Made by a program: the position numbers and the translations under genes
Virus record (IMG/VR): IMGVR_UViG_3300022391_000001
Location: 1 to 64,000 of that record
Length of the DNA: 64,000 nt
Reading direction: 5' to 3' (one strand)
Origin: a virus
Notes under the pieces: generated by a model
Database searches by the model: none
What the model was told of the DNA's origin: nothing
The model's input: only the letters and a program-made list of their open reading frames with translations
In this document: one piece after another, positions 1 through 64,000 of the stretch
Layout of the letters: every line of letters begins with the position of its first letter
Numbering within the stretch: position 1 is the stretch's first letter

Positions 1-1802
1 GAGTCTTCACGCTGCTCCAGCCCGACCATGATTGAAGCGTCGGCGGCGAGTGTCGTGGCCAACTGCTTCCGCTGTTCAGCGCTAAGACCGGCGGAAGTCT
101 CCAGCGCCAGCTGAAGGGTCCGCTCCTTGAGCGCTTCCCGAGCCGCCGCCGCGCCCTTGGCCCCGGATAGTGCCAGGTCAATCTGCTTGCCAATGGTCTC
201 TTTTTCAACCTCAAACTGTTTCTTGAGACCTGAAAGCACAACCTTTTTGCGGTTTTCACTCAAATCTTCAACGCTCTTGACCCCGGCGGCGCGTGCCGCG
301 TTGGCCAGAGCTTCCGCTTCTTTCTCCCGTTGCGCTTGTTCAAACGCCGCCAGCACGCCGCGTTTGCGTGCCTCCACTTGTGCCCGGCTCAAATTCTCGG
401 TTGAGATCTGACTCCGAGATAGTACCATCATGGCACTCTGCGTGGCCAACGTCTGCTGTTTACTTGCACCTGCATCTTCTAGCCGTCGGGCTGTCAACTC
501 ACCGATGACCTGTGCGGACTCCGCGTTGAGGCGTCGCTCCTTGTTTCGGATGTCGTCCAACCCCTCCAGCGAGAACAAGATGGAGTTGAGCCCGTCGGTG
601 ATCTCCTGGACCACTGGCGTGAATGCCTTGAGCAGAGGGCTGAACAACCCGATGCTGACTGACTCCACTGATGACGAGAACAGAGTCAAAGCGCCAAGGA
701 AGTTGTCCAGCCGCTTCTCGGCGGCTTCAGCAGCGGCGCCAATCCCGAAGCTGGATGCTAGCAGCTCGCGCTCAAGTTTGTTGGTCGCTTCGGCTCCGGC
801 GGCTGCCAGAGCAAAGAAACCTCGCTGACCACGGACGCCAAAGACTTCTGTGGCCTTGGCCGCTCGTTGGGCGGCGTCAGGGATCTTGTTCAGCTCCTTG
901 GAGAAGTCATCGACAACGGCGCTGATCTTGCGCATCTTGCCATCGGCGGTGGTCAGCTTGACACCAAACTCATCCAGAATCTTCTTGCCTTCTTTGGATG
1001 GCTTGGCCATCTTGATGAGCATGTTGGTCAATGCGGTCCCACCGAGACTCCCGCGCAGACCAGCGTCGGCCAGCTTCCCAAAGATGGCCGCAGTCTCTTC
1101 AATCGGCACACCCATCGCTCGGGCTTGGGCGGCACCATACTTGAAGGACTCACCGAGATTGATGATGTTGGTGTTAGAACGCGCTGATGTAAGTGCAAGG
1201 ATGTCGGCAATGTTGTTGGCTTCGTCAAACGATTTGCCCATCCCCTTCACGACTTGAGACACGATGTCTGCTGAGGTCGCCAAGTCGATGGAATCTGCCG
1301 CCGCCGCGTTCATCACGCCGCTGAGACCAGCGGTGATCTGCGTCGCCGACGCTCCCGCCCGCGCCATGAATTCCATAGCCTGTGCCGACTGAGTGGCCGA
1401 GAAGACAGATGTGATGCCCATCTGCTTGGCCTTCTTGGTCAGCATGGTCATGTCCTGCTCGTTGGCGCGGGTGATGGCGCCCACGGCAGACATCTGCTTC
1501 TCAAACGCGGCTGCCTTCGCCACGCCGGCTCCGACGGCGACGGTCAGAGGCAAAGCGGCGAAGGTGGCGGAGCGGAGCCCGGAGTTGAATTGGCCGATGC
1601 CCTTGCTGATCTTGCTGACACCAGCCGACATCTGTTGCATCGCTCGTTGCGATGCCATCCCGATGTTGTTTAGAGTGGGTGGGACGCGATTGCCAGCAGT
1701 CACGAAGCGCCCGAATTCATCTCGGGCCTTCCCCATGGCGTTGACCATCTGGGTGCTGTCTGCTGTGAGCGTGGCTCCAAGACCGATGCGTTCAAGCGCC
1801 AT
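1..1802 (-). CDS. Tail tape measure protein (TP901 family), runs off the window edge
   Basis: Manual minus-strand translation from ATG at 1802: MALERIGLGATL...AAAFEKQMSAVGAITRA...TSVFSATQSAQAMEFMARAG...LGESFKYGAAQA...LADAGLRGSLGGTAL, typical TP901 core. Directly follows the tail chaperone. Confidence 0.93.
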   Translation of the reverse strand, partial: MALERIGLGATLTADSTQMVNAMGKARDEFGRFVTAGNRVPPTLNNIGMASQRAMQQMSAGVSKISKGIGQFNSGLRSATFAALPLTVAVGAGVAKAAAFEKQMSAVGAITRANEQDMTMLTKKAKQMGITSVFSATQSAQAMEFMARAGASATQITAGLSGVMNAAAADSIDLATSADIVSQVVKGMGKSFDEANNIADILALTSARSNTNIINLGESFKYGAAQARAMGVPIEETAAIFGKLADAGLRGSLGGTALTNMLIKMAKPSKEGKKILDEFGVKLTTADGKMRKISAVVDDFSKELNKIPDAAQRAAKATEVFGVRGQRGFFALAAAGAEATNKLERELLASSFGIGAAAEAAEKRLDNFLGALTLFSSSVESVSIGLFSPLLKAFTPVVQEITDGLNSILFSLEGLDDIRNKERRLNAESAQVIGELTARRLEDAGASKQQTLATQSAMMVLSRSQISTENLSRAQVEARKRGVLAAFEQAQREKEAEALANAARAAGVKSVEDLSENRKKVVLSGLKKQFEVEKETIGKQIDLALSGAKGAAAAREALKERTLQLALETSAGLSAEQRKQLATTLAADASIMVGLEQRED

Positions 1803-1805
1803 CTG

Positions 1806-2009
1806 TTATCCTCTTGGTTTTCTCACTCGGGTCCGCTTCATGGCGTCAGCTTCCCGCTTCATCTGCGTGTGGAGCCGATTCAGGTACCATTCACGGTCCA
1901 CGCTCGGCATGTCCATCACATCCCCGTAGGTCATCCCCTCCATACAATAGGTTAGCGCAAACACCTGCTCCCGCAAATCATCCGTGGATCTTAGCGGGAG
2001 GAAACGCCG
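1806..2009 (-). CDS. Tail assembly chaperone frameshift extension (gpT-like part of gpGT)
   Basis: The -1 frame is open from the slippery site to TAA at 1806-1808: RRFLPLRSTDDLREQVFALTYCMEGMTYGDVMDMPSVDREWYLNRL...; it ends 3 nt before the tape measure ATG. Confidence 0.8.
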   Translation of the reverse strand, partial: RRFLPLRSTDDLREQVFALTYCMEGMTYGDVMDMPSVDREWYLNRLHTQMKREADAMKRTRVRKPRG

Positions 2010-2815
2010 AAAAAACTGTCATATCCCCAGTCCATCGACGTGCGGAAATCACGGTTGCAACGTGGGCACTTCCCTTCCACCGCCATGTTGGGCCCGATGC
2101 TGTAGTCATCGATCTCCGTGGTCAGGTGTTCGAGGTCCCACTTGGACATGTCATCCAGCTCCGAGTCCCCGATCACCATGGGCTTGTCATCGTCTGCGAG
2201 CCCTCGGAAGCACCCCTGGATGATTCCCGCCTTGGCCGCGCCTGTGTTCATCCCGCCGCGCCCGTCCATCATCTCCAGAGCATTCCAGCGCGTTGGACCC
2301 ATCCGGATGGCGTCGGCCATTCGGTCCCGGATCTTGAACGGGTCCCGGAGCTTGTAGGTCCACGATGCTGCATCTTCTGTCTCGGCGGTTTCCACCTCGA
2401 CAGTCTCCAGATCTGCCTTGAATGGGAATTTGTGGCCGCAACTTGCGCAAGTCAGGTTGAGGTCCAGCATATTCCCCATGGTCTGGACGCGCAGCCAGAC
2501 ATACACGTACAGAACGTCACCCATGAACATCTGGCCGATAATCACGCGACGTTGCTCGGGCTTCATGTTTCCGAAGTCATGTGGACCTAACCTTGTACAC
2601 ATGACGGAAAGCACCAAGCTGACAAACGTCGCAATGTTAGCGTCCTTGTTCGCGTCCCGGATGCGCCCCAATTCTCGCTCTTCAGCCATACGCCAAGGAC
2701 GCAGCGCTATGTCCCTGACATAGCTGCCGCTGTCAAGGATGCCCAAAGGCAGGTGCGCACCCAATTCTTTGAGCTGGACAATCGAGGTCTGTGGGGGTGT
2801 TTTCTCGGTGGTCAC
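1991..2815 (-). CDS. Tail assembly chaperone (gpG position; internally duplicated, two CxxC zinc ribbons)
   Basis: Lies between tube and tape measure. CASC and CPRC motifs. GTG start at 2815 preceded by GGAGG. Confidence 0.75.
   Translation of the reverse strand: MTTEKTPPQTSIVQLKELGAHLPLGILDSGSYVRDIALRPWRMAEERELGRIRDANKDANIATFVSLVLSVMCTRLGPHDFGNMKPEQRRVIIGQMFMGDVLYVYVWLRVQTMGNMLDLNLTCASCGHKFPFKADLETVEVETAETEDAASWTYKLRDPFKIRDRMADAIRMGPTRWNALEMMDGRGGMNTGAAKAGIIQGCFRGLADDDKPMVIGDSELDDMSKWDLEHLTTEIDDYSIGPNMAVEGKCPRCNRDFRTSMDWGYDSFFGVSSR
2009..2015 (-). promoter_or_regulatory. Programmed -1 ribosomal frameshift heptamer T TTT TTC
   Basis: In-frame X XXY YYZ heptamer (AGT TTT TTC) near the end of the chaperone ORF, at the canonical G/GT position before the tape measure gene. 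Confidence 0.82.
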
Positions 2816-2866
2816 GGCAACCTCCAATTAGCAATCGCCTTGTTAGGCCCGCCGCTGTATGTAAGG

Positions 2867-3005
2867 GTCGCAGCGCTCCCGGCGCGAAGGCTGAACGGAA
2901 CCGGGAGCGCTGCGACTCAGGATCGCTCGTGCATCCTGGCTCCGTCACAGTCTGTCCAGGCGCGCTGCGACCTATGCTGTCTGGTGCAGGTCCGAACCAG
3001 ACAGC
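2867..3005. promoter_or_regulatory. Structured intergenic element (several inverted repeats) between tube and chaperone genes
   Basis: Perfect 16-bp IR 2867-2882/2901-2916, hairpin 2918-2938, 10-bp IR 2976-2985/2996-3005. Confidence 0.6.
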
Positions 3006-3008
3006 GAA

Positions 3009-3449
3009 TCAAGCAGTTGGCACGATGTCATCGACGCTGATGGTCCACTCCACTGCCGCCAGCTCGCCCTCGTTTTCCATCTCCAGGTCAGGGAGCACCC
3101 GCTTTGTCGGGAATGCGTTGACGATGGAGTACGTGCGAGAAGCGTTGCCGCTGATGGACTGGTGAATCAGCGTTGCGACCTTCTTGTAGGTTGGGCTGAC
3201 GGGGTCCTGAGACTCCCTGAACCAAACCTCCATTGCCGCCTGCTCCACCGTGTGATGCATGGGGAGCATGATCGTGAACTCGGATGGCCCCCGGTTCCCG
3301 CCGGATGCCCGAGTGCGGTCTGGCAGTTCTGTGGTTTGGAGTTCATCCTCCAACCCGCCAATTTCTGTGGGCGTCAGCGTTGGAAGCCCCAAGACCAACA
3401 ACACGTACTTGTTGACCGGTATGTGGTCAGCTTGGATAGCGCCTTTCAT
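3009..3449 (-). CDS. Tail tube protein (T4 gp19-like)
   Basis: 146 aa, downstream of the sheath. Motifs IGGLEDE, W-F, KKVATL, NAFPTK..LPDL, EWTISVD. Confidence 0.85.
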   Translation of the reverse strand: MKGAIQADHIPVNKYVLLVLGLPTLTPTEIGGLEDELQTTELPDRTRASGGNRGPSEFTIMLPMHHTVEQAAMEVWFRESQDPVSPTYKKVATLIHQSISGNASRTYSIVNAFPTKRVLPDLEMENEGELAAVEWTISVDDIVPTA

Positions 3450-3503
3450 GTATAGAATCCTCCTGAGCTGAAGTGTCCGCGCCTGCGGCCTTGCCCTCGG
3501 TGG

Positions 3504-3761
3504 CTACTCCACAGCCACCAACGCCGTGATGGCGGATGGTGTGCCCTGAGTCTTGTCCTCGGCGTCGGACTGAGGCCTGGACGTGTTGTATGCCCCTGCC
3601 TCCGCCCCGTCGGCGGCGTGCGTGTGGTTGTTGAACTTGTCGGCCACGTCGGTCATCTGGGTGACCATCGCTTCCAACAGCTCATAGAGGGTTGTGGAGC
3701 CATGTGACGAGTCCAGGCCTGCCCCAGCTTCGCCCAACAGCTTCTTCAGATTGGTTGTCAT
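3504..3761 (-). CDS. Small virion-associated protein with FNNHTH motif
   Basis: 85 aa ORF with RBS between sheath and tube. Confidence 0.6.
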   Translation of the reverse strand: MTTNLKKLLGEAGAGLDSSHGSTTLYELLEAMVTQMTDVADKFNNHTHAADGAEAGAYNTSRPQSDAEDKTQGTPSAITALVAVE

Positions 3762-3804
3762 GTCAAACTCCTATGCCCCCTTGGTGGGCTGTATCGGGGC
3801 TGCT

Positions 3805-6093
3805 TCAGCCAACAGACTCAAAGATGCCCTGTTTGCCAATGCGGATGATGAAGCGCTCCACCGTGTCGGCCAGCCGGAGCTTGATCTCAGCGATCATGTC
3901 GCCAGCCGCTCTGGTCGCATTGGTGTTCAACTCTTCATCGAGCTTGATGATCGCGGCGTCCTGGAAGGTTTCCCCGCGCAGAGCCCGCTTGGTGAACTCC
4001 GGCAGAAAGTAGCTCTGGAGCGATGCCAACGCCAACTTTTCCGTGGTCGGATCGTTGATCATGAACACAACCCAGTCAAAGGACTCCTGGAGCACGTGTT
4101 CATAGTAGGACATCTGCTCTCGCTGATGCTTCCATTTCCAGTTGGGGTCTGTGTTCAGGGTCCGGTCGCCCCAGACCACGTAGTTGCCCTTCAGCTTCTT
4201 GACGACAGCAATGCCGACGGGGTTGAGCAGCTCTTCATTGAGCAGCGCGTCCCCGGTCGTCACATCGAGCAACGCCGGAAGCGTCGCGTCCAAACCCGCT
4301 CCCGCCTTGTGATAGCCGTCATAGTCAGCCGCGATCCGAGCCTCACGGCCATGGATCATCCCGGTGTTGACCACCTGCTTGGTCAGCGGCCCTCCGCTCG
4401 GGTCAGCCACGTCACCGTAGGACGGGAATGCCGCCACGGCATAGTCTGAACGCCCGAGGGTGTCATTCACGTAGTCAATCGCTGCTGACTCCGTGGTGAT
4501 GTTGGCGGGGAATTCATACCTGTACTGATGGTTTTTGGCGTCGGCATAGGCAACGCCGGCCTTTTGGACTGCCGTGGCGTTGATGCCCGGCGTCGCAAAC
4601 TTGATCAGCCCATAGTTCTTGCCGAAGGTGCGGTTGAACGGGCTGTTGCCAACGTCCCAAGCCTGCTGGTTGTAGTCGGCATCCACCAGGTCTGCATAGC
4701 CGTCTCTGCCACCCTCCATCTCCAACGGAGCTTCCACCAGGAATTGATCGCCTGGCGCTCCGTCGGTGAGCATCGTGGAGCCGTCGGCGGCTGTGATGCT
4801 GTCGTGGTCGTTGTCGACAATCCTGAACTTGGTGGACTTGGCGTTCACCTTGTCTGGATACACATAGCCCCCGATCAGGGCGTCGGGCTTCAGCGGCTTG
4901 TAGTTCAGCCGCATCGTGTCGCCCGTGGCCAAGACGGTGGCGCCGTTGGACACCGTGAACTCCGGCACCCACTTGATGTCGGCGACAAACGAGACTCCGA
5001 CCGTGCCGACGCCCAGCGCTCCGAATTTGTCGGACACCACGTTGAACGTCGTGGCATCAGCCATCGTAAGGGTCAGCTGCTGGGCAACCATGTCATCGTC
5101 GGTGGCGTCCAGCGCGACCGTCGGATTGGCGCCCGTTGGTGACAACGTGACCGCGAAGTCGTGGATGACGGCGGGCAGCACCGTATCAGACAATCCAGCA
5201 GCGATCAAGCCATAAACGTTGGCCGGTCGCACGCCTGGCACGTGAGCACCCGTCCAAAGATCCACAGCCGTGATCTCGTCATTCCCGGTGTCATCGTTGA
5301 TGACCTTCACCCAGTAGTTGGCGTCGGTCGGATCCGTGTTCAGGTTGGGATACTTCTTGACAAAGTCCCCGTCCACGTACACAGACAGGCTGAACTCGCC
5401 GCTGGGGTCCTCCTCACCATCGCCGATGATGACGCTGAGAGCCTTGTCCTCGTTTTCCAACACCAGGTAGTACCTGTCATCAGCGCCCGACAGACCATCG
5501 TATGTGTCCTTCATGGTCTGGTCGGCGGCGACCGTGATCACCCCGGCGGCGGTGTTGCCCACGATCGGATAACGCACATTGGGCACATCGGGTAGCTCGA
5601 TGTAACCACCCACCCACTCATCCGTCTTGAAGGTGGCCACGCCGGTGTCGAGGGTTGTGTTGGTGAGGTCCGTGGCGACAACGGCCATCTCGCCACTGTA
5701 GCGTTTCTCCTTGCCGCCCCATCTCCCGCCGTTCTTGGCCTTCAGCGTCCCCATCTGGGTGAGCACCGAAGCGTTGCGCGCATACAGCGGCATCTCCGCC
5801 TGCGCTTCATTGCCGTCGGTGACACGGACAAGCAGGAGCCCTCCGGCGCCGTTGGCCAGTGAATAGTAATCAAACGCGGCATCCGGGAGCAAGGACGCGG
5901 AGATGATCCCGCCGCATTTCTTCTCAAACTGCTTCTGGTTGGTGGCTATGATCAACTCACCAACGGGTCCCTTTTCAAGCACGCCCGCATAGCCTGCAAA
6001 GCCAAGTGCTCCGGGGGTGATCCCCTTTTCACCTTCCAACTCAATGATTGCCACGCCCGCACCACGTGTGGGGCCAAATCGCCTTTGAGCCAT
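3805..6093 (-). CDS. Contractile tail sheath protein
   Basis: 762 aa. GVAIIE, KGPVG, LLLVRV, AKNGGRWG, LEMEGGRDG, LNPVGI, VVWGDRTL, ERFIIRI: phage sheath motifs. Confidence 0.95.
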   Translation of the reverse strand: MAQRRFGPTRGAGVAIIELEGEKGITPGALGFAGYAGVLEKGPVGELIIATNQKQFEKKCGGIISASLLPDAAFDYYSLANGAGGLLLVRVTDGNEAQAEMPLYARNASVLTQMGTLKAKNGGRWGGKEKRYSGEMAVVATDLTNTTLDTGVATFKTDEWVGGYIELPDVPNVRYPIVGNTAAGVITVAADQTMKDTYDGLSGADDRYYLVLENEDKALSVIIGDGEEDPSGEFSLSVYVDGDFVKKYPNLNTDPTDANYWVKVINDDTGNDEITAVDLWTGAHVPGVRPANVYGLIAAGLSDTVLPAVIHDFAVTLSPTGANPTVALDATDDDMVAQQLTLTMADATTFNVVSDKFGALGVGTVGVSFVADIKWVPEFTVSNGATVLATGDTMRLNYKPLKPDALIGGYVYPDKVNAKSTKFRIVDNDHDSITAADGSTMLTDGAPGDQFLVEAPLEMEGGRDGYADLVDADYNQQAWDVGNSPFNRTFGKNYGLIKFATPGINATAVQKAGVAYADAKNHQYRYEFPANITTESAAIDYVNDTLGRSDYAVAAFPSYGDVADPSGGPLTKQVVNTGMIHGREARIAADYDGYHKAGAGLDATLPALLDVTTGDALLNEELLNPVGIAVVKKLKGNYVVWGDRTLNTDPNWKWKHQREQMSYYEHVLQESFDWVVFMINDPTTEKLALASLQSYFLPEFTKRALRGETFQDAAIIKLDEELNTNATRAAGDMIAEIKLRLADTVERFIIRIGKQGIFESVG

Positions 6094-6109
6094 GGGTCGT
6101 GCCTCCTAA

Positions 6110-7372
6110 TCAATCACCAACGTTCACTTGGTTGATCACAGCGTTCATGTCGCCTGTCAGGTTGAACCTCTGTACAGCGTATACGTCCACGGCGTCGCGC
6201 TCATAAAACAACGCCTTGACGATGCGAGCCCGGAGCCTGCCGGACTGAATCTCATCCCGATTGGCCACGGTTGCCATATCATACTCGGTCAGCAACCAAA
6301 GCCTAAACTCTTCATCCATCCCGACAGACCGAATGATCGGGTTGTTGCGGAAAAAGCGCTTCAGCTCGTCAGCGAGTCTGTGTTGGTCCCGCGCGCTATC
6401 AGTCAGCCCGCGTAACGTGAACTCGATGTCCGCTTGGAGCGGCGCAAAGACTTTGACTGCCGTCCCGGCGCCCTTGTCGATCACCCAATCGTCTGTGCCT
6501 GTATCGGCGGAGTCCACCAGATTGATATCGCTGATCTCGATGGCTGGCACCTTGGCCACCTCTGTGTATTCTGCGGCGGTGGTCACGGCAACCTCGGGCT
6601 CCCAGATGAACTTGACCCACAGGATGTTACCGGCGGCCACCGCGCTGGTCAAGGTGATGACCTTGGTCGGTGCGTCATACGACGCCAAGAGATCTGTGAA
6701 GTGGTTCGGATCTGCCGTGTGATCAAACACAGAGTCCACCCCAACCACGTTGTAGGGCGTCTCCAACGGATAGTCATCGATGTCCACCACGTCGGTGACG
6801 GCGGTCAACTTGATTGGATAATCCGAGATCGGCCGCACCTCGCTCCGGAGCAATCGGACCAGCGACCTGTACACATAGTCCTCTTGGTGCTCGATATCTG
6901 CCGAGTACAGCACCTTGACCGCCGCCAACTCGGGCGTCACCGTCTCATCGGTCGTGACCAGGTTGATGATGACTTGAAGCTGCTTCGCGGTGGCTGGGAA
7001 GTCGGAGATGTTGGCGGCAACTTCCTGCTCGGTGTTCCAGTCGGTGGTGTTTACCGTCCACGCCCCTCCGTCCCACCAATATTCATCCGTGCCGTCTGAG
7101 AGCCGATATCCGGCGCTGGTGAGCGGTTGCCCGAGATCATCCTTGGGGTGGACAATCTCCGCCTCAAAACTGAGCCACTGCCGGACTCGCTCCGGCGTCG
7201 TCACCCAGGTCTTGGCGTACAGGTCTGCTGTGGTTGGATAGGTCCCCGCCGATGTCTCTTTGAGCTGCAGTCGATGCGTCTCAGGATTGAGCCTGACATC
7301 GGTCCCGAGGGTGATGCGGCTGCGATTGCGCTCTTCAAATTGGAAGCGTTTGATCAGCCTTTTGACTCTCAT
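6110..7372 (-). CDS. Tail completion/terminator-like protein with N-terminal extension
   Basis: 420 aa, immediately upstream of the sheath; synteny. Confidence 0.55.
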   Translation of the reverse strand: MRVKRLIKRFQFEERNRSRITLGTDVRLNPETHRLQLKETSAGTYPTTADLYAKTWVTTPERVRQWLSFEAEIVHPKDDLGQPLTSAGYRLSDGTDEYWWDGGAWTVNTTDWNTEQEVAANISDFPATAKQLQVIINLVTTDETVTPELAAVKVLYSADIEHQEDYVYRSLVRLLRSEVRPISDYPIKLTAVTDVVDIDDYPLETPYNVVGVDSVFDHTADPNHFTDLLASYDAPTKVITLTSAVAAGNILWVKFIWEPEVAVTTAAEYTEVAKVPAIEISDINLVDSADTGTDDWVIDKGAGTAVKVFAPLQADIEFTLRGLTDSARDQHRLADELKRFFRNNPIIRSVGMDEEFRLWLLTEYDMATVANRDEIQSGRLRARIVKALFYERDAVDVYAVQRFNLTGDMNAVINQVNVGD

Positions 7373-7998
7373 GCGCCACCGCTCCTGCTTTGTTCACGCA
7401 CCGCTGCTTGAAGTGCCATCCGCCAATTATCTTGGACTTTCTTTTTGAGCCCCACTGCTTTGAATGCCTGCTTGATGAATGGCCGCGAAGGGATGATGAT
7501 GGCGCGGGTGGAGGGCTTGAGCGGCTTCCATCCTCCTGGCATCGTTTCCCACAAGTCCTTGGCCCTGCCCTTCAACTTGGCTACCTGGGCAGGGTCAACG
7601 CTAGCTTGCCAGAGCACAAAGAACAAGCCGCGCATTGCCGATGTGACGCCGATCTCCCGCCCGTCGTGAATTGCGACTGCGATGTTGTACACATCGTCGG
7701 TACGCAACACACCGACAAACACCTGTGTATCGCCAATAACTTTGGACGTTATTGCGTTGAAGAGGTCTGAGTTGCCGATCAAGGGCTCATTCCTGCCGCC
7801 CTTCAGCGCCACCGTGAGTGGGCGGTTGGGAGCAAACTTGCCGCCGCTGATCTCTGACCGCACAGCGGCTTGAACCAACTTGCCGTTGAGACCGGATGCC
7901 CGACGGAGATGGCGCTTCATCGTCGCGTCCATCTTGGCGGGGTCCAGAGCTGCCTCCAGCTTCACCCAACCCCGCTTGTCAAACTTGATTCGGGTCAC
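7369..7998 (-). CDS. Neck/virion morphogenesis protein (HK97 gp10/gpG-like)
   Basis: APNRPLTVALKG..PLI...L..AI and IPSRPFIKQAF motifs; synteny. Confidence 0.75.
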   Translation of the reverse strand: MTRIKFDKRGWVKLEAALDPAKMDATMKRHLRRASGLNGKLVQAAVRSEISGGKFAPNRPLTVALKGGRNEPLIGNSDLFNAITSKVIGDTQVFVGVLRTDDVYNIAVAIHDGREIGVTSAMRGLFFVLWQASVDPAQVAKLKGRAKDLWETMPGGWKPLKPSTRAIIIPSRPFIKQAFKAVGLKKKVQDNWRMALQAAVREQSRSGGA

Positions 7999-8399
7999 GC
8001 CACCCCTCTGGACGGCTCCCTGTCAGCAAAAAACGCCTTCACCAAGGTGGCACCGCCCTGATCTGTGTAGTGCCCCTCCGGACGGAGCTTGGTGATGTAA
8101 ACGTCGGTGACAATCTTGCCAATCTTGATGAACCGATCGTTGGTCTTCAGCTCGATGCCGGCTGCTTCCAGATCCTTGTATCTGAACAACACATAACCGT
8201 CTGACTCTGCTTCAGCGCCGATGATCGTGGGCTGAAGCCCCTTCTCAATCCCCCATCGGGGCTGGCCAACGACGGTGGTGACCACCGCCCGAGCCGCCTG
8301 CTGGACCGGCTCCCGGAAGTCGTCATCAACGATGGTTTCCGCTTCAACCCATTGTTCAACATCAATGGGCACGGGATGGATGAGGTTGGGTTGTACCAT
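7995..8399 (-). CDS. Head closure (stopper) protein, putative
   Basis: 134 aa beta-rich ORF between adaptor and neck genes. Confidence 0.6.
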   Translation of the reverse strand: MVQPNLIHPVPIDVEQWVEAETIVDDDFREPVQQAARAVVTTVVGQPRWGIEKGLQPTIIGAEAESDGYVLFRYKDLEAAGIELKTNDRFIKIGKIVTDVYITKLRPEGHYTDQGGATLVKAFFADREPSRGVA

Positions 8400-9508
8400 C
8401 AGGTGAAACTCGGGTGCGCCGGAGTCGCCGCGCCGATGGGCGCGCGATACAGGCGGATGATGTCGGTGATCTCCTGGTCATCCGTGATGCCAGCGAGCCC
8501 GGCCGATCGGGGTTTGAGCTCTGTCCCTGCTGTGCCGTATTTGATTTTATGGCCATCCGTCCACTCCTCCATAACGTCCCCCAGGATGGCCGGCGGCGAT
8601 GGCAGAGCGGCAGGATTGCTGTCGTCTACATACAAGGGCTTGGACAGCTTCTCGATGACCAGCTTTGTGAGCGCCCTCTTGATCAGCTTCGGCACTCCGC
8701 CATCCTCCTCAACGTATCCGAACACGCCCTTGACGATCTGGTTCTGCCGCCCCTTGCGAAACTTCCGGCGCAGATTGGGATGCGACACCGGCGCTGTGTA
8801 GATGTCGAGGTCTTGCGCGTTAACCAGCTTGATCCTCGGGTTGTGCCTGTCGTCCGGATACTTCACCGCGCTGTACACCTTGTACTCGTCAGCAGCCAGA
8901 TTCACCCCTTGGTCGTTGATCTGGATGTAGTCGATGCTGATGATCGGCACCCCGAAGTGGAGGGTGTCGGAATCTGTCCCATCAAGCTGGAGCGTCAAGG
9001 ACTTGGGCACAAACCATTGCCGGCACGCCCTCTCCAAGAACGCCTGCCAAGTCTCGATGGCGGCGAGCACCGCCGCATCATCGGGCGGATCAGGCACTCC
9101 GAGGTCCCGGATGTCCTGCACGTTGATGTAGGTGTCGGCGGAGCTTCCCGCCGATTGCACCAACACCTCAAAATCTTCTTGACCCGCCTGATACGCTGAA
9201 CCAACAGAAATCTTCCAGCGCCACTCGATGCGGTGCGTTCCAATCGGCTCCGCGATCCCCGGGGTCCACCCTTGGGCGTTGCCGTTGTCATATGCGTAGT
9301 ATGACCCTGTGGAAAAATTGCCTGCCCCTGTGGTCACCGTCTCATAGTCGCCCGGGGTGGCCGGAAAGATCTGGGTGCCTGGAAGCCCCCCTGTGATGTC
9401 AAAAATGCGGTACTCCACCGCATAGGCGTCGGTGAGAACGCCGTTTATAGTCAAAAACCAATTGACTATGGATGGCGTGTTTTCCTGCCCTCGGGCTAGC
9501 GCTGGCAT
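8399..9508 (-). CDS. Head-tail adaptor protein with extra N-terminal Ig-like domain
   Basis: C-terminal part YINVQDIR...FLERACRQWF...FGY...VPKLIKRA resembles gp6/gp15 adaptors; N-terminal ~120 aa beta-sandwich (GTHRIEWRW). Confidence 0.7.
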   Translation of the reverse strand: MPALARGQENTPSIVNWFLTINGVLTDAYAVEYRIFDITGGLPGTQIFPATPGDYETVTTGAGNFSTGSYYAYDNGNAQGWTPGIAEPIGTHRIEWRWKISVGSAYQAGQEDFEVLVQSAGSSADTYINVQDIRDLGVPDPPDDAAVLAAIETWQAFLERACRQWFVPKSLTLQLDGTDSDTLHFGVPIISIDYIQINDQGVNLAADEYKVYSAVKYPDDRHNPRIKLVNAQDLDIYTAPVSHPNLRRKFRKGRQNQIVKGVFGYVEEDGGVPKLIKRALTKLVIEKLSKPLYVDDSNPAALPSPPAILGDVMEEWTDGHKIKYGTAGTELKPRSAGLAGITDDQEITDIIRLYRAPIGAATPAHPSFT

Positions 9509-9520
9509 CTATGCCTCCTA

Positions 9521-9934
9521 TCACAGCACCTCGTGCCAATCAACCAGCGGCTCCGCTTCCACCCACGCTTCTTTCTGGACAGGAGCTTCTGCCGCCTTGG
9601 TGACGGGCTCGTATTGGGTGACGCGGTGCACCTCCACAGACTCGCCAAACTCAAATCCGCCATCGGATTTGCGCTTGAACTTCAATGCATAATACTTGCA
9701 CGATGGTTTGCCTGTTGGCCCGTTGGTCTTGTACGCTTCAAAAACAGCCTGATCAGCCATCGTTTCCAGCATGTACACGCCGTCTTGCTCCAGCAAGTTG
9801 AGCTTCCGGCGCAAATAGGTGCTGCCGGAGTCGCTGAGTGCCTGAGTGAACATCCTCAGCGTCTCACCCTTGAGCATCGGCACGTTGGCCTTGTGAACCA
9901 CTGTCTTCATCGTCACGTTCATCAGTTGCCTCAT
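9521..9934 (-). CDS. Hypothetical head-associated protein (ends DWHEVL)
   Basis: Translationally coupled ORF in the late operon. Confidence 0.6.
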   Translation of the reverse strand: MRQLMNVTMKTVVHKANVPMLKGETLRMFTQALSDSGSTYLRRKLNLLEQDGVYMLETMADQAVFEAYKTNGPTGKPSCKYYALKFKRKSDGGFEFGESVEVHRVTQYEPVTKAAEAPVQKEAWVEAEPLVDWHEVL

Positions 9935-10227
9935 GGATACAAATCTGTTGGGTGGAATGGCGAGCCGATGACGATTTCATCCCCGCCGCCTGCTGTCAGC
10001 TCCTTGTAGAACGCCTGGAGCACATCTCCCGCCCTCGGCGCAACGAAAGTCTCGATGTTCAGCGTGTCCAACGGCGACCAACCGTGACGGACGTCATCGG
10101 GCTCGTACACCTGGCCGTTCCAAATCAGCCGGAATGAAGGGATGTAGAACGCCGACGGAGCCGTGAAGACGCGGTTGGCTCCGTCGGTGACTCCAGCCAG
10201 CACAAATATGTTGGACTCGCGTGCCAC
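9931..10227 (-). CDS. Small beta-sandwich structural protein
   Basis: GTG start after AGGAGG; DGANRVFT...WNGQ...APRAGDVLQAFY, similar to the C-terminal domain of 15800-16822. Confidence 0.6.
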   Translation of the reverse strand: MARESNIFVLAGVTDGANRVFTAPSAFYIPSFRLIWNGQVYEPDDVRHGWSPLDTLNIETFVAPRAGDVLQAFYKELTAGGGDEIVIGSPFHPTDLYP

Positions 10228-10249
10228 GGCACCCCTCCTGCTGGTGTTA

Positions 10250-10609
10250 TCATACCTGCGGTGTAGATTGAGGCCAAAACACACGCCCGGCGATGAATCC
10301 ACCGACCAATGGCCAAGCTGGCATCACGATCACCGGGATGGCCACATCCAACAGCAGGATTGCGATCAAGATCCCCCACAAGATAGCGATGCGCTCCCAC
10401 TTGTACACAACCCGGTCAACCGTCCAAAACAGATGGCCGGCAATCACACCCCAACCAAACGGGAGAATGGACCATTGCCACGCCCACCCAAGCAACACCT
10501 CGGACATGGTGTCGCCCTTCGGCGGTGTCGTGGCCACGACAACATCCCACGCGATGAGCACCAACGCCGCGCTGACCATAAGCCACTTGGTGATGTTGCG
10601 CTTGGTCAT
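10250..10609 (-). CDS. Small multi-pass membrane protein (holin-like candidate)
   Basis: 119 aa with 3-4 hydrophobic segments and an internal repeat (GVIAGHLFW / GFIAGRVFW). Confidence 0.55.
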   Translation of the reverse strand: MTKRNITKWLMVSAALVLIAWDVVVATTPPKGDTMSEVLLGWAWQWSILPFGWGVIAGHLFWTVDRVVYKWERIAILWGILIAILLLDVAIPVIVMPAWPLVGGFIAGRVFWPQSTPQV

Positions 10610-10836
10610 GAACCTCCCTTGGTGTCGATCAAAACGGCTGCGTGGAAGCGATTGCCCATGTGGCCAGTGAGCAGGTAGCTGTCCACCAGCTCGATGTTTT
10701 GGCCAGATGCTTGGGCAAATATTTCCTCCCACATATCCTGGAGACTGTCTGCCTCGATGTAGACAACATCAACCTTCTTGCTCTGATACTTCACATCAGG
10801 AGCGTCGCCGCTGATTTCTCGGACTCGTTTGACCAT
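10606..10836 (-). CDS. Hypothetical protein
   Basis: Coupled ORF (MVKRVREISG...). Confidence 0.5.
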   Translation of the reverse strand: MVKRVREISGDAPDVKYQSKKVDVVYIEADSLQDMWEEIFAQASGQNIELVDSYLLTGHMGNRFHAAVLIDTKGGS

Positions 10837-11573
10837 CAGGTGATATTCCTCCGCCCGATGAACATCACCCAACAAACGTCCAGCTGTTCAGTCGAGCCGT
10901 GATCGACCGTGACCTTGTACTTCCACTGCGGGAACATTGGCTTGGCAACGATCTCGGGCACAGTCAGCGCCAGGTGACACAGCGGGGTGATGACCACCTG
11001 TCTCCCGAGCGTCACCACCCCGTCGATGAGGTTGTAGCCCCCCTCCTGTGCCGCGTTCAACGAGCAAACGTGTTCGTCATAGTCATAGTCGAACCAACCG
11101 CTGTTGCCTCCGGCGGCTGGGACGGGCGTGACCTTGGGGAAGCTGACGTTGGCGTTTAGCGTCTCTGCGAGGTTCAGGTCCCAATCCCCGTCCACTGCCG
11201 GTGCTGGGACAAAGATGCTCAACCCTCCGCCGATGGCGACCTTGTTGTAGGCACCGGCTCCGGGGTTGCTCGTGCCCGCCGTTGCCGGCGCGAAGGTTTC
11301 CATGGACACCCAATCGGTTGGTTTTTGGCCGGCGGAGGTGATTTGCCCTCCGGCCATCCAGACGGTGTCCATGTATTGCCATTCCAAGGTGAGTTGTTCC
11401 ACGGCCAAGGACTCGATGTGGAAGCGGTCCCCGTCGTATCTCACCCCGTTGGCGACATCGTCACCAATCCCCACGTACTGCGCAAGCACGCCGGGTGGAA
11501 ACATGTTGGCCACCAGATATGCGACCCCTTCAAGGGTCTTTGCCGGTGGTGATTCGATGACTCCGCGTGGCAT
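10836..11573 (-). CDS. Hypothetical virion protein
   Basis: 245 aa coupled ORF. Confidence 0.6.
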   Translation of the reverse strand: MPRGVIESPPAKTLEGVAYLVANMFPPGVLAQYVGIGDDVANGVRYDGDRFHIESLAVEQLTLEWQYMDTVWMAGGQITSAGQKPTDWVSMETFAPATAGTSNPGAGAYNKVAIGGGLSIFVPAPAVDGDWDLNLAETLNANVSFPKVTPVPAAGGNSGWFDYDYDEHVCSLNAAQEGGYNLIDGVVTLGRQVVITPLCHLALTVPEIVAKPMFPQWKYKVTVDHGSTEQLDVCWVMFIGRRNIT

Positions 11574-12814
11574 CAGGTCACCTCATAGACTCGGCCAAAG
11601 AGATATGCCTTCATCTCATTCAAGCCGGTCAGATTGTCCTGGATGGTGAAGCGGATGGCGTCGTTGGACCCTCCGCGCAAGGTGAGACGGGGCTTCAGGT
11701 AGAATGTCGCCACCACGAGATCCTTGCCTCCGGCGTCATAGGCATCATCGATCGCTTGGCCGTCATCGCACCAAGCAATCAAGTCCGAATTGGTCTGTGC
11801 CGTGAAGAACTCATGAAGATCTCCATCCTGTGAACGGACTTCCACGAGCACCCCGTTGGTCAGCTGCGCCAATCCGCCAAAATTCTTCAGCACAGCCGCG
11901 TTGTCGTCACGCACAAAGATGATCATCTTGTCGGCGACAAAAGTCTTAGCTCCAGCCCTGAGCTCAAAGCGCTTCGGCGTCGTTGAGCCGTCCACATTCA
12001 TGTTGGTGGCACCGGCTGATGTTTGCCCATAGGTGATCGCGGTAGGGAAGCCAAAAGCCGCGTTGGCCCCTCCGGCTGTGACCTGGATTGACTTGGTGGC
12101 CCCGAATTCAACTGTTTCGATGCGCAAATCGGTGTCGTCAACCACAAACACATCAGCACCGGCAATGTCCACGAGCCCGGGGACTTCCGATGCATAATAG
12201 TTGTTGGCAGCCAACCCGTTTACAGCGAAACCACCGACCGTGGGGTCCAATTTCAAGAACAGCGCGCAGTCATCGCCACCCTTACGCGCCGTCACAGCGG
12301 AGGTGGCGCCTGTAGTCGCTGACGTGATCAAGAACCGTTGCGGATACGCAGCTGTGTTCCATTGGCACGTCACGCCGGTCCCGTTGGGAACGATAGCTTG
12401 GATTTGCGTCTGGATGGCGGAAGCTATGGCTGTGTATGATGTCAGATTTTTGCCGATCTTGATCTCTTCTTCAACCCCTCCATCGATGCTGATCTTGATT
12501 TTCTCTGTGCCGCCGTTGAGGGATGGATACTGCCCTGAGACAAAGATCCCCGCCGTCGCCGCCCTCGTGGGGAATGCCTGTGGGTCCGAGGTCCCGTTGA
12601 TGGCGATGGTCAGTGTGGTCCCGCCGATGTTGTACGGCTCGGAGTTGCCCGACTCCACGACGGCTGGTTGATCCGCTTCGATGACTGTCTGTCGCTCCCA
12701 CTCGAATGCAGATGCCTCCGATGCATCTTGCACAAAGACCGGGTTTTGTGGCTCGTGACCACGCTCTTGCCCGGTGGAGTCGTGAAGCACTGCTGCTGGA
12801 GATTCACCGGCCAT
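11573..12814 (-). CDS. Putative structural/decoration protein
   Basis: G/T/A-rich beta protein (RFLITSATTGATSAVT) in the late operon. Confidence 0.6.
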   Translation of the reverse strand: MAGESPAAVLHDSTGQERGHEPQNPVFVQDASEASAFEWERQTVIEADQPAVVESGNSEPYNIGGTTLTIAINGTSDPQAFPTRAATAGIFVSGQYPSLNGGTEKIKISIDGGVEEEIKIGKNLTSYTAIASAIQTQIQAIVPNGTGVTCQWNTAAYPQRFLITSATTGATSAVTARKGGDDCALFLKLDPTVGGFAVNGLAANNYYASEVPGLVDIAGADVFVVDDTDLRIETVEFGATKSIQVTAGGANAAFGFPTAITYGQTSAGATNMNVDGSTTPKRFELRAGAKTFVADKMIIFVRDDNAAVLKNFGGLAQLTNGVLVEVRSQDGDLHEFFTAQTNSDLIAWCDDGQAIDDAYDAGGKDLVVATFYLKPRLTLRGGSNDAIRFTIQDNLTGLNEMKAYLFGRVYEVT

Positions 12815-13302
12815 TATGCGATTGTCCTTGTCCGGGATGTCTCGAACACACCCGTGTACACGATCACGTCGGTGACGGTGCAAAGAACCGTCGTGCCGTC
12901 GGTGTCATACATCTTCCACACGATTGGTGTGGGCTTGACGTTGGTCCCCGTTCCTGTACGTGTGATGGTCTTCTCCACAATTTTCTGCGTCTTTGAAGCG
13001 GATTCCCACCATATGATACTGGTCGGAAAGGCATCCCCGGCGGGCAAGGTCTCCTTGTACGCGCCCGACGCGAAGCTACATGCTGGCCCCTCGTCAATGA
13101 AGTGGATCAATGCCCGCAGCGCCTCGTGGAAGCTCTCATCGACTTCCCGAGGGTTGAACACGCCCAATTGATCCTTCAGCCGGAAGTTGCCGGGGGTGAC
13201 ATAGCGCGTCGCCCCTTCATCGGCAGGGTCGCTCGCCTGAGTAGACAGCAACACCTCTGTCTCTTCACGCGTCCCCGGAAACCTGTCAGGAGTCCTGGGC
13301 AT
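12814..13302 (-). CDS. Hypothetical virion protein
   Basis: 162 aa coupled ORF. Confidence 0.55.
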   Translation of the reverse strand: MPRTPDRFPGTREETEVLLSTQASDPADEGATRYVTPGNFRLKDQLGVFNPREVDESFHEALRALIHFIDEGPACSFASGAYKETLPAGDAFPTSIIWWESASKTQKIVEKTITRTGTGTNVKPTPIVWKMYDTDGTTVLCTVTDVIVYTGVFETSRTRTIA

Positions 13303-13838
13303 CAGACACCCTTTCTCGCCAGCGAGGTGCCCGGCTCCGGTGTTTTCGGCGTTGGCGTGGATAGTCCCTTGGCCTGCTCCCGGCGCGCTGCTATATCGGC
13401 AGCGGCGCTGATTTGTGGGCGCCCTCGGGCGTCAATCTCCCCCTGCTCCATCGCCGCCGCTACAGCCTCCACGCTCTGGCGCGTCGCCTGGTACTGCTTT
13501 TGGACGTGATCCGATATCCGCTGGGTGGCCATCAGCTCACCCCGCTTGATCAGGTGGTTGGTGTGCGCGGTGTCGATCAGGCTCTGGAGCGAGCCGATGC
13601 ACCGGTCAATCACCTTCATCGCCAGCTCGCAATCAGCCATCGAGATCTGACCAGACTCCACCTGCTTCTGGTAATACTCCCGATGGCTCTTGTTCATCAC
13701 ATCGGCGACCTTCTTCAATGCCTCCACGCCGCCATCGAGCCGCGCAACATCCCGGCGCACCTCCGCGTCCATCTCCTGAAGATGCTTGCCCCATGATTGG
13801 GCAAGCGCCATCTTCAACTCCGCCTTGTCCAAATTCAT
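13302..13838 (-). CDS. Hypothetical helical/coiled-coil protein
   Basis: 178 aa coupled ORF. Confidence 0.55.
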   Translation of the reverse strand: MNLDKAELKMALAQSWGKHLQEMDAEVRRDVARLDGGVEALKKVADVMNKSHREYYQKQVESGQISMADCELAMKVIDRCIGSLQSLIDTAHTNHLIKRGELMATQRISDHVQKQYQATRQSVEAVAAAMEQGEIDARGRPQISAAADIAARREQAKGLSTPTPKTPEPGTSLARKGV

Positions 13839-13850
13839 CCAACAGTCCTA

Positions 13851-15773
13851 TCAGACGCCAGCCCACACCACCTGGGTGATCACGTCTGGATTGCCCGGGC
13901 TCCCCTGTAACCCGAATTCAAACTTGAGCTGCGTCCCTGTGCTGCCCGGATACACGTCATGGTTGGCAGCGGCGTCGGCGCCACAGCGGAGTAGGATGCC
14001 GTTGAGATAGATGTCGACATCGTTGACAAAGGTGACCGCAGACATGTCGGCGAAGTCGAGGTCCACGTTGTTTGCGCTGGCTGGCCCACCAACGTCGGTG
14101 TCCGCCGAGATGGATGAGGCAGTCACCACTGCGACCTTCTTGGTGTGCGTCAATCCACCAACATTCTTGGCTTGCGCAATGGCATTGAGCAGGGAAACCT
14201 CGCCAAACTCCGTCTTGAAGTCATCCCACTCAGCTTGGGTTTCTGACAGCTTGATGCCTGTGGTCTGCGCCCACGTTGAACCCACCTGGTTGCTGTCGTC
14301 CAGCAGCATCTCCCCGGCGCCAAACAGCCGGAGGTCATTTGCCCCGGTGGACTCGATGGTGCCCGCTGTGACTCCGATGTCGATCTCTTGGCCCGAGGTG
14401 TTTGCCTTGATGCCTTGGGCAAAGTCATTCTCCGCCGCGTCCACGTTGAAGGTGTCGACGTCGGTGTTGATTTGGACCTGCGAGGTCCCTCCGGCGGAGC
14501 CCTCCACGACGCTGAGGAGCGGATCGGAGTTGGCATCCCTGAACAACCAATCGGAATTGGCCGCCAAATCCACAAAGATGTCTGTGGTCTGTACTACAGG
14601 TGTGGCTCCTTGATTGTCTATAGCCGTCTGAAGCGTGACGGTGACCGATGCCCGCTCATCGGTGAAAGCGACAAACGGAAACCCACAATCCTCTGGGATG
14701 GTGTCGAGGGTCACCCGCTTGGCGTAGATGTATTCAATCTGCTTCCCGCCGATGTCCTGCCCCGGGCAAGGCTCGATGGTGTCGGCGTCGGTGATGCGAT
14801 AGAAGCTGATCTGGCACTGCTTGTCTGTGTCATTGAAGGTGTCGCCGTTGGCGACTCCGCTTTCAGCCTGGAACAGACCAACAATCTGGCGCCCGTCACT
14901 GGTGAGGCCGTCATGTGTGCTTTGGTCTCGGATCATGACCGATGACTTCGGCGCGATAGCCGATGATCCAGCGACCAAGGCTGAGTCCCAAGCGCCAACG
15001 TCGCCGCTGAGCACTGCCACGATAGCACCCAGCGCGTTGCCCGCGTCCACCGCCGCAACGTCGCTCGGAGTCTCAGACGCCGTGGCACTTAGCACCACGA
15101 CATCCCCGGCTCCACCGCTGAGGCCTGATACGCTGAACCCCACATTGGTCACAGTCTCTGTGACGGCGTTGTTGGCGTGTGTCCCGGCGCGATCGGCGGT
15201 CAATGTGACCGTCGCCGCTCCGCCGTTGCTTGCCGTAACATACAACGCCGGAGCGTTGCCGATGGCGGTGATGATGGCGTCGCGCACATCGTCGGCGGTC
15301 AAGCTCCCGGTGATCACGACCTGGCGCAGCGTGTTGGTCTCGACCACAGAGCTGTTGTTATCAAACTCAAAAGTCACCGCCGGATTGACTCCGTCATCGA
15401 TGGTGAAGCTCTCACCGTCGACAAGGAGCGAGTCTGCGATGGTCGTGATCGAGCCTGTGGCATAGACTGCGGCAGGGACTGTGATGGATTCCAGCTTCTG
15501 AACACCACACAGGATCCGATGCTCTTCAAGATCATCGAGGTCCGTGTTCAGTTCCGTGAGGCCACGCTTCTTGGTGTTCACCGTGGCGACATCGTCATAC
15601 CAATTCCCGCCGCCTGCTGCTTTCAAGATCCGGTTCAGCTGAGACCGGATATTGTTCATGTCGTTTTGCAGATTGACCGCTGCCGACTCCATCGTGGCCC
15701 CGGCGGCGATATTGTCGGTGTAGGTGATGCTGCGACGGATCTGTTCATCCTGGCGAGCGTATGTGCGGCCCAT
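13851..15773 (-). CDS. Putative fibre/decoration structural protein (paralog of 15800-16822)
   Basis: 640 aa; shares SQLxRI...GNWYDD and QISFxR motifs with the upstream gene. Confidence 0.65.
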   Translation of the reverse strand: MGRTYARQDEQIRRSITYTDNIAAGATMESAAVNLQNDMNNIRSQLNRILKAAGGGNWYDDVATVNTKKRGLTELNTDLDDLEEHRILCGVQKLESITVPAAVYATGSITTIADSLLVDGESFTIDDGVNPAVTFEFDNNSSVVETNTLRQVVITGSLTADDVRDAIITAIGNAPALYVTASNGGAATVTLTADRAGTHANNAVTETVTNVGFSVSGLSGGAGDVVVLSATASETPSDVAAVDAGNALGAIVAVLSGDVGAWDSALVAGSSAIAPKSSVMIRDQSTHDGLTSDGRQIVGLFQAESGVANGDTFNDTDKQCQISFYRITDADTIEPCPGQDIGGKQIEYIYAKRVTLDTIPEDCGFPFVAFTDERASVTVTLQTAIDNQGATPVVQTTDIFVDLAANSDWLFRDANSDPLLSVVEGSAGGTSQVQINTDVDTFNVDAAENDFAQGIKANTSGQEIDIGVTAGTIESTGANDLRLFGAGEMLLDDSNQVGSTWAQTTGIKLSETQAEWDDFKTEFGEVSLLNAIAQAKNVGGLTHTKKVAVVTASSISADTDVGGPASANNVDLDFADMSAVTFVNDVDIYLNGILLRCGADAAANHDVYPGSTGTQLKFEFGLQGSPGNPDVITQVVWAGV

Positions 15774-15799
15774 GGTGTCTACCTTTCCGTTGGCGCCGA

Positions 15800-16822
15800 T
15801 CAGGCTACAGCGTAGTCAAATAATAATTGATCCTCTGCGATAGGAGCGAACACGAGAGTCACTGTGTCATATCCCGTCCCCACTCCGCCACTCTCCGATG
15901 TGGTGTAATCATTTGACGCTCCCTTTGCCATTCGCATCCCATTGACGTGAACCTGTATCGTGTTGTCGTCAAAATTCTCCGGCGCAGTGTAGACTGTGTT
16001 CACTCCGTTCTGGACTCCTGCCGGAGCTACGTTGAACCGGAATGTGCCTGAATCTGGCCGTGCATAGCCTCCGCCGACATCGGTCCTGAATGCCTCTTCA
16101 GGGGTGGAGCCTAGCTCTGTCCTCCTGCTGTAAGCATAGACGATGGTGCGGCCTTGAACGTCGGCGATCGCCGCCGCTTCAAAGCTGTCGAATGTTGAAT
16201 CATATCGGATGAAGCTGATCTGTCCAAGATCATTGCTGTGCGTCGCAAAGGCGTTGCCGTCTGTCGCAGCGGCTCCGACCTGTAGCAACCCCCACACCGG
16301 CTTGCCGTCGCTGAAGAGCCCTTCGCCTGTATCCCCGTTGAACACAGCCACAAGGTTCTTGGGTTGGATGGTCACTTCGCCCGAGATTTGATCCAGCGAA
16401 TGAACACCGACGGGGGTGGACAGCTGTGCAGCGACTGCGCCCAGCGTCGTGGCAGCGATGGCGATGGAGTCGACCGGAAGCGCTCCGGCGGCGGTGATGG
16501 TCACATAGTTCTGCCCCGGCGGCACCACGAGATCACCCAGGATGAAACGCCAGCTGAGGATGGGCTTCTCATCGACTTGTGTGAGCCCGTCCAACAGGCC
16601 ATACAGCGAAGCGTCGGCGCCGTGAATTGATGCTGGATCATCGTACCAGTTGCCAGCTTGATCGCCGTGGATGATTCGCTTGAGCTGGCTGAGCAACGCT
16701 TCTTGGAACTGTGCATAATCAGCGGATGCACCCTCCGAGGCAGCGACCTGGGCAGCTGTCTTCTGGTCGTCAAAGCTGTCTGGCTTCGCAAGCGAGTCCA
16801 GACGTTGTAATGAGGTGCCCAT
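15800..16822 (-). CDS. Putative fibre/decoration structural protein
   Basis: 340 aa; C-terminal NGVNTVYT...VHVNG...DYT...FAP domain. Confidence 0.65.
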   Translation of the reverse strand: MGTSLQRLDSLAKPDSFDDQKTAAQVAASEGASADYAQFQEALLSQLKRIIHGDQAGNWYDDPASIHGADASLYGLLDGLTQVDEKPILSWRFILGDLVVPPGQNYVTITAAGALPVDSIAIAATTLGAVAAQLSTPVGVHSLDQISGEVTIQPKNLVAVFNGDTGEGLFSDGKPVWGLLQVGAAATDGNAFATHSNDLGQISFIRYDSTFDSFEAAAIADVQGRTIVYAYSRRTELGSTPEEAFRTDVGGGYARPDSGTFRFNVAPAGVQNGVNTVYTAPENFDDNTIQVHVNGMRMAKGASNDYTTSESGGVGTGYDTVTLVFAPIAEDQLLFDYAVA

Positions 16823-16837
16823 GCCATCTCCCGAGCA

Positions 16838-17290
16838 TCAAGCATATGGATTATAGCGCTGCCTACCGGGTTTGGATAACGTCGCCCGCATCGATGGCTG
16901 CGCCTGGTGGACCATGATTGTCACGGCCACTTCCCCGGCAAAGCACACAATCTTTTCACCTCCACGGATTTTGGCATCAGGGTCGCTGCCGACCACCTCC
17001 AAGTGAAAGAATGTCCTTTCAAACCCCTCGGGCTTGGTCAGGGAATACTGGATGCCCGTGGTGCAGTTTGAGCTCTGGTCTATCCGGCCGCACTTTGCGC
17101 ACGCGATGTGTGCCGACTTATGGCACTTGGGACACCGATGTTTCTTGGTGTGGCGCTGCGCTATGGTGACGCCGGTGATGGACTGCTGGAAATCGGGATC
17201 TTTGAGGCGTTGCAGCCATTCTTTCGCCTGCGCCTCATCCGTCAAGTCTATCCTTGCGGTGATCCCGTCGCGCGTGTGGACCTTGAGCAC
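16838..17290 (-). CDS. Hypothetical zinc-finger protein
   Basis: CPKC...CAKC motifs. Confidence 0.55.
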   Translation of the reverse strand: MLKVHTRDGITARIDLTDEAQAKEWLQRLKDPDFQQSITGVTIAQRHTKKHRCPKCHKSAHIACAKCGRIDQSSNCTTGIQYSLTKPEGFERTFFHLEVVGSDPDAKIRGGEKIVCFAGEVAVTIMVHQAQPSMRATLSKPGRQRYNPYA

Positions 17291-17343
17291 ACAGCCTCCC
17301 CATTGGGCCTAAGCCAAGCAAGGATAATGGCCATGCAGAGCAA

Positions 17344-17676
17344 TCAGCTCTGATTCTCGCCGTCAACGGGCGGTGCTTCGGGCTGCGCCGTGGCGGCGCG
17401 ACGTTGCGCAGCCGTTGGTTTGGCCGAGGCACGCACGGGAGCTTCCGGCGCCTTCACCTTGGCGACCTGCTTTTTGGACTCGTCAAATGGCACGAGCACC
17501 AGCTTGGCCGCAAACTTCTTGTGCTTCTTTTGGATGTGCGCCAGCTCATCGGCGGTCAACTGCTTCAAGGAACCAGGCACGAAATGAAGCGCCCCTGGAA
17601 CAGAGCGCTCACACCCTTTGCCGAAGTCATCGACCTGGCAAGGGCTTGCGTGTTGAGATACTTGCACCAGTGGCAT
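17344..17676 (-). CDS. Hypothetical protein
   Basis: 110 aa ORF with GGAGG RBS. Confidence 0.55.
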   Translation of the reverse strand: MPLVQVSQHASPCQVDDFGKGCERSVPGALHFVPGSLKQLTADELAHIQKKHKKFAAKLVLVPFDESKKQVAKVKAPEAPVRASAKPTAAQRRAATAQPEAPPVDGENQS

Positions 17677-17710
17677 TTAGGCCCCTCCAGTTCAGGTCAT
17701 TCCGCAGCCA

Positions 17711-18265
17711 TCACTTGGTGGTCAATATGGTCAATATGAGCTCAGTCACGGTGCCAGTGTCATCCAACCCCAATTCCTTCGCCACTTTCTGCAGCTCCGC
17801 CTTTTTCATGCGCTTCAATTCAGCTTCGCTGTAGTCGCTCGCTGACTTCGGCGTCACTCGTGATGCCGGTGGCAACACAGGCTCCGGCTTGGTCTTGGGT
17901 TTGGTTTTGGCTGGCTGGGGAGCAGGCGGTGCCGGCTCGGGCTCCGTCTCGGAATCATCCTCCGGCTCGGGCTCGGAATCATCCTCCGGCTCGGGCTCGG
18001 GATCATCCTCCGGCTCGGGCTCGGGCTCGGGCTCCGACTTGATCTTGGGCTCCAGAGGTGTCGCCTTTTCCTGCTTCGGCTTGGGCGGCGTGAACCGTTT
18101 GTCCTTGCCGTTGTCGAGGATGGTCACCACAAAGCCCGACTGGCTCTGATAATACATGATCTCAGAGACAGTGGTGAGAATCTGCGGGGAACCCCGCTTG
18201 AACCTGCGCCCCTCGTGCTCGTGGGTCAAGCTGCCGCGCAGCTCCACCCGTGCTCTTGTCGCCAT
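17711..18265 (-). CDS. Protein with Pro/Glu linker and C-terminal HeH/Rho-N-like helical domain
   Basis: C-terminus YSEAELKRMKKAELQKVAKELGL...ELI; position directly after MCP. Confidence 0.65.
   Translation of the reverse strand: MATRARVELRGSLTHEHEGRRFKRGSPQILTTVSEIMYYQSQSGFVVTILDNGKDKRFTPPKPKQEKATPLEPKIKSEPEPEPEPEDDPEPEPEDDSEPEPEDDSETEPEPAPPAPQPAKTKPKTKPEPVLPPASRVTPKSASDYSEAELKRMKKAELQKVAKELGLDDTGTVTELILTILTTK
17934..18036. repeat. Coding tandem repeat (~24 nt unit, EPEPEDDx)
   Basis: ggctcgggctcggaatcatcctcc-like unit about 3 times, plus ggctcg hexamers. Confidence 0.85.
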
Positions 18266-18318
18266 CTTGAGAATCCTCCAAGCAATGGCTAGCCGTCAAA
18301 CCAGTGGTGGAATAGGCA

Positions 18319-18337
18319 GGGCGCGCGTCGCGCGCCC
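18319..18337 (-). terminator. Hairpin after the major capsid gene
   Basis: GGGCGCGCG-T-CGCGCGCCC palindrome 20 nt past the MCP stop; no strong U-tract. Confidence 0.45.
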
Positions 18338-18356
18338 AAGCCCGTCCACGGTTTTG

Positions 18357-19550
18357 TTACACACCTGTGCCGATGTTCCGGACCTTGACGATGGCCGACA
18401 GCTCTTCATACTGCACTGCGACCTTCGCCGTGATGGCGTACTGATTGACGCCCTTGAAGATGTCCCTGTCCTTCTCAATCCGGACATCCCGCCCGATGCC
18501 GACCACAAAGTTGTTCTGATGCGTCAGAATCAACTGCGGATTGGACTGGTAGGTGACCTTGACGGTGTCACCGTCGCCGATGGCGCCGCCGCCCGTGCGG
18601 GCGATGGTCCCCGCCGCCGCATCCAACGTGTAGTCTGTCGTGACGACATACGGGGTTGTCGGAGCCCCGCCCAACGTGTTGGGCGTGACCACTACGTTGG
18701 ACACAGGAGCATTGGCCAAGGCCACTGCCGTGGTACCGTTGAGCACCACGTGCTCGGTCACCGACGGCTGGAAGGGCCACAACGGCACGGGCACCGCCGG
18801 GATGCCGAATGGACCATGGGAAGCTCCGCCTGCCGCCTGGTCACCGAGTGCCGTGGCGCGGGTGGACAGCTTCTCCAAGTAGATCTGCCAGAGGTCGGGC
18901 GACATGAACCACCGGAGCATCGACTTGTTGCGCCGGAATTTCGTGGGCATCGCCCGGATTGCCTGGCTGAAGATGCTCAGGCCGATGTTCTGGCCGGCGG
19001 CGTCAACAACGTTGCCGCCCTCTGACAGCTTCTGCCAACCGTCCTGCAGTGCCAGGTAAGTGTCCTTGACGTAGCCCGTCGATGAGCCACCGTCGATCAG
19101 ATCGCTCTCAAGAGCCGCTGGCCCCAGCTGGTCGCCCAGCACGTACAGCTCTTCAAGATCGTTGGCGGTCTGCGAAGCCATCATCTGGATGATGTGCTCC
19201 TCAACGCTGTCGCCCTCGATGTTGAGCTCACGGAAGTTGTCCCCGATCTCAAAGGGCACCATGATCTCGGAGGGTCGGAGCGTGACCTTGCTCGTGCTCA
19301 CTCCGCGTCGCACGCCGGGGTCCACCGCTTCGGCCTTTGGCACCGCCATTCGAGTCCCGATGCCGATCTTGTCGATCTCCAGGGTCTCATTGCGGAACCG
19401 GATCGTGCGAGCGTTCTGCTTCAGCACCGTCTCATCGATCACAAAGTCGATGAAGCGATCCGATTGGGCTGGGTTCAGCTTGCCTGAAGCTGCCAGAGCG
19501 TCGGCGGTGATGACCGCTTTCTGGACCAGCTCTTCATTCGAGATAGACAT
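18357..19550 (-). CDS. Major capsid protein (HK97 fold) with inserted Ig-like domain
   Basis: GKLNPAQSDRFID, ELNIEG, ANDLEEL..LGD, DGWQK, AMPTKFR, DVRIEKDRD; follows protease and scaffold. Confidence 0.93.
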   Translation of the reverse strand: MSISNEELVQKAVITADALAASGKLNPAQSDRFIDFVIDETVLKQNARTIRFRNETLEIDKIGIGTRMAVPKAEAVDPGVRRGVSTSKVTLRPSEIMVPFEIGDNFRELNIEGDSVEEHIIQMMASQTANDLEELYVLGDQLGPAALESDLIDGGSSTGYVKDTYLALQDGWQKLSEGGNVVDAAGQNIGLSIFSQAIRAMPTKFRRNKSMLRWFMSPDLWQIYLEKLSTRATALGDQAAGGASHGPFGIPAVPVPLWPFQPSVTEHVVLNGTTAVALANAPVSNVVVTPNTLGGAPTTPYVVTTDYTLDAAAGTIARTGGGAIGDGDTVKVTYQSNPQLILTHQNNFVVGIGRDVRIEKDRDIFKGVNQYAITAKVAVQYEELSAIVKVRNIGTGV

Positions 19551-19623
19551 GTCCAATTCTCCTTGTGTCCTAACTCTTGTTGCCTTTTAGCCCAAAGGGC
19601 CTGGCCTAGATTCAGAGCTGTCC

Positions 19624-20562
19624 CTACAGGACGCCTGACCAGAAGCTCTTTTTGACGTTGGTGTCGGTTCCGCCGTCGCCCTCCAAGGACTTGGATGGGC
19701 CGGCGGTCTTCTCGATGACCTCAACGCGCGCCCCAAGACTCTTGGCCACCGTCTGAACTTCATCCAACTTGGTGGTCAGGATCTCCTTGAGTCCTTCAAT
19801 GCTCTTGGTGAGGGCCATCGTCGTGGCCGGTCCATACACGTGGCCGGTCGGCACCGTGGTCTTGGGGCTCTCACCCTGTGGGATGGACTGCATCGACAGC
19901 TCCTTCAGCAGATCCTGAAGCGTCTCCACGGCTGCCTTCAGTGCCTCTTCACGCTTCGGCGTGAATGCCTTGGCCTTCTGGACTCCCATGCTCAACACCT
20001 CCAGGATCTTCTGGACGGATTCATCTGCCGTGTCGTCCATCGACTTCTCTGCTTTCTTGAGCGGCGGCTTGGCCCCGCCACCTGGCTTGAAGGGCATGAA
20101 TGCCTTGTCGAAGCGCTCCATGGCCTTGGTCATCGCTCCGCCCTTGACGCCGCAAGCCTTCAGCTCACTCTCAAACTGCTTGCGCATCTTGGGCCAATCG
20201 CCCTTCTCGGCGTCCATCTTCTCAGCATCTGCCTTCTCGGTGTCCACCTCGGAGGGCTCCGAAGCATTTGCTGCCTTGGCGATGCTTTCGACCAACTGGG
20301 TGACCTGCGCCATGGCCTTTTCCACGGCTTCCGTGCTGGCCACCTCCACGTTGACCTGCTCCGCGCCTTTGGCTGCGGGCTCGTTGGAAACTTGCTCACC
20401 ATCGGGCTGACCCTTGGTGACGTCCTGGATCTCATCGGCCATGTCGCCATCCTCCTGATTCAGTCGCTTGACAACGATGAACTCTTGTTCGTTTGCGGGG
20501 CTGTCCACCAAGGATACTTCCCCCACTTTCAAGTCCACAAATCTCTGCTTCGGTGCGCGCAT
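19624..20562 (-). CDS. Scaffold protein with N-terminal protease strand (EVSLVDSPAN); internal start at 20442
   Basis: N-terminal EVSLVDSPAN, then a helical/acidic body; AGGAGG before the internal ATG 20442; ends FWSGVL. Confidence 0.75.
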   Translation of the reverse strand: MRAPKQRFVDLKVGEVSLVDSPANEQEFIVVKRLNQEDGDMADEIQDVTKGQPDGEQVSNEPAAKGAEQVNVEVASTEAVEKAMAQVTQLVESIAKAANASEPSEVDTEKADAEKMDAEKGDWPKMRKQFESELKACGVKGGAMTKAMERFDKAFMPFKPGGGAKPPLKKAEKSMDDTADESVQKILEVLSMGVQKAKAFTPKREEALKAAVETLQDLLKELSMQSIPQGESPKTTVPTGHVYGPATTMALTKSIEGLKEILTTKLDEVQTVAKSLGARVEVIEKTAGPSKSLEGDGGTDTNVKKSFWSGVL

Positions 20563-20571
20563 CGGTCTTGC

Positions 20572-21282
20572 CTACCTTGGGGCATCATTCGGGGCTGCTA
20601 GCTTGACCACCCGCGCCTTGCCCCCAATGGAGAAACCTTTGATCTGGCCATCCATGACCTGCTTCCAGATCTGGTCTTTCTTGACCCGCACCTTCAGCAC
20701 CCAAGCGCCCTCTTTGACGATCTTGTTGTTGATCGTCAACCCGTGCGGGGCCACAAATGATTGGAGCAGTTCAAAGTCCTGGTTGAACTTCTTGTGCATC
20801 AAGCCCAGCTTGGTCGCCCGGTTGTAGGCGGCCAAAAAATCCTCCGCCGCTTTGCGGATGACCTGGGCATCCATGATGTCGCCCTGAGCATCTGTAACCT
20901 CGGGCTGGAGCACCACGCCGGTGACAGTTTTCTCGGTGGCATCCGCCTTCAGCACAGGCGAATACAGCCGCTTGTCCATCTCAACGGCGTCCTGCTCAGG
21001 CTCGGACTCCGGCTCCAGCTCATCCTCGGGCTCATCCTCGGGCTCGGACTTTGCCACCTTCATCGCCTGCTCAATGACGGCCACCGCCTCAGCGACCTTC
21101 TTGGCCATCATGAAGCGCTGATTCTCGTCATCGTCGCTTGGCTTCGGCTTCACGCCCGAGCCGCCCGGGAGTCCCCGGCGTGGGACCAGCTTGCCGCTGG
21201 CTGCGATGTCGTCGGCGGTGATGGTCTTGGCGACGTGCCGACCCCTCTCAGCGATAGGGTGAGCATTGCGTTTGCGTGTCAC
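20572..21282 (-). CDS. XkdF-like prohead serine protease
   Basis: VTGVVLQPEVTDAQGD, LMH, LLQSFVAP, GAWV, IWKQVMDGQIKGFSIGG. Confidence 0.88.
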   Translation of the reverse strand: MTRKRNAHPIAERGRHVAKTITADDIAASGKLVPRRGLPGGSGVKPKPSDDDENQRFMMAKKVAEAVAVIEQAMKVAKSEPEDEPEDELEPESEPEQDAVEMDKRLYSPVLKADATEKTVTGVVLQPEVTDAQGDIMDAQVIRKAAEDFLAAYNRATKLGLMHKKFNQDFELLQSFVAPHGLTINNKIVKEGAWVLKVRVKKDQIWKQVMDGQIKGFSIGGKARVVKLAAPNDAPR

Positions 21283-21408
21283 GTGTCATCCTCTGGTGTG
21301 GCTGTCCCGATGGACGCTCAACCAATGTAGGTTAGCCGCAACAGAGGAAAACGCCAAGCGACACGTCAACCTTCGCAGAAAGTTCAGAAACAGCTCAAAT
21401 GGTGGAAT

Positions 21409-21663
21409 TCAAGAAACTCTGGCAGTTATGCGGGAGCTGTTGGCAAAGTTGGTCTCAAGCGCTTCCACAAATTTTTTGCCATCCTTGGGGAAGCGCAGGA
21501 CGCCCCCCGGGCCAAAGACACCGTCCTGCTCAATCTGATCTCTGAAGTAGTGAAGCGGAGTCTTCTCGGGCCACGAGCCTACCGCAACGCCGTCCACCAC
21601 CTCATAGGTGGCCAACAGCTGCTCCGCCCCGTCATCTCCGATTGTGTACAGACTCGCCTTCAT
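21409..21663 (-). CDS. Small protein downstream of MuF toxin (candidate immunity 2)
   Basis: 84 aa, MKASLYTIGDDG...DGKKFVEALETNFANSSR. Confidence 0.6.
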   Translation of the reverse strand: MKASLYTIGDDGAEQLLATYEVVDGVAVGSWPEKTPLHYFRDQIEQDGVFGPGGVLRFPKDGKKFVEALETNFANSSRITARVS

Positions 21664-21671
21664 GCTTATCC

Positions 21672-21827
21672 CTATGGCTTCTTGGGCTTGGGCGCTGAAC
21701 GCTTTGGCTTCGGCTCCGGCTGAGGTTTGCCTTGCACGAGCACGGGCTTGCCGTCCGGAGTGTACACACTCCAGTTGGATAGGTCCTGCTCCACAAACCG
21801 CTCGTTTCCTGACTTGAGCTTTGGCAT
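21672..21827 (-). CDS. Small protein downstream of MuF toxin (candidate immunity 1; not in the ORF track)
   Basis: 51 aa MPKLKSGNERFVEQDLSNWSVYTPDGKPVLVQG..., preceded by AGGAGG. Confidence 0.65.
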   Translation of the reverse strand: MPKLKSGNERFVEQDLSNWSVYTPDGKPVLVQGKPQPEPKPKRSAPKPKKP

Positions 21828-21891
21828 CGCGCCCTCCTATTTTCGTATGATCACCTTTGCTTTGTCGATGAAATCCATGCGCGATTGGCAA

Positions 21892-24708
21892 TCAATCGAT
21901 CTCCTCCATGTCCAGCCACACCCTATTTTTATCAAGCTCCTTGGTGACGCCGACAACTCTGAACTTGCTGCCCTTGGCCAAGATCACTTCTTGCTCCGCC
22001 TGAGCAAAGCCGGCTGAATCCTCCACTACGTTTGCGATGTCCACGCCCTTCTTTGTCTTCACTCGCATGACCACATTCATGGTCTTTGGCTTCGCCAAAC
22101 CTCCGGCAAACCCTCGGGCCACCCTCTTGCTCTGCGACCAACTAGCAAGAGCATCTTGTTCAAAGATGTATCCCCTTTGCATCAACTTTTCCACAAATTC
22201 AATGTCGAGCTGGCTGAACCCTCGCCAAACCTCCCCTTCAAATTTGGGCGCTCTCTTCATTGCGGCCACAAGGGCTTTGTGCTTCTCTTGGGCGCCCTTG
22301 GCGACCTTCGCGGCGTCACCTAGCCGATCGAAGTCCCGGATGTCCTCATACCAATCACCTTGCCACGCCCGCAGCGCCGACTTCTCTGAACTGCTCAATC
22401 CCGCTGCCCACTTCTGCTTCTTGTCATCAAACACGCTCGGTGCCGGCTTGGGCGGCGGCTCCGGCGGCGGCACCGGCTTCAGCTCCGGCGGCGGCTTGGG
22501 CGGAGGTGCCGGCTTGGGCTTGGGCGTCGTGGGCTTGGGCGGCACTTTCTTGGGTGACACTTGCGCCACCTTTGGCGGCGTCGGCGCCTTCACCGCCGCT
22601 TTGCTCTTGGCCAGCTTGGCCAACACGTCATCGACTTCGCCCAACGCCGATTTGCTCAGCAACCTAGTTGGAGCCTTGTGGGATGCCTCAATGAAGTTGA
22701 GCACATAGTCGCTCACCCTCTCCACTTTCGAGCCGCCCAGCGAGTGAGTCTGTTGAAAGATGATCTTGGCATTCCCTTGAAGTGCTCGGATCCTGATCAG
22801 AGCGGCCCTTGCGGCTGTTTCTTCAATGCCGTTGGCGTCCAATATGGCCGCCACCCGATTCAAATCCAACCCTTTGACCATAGAGTGCGTGGCGGAGTCC
22901 AATTGGATCAAGTCTTGAAGATTGTGTTCAGCCTTGGCAAACAAGAACCTGCCTGTTGGCTTGAGCGGGAAAGTCAACCCGTTGTCGATGGCGATGAGAT
23001 CTGTTCTCTTGCCCACCGTCTTGTACAGCGCGTTGAGTGTGTGGCGATCGTCATTGGCCGAAATGGCATCCAACAGGAACATCCGCCGCGCCTGAGATTC
23101 TGGGACGTTGGCCAAAGCGTTGCCGATTGTTTTGTTGGCAACCTTGGCTCCGTCCACCCACTTCTGGGCACTTGCCTTGCCGAGCCCGCTCCCGAAGTCG
23201 TGCGACACCGTCGGCGGCGTAAGAGTCTTGCCCCCAAGCTCCCGGTCCAGCTGATAGAACGCCGCCTCACGCTGGTGATAGGTCCCGCCTTTGATGCCGG
23301 TGGACTCCCGGATCAACATCCGCTCGTCATCGGCATACTTCAGGACAACTGTGGTCTTCTTGCCGTCTGGAGCCCGCAGGACAGCCTTGCTCGCTTGGTT
23401 GACACCTTTGCCCAGCTTGGTTGAAGATTCCACGTGCGACGCCAACATCCTTTGGACGATGACGTCATCCGGCGACAACTTGCCCTGAACCGGCGGAGCC
23501 GTGCCCGTCACCGGTGGCTTCGGCGCCGTCGGCGGCATCACCTTTGGCTTCGCGGGCACCGTCGGCGTCGGCGGAGTCATCGGTGTCAGCTGATCATATG
23601 AACCGATCTGCTCATCAACATCCACGTTGCACCGACAACGATAGTGATATGGCGGCAGGCTCATCCCGGCGTCGGCCAGCCCCTTCTCTTGCTTGCCGAT
23701 GGCTCCGCCGCGTTCCGCTCCGGACTTGGGCGCGATCTCCTTGACCTGCTTCAGCGATCTCCATGGGTGCAGTCGCTTGATGTCCTCGGGCTTCTTGGCA
23801 GCTAGCTCTGCGCCCATCTGCTCGGCGCCCCAACGGGTCTCAAACACAGTCCCGTTGAGATGGGCGCAGACGGGACAGATCCGGCTCCCGCCCGGGTTCA
23901 CGATCTTGTATCGGGTGATCCCGATGGACATGAAGCTGCTCATCTGCCCGTGGACGCGCCCGACGGTGGCGGCGTTGGCCACCAGCCCCTCAAAATACTG
24001 GCTGGAAGTGCCCTTGAATCCCGCCGGAGTCTTCACCGTCCCGAGCACAGCCTTCAGCCGCTCGTGCATCAGCTTGCCGGCCACCTTCCGGTCTTTGCCG
24101 GCGGCGATCATCGTGTCTCGGGTGACCTTCCCAATCTCATCGGCGACGTTCTTGGAGTAGTGCGAGCCGATCCAAAATTTCTGGTTCTTTTGGAGGGCTG
24201 CCAGAGCTTCATCGTCCACGACATCAAACGCCGGCAACAACTCCGCCTTCACCGCCGCCTTGGTGACATCCTCCACCGTCGCCAGCTTCGGCACCTTGGT
24301 TCCTGGTGACTCATCCGGCACATCATATCGAAGTTGCCGGGTGATTTGCCGATGTGCCTTCTTATGGCCAAGGATGCGTCCTAGCCTGTAGAACTGCCGC
24401 ATCTCAACCAGGAATATGTCCTCAACATCCTTGGCCCATCCGCCCATGATCTCGTCAACGGCGGATGTGATGTCCTTTGCCGGCTTGAGCTGGGACGCCA
24501 TCTTGGCCGCGATGGTGGCGGCTTGCGCCGCTCGGGCGTCCCATCGAGCTGAGAGCAGGCTCCGCAGGCGCACCTCCGCCCTCGCCATCTGCGACAACTC
24601 CGAGATCCGCAACACCTTGGTGATCATTCGGTCTGATACGCGGAGCCCGAGATACAACTTGCCGGTCCTACGCATGTGAGAGCGCAGGTTGACCACCTCG
24701 TCACTCAC
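21892..24708 (-). CDS. MuF/SPP1 gp7-like minor head protein fused to a HipA/PI3-4K-like kinase and an ADP-ribosyltransferase
   Basis: MuF: RICPVC, PPYHYRCRC. Kinase: VLK, REAAFYQLD, LDAISANDDRH..N, IAIDNG. ART: WRG, ASWS, EQEVIL. Directly after the portal gene. Confidence 0.88.
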   Translation of the reverse strand: MSDEVVNLRSHMRRTGKLYLGLRVSDRMITKVLRISELSQMARAEVRLRSLLSARWDARAAQAATIAAKMASQLKPAKDITSAVDEIMGGWAKDVEDIFLVEMRQFYRLGRILGHKKAHRQITRQLRYDVPDESPGTKVPKLATVEDVTKAAVKAELLPAFDVVDDEALAALQKNQKFWIGSHYSKNVADEIGKVTRDTMIAAGKDRKVAGKLMHERLKAVLGTVKTPAGFKGTSSQYFEGLVANAATVGRVHGQMSSFMSIGITRYKIVNPGGSRICPVCAHLNGTVFETRWGAEQMGAELAAKKPEDIKRLHPWRSLKQVKEIAPKSGAERGGAIGKQEKGLADAGMSLPPYHYRCRCNVDVDEQIGSYDQLTPMTPPTPTVPAKPKVMPPTAPKPPVTGTAPPVQGKLSPDDVIVQRMLASHVESSTKLGKGVNQASKAVLRAPDGKKTTVVLKYADDERMLIRESTGIKGGTYHQREAAFYQLDRELGGKTLTPPTVSHDFGSGLGKASAQKWVDGAKVANKTIGNALANVPESQARRMFLLDAISANDDRHTLNALYKTVGKRTDLIAIDNGLTFPLKPTGRFLFAKAEHNLQDLIQLDSATHSMVKGLDLNRVAAILDANGIEETAARAALIRIRALQGNAKIIFQQTHSLGGSKVERVSDYVLNFIEASHKAPTRLLSKSALGEVDDVLAKLAKSKAAVKAPTPPKVAQVSPKKVPPKPTTPKPKPAPPPKPPPELKPVPPPEPPPKPAPSVFDDKKQKWAAGLSSSEKSALRAWQGDWYEDIRDFDRLGDAAKVAKGAQEKHKALVAAMKRAPKFEGEVWRGFSQLDIEFVEKLMQRGYIFEQDALASWSQSKRVARGFAGGLAKPKTMNVVMRVKTKKGVDIANVVEDSAGFAQAEQEVILAKGSKFRVVGVTKELDKNRVWLDMEEID

Positions 24709-24711
24709 GGG

Positions 24712-26547
24712 TCACTCCTCAATGCCGAGGTCTGGCTCATCCTCGTGTTCGGCCACCGCCGCCGCTTCCCAACGCTTCTCAATCCGCCGGTTCAACTGGA
24801 TGAGGTGGTCCACCAGGTCATCATCCGATTTCTCGATGCCTTGGACCAGCTCCGTGTTGCCGCAATGCGAACACTCCGCTTCAAACACGCCCCCCTCGTC
24901 ATCCTCCGTGAGCGCCTTGAGCGCCGTCACCTGCTGTCCAGGCTCCGATGCATCCGCCTTGTTCTTCACTGCCTCCGCCATCGTTAGGCTGAACGGCACA
25001 TTGGCAGGGAAGTCATCCGGGAAGCCCGGCAGCTCTGCGCTGAGGATGTCCTCCAGCATCTGTCGAGCAATCTCGGGCGTCATCCCGCCGGTCTTCTCGG
25101 CACCCGCCAGGATCTTGACCAGCTGCTGGTTGTCGGTTGTGTTGGGGCTGTTGGATTTGAATTTGTGGTAGATGATCCCCATGTGCGGGAAGATCACCCG
25201 GTTCATCACGGCATCAAATTCATCCCGCTCCGGAGCAAACACCTGCTCATCGGCCAACCGCCGGCTGGACTCCGCCGTCGCTCGGGTGTAGTCATCGGAG
25301 CGGCCAACAAAAATTGGGGGCAAACGGAAGCACCGCCGCACTTGGTCCCGGTTGTTGCCGCTGTAGTTCTGAAACAGCGCGTCCCGGTGTTGATCCTGGG
25401 TGAGCGGCTTGATGTCGACCTTGGTGTGCATCCCGGAGTCTTCACCAGACTCCTCCAGAGTCTCAGCCTCCAGCAGCAGGAATTTGCTGTAATTGTCCGA
25501 GCCCTGAATCTGCGACTCCACAAAGGACTCGATGCGTTGGATCGAGCCCTCCGTGAGCTGGCCGTTGGATACCAGCACGACCATCGACGGGATGTTGTTG
25601 TTGCGGAAAGTGACAAAGTTGATTTCTTCAGCCGCTCTGTCCCCGAAAATGCTCAGCAGGTTGCCGATGTAGCGCGGCAACCCGTATGGGGTCCGAGCTG
25701 AATATTGGGTCAGGTGAATCACCTCGTTGGCTTGCTCTTCAGGCGGCAGGGAGCCTGTGGGATCTTCCAAACCGGTGTTGGCATGATACATCCGAGGGTC
25801 GCCAAATGCCTTGAACCATCGGATCTTGTAGCCACCGAGCGTGGTCAGGTTCCGGAGATGGACTGCTTTGGATTGGGCATACTTCCTGAACCGAGTCCAC
25901 TGCTTGATGGTGGACGCCTTGACACTCCCGTCGATGCGCAGCTCCAAGATGGGCCGATCGATCAGGATTGGTTCAGGGTCCAATCGTCCGAGCCGCATCT
26001 GATAGGACGGGATATGCGTGAACGCCTGGATGCGTCCGGCAGCGTTGCGGATGATCTCGAAATAGCCATTGCCGGTGGCTTCCAAGTCCTTGCGGAGCTT
26101 CCGCCTGAACTCGGTGAAGGACTCCGTGGTGCAGTAGCTGAAGAAGTTTTCCAGCGCCACCCGCTCCGTCCTGACTTTCATCACCAGCTCTTCAGGCGGC
26201 TTTGTCTCGCCGTTGAGCAGCACCCGAGACACATAACGATGGCCGAAACCATCGATGTTGATCTCCATGGCTTCGATGCATTGATTCAATTCAGAGTTGT
26301 GCTCGGGAAGCATCGCCAGGGTCAGCATATCAAACGGCGGCTCAATCGTCATCCCCTTGTGCGATAGCGCATAGAAGGGATCTTCAGGGGTCTTTTGGGA
26401 CATCCCCGGCGCCGCTTTGTCCAATCGCTTGTCGGTCTTCACCTCGATGACCCGAGCCCGGATTTGGCTTAGTGCCTTTTGGTTGGCTTGGGCCCCAGCG
26501 GCGTTGGCGTTGATTTCCAACGGCGTCACTTTGCTCACATCGGCCAC
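24712..26547 (-). CDS. Portal protein (PBSX/HK97-like)
   Basis: DLEATGNGYFEIIR, EVIH, YGLPRY, FRNNNIP, FRLPPIFVG; follows TerL. Confidence 0.92.
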   Translation of the reverse strand: MADVSKVTPLEINANAAGAQANQKALSQIRARVIEVKTDKRLDKAAPGMSQKTPEDPFYALSHKGMTIEPPFDMLTLAMLPEHNSELNQCIEAMEINIDGFGHRYVSRVLLNGETKPPEELVMKVRTERVALENFFSYCTTESFTEFRRKLRKDLEATGNGYFEIIRNAAGRIQAFTHIPSYQMRLGRLDPEPILIDRPILELRIDGSVKASTIKQWTRFRKYAQSKAVHLRNLTTLGGYKIRWFKAFGDPRMYHANTGLEDPTGSLPPEEQANEVIHLTQYSARTPYGLPRYIGNLLSIFGDRAAEEINFVTFRNNNIPSMVVLVSNGQLTEGSIQRIESFVESQIQGSDNYSKFLLLEAETLEESGEDSGMHTKVDIKPLTQDQHRDALFQNYSGNNRDQVRRCFRLPPIFVGRSDDYTRATAESSRRLADEQVFAPERDEFDAVMNRVIFPHMGIIYHKFKSNSPNTTDNQQLVKILAGAEKTGGMTPEIARQMLEDILSAELPGFPDDFPANVPFSLTMAEAVKNKADASEPGQQVTALKALTEDDEGGVFEAECSHCGNTELVQGIEKSDDDLVDHLIQLNRRIEKRWEAAAVAEHEDEPDLGIEE

Positions 26548-26560
26548 AACACGCTCCTAT

Positions 26561-28045
26561 TCAGAGGACACCCGGTTCACGGCTCCGGCGTCGGCGTCGC
26601 TTCCGCATTCTACCTGCCGTCACCGCCAAATCCAAAGCATCAAAGAAGTCCTTGAAGCGATAGTTGGGGAACAACACCAGCTGTTCAATGGCGTGTTGGG
26701 TGCGGGCGCCCTTCTTGAAGAACATCCGTTTGTCCTCAAAGATGGCGGATAACTTCCACGCCCTCGCAATCTTGTCCTTGTCGGTCTTCACCGGTTTGAG
26801 CCGCAGCTCCTTGTCCTCATCCTTGAGGTTTTGGTATTGGGCGTCCTGATAGGCATTGGTCTCAATGGCGCAGCGTATCGGGTCCCAGATGCGGTAGTAA
26901 TCAATGATCTTCTGCGTCTGCGCGTTGAAGCGGAGCTGCGCCTCATACCAGTCCAGCAGGTAATGATTCTTGTCAGGGTCGATGCCCACAACGGCGATGG
27001 CAAAATGGTCGGCGGCATCATCCTGGCTGATGGCGAGGTCCACGCCCATGAACACTCGGAGGGTTGCTGGGATTTGATCCGGCTCGATGACCTGGCAGTC
27101 ATCGTATTGGAACACCTCGCCCTTCATCGCTTCGGTGTCGCACTGGAACTGAGCGTTGAAGATGATCACTCCCGCCTTGGCCCGCTTCTCTTTGAACCAA
27201 CTGGCTGGGTATTTGCTGGGCCAAGGGCTCCGCTCGTGGTCGTCCAATGCCCGAATGACGTTGTAGTGGCCCCGCAGTTCATTGGCCTGTAGATGACCAT
27301 ACAGGTCATCATAGTGATAGCGCGTCCCGAGCCGATGATGCTCCCCTCGATGCGCCACGGTGGCATCCGGCGGCTCCAACGTAGGGTCCAATGACTGGTA
27401 ATACCAGGTGCGAGTCTTGTCTCGCATGTAGGGTGTACGGCTGTTGTCCTCATCCACGAGGTCATCGCTGATCAGCACGTCATAGTGCTTGCCGACCACC
27501 TGCGCTCCAACACCCAGCGTCGTGATCGAGCCCTCCTTGGCTGTGGAAGTCCGAGGCAACACCTCAATCTCGGAGTTGTCCCACTTGCGCGTCTTGCGCG
27601 CATCGAAGTATGGCCCAAACAACTCCGTGAGCTGGTCATTGGATTCAAAGTGCGCCTTGATCTCCTTCAAGAACGCTTCGGCCTGCGTGGAGGTCTTAGA
27701 CGCGATCAGGATCCGGATGTTGGGGTCTTTCAACAGAAGATGGATGGCCTTGGTGATCGTGCAGACTGTGGACTTGCCCGCCCCTCGGAAGGCAAGTTGA
27801 AGATTGTCCGGATGGATGAACTGGAAGCGCATCATGCCGAGGTGGAATGGTTCCACTTGATAGCCCAGCACATAGGTTGCCAGTATATCCACACGATTGT
27901 TCTTCAGGATCTGACGTCTGATCCATTCGGCGCCCATCTGTTTGTAGTGTTCGTACAACTCCAAGAGCTGAGAACGCTCGGCACGCGCCAGCATCCCCGG
28001 GCTCCCTTTCATCATCGGTATGGCAGCGGAATGTTTGGATGGCAC
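26561..28045 (-). CDS. terL: Terminase large subunit
   Basis: Walker A AFRGAGKST, GKHYDVLISDD, GTRYHYDDLYG, nuclease GVDLA...IETNAYQ...DFFDA. Confidence 0.95.
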   Translation of the reverse strand: MPSKHSAAIPMMKGSPGMLARAERSQLLELYEHYKQMGAEWIRRQILKNNRVDILATYVLGYQVEPFHLGMMRFQFIHPDNLQLAFRGAGKSTVCTITKAIHLLLKDPNIRILIASKTSTQAEAFLKEIKAHFESNDQLTELFGPYFDARKTRKWDNSEIEVLPRTSTAKEGSITTLGVGAQVVGKHYDVLISDDLVDEDNSRTPYMRDKTRTWYYQSLDPTLEPPDATVAHRGEHHRLGTRYHYDDLYGHLQANELRGHYNVIRALDDHERSPWPSKYPASWFKEKRAKAGVIIFNAQFQCDTEAMKGEVFQYDDCQVIEPDQIPATLRVFMGVDLAISQDDAADHFAIAVVGIDPDKNHYLLDWYEAQLRFNAQTQKIIDYYRIWDPIRCAIETNAYQDAQYQNLKDEDKELRLKPVKTDKDKIARAWKLSAIFEDKRMFFKKGARTQHAIEQLVLFPNYRFKDFFDALDLAVTAGRMRKRRRRRSREPGVL

Positions 28046-28309
28046 TCAGATCACCCCGGTCCAATCAATGGACTTCCGGGCGGCAGCCTCCAGCCCTGAC
28101 TTGAACCCGTGATCCTTGAGCCAGGAGCGAGCGCTGGCGACGGTCCACTTGGTTCGATCAAAGCGCAGAGATTGGACGGCTGTTTTGCCGTTGCTCCGGA
28201 TGCCAATGATGGCCGAGATGCCTTTTGGAAATCCCAGCCCCGATCGGCGGAATTCTTTGAATTGGCTCGGTGGCAGTTGACGAGCCGCATGCTCATTCGG
28301 AAATGGCAT
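28046..28309 (-). CDS. Small head-associated protein (PFPNEHAAR; ends DWTGVI)
   Basis: NEHAAR...QSLRFD...WT...A..WLKDH, a pattern seen in phage head modules. Confidence 0.6.
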   Translation of the reverse strand: MPFPNEHAARQLPPSQFKEFRRSGLGFPKGISAIIGIRSNGKTAVQSLRFDRTKWTVASARSWLKDHGFKSGLEAAARKSIDWTGVI

Positions 28310-28311
28310 GA

Positions 28312-28683
28312 TCAAGAAACCTGTTCGTGCTGAAACCCCGCCACGTACACGTCCACCGATCCGGCGGCGAGTGTCGTGAAGACTACAGCAAAGATCCTGC
28401 CCCTCGCGTCGATGCTGAATTCAAACGGCACATTGGCCCCAAGTCCTGCTTTGGCCAACACCGCTTGGTCCTTGATGAACTTCCCCGCTGCCTCGCTCCA
28501 CCAATAGATCTCAACGGCCGGAGCAGCTCCGCCGCTCGGGATGACCTGGACGTGGGCGAAGCGATACATGCCCGCGTTGACGCCGTGTGCTCTGGTGAGA
28601 TTGGCGACAACATCGACGGCGGTGGCCGTGCGATGGTACATGTATTTGGGGGCCAACTCGGGCGATGATTGAGGGTCTGGCAT
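28312..28683 (-). CDS. Hypothetical beta-sandwich protein
   Basis: 123 aa ORF. Confidence 0.55.
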   Translation of the reverse strand: MPDPQSSPELAPKYMYHRTATAVDVVANLTRAHGVNAGMYRFAHVQVIPSGGAAPAVEIYWWSEAAGKFIKDQAVLAKAGLGANVPFEFSIDARGRIFAVVFTTLAAGSVDVYVAGFQHEQVS

Positions 28684-28763
28684 GTCCGTGCCCCTTCAAC
28701 GGTGAAGAGGCAGCCCCGGAGCTTCCAGGGCCACCTCTGTGCTCCGATTGGAATGCGCCTGTG

Positions 28764-29063
28764 TTACTCGGACGCCACCCAGTGTACTGCCTCGCCCGAC
28801 ACGTTGAGGTCCGTGTCGGCGCCCAACGCGAAGCCATCCGACAGCGGGGTGATCCCGTTGCTCGTCACCACAGAGACCGTCCCGGCGGTGACTGTCTTCA
28901 TCATCGCATCATCCGCCATTGTCTTGGTCCAGACTGCGTGACAGACGCCATCCTCATTGTACAGCTCCACCTTGGCCGGTCGGAAAGTGACCGTGCGCAC
29001 TTCCAAATCTGCGCCCGTCCCGATGAGCTTGCCCGTCACTTGCCGTTGTACACCAGAACCCAT
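28764..29063 (-). CDS. Hypothetical virion protein, first gene of the late operon
   Basis: GGAGG RBS; GTGA...FRPAKV...HWVA. Confidence 0.6.
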   Translation of the reverse strand: MGSGVQRQVTGKLIGTGADLEVRTVTFRPAKVELYNEDGVCHAVWTKTMADDAMMKTVTAGTVSVVTSNGITPLSDGFALGADTDLNVSGEAVHWVASE

Positions 29064-29287
29064 GACTCACCTCCGTGATGAATGTGATTGGCCTCTTGAC
29101 AGCGTTGCGTCCTGGGCAGCCGCACGCCTGCTCGCCGACCTCACTGTCGACGCGCTGGAGACTCGTTCAGCGGCAAGGATACCCTGGCTGTATGATTCCC
29201 GCAAGCGCCAGAATCACAATGAAATCCAATGTTTGAAAATGAAGCCAAAAAAGTTGCCTCCTTGGGTCGATTTTGAGTCGTTTCCAC

Positions 29288-29316
29288 TCGACTTTTAGGG
29301 TGGATGGACTTATGAT
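29288..29316 (+). promoter_or_regulatory. Conserved phage promoter, copy 1 (TCGACT-N17-TATGAT)
   Basis: -35 at 29288-29293, -10 at 29311-29316; one of five copies. Confidence 0.85.
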
Positions 29317-29350
29317 AGATAGACGGACAAGGGAAACAACGGAGACAGCC

Positions 29351-30208
29351 ATGTCAGCAAAGATCACCGACCACGAGACCATCCGCAACTTCCTTTTCGC
29401 GGGCAACGCGACTTTCACCCTCGTCAGCGTCAAGACCGGCACCCGCTTCACCTATAAAGTCAAACGCGCCGACGGCGATGAAGAGGATCGCCCTTATTTC
29501 ATCGGGCTCCTCAGCGGCACGGACAACGAGTCATCCTACAGCTACATGGGCGTGATCTTCCCGAACAACGCGCGCACCGTCCGCTTCACAGCCAAAAGCC
29601 GCGTCCGCTCCGACGCTCCGAGTGCCAAGGGCTTCTGCTGGTTCCTAGCCCGTCTGCTCGACAACGCCGACATCAGCGGCATCGAGTTTTGGCACGCCGG
29701 CAGCTGCGGCGCCTGCGGCCGCAAGCTCACCGTCCCGGAGTCCATCGCCAGCGGTCTGGGCCCCGTCTGCGCCGGCAAGGGCGGTCACAAGACCACGAGC
29801 CGCCCCAGCAGCCACAGCCACGCTTCAGACGCTAAAACGCCCCCTCCGGCAGCGGCGAGCAACCCGCAGGCCAGTACCCAGCCCCAAGCCGCCGCGCACG
29901 CAGAAGCGCCAGCGACGGCACCGAGCGACACAACCTTGCCGAGCATTGAGGAGATCCGGTCCAGGTTCGACAGCCGGCTGAAGGCGCACATGGAATCCTC
30001 CCCTGAAGTTGACGAGCTCACCGGCGCATACATCGTCGCCAACCTGCTCGCAGGTCGCTGCCCCGATGGCTGCTGCGGTCCCGGCGGCGACTCCGAGCCG
30101 ACACCCTACAGCTTGGCCGTTGACAACGCCCTGGAGCTGGTGCTGAAGTCTATCGCGTGCCGCCTGTCAGACGCCGCTGATATCCGCCGCGCCGCTGCCT
30201 CCGAGTAA
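29351..30208 (+). CDS. DUF6011-like zinc-finger protein
   Basis: AGNATFTL.S..TG.RFTYKV N-domain and CGACGRKLTVPESIASGLGPVC. Confidence 0.8.
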   Translation: MSAKITDHETIRNFLFAGNATFTLVSVKTGTRFTYKVKRADGDEEDRPYFIGLLSGTDNESSYSYMGVIFPNNARTVRFTAKSRVRSDAPSAKGFCWFLARLLDNADISGIEFWHAGSCGACGRKLTVPESIASGLGPVCAGKGGHKTTSRPSSHSHASDAKTPPPAAASNPQASTQPQAAAHAEAPATAPSDTTLPSIEEIRSRFDSRLKAHMESSPEVDELTGAYIVANLLAGRCPDGCCGPGGDSEPTPYSLAVDNALELVLKSIACRLSDAADIRRAAASE

Positions 30209-30210
30209 CA

Positions 30211-32022
30211 TCATTCAAACCGATCGATCACCAACACATCGACGCTATCCGATGTCACAAATCCATCATTGTCGGTGATCGTGATTCGGAAGGCATAGCG
30301 CTCATCTGCCTTCACAACGGGGATCAGGATTGTCGCCGCCACCTGGTCGGCATTCTTGATCTCCAACTTCTGAGGGCCATACAATTGGGACCAAGAATAT
30401 TTGACAATTTTGCCGTCGGCATCATAGGAGCCTGTCGCATCGAGCGTCAGCGCGCAATATTCGCCGACCATCATGTCTGCGCCGGCATTGGCCACAGGCC
30501 CAACTCGACATGGCTTCAACGGCTCCGGATCCGGATCGGCATCGGAGTCCCAAAGGGTCCGGACGATGTTGCGGCCGGTCTCAATGTTGACATCCCGAGC
30601 GTCAGCGACTGTCACCTTGTTGTTCACATAGTCCACAATCTCCATTGACAAAATTTTGCCGACGCCGCCGCTGGCCGCGTCCACGACGCTCCCGATGTCC
30701 AGTGTTTGCTTCAGATTCTCATTGCCCAACAGCAGATCGAGGTCCAACCCGAAGGTGACCGCCCCTCCGTCCTTGCCGTTGAGCGGATAGTTGCCGCCGC
30801 TCGCCTGCAAGCCATAGTAGCTGTAGTTGGAGGGCTTCTTGTTGTCCTTGGCCCGCTCATAGGTGCTCATCAGGCGGAGCTTGTTGCGCTTGTCGTGCTG
30901 CATGGCCAGGCGCAACACCAACTGCTTGTCCTTGTCGACCCGAGGAATCACCCCATACACATAGCTCATGTAGATGCCACCCTCTGCGTGACCGACAGCA
31001 CCCAGCCGATATGGGATGTAGATGTATCCGTCGTTGCCCCACCCGACACCCCAAGAGTTGGCCATGATGAAGGCGCCCTTCTCGGCGTCCTTCAGGTCAA
31101 TCTTCTCATCCCCGTTCAAGTCCACATCATCCGTGCAGATGCCATCCCCGTTGAAGTCGTGGCAGATGTCGTCGTCATAGCCCACAATGGTGACCGCGTG
31201 GTTGACTTGGGCTCCGAAGCTCTGAATGAGCTTCTTGCCGGCGCCGTGTTGGCCCTCTGGGATGCGTGCCTCTGTGTAGCCCGTTGACCAGCCGGCGGCG
31301 ATGGACACCACCCCGCCATCTTGGCCATCAGCTCCGTGGTTGTACAGATAGCGCTTGAACTGCTCCAGCGTCGCCTTGGTGTCAATGCGCATGATGAAGT
31401 ATCGGTCCACCCGGTTGTCGATGGCGTCCTCATACACGGCATAGTCAGATGGCCAATATTGCAGATCATAGCCGGTTTCTGTCCCGTATGCCTTGGCACT
31501 CGGGATCCCTAGACTCTTGCCAACTTCCCAGCCCCACATCATCCACGAGCCCCGATCATATCCGGCATTGACAAAGTTGTATGTCCAGTGCGTGGGATAC
31601 TTATTCACAGGGTCGCTGGCGTCCAGGTTCCGGAGCCGATTGACCTCATAGCCATAGACATAGGCGATAGCGCTGGCCTGAGCACAGCTCCCGTGCTTCT
31701 GAGTAAAGATACCTCGCCAATACTTCTTGGCGGAATTGTCCACCATGCGAGGCAACGCGCCCGCGAGCCCGCGCGCCCGCGCGGGAAGCTGTAACACCGG
31801 CACCTGCTCCAGCTCTTGTTTTTCAGGGAGGATCAACCCACCCACCATCCATTCATCCCCGTCCGAGTCCCTGTTCAGGTTCTTGATCGCAGCGCTGCTG
31901 GTCGGCAACTGCGAATAGGCATGCAACAGCACGGGCTCGGGTTTGTGCAGCCGGAATTGGATCACAGAGCAGCCCGCCAACAGGGCTGCCGCGCAGATGG
32001 ATGATAGTAACCTCATGATCAC
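30211..32022 (-). CDS. Papain-like (C1 family) cysteine protease lipoprotein with C-terminal PKD-like domain
   Basis: Lipobox LLAGC; QKHGSC (Gln/Cys), NHAVTIVGYDD (His), MANSWG (Asn); DxNGDG Ca-binding loops; PVANAGAD...LDATGSYDADG...YSWSQ. Confidence 0.9.
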   Translation of the reverse strand: MIMRLLSSICAAALLAGCSVIQFRLHKPEPVLLHAYSQLPTSSAAIKNLNRDSDGDEWMVGGLILPEKQELEQVPVLQLPARARGLAGALPRMVDNSAKKYWRGIFTQKHGSCAQASAIAYVYGYEVNRLRNLDASDPVNKYPTHWTYNFVNAGYDRGSWMMWGWEVGKSLGIPSAKAYGTETGYDLQYWPSDYAVYEDAIDNRVDRYFIMRIDTKATLEQFKRYLYNHGADGQDGGVVSIAAGWSTGYTEARIPEGQHGAGKKLIQSFGAQVNHAVTIVGYDDDICHDFNGDGICTDDVDLNGDEKIDLKDAEKGAFIMANSWGVGWGNDGYIYIPYRLGAVGHAEGGIYMSYVYGVIPRVDKDKQLVLRLAMQHDKRNKLRLMSTYERAKDNKKPSNYSYYGLQASGGNYPLNGKDGGAVTFGLDLDLLLGNENLKQTLDIGSVVDAASGGVGKILSMEIVDYVNNKVTVADARDVNIETGRNIVRTLWDSDADPDPEPLKPCRVGPVANAGADMMVGEYCALTLDATGSYDADGKIVKYSWSQLYGPQKLEIKNADQVAATILIPVVKADERYAFRITITDNDGFVTSDSVDVLVIDRFE

Positions 32023-32119
32023 CTCGCTGAAGTATGTGGTGTAAGTATCTTAGCTGAAACAGCGGCGCGGAGTCCTTCTGTCGGTTACACTTCCAAGAGT
32101 TGCCACAAGGGAGGTGCCC

Positions 32120-32605
32120 ATGAAGTTTGTCATTGCAGCCGTCTGTCTTCTCGCCCTCGTGGGGTGTGGGATGGGCAATCAATCCTACACGATTGATGGG
32201 GTGCCTGTCGTGCTGGAGGATGGGACCGGGGCCAACCCGGTCAAGGAGCATCTCACCCTCGCTGTCCAGCTATTCCGACGCGATGCCCGAGACCATTGGG
32301 AATTGGATGATGCCGATGATGCCTCCATTTGGAGGTCGCTGCGGGAGATCCGCTGGACACAAGAAGCGGTGATCGACGGAGCCCGCTATGATGAATCGCT
32401 CCGCAATGTAGAAGCCAATTGGAAGGGCTGCGCTTTGGAAGTCCCCCTGTATCCCGCTTTGGGTGCGCACTACGTTTGGGAATTGACCAACGCGGCGCCC
32501 TCCGAAGCTGAATTGGATTGGGCTGCTGAAGTGCAATTGGAAGCTGGGCCTGTGGTCTGCACCGGTGACCAAGGTGCATCCTTTTGGGATCAGATTGGGC
32601 TGTAA
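32120..32605 (+). CDS. Putative lipoprotein
   Basis: MKFVIAAVCLLALVGC lipobox; GGAGG RBS. Confidence 0.75.
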   Translation: MKFVIAAVCLLALVGCGMGNQSYTIDGVPVVLEDGTGANPVKEHLTLAVQLFRRDARDHWELDDADDASIWRSLREIRWTQEAVIDGARYDESLRNVEANWKGCALEVPLYPALGAHYVWELTNAAPSEAELDWAAEVQLEAGPVVCTGDQGASFWDQIGL

Positions 32606-32615
32606 CCGGCGGAGC

Positions 32616-32861
32616 CTATGCTGACGGAGATGGCTCTGACGCCCCATCTGGGTGTCGAGCGATGCCGGCGTTGGCCCACATCATCGCTTGCTCCAGATGC
32701 GTGAACGCCAGTGCTTTCTCCCGTCCTGCTGGAACCACCGCTGACAGCAACTTGGCAAACGCCCAAGCCATCCCGCGCACCTTCTCGTATTGGCGCTGCT
32801 GGTTGGCGTTGGGCGGGTGATACACAAAGCGATCTTCCAGGTCTGACATATCCATCACCAT
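32616..32861 (-). CDS. Acb2/Tad1-like helical hairpin protein (putative nucleotide-signal sponge)
   Basis: RFVYHPP...Q..YEKVR...PAGREKALAFTHLEQAMMWANAGIAR. Confidence 0.72.
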   Translation of the reverse strand: MVMDMSDLEDRFVYHPPNANQQRQYEKVRGMAWAFAKLLSAVVPAGREKALAFTHLEQAMMWANAGIARHPDGASEPSPSA

Positions 32862-32872
32862 CGCACCCTCCG

Positions 32873-33097
32873 TCAGCACAGCTCTTCAACACCGTTGGAA
32901 TTCAGGATGTCCCAGAGCTGTTTCCGCGTCGTCTCGTATGCTTCGTGTTGGGCTTCAGTCAACTCTTCATATTTGAGTTTGGAACGCAACCACTGGTCGA
33001 TGTCGAACAGCGCGGAGCGATAGGAGCTGCCCTTGATGGCGTTGTCGAAGTCTTCACGCTCTTCAATGAGGTCAAATTTGAGCAGTGCCTCGGCCAT
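32873..33097 (-). CDS. Hypothetical phage protein
   Basis: LKFDL.EE..DF..AIKG..YRSALFDIDQWLRSKLKY. Confidence 0.6.
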   Translation of the reverse strand: MAEALLKFDLIEEREDFDNAIKGSSYRSALFDIDQWLRSKLKYEELTEAQHEAYETTRKQLWDILNSNGVEELC

Positions 33098-33102
33098 GAC
33101 AA

Positions 33103-33444
33103 CTATCCTCCCTTCAGCTTGTGCATCCAGATCATCGCATCCAAATACACTTCGCTGTTGAAACGACGATAATTGCCTAGATGGCCGATAAGCAAGTGAC
33201 AATTGATCCCATAGCGTCTGTTTTCGCACAAGGTCATCAGGTTGGACGTTGAAAGCTCCATGTCCGGCGCCAGGTGAAACGGGATTTTGTGGTGGACTTC
33301 CAGCCTCTTTGAGCTCCCGCACACCTGGCAAACCGGATGTGTTACTAGATGGGCTGCCCTGATCTTGCTCCAACTGGGACTCCGCTTGGCGCCCTTCGGC
33401 GCTTTGCCCTGAATCCTGTCCTTCAGCTGTTCTATCAGAGTCAT
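33103..33444 (-). CDS. HNH endonuclease
   Basis: W...R..HL..HPVCQVC...VHH...NLMTLC...CH. Confidence 0.88.
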   Translation of the reverse strand: MTLIEQLKDRIQGKAPKGAKRSPSWSKIRAAHLVTHPVCQVCGSSKRLEVHHKIPFHLAPDMELSTSNLMTLCENRRYGINCHLLIGHLGNYRRFNSEVYLDAMIWMHKLKGG

Positions 33445-33459
33445 GGCAGCCCTTCATGG

Positions 33460-33690
33460 TCAATCCTTTGTTGACTCGAACATTTCAGGGATCATCACTT
33501 GATGCTCCAAAAGCGCCTTCACAAACAACCCTTTGACGTGGATGAGCACCTTCAGGCTCTCATCATCGGCATCGTCAATGGCCTCCAATAGCGCTCCCGA
33601 GAATTGATCCAACACATTCCAATAGGACTCGCCATTGATGGCCGACAACGCCTCATCTGCCTCGTTGAACTTCATTGTGTATTCACTCAT
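33460..33690 (-). CDS. Hypothetical protein, distant paralog of 32873-33097
   Basis: MKFNE.DEALSAINGESYWNVLDQF; GGAGG RBS. Confidence 0.5.
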   Translation of the reverse strand: MSEYTMKFNEADEALSAINGESYWNVLDQFSGALLEAIDDADDESLKVLIHVKGLFVKALLEHQVMIPEMFESTKD

Positions 33691-33946
33691 AACATCCTCC
33701 TGTCCGGTCCCTTGACGGACCAATTGAAAGCACAGCTTCCGTCGATCAATCGCAACCCGTTTCAATCACGTTGCGACAATTGAAGCATACCAATCCACCC
33801 TGGTGCGAAGTCAATCCACGACCGCAAACTGGGCAAATGAGCGTCGCCTCAATCGGGATATCACCTCCCTTGAATCGGCGATGGTGCCATGCTGTAACCC
33901 ATTCTGATTGACGGGTGGTCGCCGCGCCTTGCGTTTTGGGATGGGC

Positions 33947-34486
33947 TCATTGGGCACGTGTCCTCCTGAACCCTAGCAGGCGACCCCGTTTGATCGAGCC
34001 CTCGCACCCCGCGATGGGGCAAGGCGACCCCTCCTTGAGCCCCTTGGCCACCTCCAACCCTTCATGATCTGGCCCGTGTTTCTCGCACAACAGATCATAC
34101 ACGGCACCGATGCGTCCATATCCGTCGGCGAAGCGCCCGGCCACCTCGTTGAGCACGATCAACAGGGAGGTTTCGCCATCCTCGCCCTTCACGCGACACT
34201 CAGTCAGCTCTTCAAGAGCCAGTGGCATCTCTGCCCACAAACGCCGGAGGGTGCCGATGATCCGATCTGCCACGATGACGTCCAAGAGCCCGACACACGC
34301 GTCGCACGCTCGCGTTGCGTTCTTAGCCTGTTCTAGCTCGCCCTGGAGCCTAGACACAGACGCTTCCGCTGCGCTGCGCCTAGACACATTCTCGGCCAAT
34401 TCAGCGTCCAGCTCCTGAATCCGTCGGCGCAGATGTGTCACTTCGGTGTCGTCCACGAGCCCTCCCTTGTTATCCACCGGGCTCAT
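33947..34486 (-). CDS. Coiled-coil hypothetical protein
   Basis: 179 aa, coupled to the upstream ORF. Confidence 0.55.
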   Translation of the reverse strand: MSPVDNKGGLVDDTEVTHLRRRIQELDAELAENVSRRSAAEASVSRLQGELEQAKNATRACDACVGLLDVIVADRIIGTLRRLWAEMPLALEELTECRVKGEDGETSLLIVLNEVAGRFADGYGRIGAVYDLLCEKHGPDHEGLEVAKGLKEGSPCPIAGCEGSIKRGRLLGFRRTRAQ

Positions 34487-34704
34487 TCACTCTCTTTGGA
34501 TGACAAGTAGCGTAGCTCATCAGCCAGGGAGCGGAGCTGCCTCGGTGTCAGTTGCAACTCAACCTCGCACTCGTGGTCGGCATCCGATGTCCTGGACAAT
34601 CCCAGATGCACATCCCCGCGCCGATCCACTCGGACCACCACCATGCCCCTGTCGGTCATCAACCGCGTCTCTTCATCCTGTGGCTCTTCATCATCGTCAA
34701 ACAT
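34483..34704 (-). CDS. Hypothetical protein
   Basis: 73 aa coupled ORF. Confidence 0.5.
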   Translation of the reverse strand: MFDDDEEPQDEETRLMTDRGMVVVRVDRRGDVHLGLSRTSDADHECEVELQLTPRQLRSLADELRYLSSKESE

Positions 34705-34712
34705 CGCAAACC

Positions 34713-35069
34713 TCAGTTCAGCCGGGAAATCTCCGCGCTGTCATCGTCCATCTTCACCACCTTGAAGGGCGGCTCCGGAATCAACTTGCTCACCACCTCG
34801 GGTCCGAGATGCTTCACCAACCCACCTATCGTAACATCAAGCGCCTGCGATGCGATGACAAATTGCTCGGCGGCCAATTGAGCTTGAGCCGAAGCGGTCT
34901 TGATTCCGTGAAGCACCGCGACAAACGCTTGCGTCCACCCTTGGATGCCGGCGGCGTCGGCGATGCGACGGAGATCCGCAAAGCGCTTCTCCACCTCCGC
35001 CACCCACGCGCCCATCCCTTGCATCGCTGACAACAGCTCCACCCGCTGCCCCTGGTCTTGTCCGTTCAT
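34713..35069 (-). CDS. Hypothetical helical protein
   Basis: AGGAG RBS before MNGQDQ. Confidence 0.5.
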   Translation of the reverse strand: MNGQDQGQRVELLSAMQGMGAWVAEVEKRFADLRRIADAAGIQGWTQAFVAVLHGIKTASAQAQLAAEQFVIASQALDVTIGGLVKHLGPEVVSKLIPEPPFKVVKMDDDSAEISRLN

Positions 35070-35486
35070 CGCTCCTTGCTTTCTCTGTCGAACTTCTCTT
35101 GGTGCTCTATCATTTTCATCCAGAAGCGCCGTTGCCGCCCTTCTTTCCACCGGCGAAACTCAATCGCCCCCACCACGATTGTCGCCAACACAACTGCCAC
35201 CATGAAGTCTTGATCGCACGCCATCTCCCTCCCCTGGAGCTGGACGTTGATATTCCAACCACGCTTCATATTCGGCGGCGCACACCGGACACATCTCGGC
35301 GCCGTCCATGATCCTCCGACGGTCCACGATGGTTCCGACCCGTATCCAACGGTGTTGGTCGAGTGGTATCAAATTCACGAGCGGCTGGCGACAGAAGGTG
35401 CTCAAGCCGATAACGTGATGGACTTTGATCATTTGGATTGAGCCGCGCAACGGCGACAAAGATGGGCGCGTTTGCTGATTCGCAAT

Positions 35487-35717
35487 TCACCCCTCATCTA
35501 TCCGACACCAATCAATCGCCAGGATGTCGGTCTGCGATGCCAGCCAAGGCACGAGGTCCCCTGTCACCGTGCTCATGTAGATGTATGGTAAAGTCATCTT
35601 TGAGTTCTCATCCGGCTCCTGCAACGCGAGCCACATGCCCTTGCCATTCCATCCTTCGCGGTAGACCTTGCCGCCGATTCTGAGCTGCTCAAGTGCTTCG
35701 CCAAACGTCATCTTCAT
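35487..35717 (-). CDS. DUF2829/Tad2-family protein (putative anti-Thoeris/CBASS sponge)
   Basis: MTFGEALEQL..G.KV.R.GWNGKGMWL...PYIYM......VPWLASQTDILA.DW. Confidence 0.88.
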   Translation of the reverse strand: MKMTFGEALEQLRIGGKVYREGWNGKGMWLALQEPDENSKMTLPYIYMSTVTGDLVPWLASQTDILAIDWCRIDEG

Positions 35718-35893
35718 TCGTCATCATCCTCTTCAATGTCATCGTCGTCAAAGGCGTCGATGGCCGCCGCAACGTCCCAACAATATTGGGCTAGTTCATC
35801 GGAGTCAAAATTCTCAAATGCTTTGGCGGACATCGCCGCCACTGCCAGCTTCACTGTTGTTTCCTTCACCTTCTTGATTTGTTTTTCTGACAT
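35714..35893 (-). CDS. Small cytoplasmic protein, paralog of 36201-36443
   Basis: KKVKE...AF.....ELAQYCWDVAAAI. Confidence 0.6.
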   Translation of the reverse strand: MSEKQIKKVKETTVKLAVAAMSAKAFENFDSDELAQYCWDVAAAIDAFDDDDIEEDDDE

Positions 35894-36200
35894 CTTGCGC
35901 TCCTGTTCAGTTACCTGGTGCCGGAGGTGTGGAACCTCCCTGTTCCACGGCGTCACGATTTGCCTGCTTCGCAGCCATCGGCTTTCCGCGAAGGGATTAT
36001 GACCGGCAGAGCGGCGCGATGCTGGCCAACAGACATCGCGCTGTGTTCCCCGGCTCGCCTGTGCTCCACAGACTCAGGTCAATTCCTGCTGTTGACCGGC
36101 GGCATACATTCCGCCGACGCCAAATCTCCAGCATCCAGGGTCCCGGCAGGATAGCTCGCTTGAGCAGCTTCGGCTAGACTGTACTCAAGGGAGGACAACA

Positions 36201-36443
36201 ATGCATAAAGTGATCATCGCCCTCGGGCTTGCCCTTGCTATGGTCGTGCCCGTCGCCAGCAGCATCGCTGGCCCTGATCCCAAACCCAAAGATCCTACCA
36301 AGAAAGTGCAGGAGCTTGCGGGCGCTTGCGTCCTGGAAGGCATGGGCGCGGGTGCCTTCCAGACTCTCACCGCTGAAGAGCTTGCTGCCTACTGCGTGAC
36401 CGTCGCCGTTCAGATCTTTGAGGCTGACTACACCGCGCCTTGA
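36201..36443 (+). CDS. Small secreted protein (signal peptide)
   Basis: GGAGG RBS; MHKVIIALGLALAMVVPVASSIA signal; KKVQE...AF.....ELAAYCVTVAVQI. Confidence 0.75.
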   Translation: MHKVIIALGLALAMVVPVASSIAGPDPKPKDPTKKVQELAGACVLEGMGAGAFQTLTAEELAAYCVTVAVQIFEADYTAP

Positions 36444-36711
36444 CGCCCTCGCTCGGAGGGTGGGGCTGGGATGTAGAGCTTAGGTGCCGTCAAGGCACCC
36501 CCGCCGACCACGCAGGCCCTCCGGCTTGGAAACCGGTGCTCGGTTTCAGGGTCTGGCAACCCTTGGTCTATCCCACGCGTGCCAGCGCGCTGCCCCTCAA
36601 TTCTCCGCTGTAGAACCTCGATGGCCGCCGCGTAGTTGGCGGCGGCGCCGTCGCATCGGTTCCGCATAGCGCGATTGAGCATGTTCTCCAAGACCGCCAA
36701 AGTCAACTCCG

Positions 36712-36981
36712 TCATTCCCAACCTCGCTGCTTCTTGCTCCACGTCCACAAATACCAACGCCTGCCGGGCACCTGCGGAAGTGACGCCAAATCCCTTTGGT
36801 CATACACCGTCCACCCTCGTTCAGTGGGCTTGCAGTCCGAGTCTATCCACCCGGCGTCAATCACGGTCTGGACATGGTGTTCCAGCCCCAACCAGCTCCC
36901 GAAGTAAGCACCCGCTTGCCCATGCTCCACGCACCCCTTCAGCACAGCGAACTGGATGCGTCTGTCGTCGCTGTAGAGCAT
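36712..36981 (-). CDS. Hypothetical protein
   Basis: 89 aa, GGAGG RBS. Confidence 0.5.
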   Translation of the reverse strand: MLYSDDRRIQFAVLKGCVEHGQAGAYFGSWLGLEHHVQTVIDAGWIDSDCKPTERGWTVYDQRDLASLPQVPGRRWYLWTWSKKQRGWE

Positions 36982-36982
36982 C

Positions 36983-37318
36983 TCACCCTCCGTCCTGCTT
37001 GAAGTGGTTGTCTTGCTGTATGATCATGGGCGGCAAGCACTCTCGAAGCTGACGCTCTGTGGTCGCCTTGATGACTTCGGTGAGATATTTCGCGTGCTGA
37101 ACTAGACAGGCGGCCAAGATTTGAGCCACTGGCGCGTCGGGCCTGTGGTTGAGCCACGTCGTCATGGATGCCCGGATCACCGGGTCGTACAGCGACGCCA
37201 GCTCCATCAAAGCATTGGCTGTGGGCAAGTCGACACCCGCCTTATGCATCCTGAGTACAAAATCAGCACTTCTGGTCAACAATGGGGTCTTCTCCAATTC
37301 CCGGAGTTTGAATTCCAA
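36983..37318 (-). CDS. Hypothetical protein
   Basis: 111 aa ORF. Confidence 0.45.
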   Translation of the reverse strand: MEFKLRELEKTPLLTRSADFVLRMHKAGVDLPTANALMELASLYDPVIRASMTTWLNHRPDAPVAQILAACLVQHAKYLTEVIKATTERQLRECLPPMIIQQDNHFKQDGG

Positions 37319-37370
37319 TAGTTCAGTCGCCTCAGATCACACGCCCCGAACCGCAGCGCCCTGTCATCGA

Positions 37371-38066
37371 TTAAAGATGGTCGCCGCTCCGATCATAGAC
37401 GATCTCGATGCCCGAGGTGTCGTTCAGCGCCGACGCGAAGCGCTCCTGGTGCTGCTCCGGGAGCAGCTCCCATCCGATACACAGACGCTGTGGCGCCACC
37501 GCGTCGCCCATCACCCACTCCGTCAACGCTCGATGCATGTCCCCGCACACCCTGTAGTTGGCCACCAGCACCATCCCGTCGATGGCCATCCCGGTCACCG
37601 TCGGATTGCTCTCGGGATCATACAGCGACACCCGAGTCACCGCTGAACCGGGCATCTTGCCCCTGTAGCCGATACACCCGAGATTGTCCAGCGAGTCCTG
37701 CCACAGCGGTTGGTACTCCAAAAGCCGCTCCCGATACCAAAGCGTGCGCTCCTGGATGTCGACCTTGGTTGGCGGCGCCGTGTGGCGAGTGTGCACCCCT
37801 CGGGATATCTGCTCCAAAAAGTCTTCATCGGGATACATGAGGGATTGGTCCAAACGGTCTGTGTCCACCTCCACGACCCCCCAACGCTCGCCCTCGGAGG
37901 TGGCGTTGAAGGCGAAGTGAAGAGCATAGGTGCTCGTGAGATACACCAGCTGGTCAGTGGAGCCGATACGCCAGTTGGACTTCCGACGGGTGACCGCCCG
38001 TGGGGCCAGCCCCTCGGAGGGTGCCCGTCGGGCAACGTCGGCGGAGGTGCCGTGGTACAGCTTCAT
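37371..38066 (-). CDS. Putative ADP-ribosyltransferase-fold protein (LYHGT class)
   Basis: MKLYHGTS...GL.P...VYLT...A..FA...VVEVD. Confidence 0.62.
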   Translation of the reverse strand: MKLYHGTSADVARRAPSEGLAPRAVTRRKSNWRIGSTDQLVYLTSTYALHFAFNATSEGERWGVVEVDTDRLDQSLMYPDEDFLEQISRGVHTRHTAPPTKVDIQERTLWYRERLLEYQPLWQDSLDNLGCIGYRGKMPGSAVTRVSLYDPESNPTVTGMAIDGMVLVANYRVCGDMHRALTEWVMGDAVAPQRLCIGWELLPEQHQERFASALNDTSGIEIVYDRSGDHL

Positions 38067-38068
38067 GC

Positions 38069-38365
38069 TCAGTGCCCGTTTGGATCTGGATTTGGCCGCT
38101 TCCGGTGCTCTTCAGGGTCGGAGGTGAAGTTGAACCCCGCGTCCTGGAGCCGTCGGATGATGTCGTTTTCAGTCTCACCGTACTCAATCACCAGATGGAA
38201 ATTCAACGCTCCGCCCGTCGCCGACGGTGTCTTGTGGATGGGCATGCCTTCTCGGAGCTTCCGGAGGTTCATCTCTGACAGCCCGATAACCACCATCGGC
38301 GTCCCGTCGCCTGCTCGCGTCCCCGCAATCAACATCATATCCTCCAAAACGTTTGAGTGATTCAC
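38069..38365 (-). CDS. Hypothetical phage protein
   Basis: IGLSEMNLRKLREGMPI...YGETE. Confidence 0.55.
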   Translation of the reverse strand: MNHSNVLEDMMLIAGTRAGDGTPMVVIGLSEMNLRKLREGMPIHKTPSATGGALNFHLVIEYGETENDIIRRLQDAGFNFTSDPEEHRKRPNPDPNGH

Positions 38366-38385
38366 TAGGGATTACACTTCAAGAA

Positions 38386-38736
38386 TCACGCCAGGTGCCC
38401 GTCCTCAGTGCGCGTGATCTCCCAATAACCGCTGGCATCGACCATCAGACGCTGGATGCCCATCTTGGCCATGTCCTTGTGGATGCGCGCTGCGTACCAA
38501 TCGAAGTTGGACTTGGACTTCTTGCCCCGGCGCTGCGGTTTCTCCCGGGCAATCTCCGTCTCAATTTCCTTCAGCGTCGCAAAGCACACTCCGAGCCCGA
38601 AGCGCTTGCGCACACGCTTCGCTGCCTCGTTCATCGAGCACCCCGCTAACATCTCACGCTTCGCCGCCGCCCTTCGTGCACGGAGGGCTTCCCGGGTCCC
38701 GGCACCCGTTGGCTTGTCTTCTCGGTTCTTTGCCAT
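38386..38736 (-). CDS. Basic hypothetical protein, possibly DNA-binding
   Basis: 116 aa, Arg/Lys-rich. Confidence 0.5.
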   Translation of the reverse strand: MAKNREDKPTGAGTREALRARRAAAKREMLAGCSMNEAAKRVRKRFGLGVCFATLKEIETEIAREKPQRRGKKSKSNFDWYAARIHKDMAKMGIQRLMVDASGYWEITRTEDGHLA

Positions 38737-38920
38737 CCTCGGTGCCTTTCGTTGCCCGTCGGGACTTTCTACAGCGGTGACGTGGGCGACGCTGAAGCCT
38801 TGGCTGACTGGAGCTGATAAAGGCTGATAAAACAGACGCTCGGAGCGCTTCCGATCGGTATATCAGCCGTTTTCCGCTGGTTTCGGCTGGTTATAAGGCA
38901 CGAAAACAGCCAAATCGCAC

Positions 38921-39033
38921 TGTTTCGGCGTGTTTTCGGCCATTTTCGTCTGGTTTTCGGCGTGTTTTCGGCCATTTTCGTCTGGTTTTCGGCGTGTTTT
39001 AGGGCCTTTTTCGTGTGGTTTTCGGCGTGTTTC
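38921..39033. repeat. 32-bp tandem repeat (~3.4 copies) with helically phased T-tracts
   Basis: Unit ttttcggcgtgttttcggccattttcgtctgg; TTTTCG recurs every 10-11 bp. Confidence 0.9.
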
Positions 39034-39042
39034 TATATCACT

Positions 39043-39750
39043 TCAGAGTGGGACTGGGCCAAGGCTGATGCGTTTTTTGCCATTATTTTTGGGACGTTTG
39101 GCGTGTCTGATTGTGCCGCCGGTGGGTTTCTTGGGTGGGGGCGGAGGTGTGGGGTGTGGGGGTGCCGACTCGGGATGGGGCTCGGGCGACGCTTCCGGGC
39201 TCGGATCTGTCGCGTTGTGGACAGCGAGCTGGCGAGGGTCCATGTCGATAATGGACTGATCACCATACTTGGACATCAACTTTTCTAGCACCGCCAGCTC
39301 CGAGGTGATCATGGAACGCAATTCCTTGTTGCTCAACTCGGTCACGATAACGCCGTTGACCACCTCCTTGCGCTCCGGCTGGCGATGGATGAGGCCGAAG
39401 CTCTGCCCACGGTCAATCAGCTTGTCGTATATCTCTGAACGGGCGCGCACTGCGCCGACCATGGCGGAATACTGCTTGGACCGCTTGAACTCGGCAATCA
39501 TGGCCGATAGGTCACGAACGTTCTCTGCCTGCTTCATCATGTAGTCAACATAGACGTGCTCCACCGGCCGGCGGCGAAGGTTCTCAGACTCCTGGTCAAA
39601 CATAGCGGCTTTCAGCTCATTGTATTCGCTGGCTGAAAGTCCCATTTCTTCTTGGACTTCTTTGTCGCTCTTGCCCGATGCCAACCGACCATAGATCGTT
39701 GACACCGCCTCAGCCACCATTTTCCGGGTGTATCGGGATATCTGGGCCAT
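39043..39750 (-). CDS. Putative terminase small subunit (N-terminal HTH)
   Basis: GKSDKEVQEEMGLS HTH, helical core, AMVGAVRARSEI...FGL, ELSNKEL. No TerS is evident next to TerL. Confidence 0.5.
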   Translation of the reverse strand: MAQISRYTRKMVAEAVSTIYGRLASGKSDKEVQEEMGLSASEYNELKAAMFDQESENLRRRPVEHVYVDYMMKQAENVRDLSAMIAEFKRSKQYSAMVGAVRARSEIYDKLIDRGQSFGLIHRQPERKEVVNGVIVTELSNKELRSMITSELAVLEKLMSKYGDQSIIDMDPRQLAVHNATDPSPEASPEPHPESAPPHPTPPPPPKKPTGGTIRHAKRPKNNGKKRISLGPVPL

Positions 39751-40102
39751 CGCTCACTTCCTTTCTGACCATCGTCACCACATCCGCAAAGGCGAACATC
39801 ATCGGAAACAATACCCCAAATGCCCATGCAGAGCGAGTAGTGGGGCTGGGGTGAGAGTCCACTCGGTCCATCGCATCTGCACTCGAATACAAGGTGTACA
39901 CACCGAAGCGAATGCGCCAGTGCCATCCGGGATACAGCCGCGACAACGCAGAACGGGAATCAACGATGTACACCAGAGTCGGCACCTCAACGGCCGTCCG
40001 ATAATGAGCATGAGACCATGGCAAGATGAAGTGAGCGACCTTGGACAACATTCGGACCAGGAGCATTGGACACCTCCCAGTCTTAGTCTAGCCCGAGTCT
40101 GC

Positions 40103-40651
40103 TCAATTGAAATGCAAGACACAACGACTAAGCACACCGACACCGGCGATGCGACTCTGGAGACAGTGACCCACCTCACGGAAGTGGTCAACGATTTGCT
40201 CCAACAGTCCGGTCACCGGCGGAGTTGACGCTTCAGCGTAGGCTCGCCCTGGCGCCGAAGCGGATACCTTCACCCAGTTGCCATGGACAGCGGCAGTGCC
40301 ATCCTCCAACAATACATGGGCTATGCCGCCAACCACCACCCACGTGGGCTGGCCCGCCGCAGCGCCGTTCTCATACACAACCCCGAAGGGATCGAATGAA
40401 TCCGCCGGAGCGAGGACAAAGCCGCCCTCCGCCGCCCGGTCGACACTTACAACCGAGCCTCTCACGCTCGGCACGCCAGTGCCGTTGAGCAGCCGGATTG
40501 CAAAACCACCGTCTGGAGTGAAGCGCGAGGCACAGTCCGATGTCTCGCCCCATCCCAGCGAAGTGGAAAGAAGCTCCAGAAGAACAGCGGCGTGCGCTTC
40601 GCTCACCCCGGTGCCACTCAGAGCGTCGGCGAGTGCCTTGGGAATTGTCAT
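40103..40651 (-). CDS. DUF2190-like/capsid cement-like beta protein
   Basis: RGSVV...FGVVYE..AAGQPTWVVVGGIAHV; repeated trimeric beta-type pattern. Confidence 0.5.
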   Translation of the reverse strand: MTIPKALADALSGTGVSEAHAAVLLELLSTSLGWGETSDCASRFTPDGGFAIRLLNGTGVPSVRGSVVSVDRAAEGGFVLAPADSFDPFGVVYENGAAAGQPTWVVVGGIAHVLLEDGTAAVHGNWVKVSASAPGRAYAEASTPPVTGLLEQIVDHFREVGHCLQSRIAGVGVLSRCVLHFN

Positions 40652-40777
40652 TGATAGGCTCCTAACAGGGTTGAATCGGAATGCGACAGAGTCTAGCCTG
40701 TGGGCGACCGATTGGCGAAACATCGGAGCTTGCCGGAAAGGACACATTCAGAAATACGTTGGCCGGAGGTGACCGCG

Positions 40778-41131
40778 ATGACGACAAACATCCGTCTGGA
40801 CCGATACTACAGCAAGCCGAATGAAACCCAAAGCGCCTGCGACCACGACAAGGTGTACAACCGTCGGAGGGTGTATACCTCGCACCCTCCGAAAATGGAC
40901 TGGGCGCGGAGAAGGTGTGGGTTGAGGGGCAGGGACACGTTGGGTGGGGGCGAGGTCGATGACGAGTATTCAGCGGAGCTTCGGAAGTGGGCTGAAGACG
41001 GGGTTGGGGATAGGGATGGGACTCGAACGGGCGGCGGTGGACAGTGTCTCGTCTGCGGTGGGCCGGTAGGTGAGACGGGGTGCTTTCGTGTAGAATGCCT
41101 CGGGCAACCCTTCAAACCTAATGGGGTGTGA
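40778..41131 (+). CDS. Hypothetical protein with Cys motifs
   Basis: GGAGG RBS; CDH...TSHPP...W...CG; CLVC...C. Confidence 0.45.
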   Translation: MTTNIRLDRYYSKPNETQSACDHDKVYNRRRVYTSHPPKMDWARRRCGLRGRDTLGGGEVDDEYSAELRKWAEDGVGDRDGTRTGGGGQCLVCGGPVGETGCFRVECLGQPFKPNGV

Positions 41132-42637
41132 GGTGGGTTGCGGGTGTGGGGTTGGGACGTGTCGGCGTGGGGTTTTTTCTGAAAACAGCGGATGGCAATA
41201 GCGGGCAAGGACGCGCGTGTGTATTTTAGGTGTGTTTCGGGTGTATTTTCTGGGAGTGTGTTGATATCTTTGAATAGTGGTCGTTCGATTCCCGAGACGG
41301 GGAAAGTGGTCGCTTGAGTGGTCTTGGCGGGGACGATTGTTGCGTTCTGTGGTGCATGGGTGTGGGGTTTTGGCTAGAAACAGGTGATGGCGTGGATGGG
41401 GTGAGCGGGATGGGGTGTGGGGTTGGGTGTGGGACGGTGACGTGTGGGCGTGGGGTTTTCTCTGAAAACAGGTGGTGGGGCGGAGGTGTGGGGGCCATGG
41501 GTGTTGGGTGATTGGGTGGTAGTTGAGTGGTTCAAAAGGGGTGGAAGTGTGAGACGGTGGCGTGGGAAGCGTGGGGTGGTTGTGCCAGGCATTGGGCTGC
41601 GGCGCAGCCCACCCCACGCTTCCGTCCACAGTGGGGGGGTCGCTCCGCTTTCACACCGCAATCGCCCCCACCTCGGAGCCCTCCGCCGAGACACTCATCC
41701 CACCCAACCAGGCATGTGTTATCTGGTAGCTGGGAGCGCCAGATTGTCTACCGGACGGTAGGCAGCGGGCACCCCTCGGAGGGTGTGCGGTCGGAGGGTG
41801 AGATTGCCCCTCCGAGGTGTGGTTTGCGCATGCCCTCCGAGCCCTGCTCTATGATGCATTTTTGCACGCAAAATGCCATGCGGTGTTGGGTGATATGTGT
41901 GCGAAAGTATAATTATTTAGCTGTGTTGTGTGGAGGTTGAATTATATGGGGTTTCCGCACGCCCTGTGGTGTGTGCGAAGCACACTGCAAGTGGCAGGAA
42001 GTTCAACGATTTCGCCACACCACACCCACGCCGCCCACTATCCCCACTAGAGTCATGTTTATTTGTTCGTTTCTCGTCACATCCCCTTCTACGGGCTACC
42101 CCATTCAGTCTTATCCCCACTCTATCCGCTCTTCATCCTTTTCTCGCTCCTATCCCTCCCTTGTACTCGTCATACGGGTACTTGTATATGCTCCTATGTT
42201 CTTCTCGCTTGTTCTAGTGGCTTCTCTCATTTCTCGTGTAGACTTGTGTTGTAGTTGTCTGCGATGCCTTCTGTTGTTTCCTTGTGCGTGGGGCTTCGAG
42301 GTGGGGTCTGGTTTTTCCGGGCTGTGGGAGGGATGGTGTTTTCTGGGCTCGTGCAATGCTGTTGGACTTGAGTTGCTGTGGTGCGCGGATAAACAGCCTC
42401 GATGTTTGATCTTGAAGTCCGGTTTCTTAGGGCTTCCAATAAAAGGCGTGTTTCCGGCTTCGTTGCTCGTTTAGGTGTTGTCCGAGTTGAATTCTATGGG
42501 TTTGCGTTGGCTGGAGCATTGTCTGTGTCCATGCGGGTGCGTTTCTTGTGCCGCTTTGGCGTGCCAAATTTCTATGGGTGTTTTCGTGTCTCTTCTCGGT
42601 GCTTTGTTCAGGTGGCGTTTCCGTCCGGTGGTGCTCG
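41132..42637. other. Long non-coding, strand-skewed region (candidate origin or packaging/terminus locus)
   Basis: G/T-rich plus strand, only low-complexity spurious ORFs, several repeat families. Confidence 0.65.
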
Positions 42638-45600
42638 TTAGGATTTGTCTGTTTCTGGCTTCGTTTCCGCACACAGTTCTATGGCGGAATGGGGTGCGCT
42701 TGCCTTGATGGTCTTCTCCACGGCGTTGCGGAGCCGTTTGGCCTGCATTTTATGCTTCTCGTTACACCACGGGCACGAACGGGCGGGACGCCGCCAGCCC
42801 ACGTCAACCGCATCGACGTCATAGGTGTGCATGAGCGCTTCTAGCTTGCCGATGAACTCCGTCCTGTCCCTCGGGTCATTGTCGCAGATGATGTTTCCAA
42901 CCAGGTTGCTTTCCACTTTGTGCTCCGGTGTCATCCTTCTCGGTTCCCCCGCATGATTTTTGCCTCTTTGGGCGTGTCAGGTTGCAAACGGTCGGCGTTC
43001 ACGTCCGGATAAAGCGGCGCCCGGATTTGATCCAGCCGGTCGTTGAGACGCTCTATCGCTTCGGTCAACCGTTCTTGCGACTTTCGATGAAGCTGAAGCT
43101 CCGTGATCAGCGTCCGGAGATTGTGGTTCAACGTTGATGTGTTTTCCGTCATGGTTTCTTGCTCCCGCGTGGCTTCGCGTTGTATCCTGTGCCCATTTTC
43201 GGCGGCACGCCCCGGCTGACTTCCGAAAGCACCTTGGCTGCCAGGTCCCTCGGGATGCGATGGAGCCCCCAATCGGCTGGGATGAACAGTGCTGTGGCCT
43301 TTGCACCTGTCCTCCGGATTGCTTCGCGCACCAGCTCGATGTCGGCGCCGTCGGGCGGCGAGCCCTGCTGGTACTTGAGCAGGATCAAATCACCATCCTC
43401 GATGCGGAGCTTGCTCACCATCTCCCTCCATCCATAAAATTGTGTTGCTCGTGCCTGATGCTTGGCCTCATATTCTCGTGCCTTGCGTTCCCATCGCTCG
43501 TTGTCCCACTCATCGCCCAAGTCCAGCCCGGTCCACAGCACTTCGCCGTCCAAGTCGTTTCGTCCCATCCGGACTGTCTCCTATGGGTGATTTTGTTTGT
43601 TATTGCCGCCAGCGGTCCCGGAGCTGTTCTAGTGTTGCTGCCGAAAATGGCTTGTTGCTGGTCCTCAGCTCCTTGGTCATCGCCCTCTGATATTGGATCT
43701 GCTCGTCCAGGATGGCCTTCAGCGCGTGCTCCGTCGTTGGGTACTTGAGCACCCGTCCGGAGCGGTCTGAAATCGTCATCCCCTCCGCGTCCCACTCTAT
43801 GGTGATCAGCGGCGGAGTGCCGAGGATGTTCTCCGCCGCTTGGCGAAGGTGACTTGGCGCTCCGAGCGTCCACCCATCCGATCGCATCAGCACGATGTCG
43901 TAGTGAATCCCGTCCCGGCGTGCCTGCCAGGTGGGCACCGCGTCCCCCTCGTGGTTGAGCAGAACTCGGATGGGCCCCTTCTTCAGCACGCGGACAAGCT
44001 CCGCCCCGTGCCCGTTGTCATCTAGCCCGAGCATAACACCACTTTCCTGCTGTTTTCGTGCGTCCCCCAACCCTCCGCCTGGACTCAGACTCGCCTTTGT
44101 TCTATCGGCAAAAATTGGTGATACGTGATGGTGTTGTTGACGTTGTCCTCCGTCCGCTCGATGTGACGGCGAAGATCAAACCCGTTGATCACCAATTCTT
44201 CATGGATTTTGTGGCCCATTTTCTGCGCCGTCTGGAGCGTCACGGTGTGGGTGATGTATCGGTAACCGTCACCGATGGCCACCCGGTCGCCGTTGACCAG
44301 GAGCTTCTTGAAGTGCTCATCCTTGAAGATCATCTTCTAACCTCACATCAATGATCCGTCGCCCTTCTCGGATCTGCTTACAGGTCTCACACTCCGGATC
44401 GTGCTCGACAACGCTCTGGAGCCCGAGGATGGCCCGAGCGGCGTTGTGGATGCAATCATCGTATCCGCAGCTGTTCTCGCACTCCGTCCCGGCGGCGGTC
44501 TTCAGCAGCCCTCGGAGCTTCGCGCCTGCTTCCGGATCATCAAATTGCTTGTTCCAATCTTCTGTGCGTTTCCGTGGCCAGCTGGACACCTCCGGCGCAC
44601 CCTCCGGTCGCAGAAGGTTGAGCAGGACGCCATCGAGCCGCCAGCCATGAAAACTTGTGCCGTTGTCGCTGATCTTGTTCCAATCCATGATGTTCTTGGT
44701 CATGATAGCGTGTATCCCTTGCCGCCGCAATTCATGCAGACTCTCTGGCGGGTGTCGTACCACTTCCTGCCATCATAGGCGATGCGAGATGCCTTGCGGA
44801 GCGTCTGGAGCGCTCCGTCCAGGTATCGGGATTGGACCTTTGTGGACAAGGCGTCGTGGATCTCTGAATGACTCAACCTCTTGTCCTTCAGCAACTCCAT
44901 GATCTCTGCTTCCACCCCATCCTTTCTTTCCATGTTTTATGCGTCCTTTCACGGGAGCAACCCGCTTTGGTATTCATCCCATTGCTCCTGCCAAAACCCC
45001 ACCCATTCTTCCATGTGTTCTTCACAGAGAATTGGCGGCGTGTCACTTTCTGCGTCCCCGTATGCGGTCATCACCGGCGCCCGAGTCCCCTCCGCCTTGC
45101 GTCCGTGCCGCTCGCACTCTTCACATGGCCCCGTGCGTGGCAACTTCCAGAACCACCCTGGAACCGACAACCCTGGTATGTATGGCTTGATGGGCTCCGG
45201 CGGCGGAGTCGAGAAACGGCGGCGCAGCTCATCCAGCGTCGGCATCAAATCCCCAAGCGAGTGTATCCCGAGGATGGACACGCACCTTGGTCTGGCCGCG
45301 CTGGATGTGGTATATTCCGCGCCTGCTCTCCAGGAGCGCTCCGGTGAAATTCAGCTCCAGATGCGTGACCGGCTTGTCGTGGGCGAGTGTGTAGCCCCTC
45401 GGGAGCTTGCCGATGATGTCCCTGATGCTCTCGATGTCCGACACGGCGCCACCTCCTTGAACCGTATCTACATACAGGGAGCCGTCGGCGCTGATTAGAG
45501 CTCACGCGGATGCGGCCCGTCGGTGATCTCTACTATGCTTTGACCCATCTGGTTGGCCGGTCCCGGCGGCGGCTGCCCATCTCGCTTGCGCCGCTTGATG

Positions 45601-45797
45601 GCAAATTGGTGTGCCGCTTGAATCGCGGAATTGGAGCTTGGGCCCGTGCCCTCATAGGCTCGGCCATCGTCGGCGGTGAGCGTCGCTCGCCAGTACTGCG
45701 GCCTGTTCTTCTTGCCGCTCGGGATGGGCTTGTCCTTGGGGCCAGTCTCTTTGGGCTTCTCAGGACGTGGCTTGGGCCCGACTGGATTCTTGGCCAT
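42638..45797 (-). other. Run of about ten small coupled early-type hypothetical genes
   Basis: ORFs 42638-42934, 42931-43152, 43149-43568, 43600-44070, 44085-44333, 44317-44703, 44700-44933 (wHTH plus CxxCxGxG), 44949-45245, 45229-45444, 45495-45797, mostly with overlapping stop/start codons. Confidence 0.6.
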
Positions 45798-45850
45798 CGT
45801 GTGCCTCCTTGATGGAGGTGATCATAGCGTGGATGCGTCTGGGAACCGAG

Positions 45851-46426
45851 TCACGGATTGAGCCCGTTCTTGTAGCCCTTCAGCGCCTTGTCGCCAGCCA
45901 GCTCAAATGCTGCTTTACGGGCCAAATATTCTGTGCTGAACACACCCTTGTCGGTGATCTTCATAGCCTTGCCCCGGCGACCGTACTGGGCCCGCACCTT
46001 GTAGGATGTCGTTTTGGTCGCCCCGATGCCAACCTTTGTTGCCAAGATCTCGACCACATACACCTTGTCGGAACGCTCATCCCGGAGATGAAGCGGGATG
46101 CGCTCGTGAACCTTGTAGGGCGGAGGTGGCGGAAGCAGCTCCGCTTCGGCCATTTTCGGCCCGTGCGGGAGCGGTGGACGCGGCGGCGGAGTCTTGGCCT
46201 TGGGGAGCGGCTCTGGCTTGCGCTTCGGTGCTTTCTCAGGCGGAGGTGGCGGCGGCGGAGTATTATCCTTGAGATGCCCAGGCCCCTTTCCCGACATCGC
46301 CGTCAAAGCATCGCCCATATCGTCCAGCCGGGTTTCAAAATCAGGCTTGTTGGCCGTTTTGCTAGGCTGTGAAGCGGGTGTGTTGCTTGTCCCAAAGCGC
46401 TGTCGGAGTTGGTCGAGTGTTGGCAT
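45851..46426 (-). CDS. WGR-domain protein with Pro-rich linker
   Basis: SDKVYVVEI...VRAQYGRRG...F.....A...A..L...K..KGY. Confidence 0.78.
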   Translation of the reverse strand: MPTLDQLRQRFGTSNTPASQPSKTANKPDFETRLDDMGDALTAMSGKGPGHLKDNTPPPPPPPEKAPKRKPEPLPKAKTPPPRPPLPHGPKMAEAELLPPPPPYKVHERIPLHLRDERSDKVYVVEILATKVGIGATKTTSYKVRAQYGRRGKAMKITDKGVFSTEYLARKAAFELAGDKALKGYKNGLNP

Positions 46427-46512
46427 GGCTGACTCCCTTGTACAACTTGTCCAACGAGCCTGGTTTGAAATAAGGCGGGTGCCTTCTCGGAGGTGCCCGC
46501 CCACCTCCCTTG

Positions 46513-46707
46513 CTACAGCGTCAATCCTTCGTTGAGCTCAACAAGGCGCCCGATACGGTCCATGAGCTTGCGGTATTCCTTGGCGTGATCGTCCCCTTCT
46601 CGGACGTTGCCGAGGTTGTATGCCTCGCCCATGAGCTCACCTAGCTCCGTCGCTTGCTCCCGGAGCTTCTGAATCTTCTTTGCCCTTGCTAGCTGCTTCG
46701 CGTCCAT
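46513..46707 (-). CDS. Small early hypothetical protein
   Basis: 64 aa, AGGAG RBS. Confidence 0.55.
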   Translation of the reverse strand: MDAKQLARAKKIQKLREQATELGELMGEAYNLGNVREGDDHAKEYRKLMDRIGRLVELNEGLTL

Positions 46708-46710
46708 GAC

Positions 46711-46902
46711 CTACTCCTTGCCGATGTCGCCGTTGAGGATGAGCTGGCGCTCCCAATGGGATAGCGTCCGGAGATCATCGAGTGCCTTGCGGTAGGCTCG
46801 CTGATACGCCTCATAACCGGTTCTTGAGGATGTTAGCTGGCGATGTGCCTTCCAATAGCGTCGGGCTTTGTCGATAACCTGATCCGTTGTTGCTTTCTTC
46901 AT
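46711..46902 (-). CDS. Small early hypothetical protein
   Basis: First gene after promoter copy 2. Confidence 0.6.
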   Translation of the reverse strand: MKKATTDQVIDKARRYWKAHRQLTSSRTGYEAYQRAYRKALDDLRTLSHWERQLILNGDIGKE

Positions 46903-46934
46903 GGTCGACTCCGTTCTTTCCTTGTCCTACCTAT

Positions 46935-46963
46935 ATCATAAGTCCATCCACTGTAAAAGTCGA
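46935..46963 (-). promoter_or_regulatory. Conserved phage promoter, copy 2
   Basis: TCGACT (46963-46958), 17 nt, TATGAT (46940-46935). Confidence 0.85.
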
Positions 46964-47039
46964 GTGGAAGTGGCCAAAAAAGTTGGCGCCCAAGGTCGAT
47001 TTTGTCCCGTGTTGATTTCTCAAGGCGCCAAAGCGGCTT

Positions 47040-47060
47040 GGGCACCCTCCGAGGGTGCCC
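47040..47060 (-). terminator. Perfect palindrome/hairpin after the 47073-48044 gene
   Basis: GGGCACCCTC-C-GAGGGTGCCC. Confidence 0.5.
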
Positions 47061-47072
47061 GCCGCTGTGGTC

Positions 47073-48044
47073 TTAGGCCATCGCGTCCAGAATCATCTCC
47101 GCTTCTGCTTCGGCCCGAGGGTCCAAGGACCACTTCTTCAGACCACGGAAGCGCTTGCAGTCGATGTCGACCGGAACCAAGAAGCGAGCGAAGTTGCCGT
47201 TGAGCTCGACAGCTTCGGGCTGGAGCTTGCCGGAGTCGACCAGATCCTTGACTGCCGCCTTGGCCGCTTCGGCGGTGACTTCGCCCTTGTCGGTGACCGC
47301 GTACACGCCACCGGGCTTGCGCTTCCCGCAGCCCCGCTTGTGCTCCGCTTCGGCGGCGGTGACTTCAACCAGGCGGAAACCGGCGGCGGCCATGTCCTTG
47401 CGAACCTGCTCGTCATCCTCGGGCTTGAGGATGTATTCGATGGCGCTGGGGATGAACATCCCGAACACCTTGCCTTGCGGGAGCCGCCCCGTCCCGCCGC
47501 AGGTGGCGCACATCGAGGTGTCGGCGACGTTCTTGATGCTGAAGCGCTTGGGCTGATGAAGCCAGTAGTTGTACTTGCGGTGGTCCCAGATCGAGCCGTC
47601 CTTGAGGGTGATGTGCCCGCCGGTCCCTGCCTCGATGGTCTCGGGCTCCGCGTCGTATTGCGCCTGAAGCTCTGTGGTCTTGCGTGCGCGGTTGTCCAGG
47701 AGCTTCTGAAGGCGTGCCTTCTCGGTGACCTCATCGGCGTCGGTGGCGGCTTGGAGTGCGTCGATGAGCTTGTCGGACTCTGCGCCGATGCGATCGATCT
47801 CGTTTTGGAGCTTCCGCCGCTCCGGGTTTTCAATAACGCCGACGCAATCCGGACACTCGCTGTACTCGCCCTCGTCATGCGCGACGAAAATGACCGTGCC
47901 GGGCTCCATAAGGGCGGCGGCGGTGGCGACGTTGGGGAGCCGCTTGGAGACTCCGAGTGCGAGTGCTTCGTCTGTGTAGGACTCGATGGACCCGTAGTGC
48001 TCTTGACCGATCCACATGAGGTAGCTGTTGGTGATCTGTGACAT
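47073..48044 (-). CDS. Early protein with split zinc finger and coiled coil
   Basis: Y......EA...GVSKRLP; CPDC...CATCGGTG; RGCGKRKPGGVY. First gene after promoter copy 3. Confidence 0.75.
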   Translation of the reverse strand: MSQITNSYLMWIGQEHYGSIESYTDEALALGVSKRLPNVATAAALMEPGTVIFVAHDEGEYSECPDCVGVIENPERRKLQNEIDRIGAESDKLIDALQAATDADEVTEKARLQKLLDNRARKTTELQAQYDAEPETIEAGTGGHITLKDGSIWDHRKYNYWLHQPKRFSIKNVADTSMCATCGGTGRLPQGKVFGMFIPSAIEYILKPEDDEQVRKDMAAAGFRLVEVTAAEAEHKRGCGKRKPGGVYAVTDKGEVTAEAAKAAVKDLVDSGKLQPEAVELNGNFARFLVPVDIDCKRFRGLKKWSLDPRAEAEAEMILDAMA

Positions 48045-48080
48045 GGCTGACTCCCGTTGGTTTCTTGTCCGTCTGCCTAT

Positions 48081-48109
48081 ATCATAATTCCATCCACCGG
48101 AAAAGTCGA
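48081..48109 (-). promoter_or_regulatory. Conserved phage promoter, copy 3
   Basis: TCGACT (48109-48104), 17 nt, TATGAT (48086-48081). Confidence 0.85.
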
Positions 48110-48156
48110 GTGGAAGTTTGCCAGAATCAGCCTTGGGAGGCAACTTTTTTGGCGGC

Positions 48157-49023
48157 TCACGCTTGCGCCGCTTCATCCATGTCGCTACGGTGGCGAAGAT
48201 AGACCGGAAACCTGTATGTGGCGACTGCTGTGGGGTCTTTTTGATGCTTGAACTCAACCCAGCGTCCGAGGTGCCCCGCTTGGTCTGCCCAGATCTCGTG
48301 CCGTTGTTCGTCTGTGAAGCCCGTTCCAACTTCCACCTCTGAGCCGTCAGCCATCTCCAGGATCAACGCTCCGAGCGTACCCTGGAGACGCCGCGTGCCC
48401 TCCTGATAGCCCTTGATGCGCCCGTCGGAGCTTGTCCAGGGCTTGCGTTTCATCCACGCTCGGGAGCGGCGGCCAACGTATACGCCATCGGGGTCCTTGA
48501 GCATAGCCCCCTCGAAATTGTGGGCCAAGAACACCTCAAACACCCGCTCCACCTGCGCATCGTCGGACACCTCGATGTGGGGTGTAAGCGACACGTTGGC
48601 GGCGCACGAGTGCTCGATCAACTCCTGGAGCCTGTCCTTGCGCTCCCGCAGCGGCGTCTCATCCCCGCCGGGAAGCACCAAGTCAAACGCATAGAACATC
48701 AGCGCGCTGCGGTCCATCTCGGGATCTTCAGTCTTGACGAGCGAGGTGGTGGCGTTCCAGGACTCGCTGAATGCTTCACCGTCGATCACCACCCCGTCCG
48801 GATACAGACGATTGGCCTCATCGACCAGCTGATCAGCGATGAAGCCCAGACGGTCGGTGTAGTCCACACCGCTCCGCTGTACGACGATGCCGCTAGACAC
48901 ACCGTTGAACACGAGCTGGAACCGATACCCATCCAGCTTCGGCTCTGCCCATAGGGGCCATTTAGCGTGCTTCTCGGACCACGCCTCTGCGAGCATCATC
49001 GTTGGCTTGTGTTTGGTTGCCAT
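48157..49023 (-). CDS. ATP-dependent DNA ligase (minimal)
   Basis: EPKLDGYR, IDGE, FYAFD, EGAMLK, WMKRK, VGTGF, RFPVY. Confidence 0.95.
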   Translation of the reverse strand: MATKHKPTMMLAEAWSEKHAKWPLWAEPKLDGYRFQLVFNGVSSGIVVQRSGVDYTDRLGFIADQLVDEANRLYPDGVVIDGEAFSESWNATTSLVKTEDPEMDRSALMFYAFDLVLPGGDETPLRERKDRLQELIEHSCAANVSLTPHIEVSDDAQVERVFEVFLAHNFEGAMLKDPDGVYVGRRSRAWMKRKPWTSSDGRIKGYQEGTRRLQGTLGALILEMADGSEVEVGTGFTDEQRHEIWADQAGHLGRWVEFKHQKDPTAVATYRFPVYLRHRSDMDEAAQA

Positions 49024-49253
49024 CGAGCCCTCCTCACCCGTCATAGTCTTCTGTGTCCTGCTCAACGTCAATCGTTTCCACGACGGTGAGCCCCATCGCC
49101 GCCACCTGATCGAGCACCCACCTTCGGGGGCCAGCGCACTCTGTCACCCAATCTTCAAATGGGCCGGAGCGCACTTCCAGTGTCGCCACAGGCAGCCCCG
49201 TCGTGAAGCAGCTGAGCAGATGAAGTCTTGCTTCTCGCATCGTCGTTCCCCTC

Positions 49254-49970
49254 TCAGTCAAATGAACCCGTGTTGCGCCAAAACACCTTGAGGTCGGCGT
49301 CCTGGTAGACCACTCGGTTGGGTGCGTCGTATGTCTCGCCCATCGTCTGCGCCTTGTACGTTTCAAAGGCCACAACATAGCTGCGCTCGATGAACTCGGA
49401 GCCGAAGCTGACCTGAATCCAGCCCTTCTCGGCCAACGCTTCCAGATGGGCGTCGGTGAGCTTGAAGGGGAGCTTCGCCTGCGGCTTGCGGGAGCTGATG
49501 ATGGCCATGATGTTGATCCAACGCGGCTTGGAGCTGTAGCCCCGCTGGATGGCGACGTTGCCAGACGCTTGGTTGACCTTGACGACGGTTTCCCACAGCG
49601 GCGATGAGCCTTTGTAGCGCACCAGAACCTCATCGCCCGGCTCGATGGCGAGGGTGTCTAGCTTGTTGCGGCGTGCGTTCCGTCGCTCCCGCTTGTGCTC
49701 TTGAGCGTTGTCCCGATTGTCCTCATACTTGCCGGTGGCGGCGGAGATCTCGGCGGCGGTGTATTCCCGAGATGGCTTCCCAAAGAGATTGGCGCCTGTG
49801 ACTTTGAAGCCATAGGCATCCTCCTTGGCGGGCTTGGTGAGCGGTGCGAGACTGTACTTGTTGCGCCCTCGGAAGCGTCCCCGCCGGATTGGCTCGATGT
49901 CGATGATGATGACGTCCAGGCGTGGCCCTTTGGCGGGAAGGATGCTGACGATGTCCCCGATCTTGTACAT
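49254..49970 (-). CDS. Early hypothetical protein (KOW/SH3-like repeats)
   Basis: YKIGDIV and IEPGDEV repeats; GGAGTCAGCC-ATG leader. Confidence 0.6.
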   Translation of the reverse strand: MYKIGDIVSILPAKGPRLDVIIIDIEPIRRGRFRGRNKYSLAPLTKPAKEDAYGFKVTGANLFGKPSREYTAAEISAATGKYEDNRDNAQEHKRERRNARRNKLDTLAIEPGDEVLVRYKGSSPLWETVVKVNQASGNVAIQRGYSSKPRWINIMAIISSRKPQAKLPFKLTDAHLEALAEKGWIQVSFGSEFIERSYVVAFETYKAQTMGETYDAPNRVVYQDADLKVFWRNTGSFD

Positions 49971-49997
49971 GGCTGACTCCCGCTTGCGTCCGATGTC

Positions 49998-50189
49998 CTA
50001 TTGAACGTGATCTGGACCGTTCCAGTAGCGTCGGCAAAACGAGCTGAATTGCCGCTCCGTCCACCCCGTCCCGCTCGCTGCCGCTTTCATCAACACGTCG
50101 ACATCGGCGTCAAGCGACGGGTCGCAAAGTGTGTCCATGACCATATCCGCCAAAACCTTCAACTCTTCAACGGTGTACTTCTCGTTCAT
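49998..50189 (-). CDS. Small early hypothetical protein
   Basis: GGAGTCGGTC-ATG leader. Confidence 0.55.
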   Translation of the reverse strand: MNEKYTVEELKVLADMVMDTLCDPSLDADVDVLMKAAASGTGWTERQFSSFCRRYWNGPDHVQ

Positions 50190-50225
50190 GACCGACTCCC
50201 GTTTGCCCTTGGAAATCTTGGACGT

Positions 50226-50456
50226 TTAGCGCTTGCCATAGGGAACGCCGTTGGACTCTTTGTCGCCTAGACGCTCGATAAGGCCCTTTTGACAAAGCGA
50301 GGAAAACGCGCGGGCTTCGCCGCGCCCGAAGCTCCGGAGGGTCCGACCGTCGAGATCTTTGATCTCCGTCGGAGGCATATCGGAAGCGGCGAAATCCTCG
50401 AAAATGTAGAAGAAATCAGGGAGGGAAGCGAGAAGCTTGGCTTGCGGCTGTGTCAT
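50226..50456 (-). CDS. Small early hypothetical protein (winged-helix-like)
   Basis: MTQPQAKLL...FSSLCQKGLIE; follows promoter copy 4. Confidence 0.55.
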   Translation of the reverse strand: MTQPQAKLLASLPDFFYIFEDFAASDMPPTEIKDLDGRTLRSFGRGEARAFSSLCQKGLIERLGDKESNGVPYGKR

Positions 50457-50492
50457 CGTCGTCTCCGTGTTGCGCTCGTTGATCATACTTAT

Positions 50493-50521
50493 ATCATAAC
50501 CCCATCCACTGTAAAAGTCGA
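50493..50521 (-). promoter_or_regulatory. Conserved phage promoter, copy 4
   Basis: TCGACT (50521-50516), 17 nt, TATGAT (50498-50493). Confidence 0.85.
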
Positions 50522-50567
50522 GTGGGCAGAACACAAAATCGACCCAAAGCGGCAACTTTTTTGACGC

Positions 50568-51143
50568 CTAATTGGAAACCGGCACGATTCCAAACCGTTT
50601 GGTCAGCTGAAATTCATTGATCAGCTCGTTGGCAACCTCGTGGGAACCCATTTCCTGGGCAACGATGCTGAGTGCGAGCCCGATAACGTTGGTGCTGTAG
50701 CGGCCAGCCCCGGCGATGGCCTTGCGGATACGCTGCCGTGCCTCCTGAACCACCTCGGGCTCCACCGGCAAGCACTCGCACACCGCGCAACCGCACTTCG
50801 CGCATAGCGGCTTGGGCGCTTGCACCGGCGTTTGCACCGGCGCTTCTGCCGGCGGCGGAGCTTCGGCTGCGACGGTTTCCTTCACCGGTGGTTTCGCGGT
50901 AGCCTTGCGGGACTTCTTCTTGGTTGCACTTCGTGGAGACTTCTTTCTGCCATCGGGCTCCGCCGCCTGTGGACCGGTTGCCACGGGCGGCGTCCTGATG
51001 TCACCGTGCCGATCGCACGCCACATTGCGACAGTAGGCATAAGGGTCCGATGGCTTGACGGGTCCCGCGTCCATTCGCTTGTACAGCGCCTTGCCGCAAC
51101 AATCACACCTCGGTTGCTTCGGTCGCCCTTTGTAGTTGCTCAT
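50568..51143 (-). CDS. Early zinc-finger protein
   Basis: CDCC...C...C and CAKCGCAVCEC; GGAGTCAGCC-ATG leader. Confidence 0.65.
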   Translation of the reverse strand: MSNYKGRPKQPRCDCCGKALYKRMDAGPVKPSDPYAYCRNVACDRHGDIRTPPVATGPQAAEPDGRKKSPRSATKKKSRKATAKPPVKETVAAEAPPPAEAPVQTPVQAPKPLCAKCGCAVCECLPVEPEVVQEARQRIRKAIAGAGRYSTNVIGLALSIVAQEMGSHEVANELINEFQLTKRFGIVPVSN

Positions 51144-51173
51144 GGCTGACTCCAAGTTTGATGTGTCCCTTCT

Positions 51174-51202
51174 ATCATAGAACCAGGCGCTGAAAAAGTC
51201 GA
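51174..51202 (-). promoter_or_regulatory. Conserved phage promoter, copy 5
   Basis: TCGACT (51202-51197), 17 nt, TATGAT (51179-51174). Confidence 0.8.
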
Positions 51203-51219
51203 GTGGGAATTGCTGCCAA

Positions 51220-51459
51220 TCACTGAATGTGAATTTTTGCTATGCGGTCAAACGGGATCCGATCCATCGGGTCGCCATTGAGTTCAAGCTCCGAGATGAC
51301 GTCAACGTCAAATCCGTTGAACTGCATAGTCCGGAGCTGGAAGCCCGACAAGCGCCCTTCTCGGCGGATGCCGTCGGAAGTCTCCAGCTGCACAAATGAA
51401 TTCACCGCGCCCAATAGGTGTTCAATCCACCACGCCATCGATGTCTTCTTGCTCGCCAT
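51220..51459 (-). CDS. Small protein, possible Sm/LSm-like fold
   Basis: VQLETSDGIRREGRLSGF...IPFDRIAKIHI. Confidence 0.45.
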   Translation of the reverse strand: MASKKTSMAWWIEHLLGAVNSFVQLETSDGIRREGRLSGFQLRTMQFNGFDVDVISELELNGDPMDRIPFDRIAKIHIQ

Positions 51460-51658
51460 CTGTCTCCACTCCGGCGCACGCAGCGCTGCAAAATCGTTTG
51501 CTTTTTGGAACATCTGCGCTGCATTTCTCGCAGTGTCCGATCCTGTAGAATCCAATCGCTTCAGCCTTCACCAGATTGGTAAAGGCCAAACGCTCTTGGC
51601 GTGTCATGTAGTCCAAATCGGGGCTGTTTCGCCACCCGTAAGTCTGCTTCAGGCTCAT
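51422..51658 (-). CDS. Zinc-ribbon protein
   Basis: HCEKCSADVPKSKRFCSAAC. Confidence 0.6.
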   Translation of the reverse strand: MSLKQTYGWRNSPDLDYMTRQERLAFTNLVKAEAIGFYRIGHCEKCSADVPKSKRFCSAACAGVETDGEQEDIDGVVD

Positions 51659-52017
51659 GATTTCCTGTTCACCACCCGGCGTTGACCGGTGGCTTTGGAC
51701 CAGAAGCGCTCCGCCACCTCGGGCCCAACCACCTCCTCAAGCCGCCGCTTGTGCACCAGTTGGACTCCCTTGACAGGGTCCTGTTCCAAAGGATAGGAGC
51801 CCATCCAATCGACCAAACACCCTCCGGCCAATATGGTGAAATCCTTGTAGTTGCCTTTTATCCCTTTGGACACCATCAAGTCCCGGATTATCCGCGCGTT
51901 GGCGGTTGGAAGTGATGCCCGCTTCGCTTGGTTGCGGGCTCGGACTTTGGCCTTCAGCTCCCGCGCCTTCACCTTGATCCGTTCACAGCCCATATGCCAA
52001 CATCCTTGCCTTCGCAA
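51655..52017 (-). CDS. Hypothetical basic protein
   Basis: Coupled ORF; start uncertain. Confidence 0.45.
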   Translation of the reverse strand: MRRQGCWHMGCERIKVKARELKAKVRARNQAKRASLPTANARIIRDLMVSKGIKGNYKDFTILAGGCLVDWMGSYPLEQDPVKGVQLVHKRRLEEVVGPEVAERFWSKATGQRRVVNRKS

Positions 52018-52585
52018 TATCCTTGATCACACACTTGCGTGCCAGCGGATCACATGTACGCAACAAGAACGATGGGTGGAAAGTGCAGATGGCTGGCCAA
52101 ACGCCGATGTCCCCGGTCATCGTGATCATTTCCACATCCACCTTGCGCCCGGACCACTGGGTGATGTTGGTGACTCCGGCCAAACGCCGTGAAGCCACCT
52201 TGCCTAGCAACAGCATCGCCTTGGGCTTCAGCATGTTCACATAGGCCAAGAACCTTGGATGACACGCCTTGATTTCCAGCGGCGAAGGGTCCCGATTCAT
52301 CGGTGGTCGACACGCCACGAGATTGACGATGAATGCTTGGTGCTCTTCAACTCCTGCGCTCTTGAAGCAGCGGTCCAACTCCTGGCCCGCAGGCCCTACA
52401 AACGGCTGCCCTAGCTCATCCTCGTGCGCTCCCGGAGCTTCGCCGACAACCAGGAGCTTCGCCGACGGATTGCCCCGGCAGTGGACCACGTTTATCCGCC
52501 CCTCGTGGAGCTTGCACAGTTGGCAATTCTGCCAGTTGCGATTGATCCGACCCACGTCCTTTATGGTTCCCCGCGCCTTGCTCAC
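51983..52585 (-). CDS. Uracil-DNA glycosylase family 4 (Fe-S)
   Basis: CQLCKL, VGEAPG, PFVGPAG, NLVACRPP.NRDP, TFHPSFLLR. Confidence 0.95.
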   Translation of the reverse strand: MSKARGTIKDVGRINRNWQNCQLCKLHEGRINVVHCRGNPSAKLLVVGEAPGAHEDELGQPFVGPAGQELDRCFKSAGVEEHQAFIVNLVACRPPMNRDPSPLEIKACHPRFLAYVNMLKPKAMLLLGKVASRRLAGVTNITQWSGRKVDVEMITMTGDIGVWPAICTFHPSFLLRTCDPLARKCVIKDIAKARMLAYGL

Positions 52586-53496
52586 AGTCCCATCTCCCCC
52601 ATCTTCATCAATCCGTGAAGCTCCGCTGGCGCCATCAACGAGCGGAAGCGATAGACACGGAGGTGTTTCAGCAGCGTCGCCTGATCGGGCTTTGGGTCGA
52701 TCAGACGCATCTGGGCTCGTGTCTCGATGGTGGTCAACCGCTTGAACAACCGGATCATCTCCGCCCCTTCGCTGATAGGAGCCCGGAACCTCTCAGGGAT
52801 AGGCATAGGACTGCCGCTTTGTGCCGCTCTGATGATTTTCTCGATGCCCCCAAGCCCTTGTATGGCCTGTGCTGCCGTCTTTGGTCCTATGCCTCGGATG
52901 CCCGGGATGCCGTCGGAGTTGTCGCCAGCCAATGCCTTGAGGTCTGCAATCTTGTCCGGCGGCACGCCGTGCTTTTCCTCCACCTCCAGCGCGTTGTAGG
53001 TCTTGTCGGAGTTGCTACGATAGCCCGGCGAGACCACTGTGACGTTGTCGTTGACCAGCTGGCGCAAATCGGAGTCGCCGCTGTAGATGACCACCGGCAT
53101 CCCCTTCAGCGTCGCGTTGCGGGCCACCGTCCCGATGACATCATCGGCCTCATAGCCCACCCCGCAGTATTGACGGACGCCGATAGCGCGGAGCATCGCC
53201 TTGAGTCGCAGCTCCTGTGCCCTCATTTCATCAGCCAGCGCCTTCATCTCGGCGTCGGGCTCCGCCCTCTGCTTGTACGCGGGCCAGAGCTTGCGCCGGA
53301 AGTTGCCTTGACCTTCCCACGCCACCATACACATCCCACCATAGCGGTTGTGTATCTTCATGGCGCAGGACAAGAAGCCATACATGGCCCCTGTGCCCAT
53401 ATCCCGCCCATTGACTTCGGCGCTCAAGTCCTTGAAGGCATCTGCCGTCCGCCACAGCAGGTGGCGCCCGTCAAAGATCAGCACCGCCGCATTCAT
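52582..53496 (-). CDS. 5'-3' exonuclease/flap endonuclease (Pol I N-terminal family)
   Basis: IFDG, YKQR, YEADDVIGT, SGDSDLRQL, LAGDNSDGIPGIRGIGPKTA. Confidence 0.95.
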   Translation of the reverse strand: MNAAVLIFDGRHLLWRTADAFKDLSAEVNGRDMGTGAMYGFLSCAMKIHNRYGGMCMVAWEGQGNFRRKLWPAYKQRAEPDAEMKALADEMRAQELRLKAMLRAIGVRQYCGVGYEADDVIGTVARNATLKGMPVVIYSGDSDLRQLVNDNVTVVSPGYRSNSDKTYNALEVEEKHGVPPDKIADLKALAGDNSDGIPGIRGIGPKTAAQAIQGLGGIEKIIRAAQSGSPMPIPERFRAPISEGAEMIRLFKRLTTIETRAQMRLIDPKPDQATLLKHLRVYRFRSLMAPAELHGLMKMGEMGL

Positions 53497-53705
53497 CCGA
53501 CCTCTCCAATCGGCTCGCCCGTCTCCAAGCACCTGGCCGCTACCCGAGCCTGGCACGTCGACAACCGGAGGGCTCGCAACAGGTCTTTGTCCTCGCAGCC
53601 CTGCTCTATCATCGACCGATACACCTCAAAGATCACATCGGCGGCGATCCGGAGCCGTGCCGCCCTGATCAACGTATCCCGAGATGGTTGATCATCCTCT
53701 GTCAT
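53493..53705 (-). CDS. Hypothetical protein
   Basis: 70 aa coupled ORF. Confidence 0.5.
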   Translation of the reverse strand: MTEDDQPSRDTLIRAARLRIAADVIFEVYRSMIEQGCEDKDLLRALRLSTCQARVAARCLETGEPIGEVG

Positions 53706-53923
53706 TTACCCTCCCCATCATCCGCAATGGTCTGCGGGAAGCAGGCGTTGGGCGGCGCCCAAGTCAGAAAACCATCTTCATCCACCTTGCTGTAGCAGAA
53801 GCACTCCTGAACATCCTCCGACCATTCGCACTCCATATTCTCCATCACTTCTTCAGACTCCGGAGCATCATCCATCGCTCCACATCCCACGAGAACCAAC
53901 AATGCCAATGCTGTGTACTTCAT
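53702..53923 (-). CDS. Small Cys-rich lipoprotein
   Basis: MKYTALALLVLVGC lipobox; AGGAGG RBS. Confidence 0.7.
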   Translation of the reverse strand: MKYTALALLVLVGCGAMDDAPESEEVMENMECEWSEDVQECFCYSKVDEDGFLTWAPPNACFPQTIADDGEGK

Positions 53924-53932
53924 ATCAACCTC

Positions 53933-54211
53933 CTACAGTCCTTGCTTTTCAACCCACCAGAGCGTGACAGTGACTTCCTTGTCCGTCGCTTCCAACGTCT
54001 GGCTCTTGGGCACCCAAACCTTATCGCCCTCGATGATCAGGAGCGTCGCCTTGTCGGTCATGTGCTCGATGCTCTCGTATGCCAACGTGACTGTTTCCGG
54101 ATCAGCCTTGTCTTCATCCCAACCAACCATGTCCTCTGGATACCACTTCCGTGGCGGCGGCTTGTGCCCCTTCTTTGCGCCGCGCATCTTGGACATATCG
54201 GGCTTTGCCAT
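53933..54211 (-). CDS. Hypothetical phage protein
   Basis: TDKATLL.....VWVPKSQ......WW..K.GL. Confidence 0.6.
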   Translation of the reverse strand: MAKPDMSKMRGAKKGHKPPPRKWYPEDMVGWDEDKADPETVTLAYESIEHMTDKATLLIIEGDKVWVPKSQTLEATDKEVTVTLWWVEKQGL

Positions 54212-54212
54212 C

Positions 54213-54542
54213 TCACACGCTCCTGTGGATGCTGTTCTCCGTGGTGAATCCCGCCGGATATCGGCGGCGGAGCTTGTCGATATTCTCTGCGACGATATCA
54301 GCAAAGTGCAAGTTGCTTTGGCTGGCCAACTCTGCTGTGTACCACATGATGTCGCCAAGCTCCTTGGATACATAGTCTGGATCAAATGGATGACCGTGGT
54401 ACAAGTGCTTTTTGAGGTGGTCCAGAAGCTCACCCACCTCACCGGCCAACCCCATCGAGGTGTTGGCCAGTAGCTCCCGCTTGTTCAGCTCCGGATTGCG
54501 GGTCCTGGATGCCAGCTCTTGATACTCGTTGAACTCCATCAT
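54213..54542 (-). CDS. MazG-like nucleotide pyrophosphohydrolase
   Basis: FNEYQ, GLAGEVGE...KK, KELGDIMWY, NIDKLRRRYP. Confidence 0.92.
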   Translation of the reverse strand: MMEFNEYQELASRTRNPELNKRELLANTSMGLAGEVGELLDHLKKHLYHGHPFDPDYVSKELGDIMWYTAELASQSNLHFADIVAENIDKLRRRYPAGFTTENSIHRSV

Positions 54543-55318
54543 TTCTTGCCTTTCGCCAAACAACATTTCCTTGAACCGCACACGTCGCAGACGGGCTCGT
54601 CATGCGGCGTCGGCACCCCGTCCGGATTCTCAATCCACTCCCGGCTGAGCAGATTGATTGGATAGGTCTTGGTTGTGCGGTTGAACACCTGTATCTCTTT
54701 GGGGTGCAAGTCATCCATCCGGAGCTTCCCTGCCCGGAGCTGCACCTCAGTCCAGACCAATTGCGCGACCACATAAGCGTCTGCGAGGTCTTCACTGGTT
54801 TGGGTGTTGACCTTGCCGGACTTGGCCGGCGGCGGATTGAGCGGCGAGAAGTCCGCGCCCCATCGCTCCTGCACCGCTCGCTCGATGGCATCCTTGTGGC
54901 AGGTCCCGTCGTGAGCGCCGAACATCTTGACCGTGGTCGGATCAGGAAGTCTGATCTTGAATCCCCGGAACCAACACAAGATCCGAGCGATGCCGCCCGC
55001 TTCGCCCATCTGATGCGCCCCTTGCTCCGCCCGCAGAGCATAGTCCTCAATCCCCACATAGGCGGCATCGGTGCGCATCAACACCCTCTTGTCCAAGTAG
55101 TGCTCGATCCAAGCCAGTCGGATCATTCCCCGCACGTGCTTGTCCTTGCTCCGATCCATCTGCTGGATGGGCAACCGCTCCCCTCGTTTGGACCTTGCCG
55201 CCGCTCCGGCGATGTCGGTCCAATACCAGAAGTTGCTCAGCTCGCCATCGGTGAGCTCAACCGCCGCTCCGTGATTCAGTGCGATGTCCATCCCGAGCAC
55301 TTTGGTTTGATCTCTCAT
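54539..55318 (-). CDS. RuvC-like Holliday junction resolvase
   Basis: VLGMDIAL, VGIEDY, P.TVKMF...G...K, DLADAY. Confidence 0.8.
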   Translation of the reverse strand: MRDQTKVLGMDIALNHGAAVELTDGELSNFWYWTDIAGAAARSKRGERLPIQQMDRSKDKHVRGMIRLAWIEHYLDKRVLMRTDAAYVGIEDYALRAEQGAHQMGEAGGIARILCWFRGFKIRLPDPTTVKMFGAHDGTCHKDAIERAVQERWGADFSPLNPPPAKSGKVNTQTSEDLADAYVVAQLVWTEVQLRAGKLRMDDLHPKEIQVFNRTTKTYPINLLSREWIENPDGVPTPHDEPVCDVCGSRKCCLAKGKK

Positions 55319-56010
55319 CGGTCCCACGCCGCGCTGTCCCATTTGTCTTCATCGTCATCGTCACCGGCGCTGGCTTTGGCCTCCATGATCTCCTTGGTCG
55401 CCTTTTTTCGCCACGACACATCGGGCTTGTATCGTTCCAGATAATTCAGAATGTGCCCAAGACGGATGTCAGCGTTGTCCCGCTCGGTGCGAGCGGCGTC
55501 CAGCTCCGATTCCAATTCTGTCACCCTGATGGCCGCGCCAGCGCTATCCTGGATGGCCTGTCTCAAGCTCTGCTCCACCACCGGCAACACCGCCATATGG
55601 ACTGCTGCGTCTGTTGCCGACGGCGGCAACACCTCCGGCGGCGGCGGAGCTTCCGGTGTCTTGGGCGGCGTGGAGGGCTCGTGAACTGCCCTGCCCATCA
55701 GAGTCCCGGTGACTGCTGTGTCGCTCATTTGCAGTTCCAAACCGCCCTGCTCCAAAGCCAATCCCAACGCAGCCCAACAACGGCGCCACACTTCCAACCC
55801 CTTGTTCCAATTGAACGTGTGAATCCGCCCGTTGGTGGAGCGGCCAACCCCTCCGGCTCCGCCGGAGCCGTCGGAGTACACCGACTGAATCGCGTCAGTC
55901 AGCCCCTGCCACTCCCGTGGTTCCAGCGCTGGGCCCAACTGCTCGATGCTTATCCGCATATGGTCCGAGCCCTGTTCAGGGCTGGCAACCAATTGTCTAA
56001 CTGTCATCAT
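55315..56010 (-). CDS. Hypothetical protein with coiled coil
   Basis: Coupled ORF; start uncertain. Confidence 0.55.
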   Translation of the reverse strand: MMTVRQLVASPEQGSDHMRISIEQLGPALEPREWQGLTDAIQSVYSDGSGGAGGVGRSTNGRIHTFNWNKGLEVWRRCWAALGLALEQGGLELQMSDTAVTGTLMGRAVHEPSTPPKTPEAPPPPEVLPPSATDAAVHMAVLPVVEQSLRQAIQDSAGAAIRVTELESELDAARTERDNADIRLGHILNYLERYKPDVSWRKKATKEIMEAKASAGDDDDEDKWDSAAWDR

Positions 56011-56188
56011 AATCCACCTTCGCTCCGCAATCAGAACAATAATATTCCACCCGTTGCGATGTCTCTTGAAGCTCCAAAGCCAATCGTTCCCCATCGGTCT
56101 CAATCTGGCTGCGCGTCCCGATGATGATCCGTTTCTCGGGCGGTTCAATCGTCCCACAGTGTTCACAATATGCCCATGGCTGACTCAC
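55997..56188 (-). CDS. Small zinc-ribbon protein
   Basis: CEHC...CSDC. Confidence 0.5.
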   Translation of the reverse strand: MSQPWAYCEHCGTIEPPEKRIIIGTRSQIETDGERLALELQETSQRVEYYCSDCGAKVDYDDS

Positions 56189-58143
56189 ATCCGCACCTCC
56201 AGTCTGCTGACGCCACCCTCCTTGGTTACCCACGCGGTGTGCTCGAACACCTCCCCAACCTCAGCTTCGTGGCTGATCACAAATATGGTGCCACGCTCCG
56301 CGCGCAAGGACTGAAGCAGCGTCAATACTCGTTGGCATCCCTCTGCGTCCAATCCGTCCAGCACTTCATCGAGCATCAACAAATCTACATGGCCCCCTTC
56401 TCGGGTCGCCACGAGGTCCATCAGGGCCAAGTCGGTTGCAACCTCCATCTTTTTGAGCTGCCCACCGCTTGGCGGATAGTTATCCTCCAACCCCTCAACG
56501 TCCCACTGGATGTCGATCTCATCCCGATACTCGCCCTTGGCTGACTTGAGCTCCCGCTGGGTGGCGAAGCGCATTGTGATGTCGCCGTCGGCCAGCGTCT
56601 CCAAATAGTGGTTGGCCCGATCTGTTATGTAAGGCATCACTTCATCGAGGATGAACGATGACAACCCTTGGCCCGAGAAGCCCCGCACCCAAAACTCATG
56701 GTGGGCGAGGTCTTGAGACACCAGGACACTTTGCGAGCGGAGCTTCATCAGCTCCGCCTGGTATTCTTCAATCTTGGCCTTGGCGGTGGCCAGTGCCCCG
56801 TCAAAGGGATTCTCACACGCCATGATCCGCTTGATCTGCTCAACGTGCTCCTTGGCCATCGCAACGGCGTGCTTCGCTTCGCCGACGCGCCGTTGCTGCT
56901 CTTGCTCCAGGCGTTCCCGGCGCAAGCGAGCGGCGGAAATTCTCTGGTTGATCGCGTTCAGTCGGCGAAGGCATTCAGATGCTTCGGCGGCGGCGGAGCG
57001 ATAGCGCTTGCGCATCTTCTGGATGGATGCCATAGCGTTGTGGTGGTTTTCTATCTGTTCTGTGCACTTCGCCGCCTTCACAGATGCCTCTTGGAGTGCT
57101 TCGGATAGCTCCCGGCGGTGCTCTTGGACGTGCTCCGAGGTCAACGGCGTACTACAGACCGGACACACCTCGCCATCGAGCGCTTCCAATGCTTCAGTCT
57201 TGGCCGCCACCGTCGCTCGATGCTGGGACTCCATCCTATGCGCCTTGTCCCGCCGACGCTCCAGCTCGTCCAGATCGAGGTCCAGCTTGTCTATCTGCTC
57301 TTCAGCTCCGTCGGATTCTGTGATCTTGGCTCTGAGCTCTTCAGCCTTGGCCTCCAGTGCGTCCGTGTCGGTTTCCTCTGTGTCCTCCGGCTGCCCCGCT
57401 AACAGCTCCTGCGCCTTTTGCTTCAGCCCCTGGACCTTGACCTTCAGCGAGTCAACCTGCCTTTCTCGGTCATTCTCCCACTCTTCTCGCTGTGACTCCA
57501 ATTCATTGAGATCGTGCTCATCTATCCGCCACTGGTAGCCCTCCGCTGCCCTCTCAATCTCATCCAGACTCCGCTTCAGCTCTGTGCGCTTCTCGCGCAC
57601 ACGCTCGTGACACTGCTTGAGGATGTCCGTGCGCAAGATCTTGTGCAACATTTCCTTGCGGTCGACATCCTTGGTCCGAGGGTCGGCGAAGCGTGCCGAA
57701 TCGTTCTGGCCATACATCACCGTGTTCTTGAAGGCCAAGAAGTCCAGCCCCACCATCTCATTGATCTTGTGCTGCAGCGCGTCCCTGGAGCCCGAGAAGG
57801 GCTTGCCGTCGGGCTGAATCAGTTGGAGCTTGGGCGCACCCTTGGTCCGAGCCCGCTCCACCGTCCAGTATTGCTCCGGCTGCTCGAACATCCGCACACG
57901 CACCGTTGCTCGGGTCGCCCCCCGACGGATCACCCGGTCGCCCGCTTCCCCGTCGATGGATTGGCCCCACAGCCCCCATCCCAGAGCTTTGAGCAAGGTG
58001 GACTTGCCCGAGCCGTTGCTCTGGGATGACTCGGTGTCCAGATTGGTCCCGCCCAAGAATATCAACCCTTGGCGGTGCAGAGGCAGCGTGGCGGCGGCGA
58101 AGCTCCCGAAGTCAGTCAGCTGAACATCATACAGGTCCATCAT
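56185..58143 (-). CDS. SbcC/Rad50/gp46-like ATPase
   Basis: NGSGKST, Q-loop YGQ, zinc hook CPVC, signature PSGGQ, LMLDE..DGLD, VISH. Confidence 0.93.
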   Translation of the reverse strand: MMDLYDVQLTDFGSFAAATLPLHRQGLIFLGGTNLDTESSQSNGSGKSTLLKALGWGLWGQSIDGEAGDRVIRRGATRATVRVRMFEQPEQYWTVERARTKGAPKLQLIQPDGKPFSGSRDALQHKINEMVGLDFLAFKNTVMYGQNDSARFADPRTKDVDRKEMLHKILRTDILKQCHERVREKRTELKRSLDEIERAAEGYQWRIDEHDLNELESQREEWENDRERQVDSLKVKVQGLKQKAQELLAGQPEDTEETDTDALEAKAEELRAKITESDGAEEQIDKLDLDLDELERRRDKAHRMESQHRATVAAKTEALEALDGEVCPVCSTPLTSEHVQEHRRELSEALQEASVKAAKCTEQIENHHNAMASIQKMRKRYRSAAAEASECLRRLNAINQRISAARLRRERLEQEQQRRVGEAKHAVAMAKEHVEQIKRIMACENPFDGALATAKAKIEEYQAELMKLRSQSVLVSQDLAHHEFWVRGFSGQGLSSFILDEVMPYITDRANHYLETLADGDITMRFATQRELKSAKGEYRDEIDIQWDVEGLEDNYPPSGGQLKKMEVATDLALMDLVATREGGHVDLLMLDEVLDGLDAEGCQRVLTLLQSLRAERGTIFVISHEAEVGEVFEHTAWVTKEGGVSRLEVRM

Positions 58144-59312
58144 CCACCCCTTGCAGCGGCCAGAGTCTCACGCCCGATGCGCTTCAGCTCCCCAACATCG
58201 AGGTCCCCAGTCACCACCCCGGCAGCGTCCACGTATCGTGCGATGGCGGCGTCCAGCGTCGGCGCCGTCGCCATCTGCTTGCTGTCCGTGTCCCCTTCCA
58301 ATCGGACCTTGTGGTGATAGATCGGCTTGTGCTTCGCCGATGCCTTGATCCCTGTCGATTGAAGAGCGTCGCAAATCGCCTTGACCTTGGGCTTCAACGT
58401 CGCCCAATCAGCGTTGGTACACGCAACCTCAAGACGCAGATAATCACCAGCTTCAATCTTGTTGGACTTGACGTATCCAGCTACAGTGGCAGGCTCAAAC
58501 TTGTTGCCCATCCCCGTCGCCTTGTAGAAGCGGGGCATCTTGGGCTCGATGTACTGGCCCTCTGCTCCGCCCTGGTTGAACTCGATCAACCAATAGCCCG
58601 CTTCGCGGCCCACATCCCCGTAGTGGTGATGCATTGGCGCGCCGAGATACAGCCCTTGGGCGTCGGCGCCGAAGCGCTGGCGGTCGTGAAAGTGCCCGGA
58701 GTACACCTGATCGAAGCCCTCCGTCACCTCATCAGCTTCCAACCCGTCGTCACAGGTCCACTGGAGATGGGTGCACCCGAGGATGGAGTTGTGCATGAGC
58801 AGCACGTTATGCTGATCGGGGTCCAGTCGGGCTCGGATCTCCGCCAACCGCTCCCGAGTGTCCTCCACCGGCATGTACTCCACAGGCCAGAAGCGAAGCC
58901 ACGTGTCAAACTCGAATGGTTCCCCGGTCTTGAACACCCGGATGTTGTCCCGGCGCATCCGGCCAAATGCCTCCACCGTGAAGCGTCCACCTCGGACGCT
59001 GTTGGCGTCGTGGTTCCCCGGCAGGATGTACACTGGCTGATCCAACGCGGTGACCGCTTCCACCGTGTGGGTCAGCGTCACGGCGTCGATCAGAGCCTTG
59101 TCGAATAAGTCCCCAAGGACAAACACCGCGTCCACATTGGAGGCGTCGGCGCAACGCTTCATCTCGTCCCAAAGGCGCAGCTGGTCCTCCAGCCTGTCGG
59201 TCATCCCGTTCTGAGTGGGCTTGGCGTAGGGCAGCCGGTTGGACATATGGATGTCTGCGACCATCAACGCCCTGAACACGGATGGGCTCAAGGAGCTGTC
59301 CCGCTTTGCCAT
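58140..59312 (-). CDS. SbcD/Mre11/gp47-like nuclease
   Basis: ADIH, LGDLFD, PGNHD, LMH, SGHFH. Confidence 0.93.
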   Translation of the reverse strand: MAKRDSSLSPSVFRALMVADIHMSNRLPYAKPTQNGMTDRLEDQLRLWDEMKRCADASNVDAVFVLGDLFDKALIDAVTLTHTVEAVTALDQPVYILPGNHDANSVRGGRFTVEAFGRMRRDNIRVFKTGEPFEFDTWLRFWPVEYMPVEDTRERLAEIRARLDPDQHNVLLMHNSILGCTHLQWTCDDGLEADEVTEGFDQVYSGHFHDRQRFGADAQGLYLGAPMHHHYGDVGREAGYWLIEFNQGGAEGQYIEPKMPRFYKATGMGNKFEPATVAGYVKSNKIEAGDYLRLEVACTNADWATLKPKVKAICDALQSTGIKASAKHKPIYHHKVRLEGDTDSKQMATAPTLDAAIARYVDAAGVVTGDLDVGELKRIGRETLAAARGG

Positions 59313-60385
59313 CGCTTGTACAGCTCCTTGTGTATGGCATCCCGCTTCTCGGTGTCCTTTTTCAGCGCCTTGGCGGCGGCAGGGAGCCCCTGGCCGCCCA
59401 ATTTCTCGCCCTTGTATTCATAGGCGTTGCCCGCCTTTTTGATGATCCCGTCGGCCACGCCCTGGGCGACCAGAGCTTGCTCCTGGTTGATCCCGTGACC
59501 ATAGTCAATCAGCACTTCCGCCTTGCGAAACGGCGGCGCAATCTGATTCTTCTTGCATTCAACCACAAGTTTATTGGCCACCTTCTCGCCGTCGGAGTCC
59601 TTGTTGGTCGCCACACGCCGGACATCCAGGAGTAGGCTCGCATAGAATTTGGGCGCGTTGCCGCCGGCAGTCTCGGTGTCATTGCCAAACATCACCATCT
59701 TCTTTCGCACCTGGCTGATCCACAGAAGGGCCACATCTTCTTTGGACACCTTGGGCATGAGCTTCGGTAACAGCTCCGAGTAGACTCGTGCCTGCGGCGC
59801 CATGTGCTTGTCCTCCCACTCGCCCTCATACTGCGCCTTGGTGATGGCCGCGTTCATCGAGTCCAACACGATGAGGATTGGGATGCGTTCCCCGCCCTTG
59901 CGCAGCTCCGCCGCTCGCTCGATGACCCCTTCACACGTCGCAAACACCGACTCCAAGTGCGGCGGCTGGGCTAGCACCAATTGATCAATGTTCACCCCGA
60001 TGGCCCGAGCGTAGTCAGGGTCCAGCTTGTACTCTTTGTCGATGTAGACTGCCACCCCTCCGAGCCGCTGCGTCTCAGCGACGATGTGCAGCGCAAGCGT
60101 GGTCTTGCCGGAGCCCTCCATGCCGTGGAGCAGCGTGAGACGGGAGCGTGGGATGCCGCCGCGTCCAATGGCCGCGTCGATGGTCGCGCACTGTGTGGAG
60201 ATGACGCCCCGGATCTTGATGGCTAGCCCATCGCTCCCGAGCAACATGGCGCTATCGTCGCCCAGCTTGGAGCGTATGCTATCCAGCACCCCGGTGGCGA
60301 AGTCTAGCTTGATGGCCGCTTCGCCGCCGGGTGCTTCTGGAGTCGCCACCGCCACCTGCTTCTTGGTGGCAGTCTTCTTTGGCAT
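59288..60385 (-). CDS. recA: RecA-family recombinase
   Basis: GxGGIP, GMEGSGKTTL, YIDKE..LD, IVLDS, QAR, GGNAPKFYAS, KNQIAPPFR. Confidence 0.95.
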   Translation of the reverse strand: MPKKTATKKQVAVATPEAPGGEAAIKLDFATGVLDSIRSKLGDDSAMLLGSDGLAIKIRGVISTQCATIDAAIGRGGIPRSRLTLLHGMEGSGKTTLALHIVAETQRLGGVAVYIDKEYKLDPDYARAIGVNIDQLVLAQPPHLESVFATCEGVIERAAELRKGGERIPILIVLDSMNAAITKAQYEGEWEDKHMAPQARVYSELLPKLMPKVSKEDVALLWISQVRKKMVMFGNDTETAGGNAPKFYASLLLDVRRVATNKDSDGEKVANKLVVECKKNQIAPPFRKAEVLIDYGHGINQEQALVAQGVADGIIKKAGNAYEYKGEKLGGQGLPAAAKALKKDTEKRDAIHKELYKRWQSGTAP

Positions 60386-61581
60386 CAGCCCTTCTTGCCG
60401 CCCTTCTTGCCGCCCTTGGCCTTAGTTTTGGCCTTGTCCTTGCCTTTGCCGCCGGAGATCCGATCCAACTCGGCATCCAGCGCGTCCAGCCCCAAGTCGT
60501 CATCGTCCTGTTTCTTGGTCTTGGACACCACAACTTTCTTGCCCTGCTTCGGCGGCTTCACAGGCTCGGGCTCCGGCTCATCATCATCGTCGCCTTCATC
60601 GTCGCCTTCATCGTCGGCGTCGTCGTCGGCGTCGTCACCTTCATCGTCGTCGGCGTCGTCATCGTCGGCGTCGTCGGCGTCGTCATCGTCGGCGTCGTCA
60701 TCGTCGGCGTCGTCGTCATCGTCGGCGTCGTTCTCATCGTCGTCATCGTCGGCGTCGTCGTTCTCATCGTCGTCGCCGTTCTCATCGTCGTCGTCACCAA
60801 AGGCATCATCGTCGGCGTCATCTAGCTTCACGCCAGAGATCATCGCCTGGATATCCTGTGGAGTCTTGACCATGTTGGCGACCAGCTTAAACAGGTCGCA
60901 ATCGCCATTCTCAGCCATCGCCTTCAGGATCTTCTTGCGCAGCTCCTTGGACAACTTCACAGGCTTCTTGAGGCTTTCGGTGTCAGCCTGGACCTTGTAT
61001 TTGGTGTCATTCTTTCCGCGCCCTTCGCGGCTGATTCTGGCCAATATCGCGGCGTCTGGATCAGTGATGTCGCCGTTGTCAAAGAACAGCTCCATCAACC
61101 CCTCATACACCGTCTTGCCGCACATGAGCACGGCTGGTTTCTCCGGCAATTTCTGCCACGGCTCCGACTTGGCGCGACGATGCTTCAACGGCGTGACGCC
61201 CCACAGAAAACGAGACTGTGGACGAGCGTTGTCTGCCTCTTCATCGCTCAATTGACCCGTCCGAAGTGCTTCAGCCATCGGACACTCCGACGGGAGCTTG
61301 AAGCCCTTTTTCTTGCGCAAAAATGCCTTGACAAATGGATGCTTGATCACCGGGTTGGCGTCGGTGTCCAATGATACCACCATCCCGTTGTTCTTGCCCA
61401 CCCCGAAGTGGACGGTGACGGGCACATAGTTGAGCCCGGCTGTGGGCGGGTGCTCATCGTCATCCCTACAGGGAGGATGGATGTACACCAAAGTGTCCCC
61501 CTCGGGCGGAGCCCAGAAGTCCCCGCCGCGCTGCTGCGCCTCATAGCCCTTGCGCATACGCCCCATATCAACGGCCATCAC
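60385..61581 (-). CDS. Single-stranded DNA-binding protein (gp32-like) with very long acidic tract
   Basis: FW.P.EG, HF, CP, ITDP....ISREGRGKNDTKY.V; position between UvsY-like and RecA genes. Confidence 0.7.
   Translation of the reverse strand: MMAVDMGRMRKGYEAQQRGGDFWAPPEGDTLVYIHPPCRDDDEHPPTAGLNYVPVTVHFGVGKNNGMVVSLDTDANPVIKHPFVKAFLRKKKGFKLPSECPMAEALRTGQLSDEEADNARPQSRFLWGVTPLKHRRAKSEPWQKLPEKPAVLMCGKTVYEGLMELFFDNGDITDPDAAILARISREGRGKNDTKYKVQADTESLKKPVKLSKELRKKILKAMAENGDCDLFKLVANMVKTPQDIQAMISGVKLDDADDDAFGDDDDENGDDDENDDADDDDDENDADDDDDADDDDADDDDADDADDDDADDDEGDDADDDADDEGDDEGDDDDEPEPEPVKPPKQGKKVVVSKTKKQDDDDLGLDALDAELDRISGGKGKDKAKTKAKGGKKGGKKG
60565..60820. repeat. Coding low-complexity repeat (poly-Asp with A/E/N/G)
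   Basis: tcatcgtcggcgtcg-type units repeated over about 250 nt. Confidence 0.9.
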
Positions 61582-61627
61582 TCACTCTCCTTGAACTGGT
61601 GCTGATGTATTCAATCGTCCCGCAGCG

Positions 61628-62140
61628 CTATGCCCGGGCTTTTCTTTTCTGGTTGATTGCACGCATCGCTGATTCCGCGTGCGCCATATCAGGATTCTTG
61701 GCTGCCCTGGGGCGTGTAGACATGCCTGTGGCCTCCAGCTCCGCTCGGGCCATCGCGCCTTTGGATTGGAGCATATTGGCTTTGGTCCTGAATGCCTCAT
61801 AGATGGCGCGGGTGAGTGTGACGTTGCGGGTGGCGGCGGCCAAGCTCTTTTTGATCGTCATGAAGCGAGGGTCCGCTTCAAGAGCCTGCCGCACCTTCCA
61901 CTCCGACATCTTGCCGTCCGCTTCGATCATGGCAGCGCCGGTCTTGGCCCGCCAAGCCCGATACCACGCGTCAGCAGACTTCATCTCCGCTTCGGCTGCC
62001 GCCCAAACGGCTCCCCAGTATGCCATTTTGGCGGCGACCTGATCCATGTCTTTGCTCAGGTCGCCCACCTGCAACTCGACATCCACATTGATGGCGACCG
62101 ATTGGCCGTCCACCTCGATATTGACTTCACCGAAGCTCAT
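61628..62140 (-). CDS. UvsY-like recombination mediator
   Basis: All-helical; AYWG...A, KMSEWKV...LEADPRF, EAFRTKANML; adjacent to SSB and RecA. Confidence 0.65.
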   Translation of the reverse strand: MSFGEVNIEVDGQSVAINVDVELQVGDLSKDMDQVAAKMAYWGAVWAAAEAEMKSADAWYRAWRAKTGAAMIEADGKMSEWKVRQALEADPRFMTIKKSLAAATRNVTLTRAIYEAFRTKANMLQSKGAMARAELEATGMSTRPRAAKNPDMAHAESAMRAINQKRKARA

Positions 62141-62141
62141 C

Positions 62142-62645
62142 TCAGCTCGCTTTCTTGACACCGCCAGACGCTTTGCGCGGGCCACCCTTCGCCTTTGGCG
62201 CCGCTTTGGCTGCCTTGCTGACTTCCTTGGCTGCCTTTGCAGGCTCGGACTTGGGTTGTACCTCGGACTTCACCTCCGCCGGCTCAGTCTTATTGGGCTT
62301 CTTGCCCTTTGGTTTCTTGGTTCCAGACTTCTTGGCCTTTGGCTTCTCGGGTGCTTCAATCGGTAGCTTGGCATTCAGCCACTGCTTGGCACTCGCGTGT
62401 GCGGAGAAATTGAGCACCCACTTGTCACCGTAGGTGATAGAGCCACCCTCCAGGACTGGCGACGTGATCGTGCGGCCCTTCATGAGCTTGCGCTTGAACG
62501 TCCCAAACTTGTGGACTCGCAATTCAGTGCTCTTGGTCAGCAACTCCAACATGACTTCGAACGTCTTTTGAATTTGATCCTTGTGGACGCCAACCGCCTT
62601 GGCGATATCCGACACGCCCAAAATGACCTTTGTATCGTCTGACAT
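62142..62645 (-). CDS. HU/IHF-like DNA-binding protein with Lys/Ala/Pro-rich tail
   Basis: LRVHKFGTFK....GR..SP..G..I......L.FSA; C-terminal KPKAKK repeats. Confidence 0.8.
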   Translation of the reverse strand: MSDDTKVILGVSDIAKAVGVHKDQIQKTFEVMLELLTKSTELRVHKFGTFKRKLMKGRTITSPVLEGGSITYGDKWVLNFSAHASAKQWLNAKLPIEAPEKPKAKKSGTKKPKGKKPNKTEPAEVKSEVQPKSEPAKAAKEVSKAAKAAPKAKGGPRKASGGVKKAS

Positions 62646-62675
62646 GATTCACCTCCTGTTTGTGTCTTTCCTGTC

Positions 62676-64000
62676 TTATGCAGCCCGCGCATGTTTGGCT
62701 GACTTTTTCAGGAGCTTGATCGCACCGTTGTTCAAGAAATATTGCCAACTTTTCCTGTCTTTCTTGCGATCTAGCTGAATTCGGAGATGATTGCCCGCCT
62801 TGATGTGCTTCTTGGCACTCGCGTCCCATGCCGACGCAAAGCAGATCACATCGATGTAGTTGCCAATCCCGTCGATGATGCCAAAAAAGGCCATTTCATT
62901 GCTGTTCTTGTCGTACTTCAACCGCACATGGGTAATGACCCCGGTGAACCAACTGCTCAACCCGAGTTCAAAGAGCTGATTGGTGATCGCGCTGGCGCGA
63001 AGCGTCGTGACCACTTCGCCCTCCGCGCCCTTGTATTTGATCTGCTTGTCGGCCCAAGGGTAGGACACCGACGGGTGCTGGCCTGCTATGATGCGCTCCC
63101 AGACAGTCAGCGGTGCCCCCTCGTTCACCTTCTTGCGGTACACTTCCAGATCCAATAGGAAATGGGCGCGCAAATTCTCATACCGCGCATTGGCCGACGC
63201 GTGAACCACCACCGGGGTCCCAACGCCCGCGTCAACCACCTCACGGAAGTCATCAAAGATGTCAAAGTCAACCTTGATCCGGTTCTGCTTCCCGCCGACA
63301 TCCTCCACGTTGACATTCGCATACCTCGCTCCCCAGAACATGTCCCGCCGCTCTTCAGCAGACGGAAGCTCCCCTGTGTGAAAGTCCCCCACCTGGTTGT
63401 ACTTCACCTCCACAACAACGCCGACGATGAACACTCCGGCTCCGTCGTTGTTCACCCAAAAGTCTTCATCGCTCATGGCGGCGATTGGAACCTTGATGTT
63501 CTTGGAGATGAAGTCCCCGTATGCATCAACTGGATGCTTCCCAAAGGCCAGAGGGTTGACCTGGGACGCGATCAACTGCCGCTCTTCATCGGCATAGTCG
63601 GGCTCCGCCGCCCATTGCTTCAGAAGCTCCCGAAGCCCCTCCTTGTCCTTCTTGTTGTACACCTTCCAGAAGTCTTCAATGCCCTCGATGAACTGCTTGA
63701 TATTGGGCAACATCTCATCGAGCGCTCCCGCGCGGGCCAGCGCCAAGACCACGCCCTTGTGACACTTGCGCCGGTCCACGCGGGCAAGGAAGTCAAACAG
63801 CCCCTTGTAAGGTTGATTCTCCATGATCGTTGTCGCCGCCGCTTCACCAACACCCTTGATGTCAACCAAACTCCCCCGGATGGCCCTGCGTCCCGAGTCA
63901 ATTGCAAACTGCTTCTTGGACATCGACACAGAGGGTGGCAGCAGCTCGATGTCGTGGCGCTTGACATCCTTTGCGATCTGCTGGATGCGGAGCCGCTGCG
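62676..64000 (-). CDS. dnaE: DNA polymerase III alpha subunit (DnaE-like), C-terminal part
   Basis: IELLPPSVSMS...F, L.DIKGVG..AA..I..NQPY..L.DF..R, LARAGALD, HPV, OB fold EMAF; frame open to the window edge. Confidence 0.9.
   Translation of the reverse strand, partial: QRLRIQQIAKDVKRHDIELLPPSVSMSKKQFAIDSGRRAIRGSLVDIKGVGEAAATTIMENQPYKGLFDFLARVDRRKCHKGVVLALARAGALDEMLPNIKQFIEGIEDFWKVYNKKDKEGLRELLKQWAAEPDYADEERQLIASQVNPLAFGKHPVDAYGDFISKNIKVPIAAMSDEDFWVNNDGAGVFIVGVVVEVKYNQVGDFHTGELPSAEERRDMFWGARYANVNVEDVGGKQNRIKVDFDIFDDFREVVDAGVGTPVVVHASANARYENLRAHFLLDLEVYRKKVNEGAPLTVWERIIAGQHPSVSYPWADKQIKYKGAEGEVVTTLRASAITNQLFELGLSSWFTGVITHVRLKYDKNSNEMAFFGIIDGIGNYIDVICFASAWDASAKKHIKAGNHLRIQLDRKKDRKSWQYFLNNGAIKLLKKSAKHARAA

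Follow-up and report, generated by a model that had tools for sequence, protein, structure and literature searches.

Results

Organization of the locus

The locus belongs to an uncultivated phage known from a 105,469-bp IMG/VR record with terminal repeats and a G+C content of 58.6%; the window analysed here, 64 kb in length, is the first part of that record. On the minus strand, a predicted prohead protease gene (ORF1) is followed by a predicted scaffold gene (ORF2) and then by the gene for the major capsid protein, with the following features.

20572..21282, minus strand: ORF1, predicted prohead protease core; 236 aa plus a TAG stop, GTG start, coding 21282..20575
ORF1 regions, minus strand: aa 1-109, N-terminal extension; aa 110-225, XkdF domain
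20608..20955, minus strand: XkdF / Peptidase_S78_2 domain, from the PF14550 match and the whole-genome scan
20794-20796 and 20629-20631, minus strand: codons of His163 (motif LGLMH) and Ser218 (motif GFSIGG)
20572..20574, minus strand: TAG stop of ORF1, in frame with ORF2
20563..20571, minus strand: spacer of 9 nt from the ORF1 stop to the ORF2 ATG; with the stop it reads AAGGTAGG, a weak Shine-Dalgarno-like stretch
19624..20562, minus strand: ORF2, predicted long scaffold isoform; 312 aa, ATG at 20562, TAG stop at 19626-19624
20443..20562, minus strand: strand module, ORF2 aa 1-40 (RFVDLKVGEVSLVDSPANEQEFIVVK), the best-conserved part of ORF2
20506-20547, minus strand: predicted beta-strand, ORF2 aa 6-19, from the AlphaFold2 readthrough model
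20518-20520 and 20503-20505, minus strand: codons of ORF2 Glu15 and Asp20
20451..20456, minus strand: internal Shine-Dalgarno motif AGGAGG, 8 nt before Met41
19624..20442, minus strand: putative nested short scaffold isoform; 272 aa from Met41 (ATG 20442-20440), without the strand module
18357..19556, minus strand: major capsid protein gene (PHROG 1623, E 6e-75)

A first-pass annotation, made from the sequence alone, had reported the His and Ser motifs of ORF1, the position of its TAG, the in-frame start of ORF2 9 nt downstream and an AGGAGG ahead of an internal ATG at 20442. All of these lie where it placed them, on the minus strand, and the internal ATG is the codon of ORF2 Met41. One detail needed correction, as ORF2 had been said to begin with EVSLVDSPAN but actually starts with MRAPKQRFVDLKVGEVSLVDSPAN, the motif running from residue 15. 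Reading across the TAG gives ..APR-stop-ARPMRAPKQRF...

ORF1 encodes a predicted protease core

PF14550 matches ORF1 aa 110-225 with 100.1 bits (cut-off 24, E 1.2e-28) over profile positions 5-124 of 126, and this match stops just past GFSIGG. On PHROG 3017, a protease-scaffold profile of 402 positions, ORF1 is found at positions 41-157. His163 and Ser218 are invariant in the homologue alignments, which hold 15-74 sequences, and H85 and S140 are the catalytic residues of T4 gp21 (PMC12991175). Past Ser218 the ORF1 chain has 18 residues only. The N-terminal extension was considered as the hiding place of a permuted copy of the strand and this was rejected, as the motif conserved there is another one (L-x-x-G-G-K-L-x-P-A..P-G-G-S-G) and a V-S-L-V-D-type strand is absent. 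The ORF1 product is likely a prohead serine protease core with the assemblin / T4 gp21 fold, without the last beta-strand of that fold, as judged with the structure predictions given below.

ORF2 encodes a predicted scaffolding protein with an N-terminal strand module

ORF2 opens with MRAPKQRFVDLKVGEVSLVDSPANEQEFIVVKRLNQEDGDM, and its residues 7-24 are RFVDLKVGEVSLVDSPAN. Its homologues (37-80% identity) are all stand-alone proteins of about 310-330 aa; among 22 of these, the N-terminal 33 residues are conserved best and Met41 is invariant. PHROG 3017 positions 267-401 fall on ORF2 (E 8e-7), and the C-terminal tails of ORF2 (..SFWSGVL) and B83 gp09 (..SLWDGVL) are alike. The homology to the scaffold part of such proteins, along with the place of ORF2 between the protease and capsid genes, marks its product as a phage scaffolding protein by prediction. 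When ORF2 residues 1-45 were scanned against Pfam by themselves, no family matched at thresholds up to E 10. ORF2 found no match among cultured phages by tblastn; the cultured examples came via the protease instead.

The strand accompanies the core across relatives

HMMER, run over all 1.8 billion cluster representatives, found 4,789 relatives. In the best 150 of these 4,789, 129 chains stop within 25 aa after the Ser motif, and the 7 chains that run on all have, no more than 80 aa further, a strand of the type E-V-S-L-V-D-x-x-A-N (the scan pattern picked up six of them, and the seventh, P0100, has a variant, EEVSTVPSGAN, that was recognised by eye). Core-only ORFs with a minimal length of 130-145 aa are frequent among the relatives. 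Matches by tblastn to psiM2, psiM100, RHph_TM16, CGphi46 and BJ1 cross the protease/strand junction unbroken, and in Firmicute phages (B83 gp09, ul36 ORF34, P0040-49) the element, ..AKITHVSYVDKAANKKQFFFTK.., precedes the core. As the strand is found before the core, after the core or unjoined, it goes together with the core however the two are connected. The strand of ORF2 is evidently homologous to the same-chain strand of the fused relatives.

The first-pass annotation had also held that this strand follows the G-x-S-x-G motif within one polypeptide in HK97-type proteases. That order is true of the relatives with a continuous chain, and in the fused relative P0012 the stretch that begins at the Ser motif and includes the strand lies inside a match to PF04586, the HK97-type family (22.5 bits, cut-off 21, positions 95-160 of 165). 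The PF04586 cut-off was not reached by ORF1, ORF2 or the readthrough segment.

Genomic loci were fetched for 47 viral relatives via ORF2 and for 80 via the protease. Among the 60 distinct protease-based loci, the strand is on the next ORF in 58, fused in 1 and absent in 2. The motif scan scored 53 of the 60 as split, one through a false match at a locus that is truly split, and five more were added by eye. The cultured Pseudomonas phage PAK_P3 (gp003/gp004) and Escherichia phage Bas51, which is rV5-like (gp6/gp7), likewise have a core-only protease of 139-140 aa followed by a scaffold that opens with ..AHLALVHKGQGGPAN.. or ..GIALCHKAQGYSAN... The idea that the layout is special to this phage is thus rejected: as far as the compared genes go, phages of a large family are normally arranged in this way, and this locus is an ordinary member of that family. 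In the literature searched, coverage of which omits most subscription journals, we found no description of the split layout.

ORF1 and ORF2 are separate genes

The TAG between ORF1 and ORF2 allows two further accounts of the locus, and the relatives bear on both. It could stem from faulty sequencing, or from a nonsense mutation private to this phage in a gene that was once fused, the outcome that the first-pass annotation had named as fatal to its own reading. The in-frame arrangement, and nothing further, speaks for this. The 236-aa ORF1 and 312-aa ORF2 products are recorded identically in JGI/IMG contigs and in a separate Logan assembly, so the stop is not peculiar to one assembler; ORF2 possesses its own ATG; and the genes are split at the same place in the cultured phages and in 58 of 60 related loci. 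An error or private mutation is hardly credible on this evidence.

Alternatively, programmed readthrough or recoding of the TAG could yield a functional covalent protease-scaffold fusion, as the first-pass annotation had suggested. In this phage the two ORFs share a frame with 9 nt between them, and readthrough would give a linker similar in length to those of natural fusions such as P0012. However, a stop separates the protease and scaffold ORFs here and in the same 58 of 60 relatives, in whichever frame, and the two are not encoded as one chain. In the 29 distinct loci found via ORF2, the protease ORF lies in relative frames 0, 1 and 2 in 8, 9 and 12 cases, the ORF1-type stops are TGA in 19, TAA in 6 and TAG in 4, and the gaps range from -20 to +90 nt, with overlaps and sometimes double stops. 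The corresponding frame counts for the 53 split loci scored by the scan are 11, 18 and 24. This spread means that in-frame pairs are no commoner than chance. A TAG also ends ORF2 itself, directly behind its conserved ..SFWSGVL end, and terminates 17 of 102 crude ORFs. No tRNA genes, suppressor tRNAs included, were found in the window or in the whole 105-kb genome. Recoding of TAG was examined separately and rejected: an ORF listing with TAG read as Gln merged only the ORF1/ORF2 pair and extended ORF2 beyond its conserved end.

Mixed frames and stops, the TAG at the end of ORF2 and the lack of tRNA genes together argue that readthrough is not the design, and we regard it as very improbable. The conservation in relatives that had been proposed as a check therefore holds in part: the split is conserved, but neither the identity of the stop codon nor the frame is. 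ORF1 and ORF2 are very probably separate genes without readthrough, and the in-frame TAG of this phage is a coincidence without special meaning.

A probable nested start within ORF2

A candidate nested start was scored where an ATG follows the strand motif by 20-30 codons and its -17 to -4 window agrees with AGGAGG at 5 or more of the 6 positions. Such a Shine-Dalgarno motif and ATG occur in 43 of the 49 distinct loci; the match is perfect in 20 of those 43, compared with a background at other codons of the same ORFs of 11.3% (0.4% for perfect matches). At one locus (L039) the motif is encoded by Asp-Gly-Gly-Lys codons, while elsewhere it is usually encoded by Glu-Glu/Asp codons. As the same motif is thus spelled with different amino acids, selection at the internal Shine-Dalgarno appears to be on the nucleotides. 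An internal in-frame start giving a scaffold-only product of 272 aa is very likely, judged from this conservation. The three products that the first-pass annotation had envisaged, namely the core, the strand with the scaffold, and the scaffold alone from Met41, fit these comparative data, given the conserved split and the nested start.

Predicted fold of the core with and without the strand

Because the two ORFs happen to be in frame, the readthrough segment can be folded as if it were one natural chain. Positions 20428-20985 were modelled with AlphaFold2 as a single artificial chain, with the TAG as Gln. The readthrough model has a mean pLDDT of 87.5, and ORF2 residues 6-19 form a 14-residue strand in it (pLDDT 88-96). 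Its best match among solved structures is T4 gp21 (5jbl_B; Z 13.9, rmsd 2.6 Å, 138 aligned residues, about 14% identity), with model residues 1-165 aligned to gp21 chain residues 3-173; human cytomegalovirus (HCMV) protease matches it with Z 5-6. The AlphaFold2 model of ORF1 alone matches gp21 with Z 8.8 and rmsd 3.4 Å over 114 aligned residues. In these predicted models, the full gp21 fold including its last strand is not on the ORF1 chain, as the match ends at gp21 residue 152 for ORF1 alone and at residue 173 with the ORF2 strand.

In the model of ORF1 alone, pLDDT is 64-78 in the His segment, versus 90-92 in the readthrough model, and 71-83 in the Ser strand, versus 95-96, with the first strand also lower; the two models were built from different alignments, and AlphaFold confidence is no measure of stability. 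By sequence, a PDB search with the readthrough segment gave chance matches only (E 0.23), and when the family profile was compared with T4 gp21 by hhalign, the core aligned with ORF1 Ser218 on gp21 Ser140, at a probability of only 10.7%, and the alignment stopped before the last strand. The completion of the barrel by the ORF2 strand, expected by the first-pass annotation, is thus supported by prediction, and for the single-chain readthrough model only.

A candidate third catalytic residue

Enzymes of the gp21 type have a His-Ser-Asp catalytic triad (PMC5694885). Asp168 of gp21, in ..VGVDAVWGPSAP.., is the only Asp within the segment that is absent from ORF1, and ORF1 has no Asp past Ser218 that could serve as a gp21-type third residue. 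On ORF2, Asp20, in ..VGEVSLVDSPAN.., does not vary within its clade, and both the fused and the permuted forms retain it; the permuted forms do not retain Glu15. His replaces Asp20 in PAK_P3 (..LALVHKGQGGPAN..) and Bas51 (..IALCHKAQGYSAN..), a choice of Asp or His that mirrors the known third residue, which is Asp in the phage enzymes and His in those of herpesviruses. It is possible that ORF2 carries the third catalytic residue, Asp20 in this phage, and we suggest this tentatively, as the pairing of Asp20 with gp21 Asp168 comes from motif patterns and an alignment at the end of its range and is uncertain by 1-2 residues.

Discussion

From the layout of the two genes we infer the following scheme. 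The core protease would be made without its last strand and without a tail that targets it to the capsid. ORF2 would give rise to two proteins, a long isoform of 312 aa that begins with the missing strand and a short isoform of 272 aa that serves as the bulk scaffold. The long isoform would insert its strand non-covalently into the protease core, thereby anchoring a small number of protease molecules to the scaffold for incorporation into the prohead. This insertion would probably also complete the active site and make the enzyme competent only there. On the comparative and modelling evidence, it is likely that the long scaffold isoform completes or tethers the protease in trans. A stronger form of the scheme may be considered, in which the proteases of this family are obligate two-gene enzymes, with the core giving His and Ser and the long scaffold isoform giving the last strand and the third residue, and are catalytically complete only when bound to scaffold in the assembling prohead. 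This stronger form we put forward as speculative and, at present, rather doubtful.

The main rival to completion in trans is that ORF1 is self-sufficient. Under this scenario, the N-terminal hairpin of ORF2 would be a docking or recognition element, or a substrate-like or inhibitory segment left from an ancestral fusion, and would tether the protease without completing or activating it. Both His163 and Ser218 are on ORF1, AlphaFold2 folds the core alone into a recognisable match to gp21, and core-only ORFs as short as 130 aa are widespread, all as expected of a self-sufficient enzyme; a strandless core might still be active. However, the ORF2 strand aligns with a strand that is intramolecular in gp21 (chain residues about 153-173), it is never absent where the chain of a relative continues, and it accompanies the core in permuted forms too. 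The predicted confidence at the His and Ser strands falls without it, and the gp21-type triad has its Asp downstream of the Ser, where ORF1 has none. Given the above, a self-sufficient ORF1 is unlikely, and completion or tethering by the long scaffold isoform is the reading that we prefer.

How a few prohead proteases are packaged and kept harmless until the shell closes is understood in few model phages only. If our reading is true, a fold, and perhaps a catalytic triad, that is split over the protease and scaffold genes would answer both packaging and control for hundreds of phages. The layout also bears on annotation. Core-only XkdF genes are mislabelled, as with PAK_P3 gp003, which is annotated as a DNA methyltransferase, and the Pfam model ends before the strand. 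The scaffold genes of the family may be recognised by their N-terminal R-R-F-x-x-L-x-V-x-E-V-S-L-V-D-x-P-A-N module together with the nested start.

Among known systems, T4 gp21 (PDB 5JBL) and herpesvirus assemblin share the predicted fold of the core, with the His and Ser equivalently placed, and have the same role in head maturation. In contrast to this phage, where the strand is encoded by the next gene, gp21 is a single chain with its own last strand (about residues 153-173, with Asp168). The XkdF-type fusions (PF14550/PHROG 3017), such as Bacillus phage B83 gp09, Lactococcus phage ul36 ORF34 and that of Methanobacterium phage psiM2, have the same strand motif, and their protease and scaffold parts match ORF1 and ORF2. 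They are single chains, with the strand before the core in Firmicute phages and after it in archaeal viruses and others, whereas here the cut separates the Ser motif from the strand. In HK97 gp4 (PF04586), G-x-S-x-G is followed by E-V-S-L-V-x-x-P-A on one chain. This protein is a complete stand-alone enzyme, unlike the core and strand described here, which are on two genes, and HK97 is not known to have a separate scaffold protein.

The expression of ORF2 as proposed resembles that of lambda C/Nu3 and herpesvirus UL26/UL26.5, in which a minor long form, which carries or binds the protease, and a major short form that is scaffold only and comes from an internal in-frame start have a common C-terminus. 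Lambda C is a ClpP/S49-type enzyme and not of the assemblin type. The long form of both systems includes the protease covalently, while here it includes only the last strand, as though the link had been severed one strand short of the protease end. A herpesvirus-type expression strategy is named in PMC11565193.

The proposed mechanism is similar to that of viral proteases in which a peptide of another viral protein adds a beta-strand and switches the protease on in place, with folds and viruses unrelated to those discussed here. These cofactor-strand proteases include flavivirus NS2B-NS3, hepatitis C virus (HCV) NS3-NS4A and the adenovirus protease (AVP) with its pVIc peptide. PAK_P3 and Bas51 have the same split as this phage but are distant from it, with a core identity of 24-30% and a His instead of Asp20, and in these cultured phages the proposed mechanism is directly testable.

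Sequence surrounding and within the protease ORF

The 236-aa ORF1, which encodes the XkdF-type prohead protease core, lies two ORFs downstream of a large gene with PHROG matches to minor head (MuF-like) proteins and to ADP-ribosyltransferases, and opens with an N-terminal extension carrying a conserved motif:

21892-24708, minus strand: the large upstream gene (938 aa)
21148-21234, minus strand: conserved N-terminal motif, ORF1 aa 17-45

In the alignment, the motif, K-x-I-T-x-x-x-L-x-x-G-G-K-L-x-P-A-x-x-L-P-G-G-S-G-[VI], is common to the closest relatives of the protease. It is followed by a confidently predicted helix (aa 50-77) and then by an acidic, Pro/Glu-rich stretch (aa 79-97). The extension may serve as a propeptide or targeting peptide, or as a cleavage site.

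The record (G000, 105,469 bp) is a complete 105-kb phage genome, in which roughly three quarters of long ORFs share one strand; no tRNA genes were found across its whole length.

Arrangements of the XkdF core in relatives

In many relatives a core-only XkdF domain forms the extreme C-terminal end of a giant protein 800-1,780 aa long, or lies C-terminal to methyltransferase or 2'-5' RNA ligase domains (for example the cluster representatives P0080, P0104, P0129, P0146 and P0149, among others). A large head polyprotein may deliver the protease core as its terminal part.

A sub-clade marked by the strand ..RLVDMVVEEVSLVDRAANKHRFLIVKR.. comprises the IMG/VR loci L127-L131 and proteins P0094, P0140 and P0158, and some of its members are true protease-scaffold fusions. 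In five loci of this sub-clade the protease ORF ends at TGA and the ORF of the scaffold follows in relative frame 2; in these five the protease tail is longer, at 23-30 aa.

The cultured Pseudomonas phage PAK_P3 has the split layout:

Locus L132, 2462-2878: PAK_P3 gp003, a 139-aa XkdF protease core annotated as 'DNA methyltransferase'

The same label is attached to the XkdF core in many PAK_P1/KPP10-like records, probably because PHROG 1530 has methyltransferase-XkdF fusion proteins mixed in. The scaffold, complete with strand module, is encoded by the adjoining downstream gene, gp004, which is annotated as hypothetical.

The scaffold C-terminus

The 312-aa scaffold (ORF2) ends in a short conserved tail:

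19627-19653, minus strand: ORF2 C-terminus, KKSFWSGVL

The tail is conserved in all 22 of the 22 scaffold homologues and is likely a capsid-binding or cleavage tail. In Bacillus phage B83, whose protease and scaffold form one fused protein, that protein ends in the counterpart ..SLWDGVL.

Follow-up and report, generated by a model that had tools for sequence, protein, structure and literature searches.

A phage MuF-type head protein with tandem kinase and ADP-ribosyltransferase domains and a candidate cognate small partner for each

The window analysed here is a stretch of 64,000 nucleotides from a phage genome, and it contains a gene for a head protein whose domains follow the order MuF, Pro-rich linker, kinase, second linker and ADP-ribosyltransferase (ART) (Table 1). 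This ORF starts 3 nt past the portal gene, and an XkdF-type protease, a scaffold and the major capsid protein are encoded downstream; full-length homologues of the protein show 38-52% identity. Two small ORFs, s51 and s84, stand behind it, as an earlier sequence-only reading had claimed; AGGAGG lies 6 nt ahead of the s51 ATG, and s84 begins 8 nt past the s51 stop. Both are conserved as protein families across related phages, and are therefore more than chance ORFs.

Table 1. Features of the locus, with positions in the window and the basis of each assignment
Feature	Position	Strand	Basis
Portal protein gene	24712..26547	(-)	PF04860, E 2.5e-20
MuF-kinase-ART gene, 938 aa, GTG start, stop included	21892..24708	(-)	ORF list, translation
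SPP1 gp7 / Mu F-type minor head domain, aa 1-385	23554..24708	(-)	TIGR01641, PF04233 (weak), PHROG minor-head families
Pro-rich linker 1, aa 386-420	23449..23553	(-)	Translation; length and sequence vary in alignment A1
PI3/PI4-kinase-superfamily (PI4K type II-like) domain, aa ~421-710	22579..23448	(-)	TIGR03843, PF00454, AF2
Pro/Lys-rich linker 2, aa 711-752	22453..22578	(-)	Translation; pLDDT ~50 at model end
R-S-ExE mono-ADP-ribosyltransferase domain, aa 753-938	21895..22452	(-)	PF03496, profile matches, catalytic triad
s51, 51-aa ORF, AGGAGG RBS	21672..21827	(-)	Sequence, motif family, HMM, fusion
s84, 84-aa alpha/beta protein	21409..21663	(-)	Family alignment A3, AF2, complex prediction, co-occurrence
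XkdF-type prohead serine protease gene	20572..21282	(-)	PF14550, E 1.2e-28

The MuF domain ends C-terminally in PPYHYRCRC (aa 352, nt 23655-23629), the MuF motif named in the earlier reading. Profile matches of the window domain are weak (TIGR01641, E 7e-7; PF04233, E 0.07), the match in the aligned homologues P0007 and P0013 exceeds the Pfam cut-off, and the MuF assignment holds; the domain is common to 80 IMG/VR loci at 24-53% identity. A search for related architectures revealed that MuF-kinase fusions are common in metagenomic phages, and other multi-effector MuF proteins were also found, namely MuF-ART-ART, MuF-ART-ART-ART and a rearranged MuF-ART-kinase. The locus had been put forward as an undescribed system; as an architecture it is a variant of a described theme, although the evidence for cognate partners given below is new.

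The kinase domain retains the complete catalytic set proposed from the sequence: K457 in VVLK (aa 454-457), REAA (aa 480), D554-R-H-x-x-N559 within DDRH (aa 553, nt 23052) and D575-N-G within IDNG (aa 574, nt 22989). The catalytic residues show no variation across 9-10 homologues and almost none across 75. TIGR03843 matches at E 2.6e-9 over 220 of its 253 profile positions, and the AF2 model (pLDDT 84) resembles PI4KII-alpha (Foldseek E 3e-8; VIA Z 19.3 over 245 residues) far more than HipT/HipA and CtkA (Z 10-13). T7 gp0.7, offered earlier as a comparison, does not fit this PI3/PI4-kinase-superfamily (PI4K type II-like) assignment, and a kinase of that type is ruled out.

The substrate is most likely protein Ser/Thr. 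It may be observed that the closest structural relatives of the domain are lipid kinases, and a non-protein substrate is possible. We regard as rather unlikely a lipid or small-molecule kinase acting, for instance, on envelope lipids or on a nucleotide or second-messenger signal at DNA entry. Type II PI 4-kinases are indeed the nearest structures and PF00454, on the catalytic loop, is the only Pfam match; however, phosphatidylinositol is absent from most bacteria, many bacterial members of the same superfamily, HipA/HipT, CtkA and CotH among them, are protein kinases, and the Ser that a protein partner is predicted to present (see below) suggests a protein-accepting cleft.

The ART domain likewise carries the motifs of the R-S-E class where they had been read, with R829 in VWRG (aa 827, nt 22230), S-W-S 856-858 in ASWS (aa 855) and E905-Q-E907 in EQEV (aa 905, nt 21996). 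PF03496 matches the isolated domain with 30.4 bits against a cut-off of 23.4, and a profile of six relatives matches Vis (E 3e-15), Vip2 (4e-11), CdtA and iota Ia. The nine related ART domains all retain the catalytic triad.

The earlier proposal of one small gene product per domain was followed up in 112 non-redundant related phage loci, and genetic linkage supports it. A homologue of s84 lies directly behind 21 of 23 close kinase copies and is present in none of the 74 kinase-free loci of this set (Fisher p 3e-14, uncorrected for phylogeny, such co-occurrence statistics being inflated by shared ancestry). In a first scan the homologue was found immediately 3' in 10/10 kinase-bearing loci, and the linkage persists where the kinase is detached from this MuF clade.

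Similarly, s51 consists of one copy of a ~20-residue motif followed by a Pro/Lys-rich tail, and this motif occurs in 5/5 ART loci as compared with 1/107 others in the same 112 loci. It is present behind every ART-bearing MuF gene of this clade (the window, L005, L008, L009, L014 and L038), and also behind the MuF gene of L108, whose ART is truncated. ART domains and motif copies match in number, 1:1 in four loci, 2:2 in L008 and 3:3 in L009; the linkage as a whole covers 6-7 related loci, three of which built the search HMM. Additionally, s84 and s51 are fused into a single ORF in two lineages, P0159 (= L014/L163) and P0166. The window has the nested order MuF-KIN-[ART/s51]-s84, and L014 has MuF-ART-[KIN/s84]::s51, the small proteins being fused where the domain order is rearranged; such nested orders are the result expected from cassette insertion of effector-plus-partner units. 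Taken at the sequence level, these patterns suggest that s51 is the cognate partner of the ART, with one short linear motif per ART domain.

For s84 structural predictions point in the same direction. Its AF2 model (pLDDT 92) finds HipS as best match (7ab3_B, Z 4.4, 71 aligned residues, rmsd 3.4) and Legionella HipS as second (7vkb_B, Z 3.9); among 48,161 chains, HipS, Legionella HipS and HipA residues 8-108 and 2-106 take ranks 1, 2, 3 and 5, although the similarity is weak, with Z below 5 in the range that the tool labels common arrangements. An independent Atlas model also indicates Couple_hipA. When s84 was modelled with the kinase (aa 1-300 of A2), the predicted complex scored 0.80 (runs 0.84, 0.80 and 0.78) against 0.00 for the best of three controls; 58 of 80 solved complexes score as high, compared with 2 of 110 mismatched pairs. 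At least 83% of contacts are shared among the runs, and partner pLDDT is at least 83; the input alignments were shallow, with 10 rows. The predicted interface, at the active site, joins residues 21-30, K48, E53, 144-150 and 165-168 of the kinase segment to residues 73-82 of s84, and Ser76 of s84, within an N-S-S motif and invariant in 10 homologues (alignment A3), sits next to both catalytic Asp residues, that of the D-R-H loop and that of D-N-G. The score could partly stem from learned HipS-HipT-like complexes. Together with the co-occurrence, the model suggests that s84 is the cognate partner of the kinase domain.

An invariant Ser at a catalytic centre is compatible with a substrate equally well as with an inhibitor. 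That s84 is the physiological substrate or a phosphorylation-controlled timer, with phospho-Ser76 altering its function or freeing it, would agree with the invariance of this residue and its predicted position; pseudosubstrate-type inhibitors, however, may retain a Ser, and the fusion of the kinase to a packaged head protein would be left unexplained, so that we hold this reading to be quite improbable. Somewhat less unlikely, but still doubtful, is that s84 and s51 act as assembly factors or cofactors and not as inhibitors: s84 as a separately encoded N-terminal subdomain of a split HipA-like kinase, serving folding, activity or substrate choice, and s51 as an ART chaperone or packaging adaptor, or both as co-packaged subunits. 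The models of s84 and of the kinase tile HipA residues 8-108 and 148-433, the latter being the HipA core alignable to the kinase, and in full-length HipA the N-subdomain belongs to the active enzyme. Strict co-occurrence and equal copy numbers would suit any obligate partner, inhibitor or not, and the apparent virulence of the phage weakens the classical immunity rationale. Nevertheless, the predicted pose of s84 occludes the ATP-binding Gly-rich loop, catalytic Lys, D-R-H and D-N-G and does not resemble scaffolding, the sole characterised free-standing HipS is an antitoxin (PMC10627512), and small ORFs behind MuF toxins match a toxin-immunity pattern (PMC5576092).

The modular system of effectors plus cognate partners is real, and its genes and models suggest a double effector delivered by the virion, each of its domains having a built-in inhibitor of its own. 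The protein would be a minor head protein of the SPP1 gp7 / Mu F type that lies inside the capsid in association with the portal, employed by the phage as a carrier to which two enzymatic effectors are attached via flexible Pro-rich linkers: a PI4K-type-II-like kinase of the PI3/PI4-kinase superfamily and an arginine-type (R-S-ExE) mono-ADP-ribosyltransferase of the Alt/VIP2/Vis kind, both presumably toxic. The cognate partners would bind one effector each, with HipS-like s84 docking on the Gly-rich loop, catalytic Lys, D-R-H loop and D-N-G and thereby occluding the kinase active site. Their most likely role would be to silence the effectors while the producing cell expresses the late genes and assembles heads. 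On packaging or ejection of the head protein, which is expected from what is known of the gp7, Mu F and T4 Alt families, the partners would stay behind, and the enzymes could then gain activity in the next host, modifying its proteins, possibly including defence proteins, at the start of infection. We consider this explanation, a MuF carrier of two effectors with two partners silencing them until the next host, moderately probable as a whole.

The lifestyle of the phage bears on a further reading, that of a classical MuF polymorphic toxin in competition between lysogens and non-lysogens, with prophage-expressed small ORFs as kin immunity genes. The architecture and the downstream small ORFs do fit the MuF toxin definition (PMC5576092), and a PT-HINT pretoxin domain is present in one homologue of the kinase. 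However, the record, 105 kb long, is a complete genome that carries direct terminal repeats and in which no tyrosine or serine recombinase was found, and the phage is thus probably virulent; no close prophage copies were found among 185,579 species genomes searched, and s51 and s84 form part of the late head operon and lack a convincing promoter separate from it. Lysogen competition is hence very improbable. For a virulent phage near lysis, immunity proteins are less obviously needed than for a lysogen.

Among known systems, MuF polymorphic toxins share the N-terminal MuF head domain, a variable C-terminal enzymatic domain and, usually, a small putative immunity ORF immediately 3' (Jamet et al. 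2017, PMC5576092); their delivery alongside injected DNA was proposed there, and ARTs make up 14% of the toxin set. That paper, however, has no occurrence of kinases, and describes one toxin domain per protein, exclusively in temperate phages, whereas the window combines two different tandem effectors and two partner genes in a probably virulent 105-kb phage without integrase. Polyvalent proteins (Iyer et al. 2017, PMC5512222; 2022, PMC9503650) similarly join, within a single polypeptide packaged into the head, several enzymatic domains aimed at the host, with MuF as a hub domain and ARTs and kinases as recurrent modules. MuF fusions to Alt/VIP2 ARTs and zeta-toxin-like kinases are noted there, and head packaging and injection of MuF-fused effectors, including the Alt/VIP2 ARTs, are predicted; cognate small partners, copy-number matching and partner fusion are not described in the passages covered. 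Kinase-PolyVal (PF18762), the kinase clade of those proteins, has no match in this genome, the kinase here being PI4KII-like.

HipBST and HipBA (PMC6581861, PMC10627512, PMC9325769) also pair a PI3/4-kinase-like kinase with a partner of ~100 aa that has the HipA N-subdomain-1 fold and touches both the Gly-rich loop and the active site; experiments have established HipS as an antitoxin, which obstructs the active site of HipT at the Gly-rich loop (PMC10627512). Unlike these, the window pair shows no sequence similarity to them and no HipA_C Pfam match, its kinase comes closer in structure to PI4KII (Z 19.3) than to HipT or HipA (Z 10-12) and forms part of a virion protein, the kinase is encoded ahead of its partner in a reversed gene order, a HipB HTH component is missing, and s84 resembles HipS weakly (Z 4.4). 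T4 Alt, an ART of the same R-S-E clade, is packaged in the phage head, enters the cell together with the DNA and modifies the host RNA polymerase among other proteins, according to PMC5512222 and established background; it differs in having no MuF fusion, known dedicated inhibitor gene or partner kinase domain. Vis of Vibrio splendidus, Vip2, CdtA and iota Ia have in common with the window ART the R, S-x-S and ExE catalytic motifs that characterise Arg-specific enzymes, Vis and Vip2 being the best sequence-profile matches at low identity; they are secreted bacterial toxins with eukaryotic targets such as actin, whereas the target of the window ART is presumably bacterial. Among predicted viral structures, the top matches of the kinase model (E 1e-8 to 1e-6) are a 1340-aa 'ADP-ribosyltransferase' of Mycobacterium phage Onyinye (A0A6B9L6W7) and 'head morphogenesis' proteins of uncultured Caudovirales (1020-1220 aa), whose annotations imply an ART or MuF domain in a kinase-fold polypeptide; tblastn gave no sequence-level match. 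The theme of MuF polymorphic toxins and polyvalent proteins is known, and the window adds a variant of it, a tandem kinase and ART on a MuF protein, each with its own small partner gene.

The virus record is complete (105,469 bp, direct terminal repeats), and the gene of 938 residues lies in its late head module on the minus strand (see table), where the genes for the scaffold and the major capsid protein follow that of the protease. A slot directly after the portal gene is canonical for a MuF minor head protein. The N-terminal domain (aa 1-385) is a divergent member of the SPP1 gp7 / Mu F type, which TIGR01641 (E 7e-7, 29.6 bits against a cut-off of 39.65) and PF04233 (E 0.07-0.43) match weakly; the cut-off of PF04233 is passed by aligned full-length homologues (P0007, 41.3 bits; P0013, 64.5 bits), and PHROG minor-head families match the window protein at E 4e-6. 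A motif of the P-x-H-x-x-C-R-C type lies at aa 352-360, with H355, R357, C358 and R359 invariant in nine homologues. At 19624-21282 the XkdF-type protease and the scaffold are encoded by separate ORFs, the second of which opens with a conserved E-V-S-L-V-D-S-P-A-N-type strand; this two-ORF layout was seen in every relative inspected (L001, L003, L005, L008, L014, L054), so it is a conserved trait rather than a defect of this genome.

Genes of the head module around the MuF-kinase-ART gene (KIN, kinase; ART, ADP-ribosyltransferase; s51 and s84, the two small downstream ORFs)
Feature	Position	Strand	Remark
Terminase large subunit	26561-28045	minus	late head module
Portal	24712-26547	minus	PF04860; 3 nt upstream of the 938-aa gene
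MuF-KIN-ART gene, 938 aa	21892-24708	minus	ORF
s51	21672-21827	minus	AGGAGG 6 nt before ATG
s84	21409-21663	minus	start 8 nt past s51 stop
XkdF-type protease	20572-21282	minus	PF14550

Proline-rich linkers separate the MuF, kinase and ART parts of the protein. The kinase domain (aa ~421-710) is matched by TIGR03843, the SCO1664 family, at E 2.6e-9 (36.8 bits, profile positions 10-230 of 253), which makes it a distant relative only, as the equivalog cut-off is 172.4 bits. PF00454 aligns with its catalytic loop at 17.3 bits against a cut-off of 27.1, which is passed by the homologues P0004 (28.0 bits), P0011 (31.8 bits) and P0013 (32.4 bits), and a profile of the domain detected PI4K2A/B in the PDB at 1e-7. 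An AlphaFold2 model built from a 10-sequence alignment (pLDDT 84, pTM 0.84) found its best structural matches in human type II PI 4-kinases, with a Foldseek E of 3e-8 for PI4KII-alpha and, in VIA-align, Z 19.3 over 245 residues at an rmsd of 3.8. Next in rank were Fam20, CtkA, Legionella HipT, CotH, E. coli HipT and HipA (Z 10-14), the Hip-type values of 11.6 (7wcf), 10.7 (HipT) and 10.3 (HipA) lying below that of PI4KII. The kinase had no HipA_C match in Pfam, and HipA_2 was detected in 2 of 75 relatives. K457, D554-R-H-x-x-N559 and D575-N-G do not vary among close homologues and are kept almost without exception in 75 distant ones. Judged by the kinase superfamily, Ser/Thr of a protein is a more likely substrate than a phosphoinositide, although a lipid or a small molecule could also be acted upon. 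Two other assignments were rejected: similarity to the T7 gp0.7 kinase was absent from every search, and Kinase-PolyVal (PF18762) gave no match at E<=1 across the 105-kb genome and was absent from the Pfam hits of the 75 relatives.

The C-terminal ART domain (aa 753-938) is recognised by PF03496 at 24.0 bits in the whole protein and 30.4 bits as an isolated domain (cut-off 23.4). A profile from six related ARTs detected Vis (3e-15), Vip2 (4e-11), CdtA and iota Ia in the PDB; when the ART region by itself was used in a word-based search, the query was the sole return. The catalytic residues are R829 (W-R-G), S-W-S at 856-858 and E905-Q-E907, and the R, S-x-S and E-x-E motifs are kept in nine related ART domains, one of which has Q-x-E. 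The E-x-E motif suggests arginine as the target residue. The sequence-only reading had proposed a kinase fold with an intact catalytic set, an ART of the R-S-E class and two small ORFs behind them, the first preceded by AGGAGG; every motif it named lies where it was placed, the model and the invariant residues uphold the kinase, PF03496 and the catalytic motifs confirm the ART class, and both ORFs hold up.

A motif of about 20 residues in s51 recurs in the small ORFs behind all other ART-bearing MuF genes, those of the loci L005, L008, L009, L038, L014 and L108 (the last with a truncated ART). The number of motif copies follows the number of ART domains: four genes with a single ART have one copy each, MuF-ART-ART (L008) is followed by a small ORF with two, and MuF-ART-ART-ART (L009) by one with three. 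The tandem ARTs of L008 (1463-3906) and L009 (5549-8673) have diverged to 31-32% identity with one another, and all of them carry R, S-W-S/T and E-x-E except one with Q-x-E. A 160-aa ORF with a TTG start (21409-21891) was rejected as the true gene because all homologues begin at the s84 methionine and the conserved motif is read in the frame of s51. Neither s51 nor s84 had a Pfam, PHROG or NCBIfam match or a usable feature match in the Atlas, and a promoter/terminator scan around the small genes gave a signal at chance level.

The second small gene is linked to the kinase. In every kinase-bearing locus of the MuF clade, the gene is directly followed by an ORF of 76-98 aa homologous to s84, and a second scan, seeded with the kinase, recovered the same linkage, also in loci without this MuF clade. 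Among 112 non-redundant loci, an s84 match was present at 21 of the 23 close kinases and at none of the 74 kinase-free loci (Fisher 3e-14, with shared ancestry left uncorrected); at one of the two close kinases lacking it, the locus sequence ends 51 nt past the gene. In L096 (IMGVR_UViG_3300018422_000001, ~3888-4058) the s84 homologue lies just past the kinase gene on the opposite strand, the sole such case seen. Judged from this linkage and from the copy number of the motif, s84 and s51 are the apparent cognate partners of the kinase and the ART, respectively. In the MuF-ART-KIN locus L014, a single ORF of 109 aa (P0159) combines a homologue of s84 with the s51 motif. A second, different s84::s51 fused protein, P0166, comes from an NCBI contig, and the gene upstream of it is predicted to encode a kinase as well as an ART. 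The gene orders are nested, KIN-[ART|s51]-s84 in the window and ART-[KIN|s84]::s51 in L014, which is the pattern expected if, as we infer, each effector was inserted together with its partner as one cassette, in the manner of polymorphic toxin systems.

The predicted structure of s84 (pLDDT 92) is a small alpha/beta protein. Foldseek against the PDB returned nothing below E 0.5 for this model, and the s84 sequence profile gave only spurious TPR and nanobody matches there. In an exhaustive structural alignment covering 48,161 PDB representatives, E. coli HipS ranked first (Z 4.4, 71 residues, rmsd 3.4), Legionella HipS second, and the HipA N-terminal subdomain, in two structures, third and fifth; these Z values, 3.4-4.4, are low. 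Couple_hipA was also indicated for s84 by an independent Atlas model, and the remainder of HipA, its core (residues 148-433), is aligned by the kinase model. The HipT kinase is counteracted by its antitoxin HipS, at the Gly-rich loop and the active site (PMC10627512).

Modelling of the kinase together with s84, which the sequence-only reading had proposed, gave a complex score of 0.80, whereas the best of three controls scored 0.00. Among solved complexes, 58 out of 80 attain this mark, as do 2 mismatched pairs in 110, a calibration that is only rough for this pair because our own alignments were used. At least 83% of the contacts agreed between runs, with a partner pLDDT of at least 83. On the kinase side, the predicted interface involves the Gly-rich loop (residues 21-30), the catalytic Lys, the D-R-H-x-x-N loop and D-N-G; on the side of s84, it involves the conserved N-S-S strand, with the invariant Ser76 placed against the catalytic aspartates. 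The score might reflect HipS-HipT-like complexes learned by the predictor; however, identity to these complexes is just ~10%. The prediction supports binding of s84 to the kinase domain, and its geometry fits an inhibitor that occludes the active site, possibly as a pseudosubstrate. A serine held against the catalytic aspartates is equally allowed if s84 is a substrate of the kinase.

The same MuF clade is present in 80 IMG/VR loci at 24-53% identity, many of them on contigs of ~100 kb. Most of its genes end just past the MuF motif (~360 aa) and others bear varied extensions, so that the C-termini across the clade range from none to one to three ARTs, kinase, GNAT, ART-PolyVal and unknown regions. 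GNAT acetyltransferase domains and an ART-PolyVal-like domain are seen as C-terminal cargo in L044 (3865-4647), L057 (7099-7776) and L049 (7066-7548), and extensions of 300-360 aa without a Pfam match are many (e.g. L011, L027, L028, L034, L036, L050, L052, L066 and L074). Inteins (Intein_splicing, Hint) break several MuF or MuF-kinase genes, namely L054 (5851-8880), L056 (3810-6548, equal to L058), P0087 and P0090, the intein of P0090 having an endonuclease-like insert (MTES_1575/DUF559).

A HMMER search with the kinase domain covering 1.84 billion cluster representatives yielded 555 clusters at E<=1e-3, of which 106 reach E<=1e-10. Among 75 representatives of 400-1000 aa, PF00454 was matched by 57 (E<=1e-3), PF04233 by 31 and the PT-HINT pretoxin domain by one; a Pfam-detectable ART was found in none. 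Other contexts include a P-loop or methyltransferase domain with MuF and kinase, and a portal-MuF-kinase fusion (P0057, 1411 aa), in which the portal and the MuF part both have matches in Mu-like phages of Pseudomonas and Ralstonia. Taken together, the cluster counts, the PF04233 matches and the varied contexts mark MuF-kinase fusions as a large family. Our literature search found no published description of it, and kinases are not mentioned in the MuF-toxin paper (PMC5576092). Giant polyvalent-type proteins with 2-4 kinase copies each were also noted, listed with P0042 (3184 aa), P0067 (2892 aa), P0065 (1967 aa) and P0057. The combined MuF, kinase and ART architecture, for which the sequence-only reading had suggested a search, was found twice only, as MuF-KIN-ART in the window and as MuF-ART-KIN in P0002/L014/L163.

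Tblastn against 50,697 GenBank phage records returned nothing useful for the whole protein, the kinase domain, the proteins P0095 and P0166 or a Nocardia SCO1664-like ORF, and identified no cultured close relative in these records. In a search of predicted viral structures (BFVD), the top match of the kinase model was A0A6B9L6W7 of Mycobacterium phage Onyinye (1340 aa, annotated 'ADP-ribosyltransferase'), and several uncultured 'head morphogenesis' proteins also matched. Further viral matches were A0A4D6E245 (Gordonia phage GodonK, 1479 aa) and the proteins L7TJZ0 and R4T6E8 of haloarchaeal tailed viruses. From these structural matches, similar kinase/ART combinations probably exist in cultured actinophages, and kinase cargo, with matches in a mycobacteriophage and in haloarchaeal tailed viruses, may have a far wider distribution than searches by sequence suggest. 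A scan of genome contigs for the kinase revealed distant relatives only (Nocardia, Chlamydiae, Kiritimatiellae and other MAGs). One cellular ORF in Actinophytocola algeriensis (L150, NZ_JACHJQ010000003.1), which is cut off by the locus edge and is longer than 1816 aa, has a distant kinase copy near aa 1333 and may be a chromosomal polymorphic toxin or polyvalent protein of this actinobacterium.

The phage is probably virulent, since tyrosine and serine recombinases (PF00589, PF00239) are absent from its 105-kb genome and no close prophage copies were found in 185,579 species genomes. SPP1 gp7 and Mu F are portal-bound inside the capsid and T4 Alt is a packaged, injected ART. By analogy with these proteins and from what is known of the family (PMC5512222, PMC5576092, PMC9503650), the head protein is most likely an effector carrier, which would bring the kinase and the arginine-type ART into the next host along with the DNA. 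Candidate targets there would be aaRS, EF-Tu and RNAP. Proteins injected with phage DNA act ahead of any phage gene expression, which makes them prime candidates for taking over the host and for pre-emptive counter-defence; to our knowledge, few apart from T4 Alt have been characterised. In a probably virulent phage, the partners would guard the virocell during late expression rather than lysogens.

A bolder proposal, to which we give limited credence, is an 'effector-antidote code' on phage head proteins, in which each effector grafted onto MuF would have its own small inhibitor module, and the modules would be concatenated, repeated or fused in the stoichiometry of the effectors. The kinase and s84 would then form a virion-delivered counterpart of HipT-HipS, unrecognised until now and widespread (hundreds of sequence clusters), that stops a core host process such as translation seconds after the DNA enters; a second target would be modified by the ART. 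The locus and its relatives define a large, uncharacterised PI4KII-like kinase family on head proteins (the 555 clusters), a conserved HipS-like protein that is predicted to block the active site of this kinase, and a short peptide motif whose copy number follows the ART domain count. If the partners are inhibitors, they would serve as ready-made tools for blocking two enzyme families specifically and for probing their structures, and would explain how toxic cargo is made without poisoning the phage's own factory cell. MuF 'toxins' would, moreover, extend beyond temperate phages.

Compared with known systems, the locus has the layout of MuF polymorphic toxins (Jamet 2017), a MuF domain with a C-terminal toxin-type domain and small ORFs of <150 aa directly downstream. 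These toxins are reported as exclusive to temperate phages and prophages (PMC5576092), from which the window phage, being probably virulent, departs. In HipBST, a hipB-hipS-hipT operon includes an HTH autoregulator, whereas here the kinase precedes its partner, and both sit among the late head genes of the phage with no HTH gene; HipS contacts the Gly-rich loop and the active site, and s84 is predicted to do so, its match to the HipS fold being weak. The kinase itself is structurally nearer to PI4KII (Z 19.3) than to HipA/HipT (Z 10-12), and it does not belong to the Kinase-PolyVal family (Iyer 2017), having no PF18762 match. The sequence-only reading of a double effector with one antidote gene per domain largely stands for the domains and the partner linkage, but not as a categorically new system: it is a variant of MuF polymorphic toxins and polyvalent proteins. 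Apparently new are the family of PI4KII-like kinase effectors together with the HipS-like protein that accompanies it, a peptide motif that is tied to ARTs and present in as many copies as there are ART domains, the fusion of the two partners, and the finding of such a system in a probably virulent phage.
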